A DNA stretch of 64,000 nucleotides from Adineta vaga. Lineage: Eukaryota > Animalia > Rotifera. Shown here in pieces: positions 1-64,000 of this stretch. Every line of letters begins with the position of its first letter. Within the stretch, counting starts at the first letter, position 1. Below the pieces are notes generated by a model that was not told the DNA's origin, did not search any database, and was given only the letters and a program-made list of their open reading frames with translations. The stretch is from positions 4,898,001-4,962,000 of the forward strand of contig CP075492.1 of assembly GCA_021613535.1 (NCBI GenBank), written 5' to 3'. A program made the position numbers and the translations under genes.

Positions 1-1262
1 CGCATAATCAAAGATTTGAAATCCAATTGCAATTATCTCCGGACGGTAGACATATTCTTTTTCGAGATTATACACGGCGATCAAGTCGACCAGAATTCAA
101 TGATACACAACGTCGATTATATTCATTAGATTTAACTAATGGACAGACTGAACGTTTGGGTAAAGATTTTCTTGGTAATATTGTCGGTTATGTTTCGAAA
201 TCCGATGGTGGTGTTTATATTCTTGGACAACTTCGAACAAATGTTCAAATCTATGCACAACAATCATCAGAAGACAATTCGCAACATCAACTTGGTTGGA
301 ATGGTACTTATGAACATATTTCATTATCAGCAAATCGACCTGGTTCGATGGCATTTGTTTATTCATCATTTGAAAGACCTAAAGAAATTTATTATGTTGA
401 TGATATCAACCAGCTTTCACTTGCGAGAGCAATTACCAATGAAAATCATTATTTTACAGAAAAAGATATTCCAAAAGCGAAAGTTTACACTTGGAAAAAT
501 GAACATGATGATGAAGTTATTGAAGGAATTCTTCATTATCCACCTGGAAAATTTGAATCGAAAAATCTTCCACTGTTCGTTCTTATGCATGGTGGCCCTT
601 ACGATGCAAGTATCAATGCTTTTCAAGCTAATTGGTACAGTTGGGCTCCATTAGCTGCTGTACACGGTTGGCTTGTTCTAGAACCGAATTATTGTGGATC
701 ATCAGGATATGGCGATCAATTTGTCAATGAAATTCGTCGGCAACCTTTAACTCGTCCAACACGAGATATTCTTTCAGGTGTTGATCAACTGATTAATGAT
801 GGAATAGTTGATTCTACGAAATTAACCATTGGTGGTTATAGTTATGGTGGTTTTCTAACGAATTGGATAATTACACAAACTCCTCGTTTTAATGCTGCTC
901 TTTCTGGTTCGGGTTCAGTTGATCATACTTCAGCTTGGGGTACAATGGATTTACCTGTACTTTTTAATCATTTATTTGGAGGATCTCCTTGGGAAGAATC
1001 ACATATTTACCAAACACAATCTCCTATTTATCAATTAGATCGAATACGTACACCAACATTGATTGTTACTGGTGAAAAAGATGTACGAGTTGATCCTGCT
1101 CAATCGTATATGTTAGAACGTGGTTTACGTTATCTTGGAGTACCAGTAAAATTACTCGTTTTTCCTGGTGAAGGACACGAATTAGATATCAATCCATGGC
1201 ATGGAAAAATAAAAGTTCGAGAAGAACTCAAATGGTTACAGAAATATGGTGATCAAATATGA
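1..1262 (+). CDS. S9 prolyl-oligopeptidase family peptidase (acylaminoacyl/dipeptidyl-peptidase-like), 5' truncated by the window
   Basis: Frame is open from the window edge (HNQRFEIQLQLSPDG...). Motifs: HGGP, nucleophile GYSYG, acid GEKDVRV and His in FPGEGH. An SPDG propeller-type repeat lies at the N-end. No introns in the visible part. Confidence 0.9.
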   Translation, partial: HNQRFEIQLQLSPDGRHILFRDYTRRSSRPEFNDTQRRLYSLDLTNGQTERLGKDFLGNIVGYVSKSDGGVYILGQLRTNVQIYAQQSSEDNSQHQLGWNGTYEHISLSANRPGSMAFVYSSFERPKEIYYVDDINQLSLARAITNENHYFTEKDIPKAKVYTWKNEHDDEVIEGILHYPPGKFESKNLPLFVLMHGGPYDASINAFQANWYSWAPLAAVHGWLVLEPNYCGSSGYGDQFVNEIRRQPLTRPTRDILSGVDQLINDGIVDSTKLTIGGYSYGGFLTNWIITQTPRFNAALSGSGSVDHTSAWGTMDLPVLFNHLFGGSPWEESHIYQTQSPIYQLDRIRTPTLIVTGEKDVRVDPAQSYMLERGLRYLGVPVKLLVFPGEGHELDINPWHGKIKVREELKWLQKYGDQI

Positions 1263-1322
1263 AATAAGTTTTATTAATTAAGTAAAAATCAAGTTAAAAA
1301 GACCAGTAAAAAATCATCACCT

Positions 1323-1842
1323 TTAGGCTTGTTTCTTCTTTATTTTTTGAGCTCGTTTTTCTGCTAAGACTTGTAAAATCAATAATACGATTAATAATGC
1401 TCCCATAATTGCATGATTGTTTGCTATATCTTTCAAATATCCTTCTTTTGTTCTGTTGTTTGCTTGAACATCACCTGCAAGTGATTCAACTGATTTTTTG
1501 ATTTTCAATAAAAAAATGCCGATAACTCCGAGAAATACTGGAGCACTTAAAGTATCATAAATAGTTCGTACAATATTTCGAAACATGATCAAAGCACCAA
1601 TTAAAATAGGAACAAATGCTGTCACTGAAGTATACCATGGTTGACGAAAAGCATTTTGATAATATGAAGTACATGTATTCAATTGAAAAGATGTAAGGGA
1701 AGGTGATACAAGTGAATAATGATCACAAAACATATCAATAGCCAAAAGACCTTAGAAAGAAAATATGAGACAGTGAATGATTTAGGTCAAAAAAAGTATA
1801 GGTACCAAGGGCAAACGAAATGATACATGTTGATAAACCCAT
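1323..1842 (-). CDS. Shr3-like 4-TM ER membrane chaperone, 2 exons (1842-1806, 1750-1323)
   Basis: Removing a 55-nt GT-AG intron (1805-1751) gives MGLSTCIISFALGLLAIDMFCDHYSL...IYDTLSAPVF...LKDIANNHAIMGALLIVLLILQ...KKKQA. It has four hydrophobic helices spaced like fungal Shr3 (recalled) and a C-terminal KKxx ER-retrieval signal. Confidence 0.65.
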
Positions 1843-2174
1843 TTTGATATTACTTACAGATGACCTGAAAATGAAAAGAACACGAAATTTATATGATGGT
1901 GTTTTATTCTTTCTTATCAAAAAGTAAATTAATCTTCATTTGAATAACCTTTTGACCAATAAAATAACAGTAGAAACCTGATGTAAAAGATGAATGTATA
2001 CGTATAATAAAAATTCTTTCTAAAGAGATTTTTTTATATAGATCAAATATTCATTCGAATAGATTAAAAAATAACTACGGATTTTATGATCAGATGTCAC
2101 TAGCCTTCGAAAAAAAGGGGTTACGCGATAGGTGACAAAAGGTTTTTTTTCTTATGTCGGTGAAGTCATTTCGT

Positions 2175-4635
2175 TCAAGTAGTATAAAGTGTACATATAT
2201 CAGCAGCACTAAGTTCTTGACTATAAATTCGAAATTCATCAATATCACCATCGAAATGTGTCATAGGTCCCATTGAACCCACATTACATAGGCCATTACC
2301 ATCAGACTACTTCCATGTAATATAGGCTGGTGTTGAACTAGCTGTATAAGCATTAACTAGTACATTCGTCGATGCCACTAGAGCATTATTAATGTATAGT
2401 CGTAGACCATTTGTTGGATGCCATGTCTCAACAATATGAGTCCAAGTAGGAGCTAGTGGTATGGATGGACCAATGACAGATCTTACAGCACTATTAAGCA
2501 TTTGAGCAACAATGGAACCATTTGTAGCAAAGCCTATGAAAGGTAAACACCAGCCAAGACCAGTTGCCATGTCAGAGACATGAACTAAGGTTCCTGATAA
2601 GGTTCGTGGTCGTACCCAAAATGAAATTGAAAATGGTCGATTGTTAATACCAAGATTACTGACACCTGCTATTTGAAAGTAGGACGAAGTTGAACTTGTC
2701 AATGAAATCGCTTGTTGAGAATGACCATTAGATACGGAAGAAACAGATTGGGCAGCAGCTGCTAATGAATTAGGTCCTGAATCAATCAATGACATAGCAG
2801 GATTAAAGGTAAAATAGGCTGCTAATGTCGCTTCTTGCAGAATTTCACAACTTGATTTTGCTCGATCATTAATAGTTATTCGGTCAATGCTTCCCTAACG
2901 CAAAGAACAAACAGCATTATGATTATCTATACTGGTATATCAAATCTTACTTGAAAATTATTCCGTCCAGACGTAAGATCAATACCTGGTATGTTACCGA
3001 TTGTAACACTATCTGGATTACCTTTGAATGATGATGCTATTGTTTTAGTAGCATCTAATTTCCCATTGATATAAATACTTTGTGTTAACGTAGAAACATC
3101 AAAAACAAAGGCAACATGTATCCATTCATTTATTGGTATAATTGCATTGCCTTGACAATCAGCAGCATAGAATCCAAAATAGAGATAACAATTTCCACTA
3201 TTTTTACGAATGACTATATGTAAACATTCATAACTAAGAGCATTAGGACAAAGACCAACAATACTATGGTCTTTTGTGTTTGGAAAGCCTGTTGGATAAA
3301 TCCATGCGGTGACAGTAAAACTAATGCTTGCTAAACTCATAACAGAAGATGTTAATGTTTGATTGTTATTCGCAACAAAGGTTAGAGCTTGATCAATGTA
3401 ACCAACACTATATATGAGTTTGGCTGTTGAAGCTGCTATTGAATTGCTAACATTTTCATATAAGTCATTATTGAAATCCCAATTCGCAAGTAAATTTGAT
3501 GAGGATATCCATAATTGATTTTCGCATGAAAAATTACAAATGACTTGAGCCGTTGTGCTTGTGGATGTCGTTGTTGATGAAATAGAATCTTATAGTAAAA
3601 ATACAATCATTTTGTTTTTTGAAATTCATGAAAAAAAAGACATACTTGATGTTGCTTTAGTAGTTGTTTCTGAAGTTTTAGTTAGGAAAGCAAGTAGTAA
3701 TGTTGCCAGTAATGTGCCAACAATGAGTGCAACAAGTACAAGACAAATTAAGCATGGATAAGAGAAACAACATAGTTTTCTATGAAAAAGAAACAAATGT
3801 AAATAATGTTGAAACGAAGGAAGTATAACAGTCACCTTCGTCGTTTTCGTTTTCCAACTTTTTCTATAACGTCCCGAAAATCACCTAAAGATTCGTGTCG
3901 ATCATCGATTATCTTAATTCAATGCATAAAATGAACGAAAATAGTCTTAATAAGGAACATCTTTTACTTGAATTTGACTGGAACTATTGAATACAATCGA
4001 ACTGTGTGAAGCACTATCCTACAATTTATATAGTTAATAAAGTAATCTTTTCTCTATTTCTAACTGATAGGAAACGATTTACATTGATTAGATTTGTGTT
4101 ATTCGTTGAGTGTTGTTTATTATTTGTCCACTGATTATTCTTTAACTATAGACATTCAATAATACGATATACAAATTTATTTACCTGATTCGATAGTTGA
4201 TTCTGTGAAGGATTATAATTGGCACTAGCAGAAGGAAACAAATCGTGACGATTGTTACGAATATTCGCACGATCCGCTATCTATCAACAAATGAAACGAA
4301 ATAAAACAATACATATATATCAGAATTCTTACTAATGGTATTACATTCGTAGTTTTATTTGTTGTTTTTATTGGTCGAATACTAGTATGAATAATAGTGC
4401 TTGATTTTGAACTGTTTGCTGCTCGATGTCGTTTCTGAGTTTTACAAATATGAAACATGAATCTCTATATAAAATCTCGTACATGTCTTTTCGTTGAATC
4501 TCGACGAACTGACATTCGTGTAACACGTGCTACTGTTGGTGAATCGTGTCGTTTTGGTGTTACAGCAGATCGTACGGATGATAGTAATCGATGGTTGTTC
4601 TTTCGTGCTGGACCAACTGATGTATTACTTGACAT
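2175..4635 (-). CDS. Membrane-anchored protein with two LamG/concanavalin-A-like domains, multi-exon, with an in-frame TAG near the 3' end
   Basis: Basic N-terminal exons (MSSNTSVGP...), a TM segment (LICLVLVALIVGTLLATLLL) and a Thr-rich stalk. LamG motifs: FTVTAWIYP, WIHVAFVFD, YINGKLD, FSISFWVRP, WTHIVETW. The C-terminal FDGDIDEFRIYSQELS lies in frame after TAG 2309-2307. The 5' exon model is uncertain. Confidence 0.75.
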
Positions 4636-5151
4636 TCTGATACGTGTAATCGATGAGAGAGTTTTTTTTTCTTACTGAATTAGTTTATACATATATAGTG
4701 AATTGATGAAAGGTTTCTCTTTTTCTCAAAGAAAAAAACAATGTATCTACGATGGAATCTTATTATGTTTTGTATTTCGTTTGATTAATAATGAAGACAT
4801 GAAAATGTTTTCACAAGATATAATAAAATGTATTTCAGGTACAATGAAATCAATATGATCTATAGAGATAGTTTGATAGTTATATTCAATTGAAAAAATG
4901 ACATCACAACTATATGATTATCAGATACAATTTTAAATTGAAGAAAAAAATTTACTGTGTTGGAAAATTTGTTTTTTTCTCTTGCGTTTCTTGCTTGTAT
5001 TAAGTTGGAAATTTATTGTTCATAATTTATGATGCAATATTTGTCATTGAATAGATTTATTCCCAAGAAAATTATTCATATAAAAGACATGACACTATTG
5101 TTGAATTAATGGCGTTTGTTCTCATAATTAACGAAAGGATACAAAGATTCA

Positions 5152-6732
5152 ATGGTATATATTTATTATTGACTCACCTGCCTGTAATTTGTATTCATGT
5201 ATAATAGAATAGCAATACAGATGTCATCAGTCATCAACAACCAGCATTTTTCATAGGAAGTTTTATCGAAGCCTGTGAATTCGCATTCAAGTCAACAGAG
5301 AGAAGAGAAGTGTTTTTTATTGTAATAAATATGATACTCAATACTTTCTTTTCTTTTTGATTTTTTAGTGTCGATCAGTACTTATTTACGTCTATCATTC
5401 GATGAATGATGATTTTTATAGAAATATACTCTGTTCAGAATATTTAATTGAATATTTACACGAAAACTACATCCTTTGGCCATGTGATATTACTCAACAA
5501 TCTAATCAAATTTTGTATGTTATTTCATCTGTTTATAATTCATCATATTTTACTCTTCGATAAAAAGGTTAAACAACATCTATTGTGAACTTCCATATAA
5601 TAATGAATTTCTTCATCAAAGTCCAATTCTTATTGGTATCATGCGACAATCACGAGAAAACAATCAGACTTGTAATCTATCTGCATATGATTATGAATTG
5701 TTATTGAATGGCACTTATCTTATGCATACTGAAGGTGACTTAACTCTTGAAACTTTATTCGATGAATTGCTCAAATTTAAAGATATATTCAATGATAATG
5801 AAAGAAATCTGGTGAGTATTTTGTCATGGAGAAAATTAAATCGTATGAATTACATTTTATAGTCATTTGATTTCGTGAAAACGACAGGTCTTTGTTGGGA
5901 TCTTATTCTTTGTATAATTCCATATTTGTCATTAAATGATACGATAACTGCATTTTCGATTAATTCGATTTCTTTCTTAAAACGTTATCACATTCCGTTA
6001 TCACTTGATAATCCTTCAGATGTATTTATAACAACAATGCTTGATAGAATTGACCGAACACAAATCGTTTCGTTACATCTTAGAGCAGATGATTTTCCAT
6101 CTAAATTAGAATTAATGAATTCATCAGATAATTTTACAAATGTTGAAAGATTAACTTTATGTCAAATTAGAAAACTCGATCGACTCAATGATTATAGAAT
6201 CTATTTTTTCAACGTGAAATGTCTTTCTCTTCGTTATGATGGAGATATTAATTTTCATAATCTATGCGATCAATTCAAACATTTTCAAGGATCAATTAAA
6301 CAATTGAAAATTTTTTGTACAAATGTTCGTTGTTCTCATGATCGAATTGATTATTTTTTCAAGAAAATAAGCAATTTCAATCATACAATCGAATATTTAT
6401 TGATTGATATCGATTTTATTTCAACGTCCACTATAAACAATTGTGTTCAGTACTATAATACATGTGTATTGAAAACTCTCGTTGATTTTATGAAAATCAT
6501 GGCTTCTATTCAATATGTATTTGTCAATGTTCATTATGGTGATATTGGTAAATTATTAGATATGATTGAATGGAAAGGTTTACTACAGATGCGTCGTACG
6601 TTGAAAAAAGTGACATTACAAGGAACAAATAGTGTTATAGAAGAAACACAATTAACACAAAAAGCATTGCAAATTCAACAGCAACTCGTGACAGATGGAC
6701 GAACAATTAAATTTAAAGTTAAATTGAAATAA
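5152..6732 (+). CDS. UAS (FAF1-type thioredoxin-like) domain fused to an F-box-like/LRR-like module, paralogue A
   Basis: ATG-only first exon (5152-5154), then intron 5155-5207. Exons encode QPAFFIGSFIEACEFAF and LIYVYH...ILCSEYLIEYLHENYILWPCDITQQSN, which resemble FAF1 UAS. An intron after NERNL joins to LCWDLILCIIPYLSLNDTITAFS (F-box-like) and a Leu-rich tail. Confidence 0.7.
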
Positions 6733-6827
6733 TTTCTGTTCATTTCAATTATTATTTTTATAAAGAATGCTTATGAGTCAATAAAACGATGAATGATTTT
6801 TATTCGTGTTTTTTTTAAAAAAAAGTA

Positions 6828-7010
6828 TTAACAAGTTTGTAAATAAACCATTAAATTGTCGGCACCTTTATTTGCAATGGCAAAATTTATTTTTTCATCT
6901 TTACTAAAATCAGCAGCAGCAATAGAAAATGGATGAGATCCATATGGCAATGGATAAAATATCATATCATCAAATTTTCCGTCACCATGATCTAAAAGAA
7001 TTCCATCTTG
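6828..7010 (-). pseudogene. Orphan C-terminal fragment of an FG-GAP repeat gene
   Basis: GILLDHGDGKF...SHPFSIAAADFSKDEKINFAIANKGADNLMVYLQTC* resembles the last repeat and C-terminus of the gene at 33.6-38 kb. No upstream repeats are found before the tRNA. Confidence 0.7.
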
Positions 7011-7182
7011 AGAGTGGGTGTGAGTGTGATCGGAGATAATATCTACATCGAAACTCATCCACACCTTCCATTCACATCCATATAATCATCTTTTCTTTAA
7101 AAAAGTCACAAATATTCTTCAGCTTGATTTTTTCTCATCGCGTCTTTTATATCTTTGAAATATGGATTTTATTCGAATGTAG

Positions 7183-7188
7183 AAAAAA
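7183..7188 (-). terminator. Pol III oligo-T terminator of tRNA-Cys
   Basis: T6 run starting 3 nt downstream of the tRNA 3' end on the minus strand. Confidence 0.75.
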
Positions 7189-7190
7189 GT

Positions 7191-7262
7191 AGGGGACACC
7201 CGGGATTGAACCAGGGACCTCTCGATCTGCAGTCGAATGCTCTACCACTGAGCTATATCCCC
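7191..7262 (-). tRNA. tRNA-Cys (GCA)
   Basis: Reverse complement GGGGATATAGCTCAGTGGTAGAGCATTCGACTGCAGATCGAGAGGTCCCTGGTTCAATCCCGGGTGTCCCCT. 72-nt cloverleaf, GCA anticodon, A/B boxes, no encoded CCA. Confidence 0.97.
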
Positions 7263-7600
7263 ATTGGTTATTAAACACAAATAAAAACATCACACATGGA
7301 ATCGATCAACTATATGCCTGTTTAGTCGTGTACTCAATAGCTTTTGAAAGACTAATCCGATTGTTGTGAACTTTTCTGCAAAGCATTGTCTCATCAATAT
7401 CTCAACCAAGTACATAAAACGCATCGATTTCGATCCATGGTTTGGACACTTTTTTTAAATTGAATTTGATACAAAGTGAAAGATCACAAAAAAGAGGATT
7501 TCGTTATACAATGCAATTTTATCAAATAAAGTCGCTGTAACTTAATTCAAATTGATTCTACACGCATCGTAGTCACTTCCGATGTTCGAATCTGGCTGAG

Positions 7601-7617
7601 GGTGAAGAGAAAAGTAT
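7601..7617. repeat. 17-bp direct repeat, copy 1 (GGTGAAGAGAAAAGTAT)
   Basis: Identical to 8982-8998. Confidence 0.9.
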
Positions 7618-8950
7618 CAACACCATTCTTAATGTTGAGTCATTACCGGTTCTTGAACATCTGAATATTAGTTTTATAAAACGTCGTCTTCAAGATGATG
7701 TAAAAATAATAAATATTAACAGTATAATAAGTCGTTTATATTCTCTCAAACTTACTTACATGTCAATGGATGATCTTCTTATGTTCTTTTCATTTGTTCA
7801 TTTACCTGTACTCGAAAAATTAATATTGATTAATATTCATGATGATTGTAAGTTTAATAAACAAATATTTCGATTGAATTTCTAACTAATAATTGTCAAT
7901 TGTTTTTTGGAAAATTTAGCACTTATTCGTTTGAACGATTTTCAAACATATTTTCAGTCAAAGGAAAATCTTTCTGCTCCTCGTCCATCATCTTTTCGAT
8001 TTCTACTTCGTTTTCCTGGTGTATTGGAAAATATGAATGGAATAAATATCATTATTCACAATGGCCACTTGATCCTGTTAACATCGATTATTGTCTTGAC
8101 ATTACCAATGCCTAAGAAATATTCTCTCCTTATTTTTACTCGTACGTCTCTGCCTTTTCATCGAAAGATACACAATTACTCTATAGCAACGAAACTTAAA
8201 CAAACGCCATCAACATTCATCGAATTTTCTCGTTAAATCACAGAAACAATTGTTTCTTCGTGCACTTCTTTCAGGAGCAAGACAACTTATTAGATTAACT
8301 ACTAATTGGAATTATATCATGAATATAGATTCAAATTGTGCTGGTCAATATTATGTTCCACCTATTCTCAATTTACGTCACTTATACTTGCGAAATACCA
8401 AAAGAGGAGGTAATTCATAGTTGTCAACACTCATCCTCTACAAAAAAGAAAACATGAGTTCATCTAAAATATTTAATATAAGTTTCAATTGTGAAGTGAA
8501 GACTTATTATGATATGATTGATGTGAATTGTTAATCATTATTTGATCTTAAAAAGAGTACAAAAACAAATTTCATCATTTTCTTTTTTTTAGAACTAATG
8601 AATTTATTGGAACTGATCGATAGTCCTTTATTATCGACATTATTCCCACAAATTACTATATTTATGGGTCAAGTGGACGTCATATACCTCTGAACGAAAA
8701 CTTCGCCCAATTGGTCATATTTATTGCTACTCATTTTGAAAAACTCACTGAAATGATCATTAACAGAGACTCTTGTTATCGAGAAAATGGCATTGATGGT
8801 CATAGTTTATTATATATTCAACAAAAATATGTTACAAATTTATTAAGAAATGTTCCTAAATTCCACAACCCAAATCATGGAAGTATTCGTTGGAATAAAT
8901 ATTCTGAAATACGCATCTGATTATAAATAATATTTCTCTTGATTAATAAA
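7618..8950 (+). pseudogene. 5'-truncated, frameshifted 3' part of an F-box/LRR-type gene
   Basis: LRR-like coding (SLPVLEHLNISF, LPVLEKLILINI) starts at repeat copy 1. It includes an intron (gtaag ~7848), frameshifts near 8030-8110, a stop near 8920 and AATAAA near 8945. Confidence 0.65.
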
Positions 8951-8981
8951 CTATATTGTTAGCAGATATCTTCAGAGTGTA

Positions 8982-8998
8982 GGTGAAGAGAAAAGTAT
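8982..8998. repeat. 17-bp direct repeat, copy 2
   Basis: Identical to 7601-7617. Confidence 0.9.
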
Positions 8999-9632
8999 TA
9001 ATTTTGTTCTAAAAGAAAGAATTCATAATCATTAATAAAATCAATCGGTGTAAACCATGAAAATAAATCAGTTCCAAAACATGTCTCAATCCTTTCAAAT
9101 TTATCTTCTGATCGAATACAATATGCAACAAGATGGCCAGCTTTTTTTTTCATTTTCCCTACTTTCATAATGATAAAATATATCGATACCATTTACATAT
9201 ACTCGATCGCTCGTTGACAGAATGAAATAACTAATAAATGTTAATGTCAAACTCCCTATTTATAATTCTATAACAAACTTTGATAACGCCATTTTCAAAC
9301 GTTTGCATTATATATCAAATATGCAAAAGTTTATTTGTTATTGACACAATCTATGTAAAATTTATTTAATTCTTCATCTTTGCAAATAACATTTAATATA
9401 TTCATTAGACGATATTGTGTTAGAAAAATATACTTCGTTTTAATGCATCGTAAAATTGTGGTTGGAAGCATTTATAATCTGCGTAATATCGATGAAAAAG
9501 AAGTTTGGAAAGGAAAGAAGAAAAAGGGAAGAAATTATTTTTATAATTTCATATATGACAAGTCGGATGTAATCACTGCGTTTCAGACGAGCCGAACGGA
9601 TAGACGTGTTTTTCTCTACTTTATATCAAGAA

Positions 9633-12047
9633 ATGTCTTCACAAGATGATACTGTAACGCTTATGTGGTTCAATCCCAGTGATGATGATAAGAATAAAAC
9701 TATTGACAAGATGAATATTATTTGTTATACGGATATTGATGTACTCAGCCAGAGTATGGAAACAACAAAAAATCAAAAGATTTTCGTCATTATATCTGCT
9801 AACGATGCAGTCAAGTATCTTGCAGCAATTCTCGAACTATTATCATCAAATTCATTATTTATTTTTCCAGAAAATTCGACGTACTTATTTGATCATGTTA
9901 TCAAAGAAAAAATTGTCGGTAATTTTAAAAATTCTATTGATCTTATTCAAGCAATAAAGGAAACTGTCGAGAAATTCAACAAAAGTATAGAATTAGTTTC
10001 CAATGATAATCAATATCAGCAAGGTACCTGCGATCTATCAAAGTATTCCGGTCGATATCTCTGGTAATATATATTTGGACCTAAAACATGATATCTTGTG
10101 TTTTATAACGAGGAGAAATTTAAATATATATAAATGACTTTTCATTATAGGTTTCAATTATTTCATGAAGTTATTCAACACTTATCTCCTGATGATGATT
10201 GTGGCGCAAAGGAAGAAATGTTAAACGTTTGTCGTCAATTTTATCAAAATAATGATCAAACTCTTAAAATGATCGACGAATTCGATCGAACCTTTCAAAT
10301 TAATGATTGTATTTGTTGGTATACAAAATCAACATTTGTATTTGAAATAATCAATAAAGCTCTCCGAACAGAAGATATTGAACAACTATATCAATTTCGT
10401 TACTATGTAGCTGGTTTATCGAAACAACTTGATCGACAATGTGAAAAGATGAAGAATGAACGTGAGGAAAAACTCATATTATACCGTGGTTCAGGTATGC
10501 ACAAACAAGAACTAGAAAGTTTGATGCTAATGGTAGGAAAACTAATCGCAACTAACGAATACTGGTCTACCAGTCGTAATGTATCGCGTGCAGAAATGTT
10601 TATTCGACGTGAATCAAACTTCATACCAGTTTTATATAAAATCGAGTGCGATTTAAATCATTGTAAAGATTCGATTATTTTCGCGGATATAAGCAGTTTA
10701 AGTCACTTTGGTAGTGCGGAAGAAGAATATTTGTTTAATGCAGGTTCAATCTTTCAGGTTGAGGGTATAGAACAAGACGTTAAGAATGATATATACTCAA
10801 TCAAAATAAAAACAACTGACAAAGGAGGAGAACTTGCGAAACAGTATAAAGAAGACTATAGAGCAGATATGGATTATGAAAGCCCGAGAATGATGATAGG
10901 AATATTACTGAAACGAATTGGACTATATGAAAAATCGTTAGGTTATTTTCGAGAACTTTTAAAGAATCCAGGCGATGAAAAGCTCTCTCATATTCATAAT
11001 CGAATTGGTATTGCTCTACAACATCAGAATAAGTGTGAAGAAGCCTTAGAACATTTTAATAAAGCATATAATTTAGCTATAGCATCTGATTCAGAAGACG
11101 AAATACATTTAGCTCTTATACTTCATGGAAAAGGTTTAGTGTTTGATAAAATTCAAAGATCTTCAGAAGCGCTCGACTGTTACAAACGAGCAATAAAAAA
11201 ATTCAAAGACACGATCGGAGATAATAACCGTAGTAGTGCAGACATATACAGCTGTATCGGACGGTATCATTCACGAAAAGCAGACTATAAAACAGCGAGA
11301 TTTTATCAAAATAAAGTTTCAGAAATAAGGCAATCATGTTTACCACCTAATCATCATATACATGCGTTTAGTTACATTGACGTAGCAAAAACTTACTTTA
11401 TAGAAAAAAGGTATAATAAGGCACTTGAATATCAGCTTAAAGCTTTGAAACTTCGACAAGATTGTCTCTTACCCGATCATCTAAATATCGCTTCCAGTCT
11501 ACATTATATTGGTACAATATATTTTGCAATGAAGAAACCAGACGAAGCTCTCGATTATTATCAAAAATCACTTGAGATGACACGAAAATGTTTATCATCT
11601 CCTCAACAACGTACCGTTCCCAGCATTCTTGAAGATATAGCAAAACTTTTTAAAGATGATTCTCACGAAGCTCTGGTACATCGAATGGAAGCACTTGACG
11701 TTCAAAAGAAACTGGAACCGATAAATTATGAATATATGACTCGTACTCTAAACAATATTGCTCGTACATACAAGGCCATGAAATCAAATGACAAATCTGT
11801 CGAATTCTACGAACAAGCTTTAGACTTTCGTCGACGTTATTTATCAGACAAAATAGTTGATTTAACACTTAATCTTGATCGTTTAGCTGCTGTGTATGAA
11901 GAAATGAATCAATTCTTGAAAGCATTAAGTTATTATCAAGAAATATTGAAAATGTGCGATACTACTTCCCATTCGCATAATTGGCTTTGTGAAAAGACCA
12001 AAAAAAGTATCGCACGAGTTCAACGAAAATTGAAATATAATCATTAA
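9633..12047 (+). CDS. ADP-ribosyltransferase (R-S-E clade) domain plus TPR repeat protein, 2 exons
   Basis: Intron 10064-10150 joins RYLW to FQLF. ART motifs: LYRG, WSTS, EEEYLF. A helical region WYTKSTF...INKALRTEDI precedes them and multiple TPR repeats follow (e.g. IASSLHYIGTIY...EALDYYQKSL). Confidence 0.88.
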
Positions 12048-12331
12048 TTCGTTTAGACAAATAAATCAAACTTTATATTTCTCCTATACTTTTATCCGTA
12101 GTTAAAGATTAGAAAGTAATTTTTGTGTTATTCATTGTTACTTTAGATTCAATTTATTAATAAAAAAGAATCTTGCAATCGATGAAGACATAATTTCAAC
12201 TTTGTTTTGACACATAAATAAATATTGACTATATGCGTCATTCTATACTTGTTCCTCTTATCTCACCTACACAATTTTCATCGGTTTAAAACGACTGAAA
12301 GTTTCTATCGTCGCAATATCATAAAAATATA

Positions 12332-14097
12332 ATGGAAGAAGCAGATCGATCACATGTATGTTTACTTGAAGATTTACCAAATGAATTATTTCTTAAAATT
12401 TTTTCGTATCTCAATGGAGCTGATTGTATTCTAGCTTTTTCGATAATAAATAAACGTTTTCAAAGTTTTCTATTTGAATACTGTCAACAAGTAGATTTTG
12501 AAAACAAAACAAAATCTGAACTGGATTTAATTCTTGCAAATCATTCAACATACAAATGGAAATCATTGAAACTTTTCAATAATGAACATACACCTGGTCA
12601 GATTGATTATTTTTTTCAACAGTATCCTTTATTAACTTATTTTATTCAATTGGAATCTTTATCTTTAATATCACTCAATCCTATCGATGAGTCTCTACTA
12701 ATTCAACTTTGTTTTTTAACAAATTTAACTTCATTAAAACTTGGATTTATTTGTGCACAATTTATGTTCGACTTTGATACTTCACAGAACTCAAACAGTT
12801 AAAACATCTCTCTGTAATCTCTTGCATAAATACTGCATGGACTCAGGTAAGATTTTATATCTACTGTCAAATGATTATGTCGATTTTCTTTTAGAATTTT
12901 GCTCAGATTGAAAGTCTTGAGTATACAGTAAAATACTGTTGTTCAGATGTTGTCTTTGTCGTCTGGCCATCATACATAAAACATTTGAAACTTATAATTG
13001 CAGATAAATATATATTACCTCCCAATTTGCATCACACTTTGGCAAGAGTCAATGCAATCGATAATTATATACCCGAATCTTTAGAAAATTTATCTAATTT
13101 AATCAGTTTATCAATTTTTCAAATATATGTTAGAGACAAAATGTATTGTTCTGGTAATTTTTGGGAAAATCTTATTCAGACATTCTTACCATCATTAGAG
13201 AATTTTCAATTCTATTTTAAATATACAACTTATCCATATTCTAAGATTTATGTTGCAGACATGTTCGAATCATTCAATACCCCATTCTATATCAATGAGA
13301 AAAATTGGCATGTTCAATGTGATTACTTCAAAAATGATCAAACATTCAATCTGTACACATTACCATATGCTTTCAGTAGTTTAATTTTGCCGAGTAGTAC
13401 TTTGGATGAAAATTTTCTCACGTTTTCGAACATCATTCATGATCAATGGAATGAAAATTTATACAGAAATGTGAGAAAACTGCAAGTTCAACTTTATCCA
13501 AGACAGAATGAGAAAGTTCAAGAAAAAACTGTTCTGGATATGATCCGTCATGGTCAATTTAATTCGATTGAAGAATTAAATTTAGTTTCAGAATCATCAT
13601 CATCACATCGTATTTCTGCAAGACAAATGATCATTTTTGGTGCTCACCTAGATATTCTATTCGAGAAAATGACACATTTACATTCATTACAAATACATTT
13701 AAATCATCTTGAATGGTTAACTAGTAATTGGAAGAATCAATCGTTATGCTGTTACTTATCTGAGAAAATTCATTCGCTGAAATTATACAACGGTGAAAAC
13801 TCGTCAGATTCAATTAACCATATAATACGTATATTTTCAAGAAAATGTCAACATTTATCAATAGAAACTCCTTTATCTGCTGAAATGATCATCTTATTTT
13901 TGAAAAACATGAAACAATTGCGTAGTTTACATGTTTGTAACGAAGTGAATGATGAAAATTTAATCAACATACAGTGGTTAGAACAACATCAGATTGGATT
14001 TGATAAGAGTAATTGTTCAATTGTTCATCAACAATCAAATTATTATTTTTGGTTAGAAAACATCAAGATGATCAGTTCGAATCAAGAACTTATTTGA
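12332..14097 (+). CDS. F-box plus LRR-like protein with a frameshift at ~12785 (possible pseudogene)
   Basis: F-box LEDLPNELFLKIFSYL. The frame shifts to TELKQLKHLSVISCINTAWTQ before a gtaag intron (12847-12894). It continues through WENLIQTFLPSLENFQF and LYTLPY, motifs typical of this expanded family. Confidence 0.8.
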
Positions 14098-14493
14098 TAA
14101 TATGCTGCTAAAATTCGAATTTATTTTTTCCTTCATAGACATTATATTGTAATAACAATATTCATTTGATTAGCATCATTAAATTCATCGATCGCAATGA
14201 ATAGTGACGCACTATTATGTTCAGTGGGCACGTTTATTTGCACACCCACACATTCAGAAAATACAAAACATATTTTCGATAAAAAGTCAGCATTCTGTAG
14301 AGTAAAAATTACGTACATTCATTCCTTTCTCCTCTTTTCTGTACAAAATCATCCTTGACAACGTTTGAATTCTACCAACTTCTTTTTTTCTCCGCTTCTT
14401 TCGGTGTTGAAATACACTATTTATTCATTGATTACCTTCGCGAAAGGACGCATTTTTTCACTTTACTTCTGATCGAAAAATATTCAAAAAAGA

Positions 14494-14643
14494 ATGGGAA
14501 ATTGTTGCAGCGGTTTCAAAAAGGAAAAGAAAAGAAATGTCCGACCTCAGCGCGATCCATCTGGTCCTACACGTCGTGGAAGTAATGACGATATTGTAAA
14601 GCCTGAACGTGTACCCGGACGTGGAAATGACTATAGAAAATGA
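14494..14643 (+). CDS. 49-aa putative myristoylated/palmitoylated microprotein
   Basis: MGNCCSGFKKEKKRNVRPQRDPSGPTRRGSNDDIVKPERVPGRGNDYRK*. Has an N-acylation motif and polybasic patch, and is more GC-rich than its flanks. Below the ORF-track cutoff. Confidence 0.55.
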   Translation: MGNCCSGFKKEKKRNVRPQRDPSGPTRRGSNDDIVKPERVPGRGNDYRK

Positions 14644-15414
14644 GAACATATTTCTTCCTGTATTTTTGAAACTGATTTTTTCTCACATCATATTCCAGTT
14701 TTATTTTAATTTAATAATAAAATCTTTTCTTTTGATTCATCGTCATGCGATTTTATACATTTTGTATGGTTTTGCATGTGACTTTTTTTCTCCTTGATCA
14801 AAATGGTTACTATATGCAAAGGAGAACTTATTTTTAGAATATTATCAACGATTCTTTATTCTACAGCATGAAATAAAAATATGTCAACAATAATAACTTG
14901 AAAAATTGTTTCACATGATAGATTTGTTTAGCACAGATTTTTCACAATTAGTATCTTTTGTTTGAAATAATACGAAGTTGATTTGCATAATTGCTCATAT
15001 CAAGACACTTTAATTCGAGAAAAATTCGTTAAGTTTCTTTGTTTCTTTAGAAGTTGCATTGCTTATGCAGATAGAAGAAAATTTTTGGGTATGTTCTCAA
15101 TATTTTTCATTTCTAGTGAAAATCTAAATTCATCTGGCAAGCCCTTCAATTAAGGACAAAAAAATCATAGATACGATCATAAGTTCAGAAAGTATCATCT
15201 TATATCTCTATCGTATCGAAGTTACAACTTTGACGGCGAGTGTAACTTTAGCACGACATATACATGACATAAATGGATAAAATAGTATTCTGGATTTATT
15301 TCAATATAAATATGATTAAAGAGAAATACTTGATTATAAATATTCATCAAAACAAATTTATGAAATCTTGATTAATTCTATATACCCATCTGATAAGGAC
15401 GATTCACTATATTG

Positions 15415-16565
15415 TTAAACTATGCCTATCAGTTGAAGACTTTCGATCATTGCCGTAGTTGAATTTATAGCAAAGGTACACACATCACGATTAGCTCGTC
15501 GTTGCCGTTCACTTTCTAAACATAGTTGAATATCTTCCATATGTTGGCAAACTGCATTGGCTTTTTCTTCAGTATCTCGCATGTAACGCATGAAGTTCAT
15601 ATTAGCCGAGTTCAGTTCAATTAAATCTTTGAATATTAGATTCAAATAACTCAACGCTCTTAACTGCTGACGTGCCCAAAATTTCTTTACTAAAATAACA
15701 GCAGTACTAGCACAAATACCGCCTAAGACACATGCACCAATGATAGCAGCTACAGGAGGAAAGGCTGTTCCTGCAATGACTAATGCACCAACACCGCCGA
15801 ACATTCAGCTGTAACAAATCCTCCTACGGTTGCACCCGATGTAATTACACTTACTGGCACAGCACATCTCAAACAAAAACCTGCAACTTCAAGTCGTTCT
15901 TCGACTAGGTCTTTCTTCTTCTGAACTGCATTCGTCATATTATGTATACGATCGTCTAGATTTTGACTTTCAGCTGTAGATGATTTTGCTATCTTTAGTA
16001 AGTTTTGTATTCCAGTTGACATTCGGTTGAGTGCTAGTTGAATATCTTGCTTATCTATCTCATTGAATGATTCACTTGGATCTGTATTCATAACATCTTG
16101 AACAACTGTCATTTGCATTGTTGCAGCTGTTAGTAAAGGAAGCATCATGTTGACATCATGTTTCACTTGCATGACCATCCGAGCAAAACATTGGATGAGA
16201 TCTCGAAGTTCGTTCGCCATATCACTGTATTCTTGTACCTCTTTCATCATGTTATCTAGTAATTGTTTGATGCTTTCTACCAATTCTGGGATTTTGTGCA
16301 ACTTTTCAGCAAATGCTAACGAGGAGAAGTTAGTGGCAATAGAGATAAATTTTCGAAAGCGTCGCATTTGTTCATCATCAATTAATGAAGTATTTTGTTG
16401 GACAGCAGACTGAAGTGATGCTTCAGCTATTTCATCCGGTTTGAAGGTATTCCAACTATCATTTTGCGTTAATTCACGACTAACTTCTTTAATATATTGA
16501 TCAACACCATCACGTTTCATACGTTCTCTTTCCACCATTTCTTCTAGTAACATATTATCATCCAT
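15415..16565 (-). CDS. Helical/coiled-coil protein with a Gly-rich hydrophobic hairpin (alpha-PFT/APOL-like architecture), frameshift at ~15805
   Basis: Two overlapping ORFs join if one A is added (GAA ATG TTC): ...SGATVGGFVTAE-MFGGVGALVIAGTAFPPVAAIIGACVLGG..., flanked by long amphipathic helices. Confidence 0.6.
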
Positions 16566-18360
16566 GGAGACCACTGAAACACCTTGATTAGAAAATATAT
16601 AATTTGTAGTGGAGTGATTTCACCAGCTTGTATTCACTATTGGACGAGTATATGTTGTGACTATAACAAGAATGAGTTTATGTCGACTGTATTGTAACAT
16701 CAACAAAATCACTGGGAAAATTTGTTGGAAGGTGATTAACATAGCTCGTTTTATCCTCTACAATGCGACAAAAACGAGAAAACCCACTATATCCTTCGAC
16801 TGTATTGCTTAACTGGATTGGTCAAAGAGTGTAGCAAAAAACAAACGAACAAGCAAGTTTCGCAGTTCATATTTAGCTGACCGCATAAATAAATATAAAT
16901 GGAAATTAACATGTCGATGTCAAAGCAGTAGAATTGTCAAAATCTATGTGTTAGTGTCTCACGATAGATGTCATTAATTTCCATTTACAACAAAATCGTA
17001 TGTTTTGAAATGTATAGCACATTCAAATTTAGACTAATGGACAAAACACCTGCCGTACTATAACGAATGAAATCAGATAATCTCTATCTATGTGTATTCA
17101 TGTTTCTTTTCACTCGAAAATATTGATCTCAACGCATCAGATTTGATCATGTTTAGATACTAGGTTTGATAATGCGATATTTAAATTTGTATTTATTATT
17201 AATCAATAAAAGAACAAAGCGAAATAGATTAAATTTTAAATAAAGATCAACGTTCATATTCTGCGAGTACTGTTTAAACAAAATTCACAGGTATTTAGAA
17301 GAACGATCGGCACACCTTCCGCTGAATCCATTGATATTATATCTGAATATCTATCAGCGCAGTTATACGAGAAGGAAATCAATGACCAATAACAATGTCT
17401 AAATTTCCATCACAATTCAAATCACTAATAGTAACGGATTCTACAAAAATACCATCACTGTGGCCCATAATGACACCCAAACACAAAAGGTGGATAAAAA
17501 ATTCGGAAGTTTGCGAAACTGTTAAAAGCTTGCTTTTAGACAGATTGAAATGGAAAGGAACTCAAACTAGAAACCTTTTTTTTCTTATGTTTTGTGTGTC
17601 ACGGTTTTTTGTTGCTTTCAAATTCAGGTAAGAGATTATGCTATAGTGTATTTCATTCCTTTCTAGTCCATTTCGATGTTACCTGCAGGAATCATCCTTC
17701 TTACTTGACAATATCGGTGTTGTCTCACTATAGATCACACTTTTGTCAGCTATAGCAGATATAATTCATGTGTATTTAATCATTAGATGTTAAATCAAAT
17801 CTAAACCCTAATTGTCACTGAAGTATTAGCAGAGTAATTGAACAAAACGTATGCAAACACACAAGAACATGAAGTAATTCATCAGCATAGGTATTAAAAG
17901 ATCAGAAGTTTTCACATTATTTAGTTTTATACAAATATGCGAATTATCATTGATCAATGAAACTGATTCGGAGACTTTCAGAATACATTCAATTGCTTCT
18001 ATAGTTTTCGCAGCGAAAATAAATGATATACGCATTTTCATGAACATCTATGACTGTAACAATACGCAGCGAAACAGACTACACAATTTTTACACTGAAA
18101 GAATACAAAGAAAACGACTGTGTGTAGAAAAATGATCAAATTTTAACAGTCGATTGTATTCGGCATGACATCTGTATCAGATACACCTATAAATATCGAT
18201 TATTAGGTTGTTAAGAGAAAGAGAAAGGAATAATGGATAAGTATAAGCCAATACAATTTCTTTCCATTCTTTTAGAGAAAGAAAAAAAAAGAAGAAAGAT
18301 ACGATTGATCTAACTGTCTTATAATTATTTATTTTTTCATACGAGAGAGAAGTTAATCAT

Positions 18361-19443
18361 ATGGCTTCAGCTCCGGAAGAACTTAAACGTCATGGTCCAA
18401 CTGAAGGTTTATCTTTTCCACGTTCAAAAGCCGAACAATTATTTAAACATCATTTAAATAAAAAAATCAGTTGGTATGAAACAATTGAAGAAGGTTTGAA
18501 TAATTTTCTTGCTTTTGTTGATTGTGAAAATGATACACAACGGTATGTTCTGAAAATTTGTGGTGATGCTTGGGATAAAATCAAAACCGAATCTGAAGTT
18601 ACTGCTATGAAAGTTGTTTCTAAACATACAACACTTCCTATTCCAAAAATTATTGCTTATTCATCAGATAAAAATAATGAATTCGGTCTGGAATGGATTA
18701 TAATGACGCGTACAGAAGGAAAACCACTTCGAACATCACAACATGTTGGTGATATTTGGACAAAACTATCGATTGAACAGAAGAAAATGCTTATTAATGA
18801 ATTGGTTGATTATGTTAAACAATTACATTCACGAATACCATCAGCATCATTAATTGGAAATTATAGAAGTAATGATAAAATTGGATTTGATAATAGTCGT
18901 AAAGGTCCATGGAAAAACTATCGAGAATATTTTAATGATCAATTAAAAGATAAAATCGAAATCTTAACAAATGATAATGTATTTGCACCTGTTCGTGATG
19001 ATGTTCTTCAATCAATTAAAGAATTTCGAACGTTAAATTTGCCAACATTTGATGAACTTCCGAATGTTTTTACTCATAATGATCTTGGATTACAAAATTT
19101 AACTGTAAGTGATGATTTGAAAATTCGAGGAATTCTCGATTGGGAATGGTCCGGTTCGTATCCGATTGTCGAAGAATATTTTCGTTCATATAAACCGATT
19201 GTTTATGATGAACAAATGAAAACTTATCTTTTCGATCAATTAGAAAAACAACAAATTCCAACTCCACGAACAATACCACGGTTTTCACTTCTAAGAAAAC
19301 TCTATGATTTTCTACAAGCTATTGTTCCATGGTATCTAACGAGTTTAGCGAATCCGGAACATCCAACTGTAGAAAAAGAACTATTTAAAAATCGAGATAA
19401 AGTTGAACAACTCGTTAAAGAAATTCGAAAAGAATTGAAATAG
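18361..19443 (+). CDS. Aminoglycoside phosphotransferase (APH)/choline-kinase-like kinase, intronless
   Basis: YVLKI, SEVTAM, PIPKIIAY, Brenner motif FTHNDL...N, and ILDWEWSG. Confidence 0.88.
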   Translation: MASAPEELKRHGPTEGLSFPRSKAEQLFKHHLNKKISWYETIEEGLNNFLAFVDCENDTQRYVLKICGDAWDKIKTESEVTAMKVVSKHTTLPIPKIIAYSSDKNNEFGLEWIIMTRTEGKPLRTSQHVGDIWTKLSIEQKKMLINELVDYVKQLHSRIPSASLIGNYRSNDKIGFDNSRKGPWKNYREYFNDQLKDKIEILTNDNVFAPVRDDVLQSIKEFRTLNLPTFDELPNVFTHNDLGLQNLTVSDDLKIRGILDWEWSGSYPIVEEYFRSYKPIVYDEQMKTYLFDQLEKQQIPTPRTIPRFSLLRKLYDFLQAIVPWYLTSLANPEHPTVEKELFKNRDKVEQLVKEIRKELK

Positions 19444-20443
19444 AATTGCGTTTCCTTTCTAATAAATTATGTGTTATAATTTGATATTCCAGCGATTTAT
19501 ATTTTGACATACTTTTCTATTGCATTTTTTTTTGTGCGACGCAAAAAACAAGTTATTGCAGAAATAAAAAGGTTAAAATACCAATCCGATTCTTTTTTAT
19601 GCAGACGTGATGTTATCATCATGGCCAAGAACAGGATAGCAAAAATAAATAATCCAAGATTTGTTGTTGCATATTATTTTATGTACTTCTTTTTATTCAT
19701 TCTCCATTTTCAGCAAACAGATATACTCGATGAGAGAAATTTGATCGAGTTAATATACTTCTATTATAACGAAAAAAATTATTCATGGACGATCGAGAAT
19801 TTTTTTTGTGAAGGTTTGCAGTTGATACATAGGTGAAACATTTTGGTGAATCTAAATAGCATGCTTTGCAACAACCACCATTGAAATTTTTATGTTGGAG
19901 ACCAAGTAATCATGTTCCATCCTTGACGAAAGAAAAAGAAGACCAACATACCAAATGTTGATTGTCTTTCTAAAGATCAATTCCATTGTATCTAACACTT
20001 ATCCATGAAATAGCGAGTGCAAATTGACGCATAGGATGAGCATCATATTTATCACGAGGAAAAAGACATTCAGAAAAATTAAAATTCATCATCAATAGAT
20101 AATAACTTAATTTGATTACTTTCCAAACAGAATGTTTTCTAACTCAGTTTTCATATACTATTTACCAATCTCATATGACATGTGTCATGGATTTTTTGTT
20201 CATGTTTATTTTCACTTTACATCAATCAATGAAGCGGAACATTTATGCTCTATTTACAATGTTTGAACTCTATGTATAATCAGTCATATTACACGCATAG
20301 TTATAGATTCAAACTTATTGCTCTCAATTTAATAAAACTATACGTTTTATTTTATTTTGTGCTATCCCGAGTAAATTTAAGACAGAAAAATGTATAAAAT
20401 AAAATATCTACGCATTTAAGAATTATCAATTCATCAGTTTAAT

Positions 20444-21499
20444 TTAACCTCCACCACATCCACCCCCACATCCTCCACCACACCCACCGCCACACCCTCC
20501 TCCATCTCCACCACCGCCACATCCTCCTCCATCTCCACCACCGCCACATCCTCCACCATCACAGCCACCACCACCACCGCAATTCGCATCACATCCACCG
20601 CCAACAGCACCACATGACGCACTTCCACTACTATCCATAGTAAAAATCGGTACAAAAACCATGGCACATGAACTTATATACGATGACGATTCGATTGTTT
20701 TTCGATCAATATTTCGACCATAATCTGTCTTATATGTTTCTTTCCAACGATCAGCTGTTCTTTGATAATTATTGTTTAGGATATGTTGTTCAATTGCATC
20801 ATCATGATCAAGAATATAACCACATAAAGCTTTTGAAACAGTATGATAATGTACTGGACGTCTCATATGTGAATGCCAAATTAAATCAATATCAAAAGTT
20901 GGTACAATCATTTCATGTTTTCGTGCTAGCTTTATAAATGAGATATAATTTTGAACTAAATGTTCAAAATATAAACGATCATCTTGTTTAAAATCTCGGC
21001 AATATAATTCATGTTTTTGAAATTTTTCAAGAAAATCACGTTGACGAATAGCTGCTTGAGTTAAATCAATGGAGGGAATGAATGATAGGGCATTACTAAT
21101 CGATGTAAATACAGTTTTTGAATTTGATTTTTTATGATATTTTTTAAGTAAATTATAAACTAGTTTATCAAGAACTTTTCCATTTGGAAGTTGTTTTATA
21201 CAATCGTTATAATACGCAACGGGATGAAGACGATGAATATGCCAAATCCATTCAACTTGCCATGGAAGTTTTTGTTGTTGTTGTTTCGTTTTCATTTCTT
21301 CTTTTGCCATGCGTTTACAATAATCTTTAATAAAATAATCTAACATCGGTCCTTGTTCGAACATTTCAGGATGTGCAATAACTTGTCGTAATAATAGAAT
21401 ATGATCAATTAAATCCGACGAAGATAGTCGATGTGTATCGCCATTTTTTGTTTGAATAGTTGCAGAAAAATTCGGTAGAGATGATTTTGTTGTACCCAT
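20444..21499 (-). CDS. Glycine-rich domain-containing protein (GRDP/DUF1399-like), intronless
   Basis: Two related motifs, VEWIWHIHRLHPVAYYNDC and VPTFDIDLIWHSHMRRPVHY...HDD, plus a C-terminal (GGGC)n tail and an N-terminal MGTTKS. Confidence 0.85.
   Translation of the reverse strand: MGTTKSSLPNFSATIQTKNGDTHRLSSSDLIDHILLLRQVIAHPEMFEQGPMLDYFIKDYCKRMAKEEMKTKQQQQKLPWQVEWIWHIHRLHPVAYYNDCIKQLPNGKVLDKLVYNLLKKYHKKSNSKTVFTSISNALSFIPSIDLTQAAIRQRDFLEKFQKHELYCRDFKQDDRLYFEHLVQNYISFIKLARKHEMIVPTFDIDLIWHSHMRRPVHYHTVSKALCGYILDHDDAIEQHILNNNYQRTADRWKETYKTDYGRNIDRKTIESSSYISSCAMVFVPIFTMDSSGSASCGAVGGGCDANCGGGGGCDGGGCGGGGDGGGCGGGGDGGGCGGGCGGGCGGGCGGG
20447..20620 (-). repeat. Coding GGG-C/D low-complexity repeat
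   Basis: CCA/CCT/CCG-rich tract encoding CGAVGGGC...GGGCGGGCGGG. Confidence 0.9.
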
Positions 21500-21848
21500 C
21501 TTTGCTTAGTCTTCTTTCTTTTCCTTCTAAAGGTTAGTCTATTCTGTCTAAGCTAAGAATATTCTATTGCTTGTAGAAGTCTTATATTATTCGATTAAGC
21601 TTTTCTGTCTATTTATATATATGTAAAACGCATATCATAAAAATCGTCTCTTTCCGATCGAAAGAAAGAGAAAAACAGAACGAAGAAAAAAATGCAGATG
21701 GAAGTGACAAGAGAGAGAATGAATAAGCAGAAAAAACAACATCAACGTCACTGAACAAACTAAGTATTCACTTAAAAAGAACGAAAGAAAACAAAATCCT
21801 ATATTATCTTTACAACTTGTAGAATGTTGAAAGTTAGGAAACAAATTA

Positions 21849-22925
21849 TCAATTGAATTTATTTGTTGTAGGAATGGATGAGACATTTACTATTGTTTGT
21901 TCATCATCGAGTTGAAATGAGATTATTATTGATGTCCAATCAAATGTTTTAATATAAGTTTCTTGATCAAATTCGTCACTATTTGTAAATGGAAATTGAA
22001 AATGAAAGGAAAAATCTATTCGAGGAGTTAATTGTTGAATCAATTCATATTTCATTTGTTCACCATTAACTATGTCTGGATGATGAATATTGCTTAATAT
22101 TAATTTATTTAAAGAAGATTGATAGAGTAAAATAAATTGATATAAAATCGAATGAGATGAAAAGTTACCACTGATTTTTAATTCTTGCAGAATTGTTGGT
22201 CGATTCGAAATATTCATCGATCGATCAGAAGAAGCAGATACTGGTCGTAAAACATCGATATAACATGATTGAAGTGAAGGCAAAATCGAACATAAATCAA
22301 ATAATTGATATTCATATCGAATAGGAATGGTTAAATGGCGTAATTTATTCATTAATTGTAAACTATGAAAACCAAATGGAAGATAAATATTCTTAATACA
22401 TAATTTTTCTACTTGTTGTTGCCATGTTCCTTTGTTATTAAATAAAATTCGTGCTAAACAACCAAGATCATCATGTGACATATCATCGGATAAATAATCA
22501 AGTGATAAGGAATTTAATAATGGTGCGATTTTCAGAAGATCATTACGGAATAGAGTATTATCTCCTATATCAACAATATCAAGTGTAGTTAATTGTGAAA
22601 ATTCAATCTTATATTTGACGAAAAGTTTGATTTGTTGATCAGTTAATCGAAATGAAACGATCCAATGACATAAATGAGATTCATTGTTAAAGTATCTTTT
22701 TATCCATTGTTCTTTATCGTATATCACAGGCAGGAAATCAAAATGAGCAAAATGCTTTGATAGAAATGATTGTATTCGATCAGAATCGATTTCAAAAAAT
22801 GATTGAAGGATATCTTTCGAAGAAAGATATGAGAAAATCATTTCCAATATTTCATTAGGTAGGTAAAGTAAACCTAATGAAGAATTTTGATTTTTATCTT
22901 GCTCTTTCTTTGCTGATCGAACCAT
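21849..22925 (-). CDS. F-box plus LRR-like protein
   Basis: LLYLPNEILEMIFSYL followed by LRR-like segments (LRHLTI, LPSLQSC, LQELKISG). The 3' end is uncertain. Confidence 0.8.
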   Translation of the reverse strand: MVRSAKKEQDKNQNSSLGLLYLPNEILEMIFSYLSSKDILQSFFEIDSDRIQSFLSKHFAHFDFLPVIYDKEQWIKRYFNNESHLCHWIVSFRLTDQQIKLFVKYKIEFSQLTTLDIVDIGDNTLFRNDLLKIAPLLNSLSLDYLSDDMSHDDLGCLARILFNNKGTWQQQVEKLCIKNIYLPFGFHSLQLMNKLRHLTIPIRYEYQLFDLCSILPSLQSCYIDVLRPVSASSDRSMNISNRPTILQELKISGNFSSHSILYQFILLYQSSLNKLILSNIHHPDIVNGEQMKYELIQQLTPRIDFSFHFQFPFTNSDEFDQETYIKTFDWTSIIISFQLDDEQTIVNVSSIPTTNKFN

Positions 22926-23269
22926 ACGAATAGAGTAGAAGAGAGATATGATGTGTGATATATACAAAGTCGATTGGATTGAAAATGAAAATGTTTCTTA
23001 ACACAATATTACTTTATAGATGTCTCTATATATTCGCTCAAATAAATTACGTCATCATACTCTTTAAGTTACTTCGAGATTCTTGCTAAGAATTGGAGGA
23101 TCTTATCATAACATATTTTATTTGCAAGAATCAAATTTATTCTTATTTCGAGGTAATACGACAGAAAACACGTACAGACATTTATTGAAAGGAATAATTC
23201 GGAGAATAAAAGAAGATTTGACACGACACAACAACTAGAATGTTAATGATGAATTTTCATAGAATAGTA

Positions 23270-24298
23270 TTATTTGACTCTTGTTTCCAAATTCATTACT
23301 GTTGGAGAAATGGTTGGATTAATTCTGTTTTGTTCGTTATGATTAAGAAATTTATTAAATGGTTTGAGAAATCGTGGCAAAAGCTCATTAGATAAACCGA
23401 GAAAACATGCAAAGGGCATGATGATCGGCATGATATAACAAAAGAAAAGACTAATTGAATTGCTGTAATCAAATATAATTGATCCTGTAAAATAACCTGT
23501 GTAAGCCAGTGTGCATGTAATAGCATAGGGCATTTCCAGAATGATAAACAATATTGTAATTACTACAACTTGCATAGTTAATTTATGTAAACGACGCCAT
23601 TCGATTGAACCTTTCGAACGCTTTCGCTTTACTATAACACGAACCCATAGAATTAGACTGAAAATAATTGCGAGAGTAGCAGCAACTAATTGATTCACCA
23701 TCAAATACCAACTTGCCATAAATGGTACAGAATTTAAACATGTCGCATCACAAAAGACAACATTGAAATTATAATTTGCAAAACAAGCTGGTGTAAGAAA
23801 ACACGCAGCATTGAATCCAAATAAATAAATGACAAGAAGAATAATAGGAAGATAATGAAATAAGAATCGATTACGAGATATTCTCAACATATTACTATGA
23901 TAAATGAGAATGTGTCGTTCGACAGCTGCCCATGCTAGGAGAACATCATTGGCATTACAACCAAGATAAGCAGTAAAACGCCAAATACTACATGCAATAA
24001 TTGAACGTGGCCAAACCGAACCAGTTCGAAAGAGATTGATTGAGAATGGTGCATGAATAAGATTGAATTCAAGAGTTGCAAACAGAATGACAATAATCAC
24101 ATGATTGTGCAACTCCTTGCGTAGATTTTTGTCCACTAGTAAATGATAAAGAACAAATATATTACAAGCAATAGCTAATGGTATAATAAAGAGAAGTATA
24201 ATGTATTGTGCTTGACTAGGAACATAATCATGAACAGCATGAATTAAAGACATGATCAAATCATCTGTATCCATCGTTGTGTTGGTAGTACGCATCAT
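23270..24298 (-). CDS. Rhodopsin-family 7TM GPCR (orphan), intronless
   Basis: Seven hydrophobic helices, TM1 Asn (ACNIF), TM3 Cys, an ERH variant of DRY, and TM6 Pro (EMPY). Confidence 0.85.
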   Translation of the reverse strand: MMRTTNTTMDTDDLIMSLIHAVHDYVPSQAQYIILLFIIPLAIACNIFVLYHLLVDKNLRKELHNHVIIVILFATLEFNLIHAPFSINLFRTGSVWPRSIIACSIWRFTAYLGCNANDVLLAWAAVERHILIYHSNMLRISRNRFLFHYLPIILLVIYLFGFNAACFLTPACFANYNFNVVFCDATCLNSVPFMASWYLMVNQLVAATLAIIFSLILWVRVIVKRKRSKGSIEWRRLHKLTMQVVVITILFIILEMPYAITCTLAYTGYFTGSIIFDYSNSISLFFCYIMPIIMPFACFLGLSNELLPRFLKPFNKFLNHNEQNRINPTISPTVMNLETRVK

Positions 24299-25100
24299 TT
24301 TTGAGAAATATAATTCGAAATAATTCAAAGAACGTATGGTGTCGTGCTTGAAAAGAATAATGTTTAACAACGTAAATCAGCCGAGTGAAGGAAATAAAAC
24401 TAGATGCACAAAAGAGGAAATAAAAGAGAGAATATGAGGAACATTAAATTGATGAGCTGATTCATTCAGTATATTCTTCTGCCAAATAAAAAATGCTCCT
24501 GTTAGCATCTAAAGAAATATTTAGTTAAATTTCGCATATTTATGCACTTAAATTACCAAAATTAAAAATCTAATCTCTCTTATGACGTCTTCGAGATATA
24601 TATCTAATTCACATGTGCTATCATATGCTCGATACATCATGCTGCTTTTGGAAAAGAAACGTTATCCTTTAGATTTTCTACAATCAAATAAAAGATCTAT
24701 CGATAGAAATCTGTTTTAATTAAGAAAGACTTTGATCTGTTAATAGACAAGCATGCTTAATTAACTCAGTACTTTTCTTTTTCAACAGGTTTTTCTAAAA
24801 ATAATCATTTTTAAGCTTAAACGGTAATAGACTAAGTACTTTCATGATATTATTCTAAAATGAACATTGCATTAAATTATTAATCAATAATAAGTACACT
24901 TAAACTCTATTTTTTCAACTCTCCAACGAGGAGTGATGATGTCTAATCTTTATTCTTTATTTATGCATGAGTTATAATTTATCAATAAGAATAACTCTTC
25001 AACCTGAAAATTCTGGCTGTTTTCAGGTGATATTTGTTTAATTGTATGTACTCGCTTTGTCAAACTCTTCGTCTACGGATTATTTCTTTTGCGTTCATAT

Positions 25101-26469
25101 TTAACTAACATCTATTTTCCGTAAGATATCTTTCCATTGTTCATATAACTGCTTCTTGAATTTTGTATTAAATATCTTCATATTTTGACTAATTTCATCT
25201 AGATTTGTATGCGTTAACTTTTCGACGAGATCGTCCGTTGAATTAAAATAAGTTATATATGGCCATTGATAGAAATCACTAAATTGTAACCAATAACGAA
25301 TTGCATTTCGATCAAATTCATTATTTGGATCGGGAATGTCTATTCCTAAAACACCTGATATAATCGAAGCATTTTTTGGTTGAGTATTTACATCATCCCA
25401 AGTTCGTTGATCTACAACACGATAGTTCAAATGCCAATCAGTAAGAAGATCAATCGATGGAAAAAATAATGGAATATTCATTCGATATTGTTCAAATAAA
25501 CTCATCAATGAAACTTGATATGGTACATAGATCATTCCTGGATGACTTGCAATGTCGGAATAATCATAATGTTGTTTGTAAAGATCTCGTAGATAGTTGA
25601 CAGTTAAGGTTGAATTGAAACGTTGAAGTGAGGTTGTTATATTTGAAATGAATTGCGAACGAAATTTCGTTTTAAAAATCGTAGCAATTAGAAATGATTT
25701 ATTTGCTTTTCGCGAATAGGAAACTTTTGTATAATCACATAACGATGGTAGAATAATTGGTTTAATACCAGTAAAATATCGTATGTATTCAGCATCATAT
25801 AAATTATTTGCTGCGATGATGTTACTAAGAAGAAAAAGAAAATCTTCGAAATGCTTGTAGAATGATTTACCGAGAATTCAATGCGATAATTTGAAGATTT
25901 TCATTCCATTTAGTCCATTCTTCTTTAGAAAATCTACCCATTTCATATCGAGTTGATGCTATGATTATCAATGGACGATTAAAAGGCATGAAAACTTCAC
26001 ACATTGCTGTTGGATGAAAACAGATAAATGCATCAACATTATTCATCACCGGATCATCTTTATACGCTTGATAAAATTGTTGACGTTCGTCAATCGTAGG
26101 TGAAATACCATTGATTTTATTTAAAATTTTTAAATTTTCTGCACATGTTTTTGTTAAATGACAATGATTCGATAGACTATTATCGATCAGATTAACATTA
26201 AATGGTTGAAGTTGATATTTAATATCTTGTATTGTACTACTCAAAACACAAGAAATATAGATATGTTCTTATCAAATTCTATTCTACCTGATATGAAAAT
26301 CATTACTCCAAATGGTAAGATTACGTTCAGAACGTTTGATTATTACAAATGATTTCTTTGGTAGAGTATTCACGACTAGAAAACTTCCGAGACAAAATAA
26401 CATAATAATTAATTGCTTAATATATCTCAATTGACGATATGGAATTCGTATTAATCTAATTGAAGCCAT
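25101..26469 (-). CDS. Type II membrane glycosyltransferase-like protein, 3 exons
   Basis: N-terminal TM. Exons splice to IWSNDFHISTIQD...CFHPTAMCE...STRYEMGR...AANNLYDAEYIRYFTG...HPGMIYVPYQVSLMSLFEQYRMNIPLFFPS, whose end resembles a GT-B C-terminal motif. Function is inferred. Confidence 0.6.
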
Positions 26470-27754
26470 CGGTAATTATTTGATCTTAAAAGAAAACAAT
26501 AAAAGTTTAGTTTTTCATTTTAATTAATTCGGAACTTACTTATCGATATTTTTTTCACGTAATAAAACATGTTCTCTATCTATGTAACTACACGTGTCAT
26601 TTAACTCATTGAACCATATCGAACGCAATATACAGTTGTATTCACTAGAAGAGAAAAGGAAATGTAATGATATGATCAAGCACGTTATGACACTTTTTTT
26701 TCGAAATGTATCAAAATCAGAATGCAAAGAAATCAACATATGAACCAGAACAAGTGATGACAAAAAAAAATAAACGCGAGATATATTTTGTCACATTCGC
26801 ACGTGTTTGTAACACTCAATAATTGGACATTGAAAAAAAAACTAGAAAAAAAGATTCTTTATTTTCGCAACAATCTCATCCGTAAGTAGTGACCGAAAAT
26901 CACAGCTACAAAAAAAGCAAATAAATGATTTGTTCAAATATTTACTGATCACGAGAATCTTTAGAGTAATATGTAACTAAATATCCGTTATGAGAAAAAT
27001 TTGACTGAATCTCAGAGATACTTGCCGAATATCAAGACGTTTCTCAAACGCAATTTCAATAACATTTGAATTATTTGGAAAATCAACGGGATTTAGTTAA
27101 TGTATTATCGGATGAAAAACAATTCTTTGTTAACCTTTTAGATAACCTTAATAAACGAAAAAAACAAGGAAGAAGCTATCCCTCAAAGAAAGGATTTGCA
27201 TTAAATAGACACATGTTTTAAAGACACATTTCGTATAATTTAGTCGACACACCACGAAGAAAAGACAGGCGATCACTTGGCCAAAATACAATAAACATTA
27301 CTTTTGTTATTCATTGAGAAGATTGTATTTTCATTGTTTATTATTAACTTCAGGAACTGATAAATTATTTTCATCTTAGCAGAAGTTGCGCTCAAGGTTC
27401 AAAGCTCATTTTTAATTATTGTTTAAAAAATCTCATAGTGAGCGTCTCTGTTGACATGAATGTCCTCGTCTTTTGTATTTTGTATTTTGAGTGAGAGTGG
27501 ACATGTTGGTCTTTCTCTTTTACTTTCGACCCACACCCACATTCACCCTCAATATTTAAATGAAGTCTAAATTCTTTATATCCGACATTTACACAGCTTT
27601 TTTCCCATTCTTAAGAACAGAAAAAAGAACAACATCAACATGACAACATAACGTGTTTCTATGTTAACACAACATATGAAGGCTTCTTTTTTAGTTGGAA
27701 GAATTCTTTTCTTTTCTATTGTCACAAGTAGTTTCATTGATTTTTTCGAAGAAT

Positions 27755-30700
27755 ATGGCTAATGAGAATGAAAAAAAGTTGAAAAAAGCTTTGGAATCAT
27801 TGATTGCTGCGGTTTCGGATACTATCAAGAATCCACAAAATGATTTGAAAACAGCGATTAAAAAAATTGTCGATGAAAATCCAATACCTTCATCTTCTCA
27901 ATGTCGTGGGTATCTATTGAATGCTGCCCAGGAAATAAAAGCTGATGAAAAAGATCATTTACAAGATGCTCTACATGATCTTAAAGGTCGACTAACTTTA
28001 CTTGATGCATCTCAAGCAGCATGGGATGGAAATCTTTCGAATGTAAAAACTCTCGTTGAAAATTATCCGAGATTAAAAAATATGTCAGGCGTGTATGGAA
28101 CAACTCTCCTCTATTCATCAGCAAGAAACAATCATATCAATTTAGTAAAATATCTCGTAGAACATGGTCATTGTTCAGTCAATGCCGACAATGTCGAATA
28201 TGTTGTTAGAAATGATGATGAAATGCGAAAAGCAACAATAGGTTCAACTGCATTACATGCTGCTTGTTACTATGGACGATTAGATATTGTTAGATATTTA
28301 ATTCAACATGGAGGGGATTATTTCAGACCAAATTCTCTCCATGAAACTCCTATAGATAATGGACAAGGTCAAGAGAATATTCGAAAATTTTTCTCAAACT
28401 TTCTTCTTTCTTCCTTTTCAAGAGATGCAGATTACATTCCATCGAGAACCATTCTTCAAGAAATTCGAAAAAAGAACGAAATGATTGTTGATTGCTTTTG
28501 GGAATATAAACCTTTCGCTAGTGATCAATGGTTTTCATTTACACTTGAACAATCGAGTCAACTTCAACAATCTCTCAATGATAAACAATTACAAATCAAT
28601 GTACCATTGAGTACAACAAGAGATGCATATTGTGTCTCAATGATTAAATTTCTACGTACAAAACGTAATGATCAACACAATGAACATCTTGCTTGGGTTC
28701 GTTGTCGCGGTTCGTCTCTTCTCAATTTTCACTGCTTTTCTCAATGGCAAATCATGTTTGTTCAACATCCCATGGGTGTAACAAATGATTCAACTTCATT
28801 GAAAATCTATGATACATCATCAGCAGGTCCAATACAACTTAATTCATGGTATAATTTCAATACAAAACTCAATGTTCTATTTGAAACAGCGATAAATTAT
28901 CGACGACGATATCTCAATGTTACATTAGATTTTATGAATAATGAGAAACTTCTATTTGATTTGGAAAGTTTTATATTTAATAATCAACAGAAAACGATTG
29001 AAGGATTTCTTCGATGGATACCAAAGATTATTCGAAATGATAATAAATTAACAGTTTTAGATAATTTTCAAATACCAACGAATCTTGATTGTGTATTATT
29101 GACAATCGCACGGACTAAAACAGGAGAATCAAAGGGAAACCATTCGGCGGAATCGAATCAATATCAATTGAAATATGAAAATGCATTCGAAAATGATGAT
29201 TTAGATTTTCCTGAGAAAAAAAAAGTAAGTACATCAAAACTTATTTCTTCATATTCATACTCACTCTTGTCGTGCTGTACTGTATAGCCATCAGCATGTG
29301 CCAAAGATTTGGATGCATCTTTACATGTAATCCAAGATAATCTAATCAAATTCGAGGTAAATTTGTTTGCATTCTAAAAACGAATCGAATCTTCTGATTT
29401 GAAAATGATTTAGGCTGATGTTATCGTTGTTTGTAGTTCATCAAAATATTTAGTTGAAAGTGTTATTAACGCTGCTGGAAAAGCCGTTCAAATGGCATAT
29501 GAAAAAAAAACAAAGGAAAATAGCGGCGAATCTATTATAAGTATTCCAACTGATAACAAACTTCCTTCGAAAGCAGTTTATTTTGTTCCATGGAAACCCA
29601 ATACTGATCTTCATGTACTTCGCGATTCAATTGAAACTTTAGTTTCCAATGTTATTCATAAAGCTGTGAAAGAAAATTATAAAAGTATTGCATTTCCAGC
29701 AATTGGATGTGGAGAATATGGATGTTCAGTTGATGTTGTTGCTCAAACGTTGATTGGTGAAGTTCAACGATGGTTAACTAAATATCCTCTAGCAGTTACA
29801 TTCGTCATTCAAGAAAATAAAAACGATATCTATGATGAATTTCAAAAACATGTTAATTCATGTAATGAACAAGATCAATGTTCAATTACAGTGGGAAAAG
29901 GTACAATTGTTGTAGAGAAAGGAAATATTACAAAACAAAAAGTAAGTTTGTTTTTTATATCTTAATTTGAAAGTTTTCTTCTCTTGAATAGGTTGATGTA
30001 ATCATTGGAAGTTCATCATCTGAAAATCTTCGACAAGTTTTACTTAAAGCTGGTGGAGATGAACTTGAAAAAGCTTATAATAAAGAATATCAAAATAATC
30101 CCAATTCCTTATTGATAACTACTCCACCTGGTAATTTACCTTGTCAACGTGTCTTCTTCCTTCGTTGGGAACCTGATAGAGATCCGGATGTACTTCGTCA
30201 ATCGATTATTGATTTAATTTGGAATTTAATTCAAAATGTTAATTTACATCATTTTAATTCCATTGCATTTCCTGCTATTGGCTGTGGTGAACATGCTTGT
30301 TCAGTTGATGTTGTTGTTAAAACGATGGTAAGAGAAATGAAAGCACATATTTTAAAACGAAAATTAGCATGGACAGTAAAATTTATTATTCAACCGAATC
30401 AACAAAATATTTATGATGAATTTTCTCGACAAGTCTTATCATCCGATGATGGTAATTCAATCAATCAATCACGTGTTATTCAGATTTTTGAACTTCAACA
30501 TTTGTTTTATCTTTAGGTACACAAGAACCAGTTGATTATCAATTACCTTCAACATGGCAAAAAACAAAGGATAATCAAATTCGTTTTATTGTACCATCAA
30601 ATACTACTGAATATAAGTCTATTATCAATGATTTTCTCAAAGCAATGGCGGGTAATTGCAAGGAAATTGTTCGACTTGAACGTATTCAAAATGAACGATG

Positions 30701-31153
30701 GTATATGCAATATCTTGCTCATTCGAGAGATTTTGAAAAACGACTAAATAGTAATACAGAAAAACGTTTATATCATGGTTGTCCGGATGTTGCAGCGGAT
30801 GCGATTATTCAAGATTGTTTCAATCGAAGTTTTGCCGGAGTAAATGGTATCTAATTGAAAGTTGAATTTTCGATCGAAAAAATCGAAGTTTTGTTCTTAT
30901 TCTAGGAACTGCGTATGGTTTTGGTGTATATTTTTCGTCGAATGCAGTTTATAGTCATGGTTATGCGAAAGTAAATTCCAAAGGAGAACGATGTATGTTT
31001 GTTGCTCGTGTTCTAGTTGGAAAATCAACAGTAGGAAACAGTTCAATGAAAACTCGACCAGTTGGATATGATTCAACAACTGATGGAAATCATATGACTG
31101 TTACTTATCATGATGCTCAAGCTTATGCAGAATATATAATTACATATAAATAA
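27755..31153 (+). CDS. Ankyrin-WWE-like-Macro-Macro-PARP (PARP14/15-like mono-ART), multi-exon
   Basis: Ankyrin repeats (GTTLLYSSARNNH, GSTALHAACYYG), WWE-like segments (WEYK...W.SF; W..F...FE), two macro domains (SIAFPAIGCG twice) and a PARP catalytic domain (ERIQN, LYHG, YGFGVYFS, QAYAEYIITY*). Confidence 0.88.
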
Positions 31154-31382
31154 ACAGAGATTTTTAGTTCGCAGTTTTTCTTTGACTATAATCTAGATTT
31201 TGAGTAAAGTTCTCCTTTTCTCGTTGATCACCAGTTATTTCGAATGTAGTGTACCAATTAAACTTTGCTACTAACTTTCATTTGTCATATTTGAAGAATA
31301 AAAGATAAACTGGTCTTCATTATCAGCACCTTAGATAAGAATCAGTTTGAATGTAAATGAATTTTATTCATCACATAGAAGA

Positions 31383-32906
31383 ATGTGGTTTGTATTCATA
31401 TTGACGATTCTTTTTCCATGTATTTTCGCAGGAAAATGTCCTGGTCAAGCATATTCTACACCATTTAATACATCATCATCGATTCTAACAAAACAATTAA
31501 ATGTTTTCTGGTCAATTTATGGTAATTGTGAAGAAAAGTTAGACACAAATGATAATCCATTTGGTGACAATCCTGCCTGGGCAGAATGGGATGCAATCAA
31601 ATTTAGTTGGAATAATCGAAATGGATATCGTGATCATGCTCAAGCAACATTATTTCGATTTCCAATTAATGGAATTGATGATACGAAAGGAAATATGTCC
31701 AAAGGTTTTCTCTGGTCATGGATGGATACAGAACAATGGCCTGATGCAAGAGGATCACATGGATCAATTGCTTCATATCATTTTGATCAATTACCACGAT
31801 TTCCTGTTGCGGTTTATCAGTATTATGCATGGACAGGTAATCGAACATTTCTTCATGCAATTTTACCACGAGTCGAATCTGTTATGACATATTTACTTAT
31901 AAATATGAATGGATCATTTGGAATTCCGATTAATAAGATAAATGATGGAACTGGTCGTCCAAGTACTTACATGGATCAAGTTAAATCTGGCTGGAAAGAT
32001 GCTTGGATATCCATGATCTTCTACACCGCTTTAACGAATATGATCGAACTAGAAAAAATCGTTGGTAATCAAAATCAAATGGAATATTATCAATCAGCAG
32101 CGAATAGTTTGAGTGAAGTATTTGATAGAACATTTTGGAATGAAAGTTTAGGTCGATATATTGGTTGGATAGATCGAAATGATTATCAGCATGATAGTGG
32201 TTATGTATTTATTAATCTCGAAGCACTTACGCGTGGTTTAGGAAATCAAACAAAAGCTGATCGAATCTTTCATTGGTTATCACAACCAGCGGATCCGATT
32301 CAAATCGGTCCACATAATGGTAGTACTGATATTTATCATAATGTTTTAGCAGCAAGAACAACAACACAAAATGTTGTGCAATCGGATTGGGATGGCTGGT
32401 CAGATCCTGATGAAGGACGAAGACCATATGGTGGCCTAGTTGAAAGTGGTGGAACAATGATTTGGTTAACTTATTATGATATTATGGCACGTCTTCGTTT
32501 TAATCATACAGATGAAGCATTTGAAATTTTAACACGAATGTTAGATCGAATTGATAACGATTCTTATTGTTTAACATTTAATTACGAAAAAGGTCGATAT
32601 AGAGATGATTTTGACGAAGATTTTGTTCAAATTGGAAGTAATTATCCATTTCCGGAATCAGGCATTGCTGTCGTTGCATTTCTTCATGGTTTTGTTGGTG
32701 TTCAAGCAAAACCTGATGGACTCTATATCTGTCCACAACTTCCATCCTTACTTAATTTTGCTCAAGCACAAATCGATTACGGTACATCAAACTTAACCAT
32801 TCAAGTAAGTAAACAAAATACACCGATGGTTTATTCTATTACTATACCAGAACGACAAATATCGGTGAATATTACTCCTGGTAGCTGTTACAATCTTTCT
32901 CAATAA
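31383..32906 (+). CDS. Secreted six-hairpin (alpha/alpha)6 glycoside hydrolase-like protein, intronless
   Basis: Signal peptide MWFVFILTILFPCIFAG. Motifs: YQYYAWTGNRTFL, YMDQVKSG, YTALTNMIELEKIVG, FDRTFWNESLGRY, and C-terminal GFVGVQAKPDGLYICPQLP, which resemble bacterial GH78/GH116-like enzymes. Confidence 0.75.
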   Translation: MWFVFILTILFPCIFAGKCPGQAYSTPFNTSSSILTKQLNVFWSIYGNCEEKLDTNDNPFGDNPAWAEWDAIKFSWNNRNGYRDHAQATLFRFPINGIDDTKGNMSKGFLWSWMDTEQWPDARGSHGSIASYHFDQLPRFPVAVYQYYAWTGNRTFLHAILPRVESVMTYLLINMNGSFGIPINKINDGTGRPSTYMDQVKSGWKDAWISMIFYTALTNMIELEKIVGNQNQMEYYQSAANSLSEVFDRTFWNESLGRYIGWIDRNDYQHDSGYVFINLEALTRGLGNQTKADRIFHWLSQPADPIQIGPHNGSTDIYHNVLAARTTTQNVVQSDWDGWSDPDEGRRPYGGLVESGGTMIWLTYYDIMARLRFNHTDEAFEILTRMLDRIDNDSYCLTFNYEKGRYRDDFDEDFVQIGSNYPFPESGIAVVAFLHGFVGVQAKPDGLYICPQLPSLLNFAQAQIDYGTSNLTIQVSKQNTPMVYSITIPERQISVNITPGSCYNLSQ

Positions 32907-33575
32907 TATTCGAAACATAACAGCTGATGCGTAAAATGTACTATCTCCCTAACTAGAACAAAACATCATGACCGCGATGTACTGTTTTCTATAGACAAAG
33001 TATTGTTTGAAGAAAAATTATCGATAATAAACGAAAATATATTCAGATGAAAATGAATGTTGTTTTAAATTACGTGTTTTGATTTGAAATGCTGATCGAT
33101 ATAGTTTGCTACTCTAATAAATTATTTACTTGGATAGAAAAAGACAACCATCAAGGTTTAACGTGTCTTTATGATGATTCAATACAGATGTGATCGATTA
33201 GCAATATACATGCACATGATTTCGAACAAAAACACGTGAATGAATCGTTCGTTAATCAAAAATAGGATATTATATGTGACAGGTAAATACAGTATGAATC
33301 TCTAATGAAAAATGTACATTCATATACAAAAAAAAGGTAAACAATCGTGCTTCTGTGATTGTTTATTTTATCGTAATTTCAAACGTCCTAAATCTTAAAA
33401 ATCAATGTTTTCGCGTCAATTATGGAAATAAATTCTCAAGATATCTTTTCTACAACAGCTAATCGACTAATTAAGTTAGATCAACTTCTTTTGAGTAATA
33501 AATTGTAAGTCAATTTCCTATTGAATCTGTTCGTCATAAAGGAATATTTACAAATTCAACTTATTTTTACTATAG

Positions 33576-36500
33576 CTTAAGATTCGTCTGGTCAAAATAC
33601 CGATTGTATCAAGGTCCATGTGCATTTGCACTATTTACATGCTTATCAATCGTTATTGGTGTATTGGTCGTATGTCTTACTTATCCAACTAAAAAAAGTA
33701 CGTTCTGACCTTTTACTTGACAGACGAATTTCTATAGAATATTGTTTAGATATTAAATGTGAATTTACGTTTATACGATCTGTTAAATCTCAAACTGGTT
33801 ATAATTCACATCCTAAACATGCTGCTGCTACTGATTTTAATCACGATGGAAATCAAGATATTATTATTGCTAATTCTGGTACTGATGATCTTAGTCTTTT
33901 CCTTGGTTATGGAAATGGATCCTTTGCAGACAAACTATCTCATCAATTAGCTGATAGATCTCAACCGTACGCAGTTGATATTGGAGATTTTAATAAAGAC
34001 AATCATTCTGATGTTGTTATAGCTAATTATGGCACTAATTCTATTGGTATTTTATTTGGTGATGGTCATGGATATTTTCGAAAGCAAAATATGATTTCAC
34101 TTGGATCATCTCGTCCAATTTATTTAGTTGTTGGAAATCTTAATCAAGATGATCAAATTGATATTGTTGTTGTTAATTCTGGTACTTTAACAGTAATGAT
34201 ATTAACAGGATATAATAATGGATTGTTTCGAATTGAAACAACTATTTACATGGGTTATGATTCAATTCCGACATCATTATTTATTGCAGATTTTAATCAT
34301 GATCAGAAATTTGATATTGCTGTTGTTAATTCTAATACGAATGAGTTTGTTTTACTTTTAGCAAATGGAAATCAAACTTTTCAAAGTATACAATGTTCAA
34401 CAGGAAAAAATTCTCATCCAAATTCATTAGCTGTTGGTGATTTTAATAAAGATGGTCAATTAGATATTGCCATTACTCAATCAGGAACCAATAATATTGG
34501 TATTTATTTTGGATATAACAATGGAACTCAATTTAAAACAGTATTACTTTCAACAGGAATTAGTTTTCGACCTTCATTTATTCGTGTTGTTGATTTGGAT
34601 AACGATACTTATTTAGATCTTGTTGTCATCGATACAACTTATGAAAAAATGAATGTATTTAAAGGTGGAAATAATGGAAGTTTTTCTTTGATTACAACAT
34701 ATTCCACTGGAATTGCTTCTAGTCCATCTGCAATTGTTATTGCTGATATTGATAATGATCATTTACCGGATGTTGTTATAACAAATAATGGAACAAATAG
34801 TATTACTATTTTGGCTAAATATATTACTTATCCAAATACACAACAAACATACTATCCAACTGGAAGTGATTCTGAACCATCTAAGGTTGCCGTTGGAGAT
34901 TTTAATCATGATCATCATCTTGATATTATTGTTATTTATGATCAAAGAACTTCGATTGATATTTATATCAATTCTGGTAATGGTAGTTTTGAGAATCAAA
35001 TGATCTATGATATATTAATTCAATCAGAATATAACTCTTTATCAGTTGCTGATTTGAATAATGATACTCATCTCGATATTGTTATATCAGTACATAATAC
35101 AAGTGAAATATTTACACTCTTTGGTAATGGAAATGGAACGTTTAGATTCGGGAAAATATATTCAATAGGAAATAATTCTTCGCCATTATCCGTCACTATT
35201 GGTCTTCTAAATGATGATATGTATTTTGATATTGTTACAGCTAATTTAAATACGAATAGTATTGGAATATTCTTTGGATATGGAAATGGAGATTTCATGG
35301 AAGTTAAGACACTCTATATTGGTAATAATACTGGTCCAGCATGTGTCTATATAGGCGACGTAAACAGAGACAATATATCGGACATAGTTACAGCTAATTT
35401 AGAAGGTAGTAGCATATCGATTCTCATTGGATATGGCAATGGACTCTTTTATGATCCTATCATTATTTTGACTGTAGATGATAATCCAATGTACATTATA
35501 CTTGGTGATGTAAATCAAGATCGTCAAATGGATATCATATATACTTCGACAACGTCTGCTACAATTGCTGTACTTTTAGGAAATGAAAATGGTACTTTTG
35601 AACATGTAAGCAAATATTTTACTGGTTACGGATCATTTCCACGAAGTGCAATTTTATGTGATTTTAATAATGATACTCTTATAGATATCGTAGTGATCAA
35701 TAGTTTTGATAATAATATAGGTGTTTTGCTAGGTTTGGGCAATGGATCTTTTGCTATGCAAAAAATATATCCTCTGCAAGGTGTACTATATCCACAATAC
35801 ATTGCTTTTGGTGATTTTAATGATGATAAACAAGTAGATTTTGTTCTCAGCAATGCACTATTGGATAATATTGGTATTATTCTTGTCTATTATGAAGAAA
35901 ATTTTACAAAAGAAACAAGTTATTCAACAGGATCTGGTTCACATCCTTATTCGCTTGCTATAGGTGATTTAAATAATGACAAGCAAGTAGAACTTGTTGT
36001 AGCAAATTCCGGCAATGATAACATTGAAATACTTTCTGATTATGATCAAGGAATTTTTCTAAAAAAAGTTCGATATTCAACAGGTTTTAATTCACGCCCA
36101 CAATTCGTTGTCATTGCTGATTTTAATCAAGATGATCGAAAAGATATCCCTGTTGCTAATGTATTATCTGAAACTATCAGTATCTTTTATAATCTTGGTA
36201 ATGATACATATGACGTACCAATTTCACTTTTCCTTGGTTCTGGATCTTCACCTCGTTCGATAGCTATTGGTGATTTTAATTCTGATAATAGATCAGATCT
36301 TGTTATAGCAGATTATGGAACTGATCAAATCGCTGTATTTATTGCTTATAACTATGTTACATTTGTAAACTATACGATTTACAAACGTGAACTAGTTCCA
36401 GTGGTGAAGCATATTGTAGCCGGTGATTTCAATAATGATCATCAATGGGATATTATCGTTCCCGATGAAAACTATGGTAATATAGCTGTCTATTTGGGAT

Positions 36501-38047
36501 ATGGAAATCGAACATTTGCTAAGCCACTTGTACATTCGACAGGTTCAGATTCTTCACCAGTTTTTATTGCTGTCGGATATTTGAATAAGGATAAGAATCT
36601 GGATATTGTTATTATAAACTCAGGTTCAAACAATATTGATGTATATCTAGGAAATGGTAACGGAAGTTTTGGTATCCGAACGCCCTACTCAGCGAACGAC
36701 TCATCGATTCCATCATCAGTTGCGCTCGGTGATTTTAATTCTGATAATATAACAGACATCGTTGTCGCGTATAGTGCTATCGATAGTATAGGTATTTTTC
36801 TAGGCAATGGAAATGGAACATTTACTATGGAACCATTACATAAATTACCCGATGAGTCTAGACCATCATGTGTGATAGTAAATGATGCAAATAATGATCA
36901 TATTCAAGATATAATTGTTGCTAATATGAACGAAGAAACTATTAGTATCTTTTCTCGTACTAACAATGGTACTTTAAAAAATATAGTAACGTATGTACTC
37001 GACGACGGTGCTCAACCTTCTTCTATTGCTGTAGGTGACTTTAACAAAGATGGATGGATGGATATAGCCGTTCCAGAATACGAACGTAATAGTATAGGTA
37101 TAATGACGACTATTTCCAATGGTAATCTTGAAAACATAGCACATTATATAATTCATCAAGCTGTAGTCATGCAATCAATCTATGTTGCTGATATAAATAA
37201 TGATACAAACTTAGACGTTATTGTGATTTGTTTCGATGGAGAAAATGGAACGATTTATATCATTTACGGATTTGGCGATGGTAATTTTACAATGCCAACC
37301 GTTTATTCAACTCCTCGATTTTCAGGTCCAACATCAATAGCAATTGTTGATTTTGATAATGATGGTCGAATGGATTTTGCAATTAGTAATTATGTCAAAG
37401 GAAATATATTCTTGATGTTTCAACAAACATATCAACAATTTGTTACACCATGGCTATTCTCGACCGGAACTGGTTCTCGTCCTATTTTTGTCATGACAAG
37501 TGATTTTAATAACGATTATAACATAGATATTGCTGTTGCCAATTCTGCTACTAACAGTATTGATATTCGTCTTGGTATCGGAGATGGAACTTTCTATCCT
37601 CAAAAAACGTATTCTACTGGTAAGAATTCTCGACCATGCGCCATGAGTGTAGGTGATTTCAATAATGATGCACAATTAGATATTGTTGTGGTTAATTCTG
37701 ATGGAAATAATATTCTAATTCTTTTTGGTGATGTTGATGGTAATTTTTCATATGGATTAACGTATTCAACAGGATCAAGCTCAGTTCCTTCATCGATTAT
37801 TACTATGGATTTGAATAAAGACAATCGATTGGATATTATTATTGGTAATTTTGCTGCAAATAAAATTCTTGTATTTTTAGGTGCACAAAATGGAACGTTC
37901 AGAGATGCACAATCCTATTCTGTTGATTATAATGCTCATCCACAATCTATTGCTATTGTAGATGTGAATAATGATGGTTTATTAGACATTGCAGTTGCTA
38001 ATTCTAACGCTGATTATATTGAAATTCTTTTACGACCATGTTCATAA
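33576..38047 (+). CDS. Large FG-GAP/VCBS repeat protein with an N-terminal TM anchor (5' start uncertain)
   Basis: Dozens of GDFNxDxxxDIxVxN...G.GNG.F repeats in one exon of ~4.3 kb. An upstream exon (33576-33697) encodes a TM segment, AFALFTCLSIVIGVLVVCL. Confidence 0.92.
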
Positions 38048-38149
38048 ACTATGCAGCTTATAAGAAACTATTGTAATGAAGAGAACGTTTTTCTTTTGTT
38101 TATTGATTTTAAATAAATTATTTCGAATTTGTGATAGGACACCTTGAGA

Positions 38150-39010
38150 ACTAATACAAATTCGTTGGATAATACGATTTTTCCTGATGAAATGAGTTTT
38201 TAGAATTTTTTCTGGAAAACATGAAATTTATGGGAAATTCTATTTCCGGAATGGTTCAGATGATTTTTTGGTAATGGTTGTTTTGCTCGACAGGTCGACG
38301 ATTGTTTTGATAGTTGGAGTCAGATATTGACTGCAAGTATTTATCCGAGTTCTTAATTTGAATAAGCTCTGCTGCACTTCAAAAATTACACTTGATGTAT
38401 TTTTCCATCGAAAATAGTTTTATTTCCGTTTCCATCAATTTCATACGCTTTATACATTCAGGAGAATTGAAACATCCACTATAATTATGCTGCAGTAGAG
38501 CTTTAGTTCGTGTTAATACGTGTTTCTTTTACGATACATTCGTATACCGCTCTTTGAACAGTTCGATGTTGAAATATATTGTTTAATAATCGTTGATAAT
38601 TCTTTTTTTCGTCACCAAGACATTGATATCTATGAAACTCTGCTTTCACTTGTTGATATCTTTCGTTTTGTAAATTTTTATATATAATTTCAACTATGTA
38701 TTGTTCGAATGTTTCCAAATACATTCTCGTGGATAGTAAAAAGTACGAAGCATTTTCATATTTTAATAATATTTCATCCAAAAAAGATCAACGTGAACAT
38801 ATACTCTTCGTTTGTTCAGGTATTCCAAACAATGATTGCGAGAAGTAACTAGTCGTTTATGTACGAAAAACATGTATTCTTCCGCAGGATCAAAATATCT
38901 ATCGCAAATAGACAATAGTTTGCAATGAGTAAAATCCCATCGTCTTCTTCCATTAGATTTAAGTTGGAAATTTCGAAAGACAAACAAAAAACAATAATCC
39001 TTCACTACTC
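38150..39010 (-). pseudogene. Degraded coding remnant, family unknown
   Basis: Overlapping short ORFs (38503-38781, 38763-39005) with protein-like composition, broken by frameshifts and stops. Confidence 0.35.
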
Positions 39011-40313
39011 GAAATAGAAATTCTATCGAGCATGATCAAGATCTCATTGCCAAACATACAATGACACTATCAAACGCAATGTCACATTCAATCATATCCA
39101 TTCTAATTAACATTGACAAAACGATCTATTATTTGTATTTATTATCTATTCATGCTAATAAAAGCAACGCTTCATTTTCTTTCCTTTAACAAAAGATTAC
39201 ACATTAGTCGATTTATGTTTCAGTAAAGAGATAAGACATTAGCACAAAGCCAAGTTGATAAAAGGACAAGAAAATTAATTACTATTCTATGTTTGAACAT
39301 CTCATCGAAGATGATCAATGATCGTCATTAGAAGTTAACAATACTTCAAGAGCACATAGACATCGATTAACCTTACAATAACAACATCACACGAGAGAAA
39401 AAGTCTGATGTATTTCATTTGAAGTGGATAATATTCTGCTATGTACTTGTTGGTGATGATCGATTATTTTCATTTGTCCATCTGTTTCATTCAATCTCAT
39501 TTTCTTCAAAGAGAATTTTTTTGTGTCCTATGTCTTAAATAAAAAAAAGAATAAGAAGGAAAAAGAAAGTGCTGATTTGACCGACACATTCATATAAATG
39601 ATTTCCTTTGACGGCACAGATGTATATTATAATGACGGATGATAGGCTAACACCGTAAATAAATAGCCTTGTTCACTCAGCATGTGCTCAATTAGAAATC
39701 GTTTTTCTTCAAGCAATGAACTCTCATTTTCTTTTCTTTTTTTCAAATAAAATCTTATTAAAAGTCAAGGTAGATCATTTGATGATGATGATGATGTAAG
39801 AGGAGAATTATACTTTTTACTTGAGATAATTAAAGGTGTTGACTGACATTTAATCTACTAATATGTCTTTTATTTCCCTTCTTCATGTTGAATTTTCTTT
39901 CCTTCTAATGATGGTTACATCATTTTACCTTCTTTTCTTGAATTTTCTATAAATAATAAGACAAAAAAAATTTGATTAATGTTTAATGAAAGTCAATCGT
40001 CGTCGATCTCTCTTTTTTCTTTGATGTGAACAAGGTGAATATATATGTGTGACCACAAGAGACAAGATGGAAAAACGTGATGCTTATAAATAAAGAAACT
40101 GATCGAGTTCATGCGTTCTATTTCATACTTGTCATTCATTGTCCTCTTTCGGTCTACTTAAAGATTTCCTTCCTGTTTGACGCACGCTACTTTTTTCTCC
40201 TTCTTCTTCTTGCTTATTGAACGGCTAGTGTCGTTGTCCATTCATCAAATAATCATAAAAAAGAACGAGAAACATACAGTGACTCTCGTTTACAGAGAAT
40301 GATGTAACAAAAT

Positions 40314-40330
40314 CACACACACACACACAC
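40314..40330. repeat. (CA)n microsatellite
   Basis: About 8 CA units. Confidence 0.85.
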
Positions 40331-41241
40331 GCAAGGAATCGTATGAATGATTCTTATTCAATCTGTTTCTTTCTTTCTAATTATAAATCAACAAGTAAGT
40401 CATACAACTGAGTGGCATCCAAAAACATCTTGACTCAGACTATATAAACTAATGGATTCAATGCGATAATAGACAATTGTTATTCTTTATCGCTAAAGGT
40501 ATAGCCCAAAGAAATATTCGAATATTGAAAAAAAAACTTCTTCTTCTTCTTTTTCTTTTTTTTACGTAAGTAATTATAATAGACTGCTTATCTTAATAGT
40601 GTCGATGAATCAAGATAGACAAGAACACGGTCATTGATTATCAGAATTCTATGAGACGAATCGAGGCTATATTATGAGAGATAATCATGCGTATAGATAT
40701 TCACATCATCAAAATGACCTTCGTATTAACATGCAAACATCTCCCTTGATCTTTTTCTTTCCTTCTTCTCCCACTTCGCTTTCTTTTGATGATTCAATGA
40801 ATCGAGACATAGAGAAATCTATGAACGTGTGTGTTCTATCATTTTCATATGAATTTAAATCATACTTAGCTATTCAACCTATGAATTCATTCATCCGATC
40901 ATCTCGCTATTTAACTGTAAGTTAAAAAGTCAACAATCTGATTGATAAATGTTATTATCTTTTTCACACTTATGAATTCATGTGTGACTATATCAAATAT
41001 GTACCCGTGATTTTGTAAAGCCTTTTTCTTATTATTAAGAAATAGAACCTCAGGGTACATTCACATCATTTAAGTTTAATTTTGTAATAGATTTCTTCCC
41101 ATATGTTCATTTTTTCACTCTCTTTCTCGTTTATATGAAGAAAATCGAATCGTTGCCGATGGGTATAAATGTCTCACATCTTGTTAATTTCATCATAATC
41201 ATGTAATGTACTGAAAGTTACTTTTCTTTTTTTTTCTCTAG

Positions 41242-43748
41242 ATGTTGCTTTTTCTATTTGTTTTATCTTTTATCTCATCAATACATTGTTATGATGAAGA
41301 TTATCAAACGATTAATATTCGAATCAATGAAGAATTACCATTATCAACTATTCTATTCATAACACCAAATAATATAACATATCGTTTATTTGATTCGGGT
41401 CGTAATCAAAATTCGTTTGTTTATTATAATATGTCTAATGGACAGATTTTACTTGTACATGCACTAGATCGAGAAGATTTATGTTTACAACATATATGTT
41501 CATGTGTGCATTGTCAATTAATCATTGAACTAATTGAATGGCAAACACCTTATCGTCTATTGAAATTAATTCTTAATGTTGATGATATAAATGATCATAG
41601 ACCGATGTTTTCTTCGGATGTTTACCATTTGAATGTCATGGAAAATGTTCCATATGGATTTGAATTATCGTTAGAATCAGCTTATGATGCTGATTTAGAT
41701 GAAAATAGTCGAATAAATTATGAATTGATTAGTTTAAATGAAGGACCATTTGAATTAATAAGAAAATCGAATGGTGGTATTGCATTGAAAATCATTGGAG
41801 AAATTGATCGCGAAGAAAGAGATTTTTATCAATATAAGTTAATCGCTTACGATTATGGACAACCGAGACAACAAAGTTCAACAAAATTATCTATTACAAT
41901 CAATGTACGTAAAATTCATTGTGAATTATTTAGATAACTTCATGAGTCTTTTGTTTTTTTCTAGGATCGAAATGATAATTCCGTTGTTCTTTCACAAGCA
42001 TATATTCATTTACATGTCAGTGAAAATACACCTATTGGGACAGAATTAGCATATGTCAATGCAACTGATCAAGATATTGGACTTAACGGCAAAGTAAGAT
42101 TGACTGAATTATTGTTGATAATACTTTTCAAAATTTATGATTTCCTAGATTCATTATTCCATTAGTAATGGTTTACCATCATCCAGTTGGATGGATCATT
42201 TCCGTATTGGTGAATCAACTGGAATGTAAAATCTACAGTTTTTTTTCTTATCGCTAAAATCAAATTGATCTTTTGTTTGATTTAGTTTAACTCTTGTTGG
42301 TTCACTTGATTATGAATCTGAACAATCTTATCGATTAACTGTACAAGTTCGTGATCTAGGTGAAAACTCACTCGCACGTTTTCTATCAATTGATATAACA
42401 ATTCTGGATGAAAATGATAATTTCCCACAAGCTTTTGTCACGTTCGTCGATCCACTTCGGAATAATTCAATTATTTTAATTCCAGAAAATACACCTGTCG
42501 GACAAATTCTTGCACATATATCTCTTTCGGATCAAGATTCGGGTTTAAATAGTGAACTGTCCTATAAAATCGAAGAAGGTGATGAGATCTTAGGAATTAA
42601 AATACTCGATCAAAAATCTTTTTTACTTATTGTTAATCATTTAATCGATCGCGAAGATGAAAATATGAAAAAAATCAAACGTTTGATTTTAATCATATCG
42701 GATCATGGAAAACCATCGAAATCCATTAAATTAGAATATCAAATTGAAATTCTCGATATCAACGATTCACCACCAGTTTTTAATCCAGCAAAAAAATGTA
42801 ATATCTATTTAAATAATCCTCGAAATCAATCGTTCGGTTTGTTTATACATAAAAATCCTTTTATTTTCGAAATTAATTTCTATTTCAGATCAACCATTAT
42901 TGACAGTTCAAGCTACAGATGCTGATCTCAATGAAAACAGTCAAATATCCTATTTGATTCTTCCTCCGTATGATCATCTATTTCAAATTAATAATCAAGG
43001 TCAATTATTTAATTCGGCATATTTAAATAAGTCTTCCTATCATTTCCAAATCATGGCAATGGATCATGGAAAACTGATTCGATTGAATTCAACATATGAT
43101 TGTCATCTATTCATAACCATGACAAACAATCGGAAGAATATTTCCAATGCCTCATCGATTTCATTATTGAATAATATTCAAAAATGGAAAACTTATTATT
43201 CATATACATATATTATTATTATCCTATCAGTGATTATATTCTCGTGTATTGGCTTAATCTTTTGTTTATATAAAGTTATTTTTATTCATCGACGATACTA
43301 TCAAGAAAATAAGACCTATCATTTATATGTATCCATTCCTCGAAAATCATATTATATTGAAAATGAAAGTCCTGGTTGTAGTAGTGCAAGTAAAACAGAT
43401 GAGAATACATTCGAAGAACATGAACAATTAGTTCATCTCAATGATAAAGTATGCAATCATTCTTTTGTTTTGCAAACAAAATCTCATAGAATATGTTCTT
43501 AGGATTCTTTATCCGATCATCAACAATATTCTCGAACAGTTCAACATAGTTATCCATCATCTATCTCTTCCATTAGCAAACTTCCACATGATAGTACTTA
43601 TGAATCATTTTCATTATTGAAACAAATCAGTCGACCATTATCATCATCAACAACATGTACAAGTATCGATACTGAATCATCATTGAAACTGAAATATTCC
43701 AATGCAACTGTTGTACGTCTTGCTGAAGAAGAAAATAGTGATGTTTGA
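41242..43748 (+). CDS. Protocadherin-like single-pass cadherin, multi-exon
   Basis: Signal peptide; cadherin motifs LDREDLC, DINDH, AYDADLDEN, IDREE, LDYE, DENDN, DINDS, ATDADLNEN; TM IIIILSVIIFSCIGLIFCL; Ser-rich tail ending ENSDV*. Confidence 0.9.
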
Positions 43749-43989
43749 TCAAGCTAGTCATTAACATTTAGATATTGTGTGCAGAACCAAACTTTTGTTT
43801 TTCTTTCTTTCTTTCTTTCTTTGTATAAATGAATAAATATGTTTTTGCAAGTTTTTATACAATAGTTAGGTCTAATACACGTGTTTCAATCTTCAACAAT
43901 TTCGCAAAGTATCTTATATACAAAACTGAACTTTTATGCGCACCTGCATTAGTATTCATCGAAATAGATTATTGAATACTTGGAAATTC

Positions 43990-45710
43990 TCCATGATCTG
44001 GATTGTTTTTTTATCAATAAAGTACCACCTACACGTCCTTAATGGACAAAGAAATCTCATTTCATTAGATCTCTTTTTTGTTTCTTGATAAATTAAAAAA
44101 CATAGTACAGGATCAGTAAAGGTCATTCATACTAGAATTCGACCAACGAATAGTCCATTGATGTCGGGAGATAAAAACAAACGTACCAAAGATGTTAAAA
44201 GATTATCTGTGGTTGAAATGAATGATAATTATGTGAAATTTACACCTATTCATAACGTATTTGAGATAGAAATCTCTGTATAACGTAGTTTTAATAATTC
44301 TTTGAGAATTAGTCGCATGATAATGAACGAAAATTAGCGATTTCTACACATTTGAAAATAAGCAAAAGTAGTTCTTAATTATCATGTAAGTTAACATAAA
44401 CCGTATTGCATTGCATGAAGAAAAAACAGAAAGTAAAAAAGCATCTTTTTCTTTCATCTAATCAAGATAAAAATTGCTGTACATTCGCATAGTAGTATTA
44501 GGGTTTCTTTATATCTACTTGGTTTAATACTATTCGTTCGTCTTCTCGGGACGATTTTTGCTGTATTATTACTGAATTTCTTGCCAAAATCTACAAAAAC
44601 AAGTACTATTCAATTCATTTTCTTTATTCAATAATAAATCATCTCTTTTTAGTAGTAACGAATTCTTCGACTTTATTGACAAGTATGTCCCTATTTAAAT
44701 GATTAAATTCTAAAGTTAAAGTAACAATCAGCTTTTTCATTTTCCCTCTAATTTGATTTGTCTATGTAAGCATGTTATAGTTATTATCATTTGTATAGAT
44801 TTATCAACATCAATAAATACCATTATAACAACCATCTCGACATCAAGTAAGAAGTTTTGTTTTAATCACGTAGTTATTCTTTTATTTCATTCTTATCTTA
44901 TAGCTACGACAACTACAGATTTTATATGTGATGCGACATAGTACTTCTATTACACCTGTATCAGCTACCCCTACATATACAACTGGTCATATCAATCAAG
45001 CATTGAGATTTAATGTCAATGAAAGTCAAGTTGTACGATCCTCATTATTGAATTTAATTGCTACTAGTTTCACTATTGACGCTTGGATTTATCCAAATGA
45101 TTTTCATAATACAGAAGATCGTAGTATTATTGATCTTTGTCCAAAAGAGACTTCATATGAATGTCTATGTTTAACAATTCGAGAAAATAGTGGCAATTAT
45201 TATCTTCATTTTGATTTTTTCAACGATGTTTGTCAAGGTACGGCAAATATCAGACTGAATCAATGGATACATGTTACATTTACTTTTGACATAACGACAC
45301 TTGAACAAAAGATTTATCTTAATGTAAATTTAGATGCCACCAAAACAGCATCAGAATCATTTCAAGGTAGTCCGGATAGTTTAACTATAGGCTATGTTCT
45401 TCTAATGGATACTTACGTTCGTCCAAGTTATTTCTTATTTACCACTGTCAATTATTTATTCAGGGATGGATCGATCGATTAATGGTCTCCAATCGAGCAA
45501 AATCATCATGTGAAATTCTGGAAGAAGCAACATTATCGGTGTATTTAAATTTCAATACAGCTAGTTCACTGATTAAATCCTCAATGGAATTGTTCGAACA
45601 TGAAGTTCAGCTAATGGACTACGTCTTTATGTAAACAATACTCTGGTTGCATCTCCTCTTTCCATGATTAATTCATATACAGCTAGTTCAGCATCAAAAT
45701 GCTATATGAA
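43990..45710 (+). pseudogene. Degraded paralogue of the TM-LamG-LamG gene at 2.2-4.6 kb
   Basis: VIHTRIRP exon, a TM exon and an intact first LamG (FTIDAWIYP, WIHVTFTFD), then RAKSSCEILEEATL. Most of LamG2 is deleted, with NGLRLYVNNTLVAS resuming in another frame. Confidence 0.75.
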
Positions 45711-46455
45711 TTCGTCGTTAAACTGCTGATATTTGATCGAAAATGAGAAATTTTTTCAACTTTCGGATAACTACTTCATTTTAATTTCTTGTTGAAACAT
45801 ATTGTCAATAACGATTGATATTTGAGGAAAAAACATACGTTCCAATGAGTATAAAAACACTTTTCTGTTCCTCATTTTATATTGTTGTCATAGCATTCTA
45901 TCTCTGATAAAAAGAACTCTGATGGCGCTAATTTCTCGTAGTTATTTTAACATGCGATCAGCCAGTTCAAGAGTGACAGTTCTGAATAAGAATTTGGCTA
46001 AACTAATGTACTACCTGAGGGTGTGTTCTTAACTATAGAATAGAAAGATCAAGATATTCAATGTTATCGAAACTATGGTCATTTCTTGCAGACGCTGAAC
46101 AGCGAATCGTTTTTGTACTCGCTTTAGCTTGAAATATTTTTTCATTCAGAGAAACTTTGTGGTAATACTGGTAATAAATTATGACCTACAGAATGTCATG
46201 GGTACAAAGACTCTATATTGAACTAATTAAAGGACTTGCTCCCTATTTTGAGCAACAAAGACGAGTGACTGTTACTCGAGCACAAAGTAATAGATATATA
46301 CGACCTTCGAATAATAATTAAAATCCTAAAGCCACGAAGCTTGTATTATTTCATAAAAACAAGAAACAATTCTATTTTTATATTTCATATCAACAACATC
46401 AAAATAAAAGAGTTGAATTTTCTCTGCTATACAGCTGTTATTCTACATGTAATGT

Positions 46456-47286
46456 TTACCGAAACATTGCGCTTTTTCGAGAACCTAATTGAAGACGATA
46501 AATAAATGGATCTATTTTACTATTGGGATTAAAAAACATTAAATTAATAACTGTAGGTAGAGATGTTATACTTAAAACACATAATATCGTTAAAATTCGA
46601 CGAATGACGATATAATCTCGTCGATTTCTTTGTGTTACCGATCGAATCCATTTCAAACATCGTATCTTATAAATCAAATAAATATAACACATGACAATCA
46701 AACCAAATGGTAAACAAAAAAGCATTGAGAAGAAATAAACCAATGAAATCAATTCTTCCATCAATAAACTACAATAAATCTCTCCGGAAATTAAATCTAT
46801 CGATTTAAATATCCATAAAAGTGGTGCCATGCCAGCAAAAGCTATGAAAACTTGACCAGGAATAAGAATATATATGTAAGTAGATAATCGATGTAACCAT
46901 AAACATTTCGGATATAGAACACGAGTAAAACGATAAGCAGCATGAAGAAAACAACTCCAATAGAGAGCGTTAACAATAGAAAAAAATATATATCCAACGA
47001 ATTGACAAGAGAATAAATCGAATGGTACAACATGAAATTGAAAATCATGTTTGATAGTTTTGATATTGGTGTTTATTAATTGTAGAATACTTTTAATTAA
47101 ATGTAAACAAAGTGTATTCATAGATAAAAGAATAGAAATATTGATTTTTATTTGACTTAAATAATAATTCGAAATAATTATTCGATGAAGAATACAAAAT
47201 AAGAAAAATAACGAGATCAAAGAAGAGATGATTTCAAATGTAGTCGAAAATAAATTCAATGTTATAGAAACTTTTGTTGCATTCAT
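46456..47286 (-). pseudogene. Rhodopsin-family GPCR, apparently truncated after TM6
   Basis: TM1-TM6 are present, with TM3 Cys, a YRF motif and an ECL2 Cys. It ends RLQLGSRKSAMFR* without a TM7 helix; a missed 3' exon cannot be excluded. Confidence 0.6.
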
Positions 47287-48258
47287 GATAAAAGCTAACT
47301 AATTCAATAGTAATAAAAATTACATGAAAGCTTTATAGTCGAAACAAACTCTGAGTAAATGATTTCCTTACTGTCTATGAGATTATACTTTATCCTTGGA
47401 TTACTGAGAAGAAAGATACGTGCTAACAATTTATGCTTTATAATTATAACGCGAGACATGAAATCATCTTTTTTTGTCATCATTATTAATTGTCTTAGAC
47501 ATTAAGAATGAAATTGTTGAGAACATTTTTTCTCACTATCAGGTACATCATTGAATTGACTTGATTAACGTTTTCACAAAAACAGCAAGTTTTTTTTAAT
47601 CCAAATTAACAATGATAAGTAGTTCTTATCTGTATTTCTATCTTTAGATTGTCATACAATATGATTTTAATTTAAAAAATGCTGTTTTTATTTGACTAAA
47701 GTCGTGAATATAATCTAAGCATGAAATAGTTATGTTTACATGAATGCATACTTATAGAAGTTTCAAATTTATGCTATTATAGTCGATTTTCTTTTATACT
47801 TAGAAATATTAATTGTTTGCAATTAAATGTAATCAGAAGTATCTTTTCATTACTTCTTCAACCTAGGTTCTCAAAATATATCGAATAACATAGTTAGTGA
47901 AGAACCGTGCCGCGATAAAAACAAAAGAATAGTGTTCTTATTTCACATTCTGATGATTCGTTTGTACGCATTAAAATGATCTGTTGAAGTATAGAATATG
48001 CCTTGTAATTGGAAATTAGAGAAGAACATTAATCTACCACTTCACTTCAGTCTATTTCATCATGAAATGCACTATAATAGAACACTACAATATGTAGAGA
48101 AAAAGATATGGTGATGTAGCGGACAAGAGGTCATGTTATATGTATTCAATAGAAATGTTTCGCTACTGTTGAGAAACATGACTTTTATTAGGTGAGTGTT
48201 TAAGTTATTTATTTCATTTTTTATTCAGAAAAACGATTGATGATCATTTATTCGTCTG

Positions 48259-48915
48259 ATGACTTCGTCAAAATTGGAACTTCAACGATTGATTGATAAT
48301 GCGTCATATCGTTCAAAAATCAACTTGTCTAATTTACAACTAATCGACGAAGATATGAAAATCATAGCTGATGAAGCAATTATTACAAAACAATGTACAC
48401 AACTCGATTTGGGAAGTAATAATATTACAGCTGACGGTGCATTGATCATTGCTAATGCATTACGTTCTAGTACAACAATTCAACGAATTTATCTGTCAGA
48501 TAATCGAATAGCAGACGAAGGTGTACATCACTTATCATTGTCCATCAAAAACTCATCTCTCCTCGTTCTGGGCCTATCGAAGAATCGTATCACAGATAAT
48601 GGAATTCATCATCTCAGTCAAATGCTCGAAACAAACCATCAATTAATCGTATTAGGACTCGAAGAGAATCAAATTAGTGTTCAAGGACTCGCTGCCTTAG
48701 CGATTGCACTTAAATCGAATCATACTCTTCAACGTCTATTACTTGCAGAAAACAAGCGGATCAATGATATAAGTTTTGATTATATTGTTGATATCATTCG
48801 CAATAATCAATCACTACAAAGGTTTGATATTCGTTGTTGTAATTTGTCATCTGAAACTAAACTTAAACTTGAATTAGCTGCACAAACAAAACGAAACTTT
48901 GAATTACTAGACTAA
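48259..48915 (+). CDS. Stand-alone RI-type LRR protein (NLRC3-LRR-like)
   Basis: About 28-aa repeats LxxLxLxxNxIxDxG (LDLGSNNITADGA, IYLSDNRIADEGV, LGLSKNRITDNGI). Confidence 0.88.
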   Translation: MTSSKLELQRLIDNASYRSKINLSNLQLIDEDMKIIADEAIITKQCTQLDLGSNNITADGALIIANALRSSTTIQRIYLSDNRIADEGVHHLSLSIKNSSLLVLGLSKNRITDNGIHHLSQMLETNHQLIVLGLEENQISVQGLAALAIALKSNHTLQRLLLAENKRINDISFDYIVDIIRNNQSLQRFDIRCCNLSSETKLKLELAAQTKRNFELLD

Positions 48916-49044
48916 TTAATCTGTGGAAGTTAAAATCTGACTTAATTTCAACGGTTGATGTATCAGCAAAAACTCGCATGTTTTTGTATGTGTATTCTCA
49001 ATGTACTAGTTTCCTTTTTTTTATTGAGTAAAACATTGAAAAAG

Positions 49045-50842
49045 TCATTGAAATAACGAGAAAACAACGCGAAAATCAATGGAGTGTCGAAACATTGTTT
49101 CAATCTCGCCAATCTTTGTTAAAATTTCTTCATCATCTCGCTTCATATCCACAACTCGTAATGTCACCTTTGCTAGAGCAGACGGATACTCGATTATTCT
49201 CTTCCATCTGTTGACATCCAACAAATTCTTGATATTGTATCTATTTGTAATCACATCAACACAACGAATTCCGTTCATACGCTTGATCAAATCAACAATC
49301 ATCATTAATAAACATGATGGATAGTTGCGCGAACAATTTTCTATACCAACTGCTGCAAATTTACTCATATCGACGGTTAAATACTCAATAGAATAATTCT
49401 GGTTGAAGTTTTCTAATACATCATTTCCAATACCATGAACACACAATGCGCCTGCACAATGTATTTTAAGTTGTTTGATTCTTTGTGGCAATTCTCCCCT
49501 GATCGTACTGATTACATGAAGGGCTATTTCGCTGTCGTACCAAAGTGAAACACAAGTCAAATATGTCAACGACATTACATTCCTAATGATTTCATTCACA
49601 TTATGAAAATTCACAAGTGAGATTGATCTAACATTGTTGTATATTGATAACGTCGGTTTAGTTTGATTTAACATTAAATCTTCTGATCTAAGTTGTAATG
49701 AAACAATTTGTGTTGAATCGATTTTTCGAAGCAACATCTCCATAAACATTGTAGAATGTTCAACCATTGGTAGTTTCTTCTTCTTCAATCTTCGAAATAA
49801 AGGAATGATATTTGGTGAGAATGCATTGATCGCATCGTTGAATGAAAGATATTTCATTATTTCGAAGATGATTTCTTCACGACCACCAACTTTAGACATC
49901 AAATTCATTGACTAAAAATAAAAACCGACATTTCCCTCTTTTCATCAGTAATCGAGTACAATAAACTTACTAGACTCTGTTCATTTTCATTCGTTTCTTT
50001 TCGAAAAAGCATCAATTGTTCCAGCAATAGTTTAGAAGTGACTGCATTTCCATTGTGTGTCCATATACTTTCTTTGATTAATAGGTCATAGCCGTATTCA
50101 ATCGTCGACAATTTATCTTTATTCTCGAACAATCGCCGGATGCCAATGAGTGTAGGATATTGATTTTTAAAAGCGTTTTCAATCGGATCATTACGAAACA
50201 TTTGTTTCCAAAATTCGATGAAACTAGAGACCGGAAGAAAAGCAATTAGAATTGAAGATATGTTTGTGACTAACCTAGTTTTATTTGATTGATGTGTAAT
50301 ATCCCATGGCCACACGATATAATTATCGAGTAAATAGTCTATGATGATCGAAGAACAGAATGTTGTTGAACAGAAGATATTACTGAAACAGCTTTTATTA
50401 TCATGAATGTAGATCAACAATGGACGACGCTGAAATAGAATAAAATGATGATTTGTTTTATGGAAAGAGAAGTACATACTTCTTGAACCGTTGAAGGACT
50501 AAATGCAGCATCAAGTGCTTCTCGGAGAGATCCCGTAAAGAAAACTGGGCATGCGTCATATCGTTGCAGAAAACATTTACTCATAGCTTCAATACCGGCT
50601 GTTTCATCTTCACAATTGTCGGGAACTTTGAAATAACAAACTCAATCATTAAATGTAATGAGAAAAGACTGATCGACATACATGAACTATATAAGACATC
50701 TTGCTGAAAATTATCGTCATCTGCGTCAGATAAATTATCATTGATTTCGTCCGTATCATCATCCTAAATGAATTCAGATAAAATAGTATATTTACCTTAA
50801 GAATCAATCTTTTTAAGAAACTATAAAAGCTACATTTACCAT
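49045..50842 (-). CDS. UAS (FAF1-type) domain fused to an F-box-like/LRR-like module, paralogue B
   Basis: ATG-only first exon (50842-50840) and an acidic exon, then PDNCEDETAGIEAMSKCFLQRYDACPVFFTGSLREALDAAF / RRPLLIYIHDNKSCFSNIFCSTTFCSSIIIDYLLDNYIVWPWDIT. An intron after NEQSL joins to EEIIFEIMKYLSFNDAINAFS. Confidence 0.78.
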
Positions 50843-51690
50843 TGAGTTTGTTTTTCGGTATTATAAGATAGGTCGTATAATGTAAAAGAAGTGTTTAAAC
50901 TAAAATATTGTAGTCGATGTACAGACATAAATGAAAAAGCATTGTTTATGTACACGTGTCTACGTTTTGAGAAAAAACCCAGTATTCATTCACTTTACAA
51001 GTCAACAAAACAGAATAACATTATGGTTATATCTCACTCTGATGATATGATAAAAGAATCCACTGAAATAAGACGCACAATGAAAATTTTTTTCATTCTT
51101 TCGTTTGTATAAAAACAGCAGAGTATATGTTTGTCGGAAAGAAACACAGATTCTTTAATTTTTATGTACTCTGGCCGTAAAAACGAAATTAGATGTGTTG
51201 TCATTGTTTTTTATGTGCAAGTGCAGCATAGTGTCGAAAATCATCTTTCAGTTTCATATGGCAGAGAAAAAAATGAAAATAACTGAAAGTAATTACATAA
51301 TATAGAGAAACATCTTTAACGTGATTCATATTCGAAACGAATTCAACTATTTACTACGCTTTAGAACCACAGAGGTGAATGTTAAATTCATGAACGTGAC
51401 AAAGACAGAATTTTCATTATCAATTAACGTATCAACTTGATCCTTATCACTTGTGAATGAAATGAGTAATGAGAACTGAAAAGATGGTGAGTACACATTT
51501 GATCGATCGTCTTAAATCTTTGAATCACGATAAATCCCTGTTATCACCTAATAACATAATCATGTAGGTGTATCGTGTAGGAAGAGCGATTTAAAGTGTT
51601 ATCAGCAGATGATACTTTCAAATGCAAATGCATTTATACAAAAGTTGAAGTATTTACGATAAACAGATTGATGCTTATCAAATGTGTGTG

Positions 51691-51712
51691 TATATATATA
51701 TATATATATATA
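51691..51712. repeat. (TA)11 microsatellite just upstream of the protease start
   Basis: Read directly from the sequence. Confidence 0.9.
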
Positions 51713-51747
51713 AGTCGATATCATAGATTTTTCATTTACACATAAAC

Positions 51748-52866
51748 ATGCGATCTATAACTGTTTTTGTTCTATTAATTTGCGCAAGTCAATCACGAAT
51801 TTTGCTACCAACTATTCGACACTATTTTGATAAATTAACCGAATCAAATGATGATTCTTTCATTACTAGTTTATATGAATATTATCAAATGCAATACCAT
51901 CCAAATCGACCCATGGCTCGATCCGATGCAGAAAAATATATTCGAATAGAAAGTTTCAAAGAAAATTTCAAATTTATTACGGAAACAAATAACAACGAAG
52001 AGAATTCATTTAAATTAGGTTTGAATAAATTCACTGATTGGACATCAAATGAACTTGATCAGCATACCGGTCTGATTCCTGACAAATTCACTCATGTTTC
52101 TTCACGTTACGATTTTGATCCATTACCCGACACGGAAAAATATTTTCCGTCAAATAATTATAATTATGATGCATGGGATTGGAGCGCACATCATGTAATT
52201 TCTCGACCAAAAAATCAAGGTCGATGTGGAAGTTGTTATGCATTTGCATTTGCCGGAATGCTTGAAGCGAATTATGCTATTCGACAAGGTACAACCGAAG
52301 ATTTTAGTGAACAACAATTTGTAGATTGTGCCGCTTTATTCGGTTGTCGCGGAAGTAATTTCATTCCATGTTTCAATTATATGAAATCGAAACATTGGTT
52401 TACTCAATTGACCACTCATTATCCATATACAGCCGTCGTTCAATCATGCCCTGCAACGCATTTGAATGGAATTTATCTCGGTGAAAAGTTATACAAACGT
52501 GTACCGATGAATGATGAAGAAATCTTGAAAGTACTTCTCCGAAAATATGGACCTATTTACATTTCATTGAATGTTGGTAATCAAGCAAACGAATCAACAC
52601 TTCTGACAAATATTTCAAAGAAATTTAATGCTTATTCTCAAGGTATTTTCGATGTATCAGGTTGTAGTGATCAACCGCGACAAAATCATGCTATGCTTTT
52701 AGTTGGATATGGTCACGATCGAATAACAGGTTTAGATTATTGGAAAGTGAAAAATTCATGGGGACATACATGGGGAGAAAATGGATTTATTCGTATAAGA
52801 CGCGGTGTGAATATGTGTGGTATTGCTGCGGATGCTTATTACATTGGATCAGCTCCATTCATTTGA
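51748..52866 (+). CDS. Papain-family (C1A) cysteine protease, cathepsin L-like, intronless
   Basis: Signal peptide, I29 prodomain (ERFNIN-like; GLNKFTD), and catalytic motifs QGRCGSCYAF, NHAMLLVGYG, YWKVKNSWG. Confidence 0.95.
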   Translation: MRSITVFVLLICASQSRILLPTIRHYFDKLTESNDDSFITSLYEYYQMQYHPNRPMARSDAEKYIRIESFKENFKFITETNNNEENSFKLGLNKFTDWTSNELDQHTGLIPDKFTHVSSRYDFDPLPDTEKYFPSNNYNYDAWDWSAHHVISRPKNQGRCGSCYAFAFAGMLEANYAIRQGTTEDFSEQQFVDCAALFGCRGSNFIPCFNYMKSKHWFTQLTTHYPYTAVVQSCPATHLNGIYLGEKLYKRVPMNDEEILKVLLRKYGPIYISLNVGNQANESTLLTNISKKFNAYSQGIFDVSGCSDQPRQNHAMLLVGYGHDRITGLDYWKVKNSWGHTWGENGFIRIRRGVNMCGIAADAYYIGSAPFI

Positions 52867-53004
52867 AATTTTAATTTTGTTATTGAAAAAGTTCCTTTTG
52901 AAAAATGACAAGATAAAATATGAAATTTATTTCATGATTATGAATAGAATTTATATACAAATAATAGCATGCTTAAACATGAAGGAAAACAAAGTCTTGT
53001 ATAA

Positions 53005-56000
53005 TTACCAAAATGGACACCAGCCAAGATAAGATCTAAAAGATAAATTCAAAGAATTCCTTTTAAAAAATAAAATTCATACTGGCAAAGATTTTCATGA
53101 CTTGTCGCTTGTTTTATAAGTAATTCAACTTGTGTTGAAATATCAACAGGTTCTTCACGATGAAAATCATTTCCTATTAATTTATCTCGAACACGATTTA
53201 TTACTTCAACTGTTTGTATATCAATATTTTGTTTTTGATTTTGTTGAGTCGACCCATGTTCATCTACTAAACGCCAATTCAGTAGAGGATCATGTATAAA
53301 TGCTTCTAATACAGTCATAAGACTATCACGATTTGTTCTTAATACACCCATAACATGTTCACATGTCATACGAAATGTTCCATCAATTCCTGTAATTTCC
53401 ATTGCTTTACATAACATTCGTGTTAAACGAAAAGGAACTCTTTCAGCAAATTTTTCTCGTTTCATAGCTATTTCAAAACAATCACCAAAATCTATATGAA
53501 CCACTTTTCCACTCGTATGATCAAGCATTAAATTTGACAGATGACGATCACCTAAACCCAAAATATATCCAACCTAAAAAAAACGCAAATACAATGATAT
53601 ATATATATATATCCATATTCATAATCTCATTCTTTTACCATTGACATAATAGCTAATGATTTTGTGTAATTTGCTCTTCTAACTAACCATATTTCTGCAC
53701 TTGAACTTGTATACCAAAGAATTTTTGCTAAATCATTACCTTTTAAAAGACTAATTGCATATTCAAATATTTCAATTTTATTTATTAAGGGTAATTGTTC
53801 ATAATGTGCTGTTTCTTTTTGAATATGACGACATTCAATATCGTAAACAATCCCTGCTTTTTCACGGTAATCTTTGATTAATGTATGAAATGTTTCACAT
53901 TGTGTTACCCAACCAAGTAGACCAGTATTTAATGCTAATGGTATGACAGGATAACGTTGAATATTAAAATTTTGTCGACGTGTTTCTTCATTTACTGAAA
54001 GAAATTCATTAACTAAACCGAATAATTGCATGACACGTTCATCTTGCCGTAAATCTTCATGTCCTTTTAATAAAAATACATATTGAAAACCATCTGAACC
54101 TTGCATACTAATTTTTCTTGGTCGCTGTTTCGATGTTATAATTTTTATCTGAGAATGCATATTTTGAATAGTTATTGAGGGTTTATATGGTTCATATGTC
54201 CCTGGTACAGCTAATTCTAGATCTCGACAATGTGTAGTTAATTCTAAAAATATTTTTCAAAACAAAAACTATAAGATCTGAATCGATTTACTCTTACGTG
54301 GAGAAACTTGATCTAATTCCAAAGATGTCATATTTCGTAATTGAGTATGAATACGTTGATATACTTGAAAATAAAGTTGAAAAGCGAGTTGAAATTCAAG
54401 TGGATTTCTCGTTCGATGAAAACTACAAAGATTATCATAGGCTTGACGTAAATCATTTGCGTATAAATCAACAAAACTACGTTCGCTTAACGTTGTACAT
54501 TCAAAATTATTTTCAGAATGCAATAATATTAATGCATTTATCATACCTACAACATTTTTATGTTGTTCATATTGGTTTATTGCATTCGCTAAACCATCAT
54601 ACCATTTTTCGTGCCATAATATGGAAATTCGGATTAATTCATCACTGACAATAATAGCTTGTTGTACAAGAACAGAACTATGTCCTTTCATATGATTTAG
54701 AACAATATTCGCGGCAACTGATCGTTCACGAACAACTGATTTCGATGCAACAACCAATGGATAAATCAAAGCTTGAGAATGTTTCTGACCAATATTCATC
54801 AATAGACGTTGAATAAATTGACGAATTAATAGTTCTGATGAATCAATACGTGCAATTAATTGTGGTAAAACTTGTAGCCATACCTCAATTGGTACTTCAT
54901 GAATACCTTCGTTAATTATATCATAAACTTCTTGATATTGTCCATATTCAAATAAAAGTGTTAATAAACGAAGTGTATCTTGCAAACAATGTTTAGATTT
55001 CGATAGTACAATTGATTTTAATAAACTTTTCATCGATGAGATTGTACAATGTATTATTTTAATTTCTGATTGTGAATTCATTTCATTGGATTGTTTCAAA
55101 TGATTGATTGTTTCATAATTGAATACAGCATGAGCATTCCATGCTTTGTGATTTGATTCATCATAGGTACATGCATGTTCATAATTCTTCATTATTTGAT
55201 CTATTATATCATCATTCGTCATACCAAAAAGTTCATGTTGCCATGTACCTAATCGTAAGTAACATTTGGATGTTAGTTGACGAAAATGTTGTTCATTTTG
55301 ATTTGTATGAAGAGTTTGTTTCGATAAACATCTTTTATTAATCATTTCTTTCACATCATCTAATAATTTCAATTGATCTTGATGATTTTGTTCAAGTTTT
55401 AGATTGATATTCTCAATATTTGCTGGTATGATAGAATTTACATTCAGTAAAGCTTGTTTTCGAATTTGCCGTTGAGATAAAAGACGTTCACGTGATTTAA
55501 TCAAACAATGCCAATCATATTTAGCTTTTTCATATTGAATTACTACTGCATGATAATCTCGATTTTGATCTGTTGAATTTGTTTTTACTAATTGTTTGAA
55601 AATCCATTCTGCCATGATTAAACGATTCGATCGATGACAAAGATTAGCTAATTTAATCCATAATTGAAGATCTTCTCTCATTGGTAAACATAATGAATGT
55701 GTTAATAATGAACGATGATAATCATCAACAATTGGTTGATTTCCTTGTAAACGTTTTTGCCATATAGTACAAATCAATGGCCGACGTTCAGGATTAGTTT
55801 TATACGTCCATACTTCTTCTAATTCGGATAATAATTGAGTATTAATCATCGCTAGAATAACAAAAAAATCCAGATTAGAAATCAACTCATTGAATTTTCT
55901 ATACCTGAATATGCTCGATTATAACTTTCATTTGTTAATGTTGTTAATTCTTCATCTAGTAATTCTCTTGCTAAATCAATTGAATCATATGCTTGCCGAT

Positions 56001-59000
56001 AATTATCATTTCGAATTGCATTGATTGCACGATAATAAATACCTTCAAATTTTGTATCTGATATATGAAGAGAATATTTTTCCATATCAGTTAGATTTCC
56101 TACACTCCATGCTGCACGTGTAGCAATTGGTGCAATTGTTTCTTGAAGAACTTGTCTCAATTCAATTGTATTAGTATATTTTTCAATTAAATTTGTTGTA
56201 AATGGTAAATTTTTTTGATCATTATGAATCTGTTCAGTTTGATTCCATAAATGATTTGTTAAATTTCTCAATTCATTCCATGATCCAAGTGCTTGCATAC
56301 ATCTCATTCGTCCGAGATTGTTTTCGAAATTCAATGGATCATTTACATGAATAGATTCGTAATGTCTTAGTGCACGTTCCCATTGATTTAATTTTTCATA
56401 CCAAAGATCTTTGATTTCAATCTGATGAATTTTCGCATATGCTAATGCACCATATGCAGCTTCGGATTGTTGTAATTCATAATTAATACTTATTAACGAT
56501 TCAACAGTATCTGAAGTTACCAATGAAGATTCTTGTTCGTTTTCAAATTCAGTTTCTTGATATCGTAAAGCTTTGGCATAAGCTCGAACTGAAATAGCTT
56601 TTTTGATTAATAAATGAGTATCAATCAATGATTGATTGGAATTTTCATCGATTAGATTTGCTTTTCGTAATTTTAAATAACAATGATCATAAAATTCAAC
56701 TAAATTCAATATGATTTGTATTACATCGGCTTTTTCACATACAGATAAAACGTATGTTAAAATTTCTGTTAAACTTGATCGATCTTCAGCATTCAAAACA
56801 CTCCAACAAGAAACAAAGGATACATTGAATAGATCTTTTGAAATCGATGAAGAATGTTCAGCTAAACAAGTACCCATTGCACGTAATGAATAGATCGGTG
56901 ATTGTTCTAAAACAAGTTGTTGAAATTTATTGAACCATGTGGATATATCGATTGTATTTCCAGGCATTGCTTGTAACCAATGTTCTCTCAATCGTTTTGT
57001 ACGTATTGTATATAAAATCGAAGGACTATTTACAATCGATGCTGCAGAAGATGTTAGATTCGGAGTTTCATTGGCGATCGTTGGAATATCAACTGATGAT
57101 GAGTCTTTTAATTTTGAGATAAATAATTCATATTTAGGATATTGTAAATTCATTTCATTCATGATTTTAGAAATAGATGGATGAAAGATAAGAAAATGTT
57201 TACCCATATGTTGTGCTAAGATACAGATAAGATCTAAACATTGGATTTGTAATTCGAACGTATGACGAAGAATTGTTAATAATGCTTGAATTATACCGGA
57301 TATGTGATCATTTATGAAAACTTTGTCAACTAATTGTTCAAATGTAATCAATGCTTCGTTTCGTAATTGATTTGAATTTTCATCATCCGATGCGATATGT
57401 AAGATTTGTAATAAAACAGTATTTAAATAAGGTTTTGATTTTGTATCGAATTTATATAATATTAAAAACATTCGTGATAGAATCAATTGTCGATTATCTT
57501 TTTCTTTTATGGATAAATTCGTTGTATTTATACATAATATTTTCAGAATAAATGGTAATAATAAATGAATATATTCATGGCATCTATCACCTAATGCCAT
57601 AACTAATGATTCAGTTGTGTGGAGAAGTAAAATTTGTAATTCAATATTCGTATTCCAATACTTCTCAATCAATTGAAGAATATCATTGATAAATGGTACA
57701 ATCGAAATTTTAATTGAAAGTATAATTAAGTTCATTTGATGACAAAATGGAATTAAATTTCTCTGATCTGTATTATGTACAATAGATAATAAACATGGAA
57801 ATACCAATGAAACATATTGTGTAGAATTATTTCCAAGCCATTGAAAGATTTTTGTTAAACTTTGAAGAGATTTTAAATGTAAATGAAGATGATTCGAATC
57901 TTTGAGTATACGAAGAGAAGAATAGATGACGATCGAAGTATAGAAATCAGGTAAAGATTGATTGGTAGATGTAATTATTAGTTCATTCGAAGATAATTCA
58001 ATTGGATCGGATTTATTTCGAAGACGATGAATTAACGTGATGTCATTTACATCAAATGAATCATTCGAAGATCGAATATGATAAGGATCAATAGCACCGA
58101 TAAAACCAAGAAGACGAATTGTTTGACGACGAACTGAAATTTCATCAGATTTTAAAAATTTTAATAGAATATCAAGTAAAATAGGATAGTCTTTCAATGG
58201 ATCAATTACATAACAACAACTTTCAATTATTTGTCCAGTAGTCCATAGAGCTACTTCACGTTTACGAATATTTGATGTATCCTGAAGCATATTTATCAAT
58301 ATAGGAAATAAATCATGAATGTGTTCATGAAAACCAATACTACAGATGTGGGCATAATCACCAATTGTTCGAATTAAAGTAATAAAAGCATTCGAATGTT
58401 GTTCAGATCGTTTGATTAATCTTAATAATACCTAAAACAATTGGAAATATGTCGTCTGTCTTTCTTTCTATAAAAGATAAACTTTCGATTATGCCTACTT
58501 GAGTGATTATTTTCATATATGCTTTAACAATTCTCGGTGTATTTGTAATTAATTGTCCTAATAATCTTAGTGTTTGTTCTGTTTCACTTAGTGGACGTTC
58601 GATAACTAATTGAGTTAATAATTGATATAAGACGTGTTTTAATCGTGGTAAAATATATCCTGGATTGAGATTTGATAAACGTCCAAGTAGACTTACTGCA
58701 AGTTCATTTATTTCCTGACTTTGATCATTTATTGAATAGAATAATAATTCCAATACTTCAGATTTTACAAGAAATTCGTTAAAATTATCGTACAAGGTCA
58801 AAAGAACATTATAACGCACATCAGGATTTGAATCAGTAACACTAATGTTTAATAATATTTGAATAATCAAACTGATTTTTAATCGTATTTTATTCATTGA
58901 AGCGATGAATGGTAATAATTTTTGTAATAAATGTGTTATTATTTTGATTGATTCAATTCGGATATGTACATTGTCATGTTGAATGAAATGACAGTGGAGT

Positions 59001-61050
59001 GTATCAATAAATGTTGGTTCAATAGCTTGAATTTCAAAATTGAACATTCGAAATGTTTCTAAAGCGATTAATATCAAATCAAATTGATCTTTGGATAAAT
59101 TTGATTGATATGCTAATGGATTGCAGAGAATTAAACGAAGATTTTCTAATAAACCTTGATAGATTCTCTGTTTGAATTCAGTTACAATCCATGGCATTGA
59201 ACATAAATTTTTTAAACAGATTAATAAAGAATGATTTAATTGGCAATTTAATAAGTATTCTAATAGATTATTCAAATATTTCGATGTTTCTCGACCTGCT
59301 CCACCAATCAATGTTATACAGGCAAATATACTCGCATCAGGCAATGAATATCGACAGGATAACGAATTCTCATTTGAAATAAACGTTTGTTTTAAACATG
59401 CAATGGTTTTAGTCATATATTTGGTTACTATGTGATGATCGGAATCTAAACGAATCATTAAACCTAATGCATGAAATGCTAATTGACGTTGATTTAATTC
59501 CGAAGAATTGATTTCATCGAAAATGAAATTCATTGTTGGTTCAATGTATGATTTTTGAGAAAAGAATTCGTAATCTAATGATGCTAAACGTGGTAAAATA
59601 CGAATTAATACATTGGCAATTAGAAATGATAGTTGATGAAGATATGGAAAGATTTGATGACAAGTTTCATGAAGATTTTTTAACAAAATTGAACGCATTA
59701 GAGATGATTGAACTTGTATTGATGATTGATTAATATTATCCATGATATTGATGGGTGATAAAGGATCTGTCTGTTCAGATGTTAAAGCAAGACGAGAACG
59801 ATGAATATCCTAAGAAAATATACATCTCTTTTCAATTCGTTATCATATACGATATAATTATTTTACTTTATAAGAAAGTCGTTTCGATTTCGATGGATTA
59901 TTACTTAAAGTTTGACAAATATTCTATAAGCAAGCATTCATTATTGAAAATTCGATATTTTTACTAATGAATCATCTTACTTCAAATTGAATATCTGATA
60001 CTCGTAGCAATTCATTCAATAATAACAGTCCGCCATGAATTTCATCTTCATTTTGATTATTTTCCAAACATGCCATTGATTCTTTATAAGCCATCTAAAT
60101 CAACAAGATTCAATGAATGGAAACAAAAAACTATAACATTTTCAAAACAAACATGATATGCTGGAAGAAATGTTTCATCTTCATGATCAATCAATACAAT
60201 CAATGTTGCTTTCATTGTTTCAGCAAATGCTTCACGAATGTATTGCTAAATTCAATGAATAAATCATAGAAAAACATCACTTCATAATTTTACCTCTGAA
60301 TCGATCATTGTATTAAAAAGTTGTTCAAAATATTGTTCAATGGGTGTTATCAAATGATAATAACGTAATGGTGCTGTAATAGCAATTTCTTTTAGAATTT
60401 GTATTCCAGTATAACGTCGTATTTCATGTCTTTCTTCAGGTGAAATATATTCCAATGCTTTAAGAATATCCAATGAAAATCGATCAACATTCAATCGATC
60501 ACAACCCTAGATTGAATTGAATTTGGAATAATAACAAATATGACAAGTAAATCTCTATACTTTAACAAGAAGACATGTTAGTTTGACAAGTAATTCACAT
60601 AGATTTGGATCGACAGACATTTGCTTGTAACCACGTAATGTTGTTTCTAATTTATTACTTAATTCAGTATAAAAATTTTGTCCAGCACAAATAAAACAAA
60701 CTATAAATATATATTGGGTACAGAGAACTATAGCTTTTGGATAAAAACATACGAATAACAAGAAGTGCGGCACGATTTTCATTGATAGCATTGGGATTAC
60801 TCATTTTCTGTCGAACAAAAATTTGAATTTCAGCAACAAGATTTTGAACAACATCTGGTAGCACCTTTTCACATACAAAATATTCATTTATTCTAATCGA
60901 ATAAGAATCTTTACTTACATCGATATATTGTGCAATAATGCGTTCGTAAAGATCATTAGTTGCTTGTCGACGTATATCTTCATTCGAACTTTGTAAATCA
61001 TCGATAAACTGTTCTAATAGAGTAGAAAATCGAGTATCTGATACACACAT
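53005..61050 (-). CDS. mTOR: Target-of-rapamycin (TOR) kinase, divergent, multi-exon
   Basis: HEAT region ([40 protein letters not shown]), FAT ([30 protein letters not shown]), FRB (ILWHEKW), kinase ([36 protein letters not shown]) and FATC ([14 protein letters not shown]). Confidence 0.95.
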
Positions 61051-61518
61051 TTTCTACTTCTGAATAAAACTTCCAAATAAACGTGTTTTTTTCTCTTCGT
61101 ACCAATGAAGTATTTACATGGAAAAAGTCAAACAACATGACGTCCAACGATTACTCACCTTTTTGCGTTCTTTTATTGGAGCACGTGTTACTAGAATGAC
61201 TGTGTAAAATAAAGAATAAAGAATAGAAATACTATTCATATTACAATACCCAATGTACGGTTGTGTGTAATTTTTATTGAAATCATAGTAATGCGATTGT
61301 AATTACATACGATCACGAATGAAACATGTTATTCCGAATAGAAAAAGAGAAGAACAGGGAATAACTGTTATTTTTCGACTATAATCATACTAAAGGAATT
61401 GGAATATATGTGGGATAGAACAGAACGAAAGAAAAAATGTCACATATAATGATAGAACCGATATGAGTTATCTCTCATGTCTTTGAAAGTTCTAATGATT
61501 TAGAATATTTGTTTAATT

Positions 61519-62421
61519 TTAAATAGTATTTGCTGGTCTAATGCGAATCTGATGAAAATGATGATTAGTAATCATTTGAATGAATTCTTGACGAAATTCA
61601 TGAAGTGTAATATAATAAACTAGAATTGAAGAACTGTGATATGTGTAAAGTGGTAGATCGAATAGATTTAGAATAACAACATTTGTTGTTGATGAAAAAA
61701 ATGGAAATACAATTGTATTTGGTGTTGTTGATATTAGAAAAAGTAATGTTGTAATAACAAGACTGATTGAAATAGATCGATGTCGAATACGTGAATTTTG
61801 TACTCGACTTGTACGAGATTGAGTAATTAAATAATAAATTATAGCACTATTTAATAAAACCATGCATATAAATGGAATATAATTGCATAGAAATGAATTG
61901 ATTTGTGACCATAAAGGATGAATAACATAGAGATAAGAATTACGATTAATGGTACCATTTGCATTGTAGAAACAAGCAAAAATGACTAGATGAAGATTGA
62001 ATAGAATGAATATTATGAAAATACAAATTATGATAAGAAGAATATGTTTAGGTTGACCAAACCAAGTTCGATGACGACGACTCAAGGCAATATATCGATC
62101 CGAACAAACAAAGACTCGTAGCCAAGTTGCAATTCCTGTTGCAGAAAAATGTAAAAATTGTATATGTTCGAAGAGTATAACCATGTATACCCCAAAAATA
62201 ATGATCAAGATTCCATCCGTATAATATGATTAAATCAACAATGGCAATGGCTCGCATATAATGAAATGTTGGTCGTTTGTTTGTATCGCGGAATTTTTTT
62301 CGGCAAAAAATATCAATGTTATGAAATTACATAGTGTACCGACAATAACTAGTGTTAATGAAGTATAACCGATGAATGACATTAGAGATGCATAGATGTT
62401 TGTTGTTGAATTGCTTGCCAT
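61519..62421 (-). pseudogene. Rhodopsin-family GPCR with two frame disruptions
   Basis: TM1 (VIVGTLCN), TM2 (YMRAIAIVDLIILYGWN) and TM3-7 (CSDRY...) lie in three successive ORFs. There is a homopolymer shift near 62300 and a probable deletion removing the TM3 Cys near 62155. Confidence 0.8.
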
Positions 62422-64000
62422 TGTATGATAAATAGATTGATATTAAAGTGTAATTTTTCTGAACGAGTCTCTTCGTGAATATGAAAATACTTTCATAGAG
62501 TTCTTTCATGTAGCTGATAGTTACAATGAGACATTTTCTTCATTGTCGTCGATGAATAATAAAAATAGATTTAATTATACAAGTTTTTCAAAAATAAGTA
62601 ATGGGCATGACTATATAGGCGTATGAGAATTACATGCTTTGATAATTATCAGAGAACAACAGATTTATTAGATAATACATTATAACTATACAAAGTGTTC
62701 ATTAATGTAGTGTATATTCTTCGATTTGATTGAACAGGATAGATGAATAGAAAGATCAACCTTTGATCTCGAATATGTTCAATATAATGAGAATCGTGAG
62801 AGGATATTGATAAAGATGGAAATGTAGTTAGAAGTGGTAGTGAAACATACTGTTAACCTCCGTCGATCTAATAAAATCGATTTCTATTCATGTCAAGAAG
62901 AAGGTACAGTATCAATATGTTCTCAAATAGCATTCATACATCTATATTCTAGTATACTACTGTTTTCGAATCTTCTTGATTGAGTGAGATTGAGATATAT
63001 ATCAGTGACGAAATAAAAATCATTCCATTACTTCTGAATCTGACGAGGAATCACCAATAAACTCGATTTTTTCCATGATTACTTTTTTTATTGTTTAAAA
63101 GACTTTACAGTTCTCTTTTCAATTATGCATATAGTATGGAGCAGATCATTCTTTCCTTTTTCGTTCTATTTATATAAATTAAATCCGAATTTTGCAAACA
63201 GATTCTTCATCAATCACTTTTTTCTCATCCTTTCTATGATATTACATTTGAGAAAATGATCTCAATTTTCGTATAACTGACAATCTGTTCTTTTTCTTCG
63301 CCAACGAATTCAGTAGAAAGTTTTATACATACAACTATAAGATCGATTTATTGATTATGTGTACGAGGACAAACAATCGACAACAGACAGAGATCCAGAA
63401 TCCTTTACTCATTTAGCGTATACTGAAAGAACAGTACCCACTTCTTCTTCTTCCCTAGCACACAAGTAATATGTGAATTGACAACAACTTTGATCGTGTT
63501 TTTCCTTGTATAGAGAATGAAATCGAGACAAAGGACATTCATGAAAATAGATATCGTTTTTCATTTAACGGTTATGTTGTTAAAGCCTTGGTTGGTGTAT
63601 AGCCGATCCTTTAATCGATGCGCTCAATGATCCATACTAAACAGGTGATATCAAAGATGTGTATACTAATAATTGATCCTGTTTTCTGTCAATTGTAGGA
63701 TATTTTCTACACTCGATTAAAAAATAAACTGTAGAATACCAATAGTTTCTAAATCTTCGATTAATCTGTAATATGAATATTGAAGTTAATTAAAGAATGA
63801 TGTCGCGTGTCGTATGATATGCATATCACATTTAATGGTTATTTCACTCAAGTATCAATGCGTTATTCCTGACATCATGGAGAAAAGAATCGTTTGATGG
63901 GTGTATCAAACTTCGTCATTTACGTATAATCTATGCATGAATAATTTAGCTACGCCTTTCTAACACGTCCGATAAGTATATAAACACAACGAATAAAGCT

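What the first reader, a model, noticed from the sequence alone, without database searches (positions are those of the whole stretch)
54345..54625. TOR with a natural rapamycin-resistance FRB (Ser2035->Ile equivalent and a remodelled pocket)
Seen: the FRB reads [20 protein letters not shown]...[17 protein letters not shown]. Aligned by eye to recalled human mTOR ([20 protein letters not shown]...KDLTQAWDLYYHVFRRI), Ser2035 is Ile (codon 54580-54578). Other pocket residues also differ: F2039E, T2098Q, W2101F, Y2105F, F2108Y. Known: Ser->Ile at this site is the classic substitution that blocks FKBP12-rapamycin binding in mTOR and yeast TOR. The kinase catalytic motifs and FATC are intact. Inference: this is an active, rapamycin-insensitive animal TOR, probably a divergent paralogue. 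It could buffer against macrolides from soil actinomycetes or recruit different substrates, since FRB also gates substrate access.
Basis: partly seen in the sequence, partly recalled or inferred. Interest (0 to 1): 0.9.

Follow-up and report, generated by a model that had tools for sequence, protein, structure and literature searches.

The report
Bdelloid TOR duplicates with rebuilt gate
A bdelloid rotifer carries a second, spliced copy of the growth-control kinase TOR whose rapamycin-binding surface has been rebuilt, and two other rotifer lineages appear to have done the same independently, which points to a repeated and still unknown selective pressure on one of the most conserved drug targets in animals.

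Summary
Observation confirmed. The window is Adineta vaga; the gene is TOR paralogue I4U23_012201 (13 exons, spliced in two RNA-like data sets, catalytic residues intact). A gap-free alignment to mTOR gives S2035I, F2039E, T2098Q, W2101F, Y2105F, F2108Y, plus E2032A, R2036N, G2040Q, D2102Q. A canonical TOR with Ser exists elsewhere in the genome.

New here: pocket-remodelled duplicates also occur in A. ricciae (syntenic), three Rotaria species and A. steineri. Third-position trees reject one origin (AU p=3e-7; RY-coded 0.005), so probably three duplications. The 12 pocket codons never change on canonical branches (dN/dS 0) but show dN/dS 4.4, 18 and 7.5 on the three post-duplication stems (p≤4e-4 each; my own codon model). 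The LBE helix facing the FRB is the other hotspot; rapamycin does not contact it. The A. steineri copy keeps Ser2035.

Best reading: a re-gated TOR with changed substrate or regulator docking, rapamycin-insensitive as a by-product (0.45). Rivals: escape from a pathogen protein (0.2) or from soil macrolides (0.2). No binding or kinase activity was measured. No paper or earlier scan note on it was found.

The parts
53005..61050 (-). Divergent TOR gene, 13 coding exons, 12 introns of 47-67 nt, 2459 aa (A. vaga I4U23_012201 / UJR07918.1, P0169)
   Evidence: 2454 of 2459 codons map exactly; Pfam; source name
55906..61050 (-). Exons 1-9: N-HEAT, M-HEAT, mTOR domain and start of FAT
54299..55852 (-). 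Exon 10: rest of FAT and the whole FRB
   Evidence: flanking introns spliced in RNA-like run X9
54347..54640 (-). FRB four-helix bundle, fold retained (pLDDT above 90 over most of it)
   Evidence: Pfam PF08771 E 1.4e-23; AlphaFold with alignment; TM 0.92 to mTOR for the FRB-kinase-FATC model
54578..54580 (-). Ser2035-equivalent codon, ATA = Ile
54563..54589 (-). FRB helix 1 face: E2032A, S2035I, R2036N, F2039E, G2040Q
   Evidence: hotspot window 2031-2044
54359..54391 (-). FRB helix 4 face: 2098Q, W2101F, D2102Q, 2105F, F2108Y
   Evidence: hotspot window 2095-2108
53636..54241 (-). Exon 11: kinase N-lobe (catalytic Lys at 54067-54065) and LBE
53816..53860 (-). LBE N-terminal helix (mTOR 2256-2270); top hotspot across the three lineages, N2262D in all three
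53484..53549 (-). Catalytic loop DRH..N and DFG, intact
53214..53264 (-). Shortened negative-regulatory (NRD/PRD) linker, about 53 aa shorter than in canonical A. vaga TOR
   Evidence: 39 vs 92 aa over mTOR 2420-2505; paralogue contigs carry 215 letters in place of 56
53008..53153 (-). FATC, split by a 47-nt intron (53082-53036)
   Evidence: joint 53035/53083 in runs X9 and X19
51748..52866 (+). Papain-family cathepsin gene, tail to tail; synteny marker only
   Evidence: same neighbour in A. ricciae loci L001 and L004

Best explanation
The gene is a functional, neofunctionalised duplicate of TOR. Soon after duplication, positive selection rebuilt the walls of the catalytic cleft: the FRB face that docks substrate helices and inhibitors (S6K, 4E-BP, PRAS40, DEPTOR linker, Rictor/Sin1), the LBE helix opposite it, and the negative-regulatory linker, which was largely deleted. 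The catalytic core stayed conserved. The likely result is a TOR that no longer answers to the usual FRB-docking partners and phosphorylates a changed or less gated set of targets, while canonical TOR keeps the ordinary job. Rapamycin binds the same face, so insensitivity (about 0.93 likely on its own) follows as a by-product. Shown: sequence changes, paralogy, splicing, selection pattern, recurrence. Inferred: kinase activity, loss of binding, de-repression, identity of partners.
For: Pocket dN/dS is 0 on canonical branches, 4.4 on the Adineta stem (p 3.5e-4) and then 0.37 in the Adineta crown (p 0.009): a burst followed by renewed constraint. Stems in Rotaria (18) and A. steineri (7.5) agree. 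The pooled stem value is 8.2 (p 1.5e-10), against a maximum of 1.19 in 157 random invariant-site sets; a published 10-residue list gives 4.1 (p 4e-5). Unbiased windows rank LBE 2255-2272 first, then FRB helices 1 and 4, then FATC. Twelve sites changed in all three lineages, against 1.3 expected naively or about 4.9 after allowing for site tolerance (p 0.005). FRB, LBE/LST8 and the PRD helix together form the cleft that restricts substrates (PMC7619004). FRB docks S6K, 4E-BP and PRAS40 helices (PMC6325617; PMC7464330). Deleting NRD 2430-2450 raises activity (PMC10793652). Pro at the 2260 position occurs in two Rotaria and one A. ricciae duplicate, and L2260P is part of a constitutively active mTOR (PMC13142245).
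Against: No biochemical data. New residues differ between lineages, so no common new docking motif is visible. The Rotaria and A. ricciae tips keep changing at about neutral rate (dN/dS 1.1-1.4), which also fits escape from an antagonist. The LBE window was chosen after seeing the data, and it is not significant on the Adineta stem (1.5, p 0.27). Helix k-alpha9b itself is retained. No duplicated partners (Raptor, Rictor, LST8, S6K) could be checked. The Adineta stem value depends on the tree: 1.8, not significant, if a single origin is forced.
Confidence: 0.45

Rival explanations
1. Escape from a pathogen protein (effector or pseudosubstrate) that binds across the FRB and LBE walls of the cleft. 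Duplicates act as antagonist-proof back-ups, as kinase PKR does against viral mimics (analogy from my own knowledge).
For: The same rim residues (2028, 2032, 2036, 2040, 2098, 2102, 2261-2265) are hit in three lineages with mostly different new residues. Polar rim residues plus a second wall suggest a protein-sized ligand. Turnover continues among Rotaria species.
Against: No such effector was identified. dN/dS falls below 1 in the Adineta crown and is not above 1 in the Rotaria crown, unlike a running arms race. Canonical TOR shows no change at all at these sites.
Confidence: 0.2
2. Resistance to rapamycin-class macrolides from soil and moss actinomycetes. Pocket changes block FKBP12-drug binding; LBE and NRD changes compensate for lost substrate docking.
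For: The window protein alters all three sites selected by rapamycin in yeast (S1972I, W2038, F2045; PMC5656752), and Rotaria sp. Silwood-1 has W2101L exactly. Rapamycin lowers reproduction in monogonont rotifers (PMC7903245). Duplicates were seen only in desiccating, largely terrestrial or temporary-water species.
Against: One dominant substitution is enough in yeast, yet 8-11 of 12 sites changed. The A. steineri duplicate keeps Ser2035 and Trp2101 although TCA to TTA is a single C-to-T step. F2039 to Glu, Thr, Pro or Ser should damage S6K and 4E-BP docking, making a poor stand-in. Exposure in nature is unknown.
Confidence: 0.2
3. Relaxed selection: redundant copies simply lose constraint on surfaces and loops, and the pocket drifts.
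For: Whole-gene dN/dS is raised in the duplicates (0.17-0.6, and 1.0 on the short Rotaria stem). Disordered loops are trimmed. Substitutions in Adineta and Rotaria overlap about twice as often as chance everywhere.
Against: Pocket dN/dS is significantly above 1 on three stems under two site lists, with two frequency models agreeing at clade level. In A. steineri 6 of 12 pocket sites changed against 13 of 860 elsewhere (p 4e-8). The A. vaga copy has kept an open frame over dS above 1 from A. ricciae.
Confidence: 0.1
4. Complex partitioning: the duplicate lost the FRB contacts needed for Rictor/Sin1 and became a single-complex kinase, as yeast Tor1 is.
For: Rictor and Sin1 contact the FRB (PMC10903481). 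TOR2-specific FRB and kinase determinants matter for TORC2 (PMC9282017).
Against: Yeast Tor1 and Tor2 both keep the pocket. A TORC1-only kinase would still need FRB substrate docking.
Confidence: 0.05

Closest known systems
mTOR/TOR (PIKK family), canonical animal TOR including A. vaga I4U23_007067
   Same: HEAT-FAT-FRB-kinase-FATC architecture, catalytic residues, most intron positions, fold (TM 0.92)
   Different: 10 of 12 pocket residues changed; LBE helix changed; NRD linker and several loops deleted (2459 vs 2882 aa)
Laboratory rapamycin-resistant alleles (yeast TOR1 S1972I/R, W2038L/C, F2045L; mTOR S2035I)
   Same: Same positions; Ser to Ile is identical
   Different: Natural, in a retained second gene, with many more changes on the same face plus LBE and NRD
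Duplicated TORs of fungi (Tor1/Tor2) and Entamoeba (EhFRAP/EhTOR2)
   Same: Paralogues retained side by side
   Different: Pocket residues are conserved in all fungi examined (PMC2997006) and mostly in Entamoeba (PMC8391992); here they are under positive selection
Engineered hyperactive mTOR (NRD deletion; V2198A/L2216H/L2260P/I2017 quadruple mutant)
   Same: NRD shortened in the window gene; Pro at 2260 in Rotaria and one A. ricciae copy
   Different: The window gene has Val at 2260 and keeps V2198, L2216, I2017 and helix k-alpha9b; activity not measured

Membership tests
TOR kinase | HEAT-FAT-FRB-PI3K-like kinase-FATC order | tested here: met
   Pfam
TOR kinase | Closer to TOR than to SMG1, ATM or ATR | tested here: met
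   PDB E 1e-48 vs SMG1 4e-4; Foldseek; nests inside bdelloid TORs
TOR kinase | Catalytic Lys, DRH..N, DFG and C-terminal FATC | tested here: met
TOR kinase | Protein kinase activity; assembly with Raptor, Rictor, LST8 | not testable with these tools
   needs biochemistry
Rapamycin-sensitive TOR | S2035, F2039, W2101, D2102, Y2105, F2108 pocket | tested here: not met
   list in PMC8391992
Rapamycin-resistant TOR | No FKBP12-rapamycin ternary complex | not testable with these tools
   inferred from yeast alleles
Pseudogene or pseudokinase | Broken frame, no transcript, or lost catalytic residues | tested here: not met
   intact model, spliced joints, kinase C-lobe dN/dS 0.06
Ohnologue from bdelloid tetraploidy | Lies in a block syntenic with the canonical locus and predates the bdelloid radiation | tested here: inconclusive
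   no shared neighbours; branches inside the ENA and Didymodactylos copies at 99/100; a translocated ohnologue is not excluded
Retrocopy | Introns lost | tested here: not met
   12 introns, at positions matching the canonical gene

The most novel reading that the evidence does not exclude
Bdelloid rotifers have at least three times evolved a second TOR that escapes a natural external antagonist of the rapamycin site (a rapamycin-class macrolide or a pathogen protein), which would be direct evolutionary evidence that this drug pocket is a contested surface in wild animals.
Probability: 0.4. Interest if true: 0.9.

Novelty: new variant of a known kind. Interest (0 to 1): 0.74.

Why it matters
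The FRB face is nearly invariant across animals and fungi, and animals usually have one TOR (own knowledge). Why it is conserved, and whether rapamycin-like compounds matter ecologically for animals, are open questions. Three probable independent duplications, one very young (dS 0.058, 44 amino-acid differences), give natural matched pairs. The A. steineri pair reduces the question to about six FRB and five LBE substitutions that can be tested one at a time. The duplicates are also candidate natural rapamycin-insensitive or de-repressed TORs, seen so far only in desiccation-tolerant species.

Tried and rejected
Misalignment at Ser2035: rejected, the alignment has no gaps. Sole TOR of the genome: rejected. 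Pseudogene and retrocopy: rejected. Single origin of the Adineta and Rotaria duplicates: the protein tree suggests it, but third positions, synonymous-only and RY-coded data reject it, and protein data do not reject the alternative (AU 0.36). Gene conversion in Rotaria could still mimic independence. Single-sequence AlphaFold failed (pLDDT 35). The first full-length tree timed out and one search is the quick tree only. Two primary mTOR structure papers were not held, and no paper on residues 2261-2265 was found, so the position of the LBE helix rests on reviews and my own knowledge. Literature searches for bdelloid TOR and for natural FRB selection found nothing relevant. Scan notes had no TOR, FKBP, Raptor or LST8 entry. 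No monogonont TOR appeared in the listed hits.

Full report
Observation. The minus strand from 61050 to 53005 encodes a TOR. Pfam finds mTOR_dom, FAT, FRB, kinase and FATC. The stretch 54880-54272 aligns without gaps to mTOR 1935-2129, which fixes the numbering. Codon 54580-54578 is ATA, so Ser2035 is Ile. All catalytic residues and the FATC end are intact. An AlphaFold model built with a 65-sequence alignment keeps the four-helix FRB (mean pLDDT 84.6) and matches mTOR at TM 0.92.

Identity and expression. The gene equals the stored model P0169, Adineta vaga I4U23_012201. Codon tables for dN/dS were built inside scripts from stored proteins and loci. Contigs of two RNA-like runs from separate studies skip the predicted introns (53035/53083, 54243/54298, 55851/55905, 53571/53637), and the DNA run shows none of these joints. 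The run type is a database guess, and contigs cannot give expression level. The same runs hold a second TOR, about 86% alike in the kinase region. This matches I4U23_007067 (2882 aa), which keeps the pocket apart from the bdelloid-wide His at 2098 and 2105. The two loci share no neighbours.

Relatives. A. ricciae has two tandem orthologues in the same gene neighbourhood, with Leu at 2035. Rotaria sp. Silwood-1, Silwood-2 and R. sordida have a second TOR with Leu at 2035 and 7-9 of 12 pocket sites changed. One A. steineri assembly holds a young copy next to its own dynein light chain gene, with dS 0.058 to the canonical gene and 44 amino-acid differences. Six of them are pocket sites, and Ser2035 is kept. 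Four N-terminal fragments in two sequence groups from what appear to be the same assemblies suggest a duplicate rather than an allele (inference). All six species are desiccation-tolerant (PMC7943196). Didymodactylos, also desiccating, showed two canonical pockets only.

Origins. The protein tree joins the Adineta and Rotaria duplicates. Third positions reject this (AU 3e-7), as do synonymous-only columns (0.014) and RY-coded sites (0.005). Protein data do not reject a Rotaria clade (0.36). Loop deletions have different ends in the two groups. I therefore count three duplications. Two is the minimum, since the A. steineri copy is independent on any tree. No monogonont outgroup was available; trees were rooted on Didymodactylos.

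Selection. Among sites invariant in six canonical bdelloid TORs, pocket changes are 10/12 in A. vaga (background 22%), 9/12 in Silwood-1 (11%) and 6/12 in A. steineri (1.5%), with p from 1e-5 to 4e-8, and they exceed the rest of the FRB in every lineage (p≤0.008). I wrote an MG94-type branch model with site partitions fixed in advance. The 12-site list came from my recollection of the rapamycin contacts, so I repeated the test with a published 10-site list (PMC8391992). Pocket dN/dS is 0 on canonical branches. On the stems it is 4.4, 18 and 7.5 (12 sites) or 3.2, 8.2 and 4.2 (10 sites; p 0.006, 0.009, 0.048). It then falls to 0.37 in the Adineta crown and 1.4 in the Rotaria crown. Random invariant sets never exceed 1.19. 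A species-like tree gives the same result. A forced single origin fits worse and spreads the signal so that the Adineta stem is no longer significant. Short stems and uneven GC3 (0.06-0.33) make the point values imprecise; an earlier fit gave 2.1 for the Adineta stem.

Beyond the pocket. The top unbiased hotspot is the LBE N-terminal helix, followed by FRB helices 1 and 4 and the FATC. Twelve sites changed in all three lineages: six on the FRB face and six at 2248-2274. The A. vaga copy has also lost about 53 residues of the negative-regulatory linker. These are the elements that reviews describe as restricting the active site (PMC7619004; PMC10793652). The FRB face is also the docking site for S6K, 4E-BP, PRAS40, DEPTOR and Rictor/Sin1.

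Mechanism. A burst on the gate, a conserved catalytic core and later constraint fit best with a duplicate selected for changed docking or release from inhibitors (0.45). An external antagonist is the main alternative, either a pathogen protein (0.2) or a macrolide with compensating changes (0.2). Yeast selected in rapamycin hits the same three residues, but one change suffices there, and the youngest duplicate changed rim residues instead. Drift alone is unlikely (0.1). Rapamycin insensitivity of the window protein is likely under all of these readings, but it was not measured.

Verdict. Real, and not found described. It is a new variant of TOR, and the recurrence is the main result. Interest 0.74.

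Noticed in passing
L009:3001-11172 (ENA metagenome contig): A bdelloid-like canonical TOR has no introns over 2723 codons yet still lies beside the dynein light chain gene; A. steineri canonical TOR (L006) also lacks six introns found in its relatives.
   Followed up: partly
P0171-P0177, FRB: All canonical bdelloid TORs carry His at 2098 and 2105, where other animals have Thr/Asn and Tyr; this may already alter rapamycin or phosphatidic acid binding.
   Followed up: no
L001 and L004 (A. ricciae contig CAJNOJ010000594.1): Tandem segmental duplication with two divergent TORs, about 88% identical in the FAT-FRB region, that differ at 4 of 12 pocket sites.
   Followed up: partly
L013:1-16683: The Rotaria sp. 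Silwood-2 duplicate is annotated as two genes, but the split falls at a conserved intron position.
   Followed up: yes
FAT loop near mTOR 1810-1860: A Pro/Ser-rich loop with a PPSP motif, present in most canonical bdelloid TORs, is deleted in all three duplicate lineages with different ends.
   Followed up: partly
FATC, mTOR 2541 equivalent: Ser to Leu occurs in both the Rotaria and the A. steineri duplicates.
   Followed up: no
window 18361-19443 (+) and 31347-32906 (+): Long single ORFs with APH/choline-kinase-like and GH116/rhamnosidase-like domains; possible horizontally acquired genes.
   Followed up: no
window 49045-50477 (-): A FAF1-domain gene lies between the cathepsin and the 218-aa LRR gene; it has no match in the syntenic A. 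ricciae loci.
   Followed up: partly
window 33620-38047 (+): A 1475-aa single ORF with 22 FG-GAP-like repeats.
   Followed up: no
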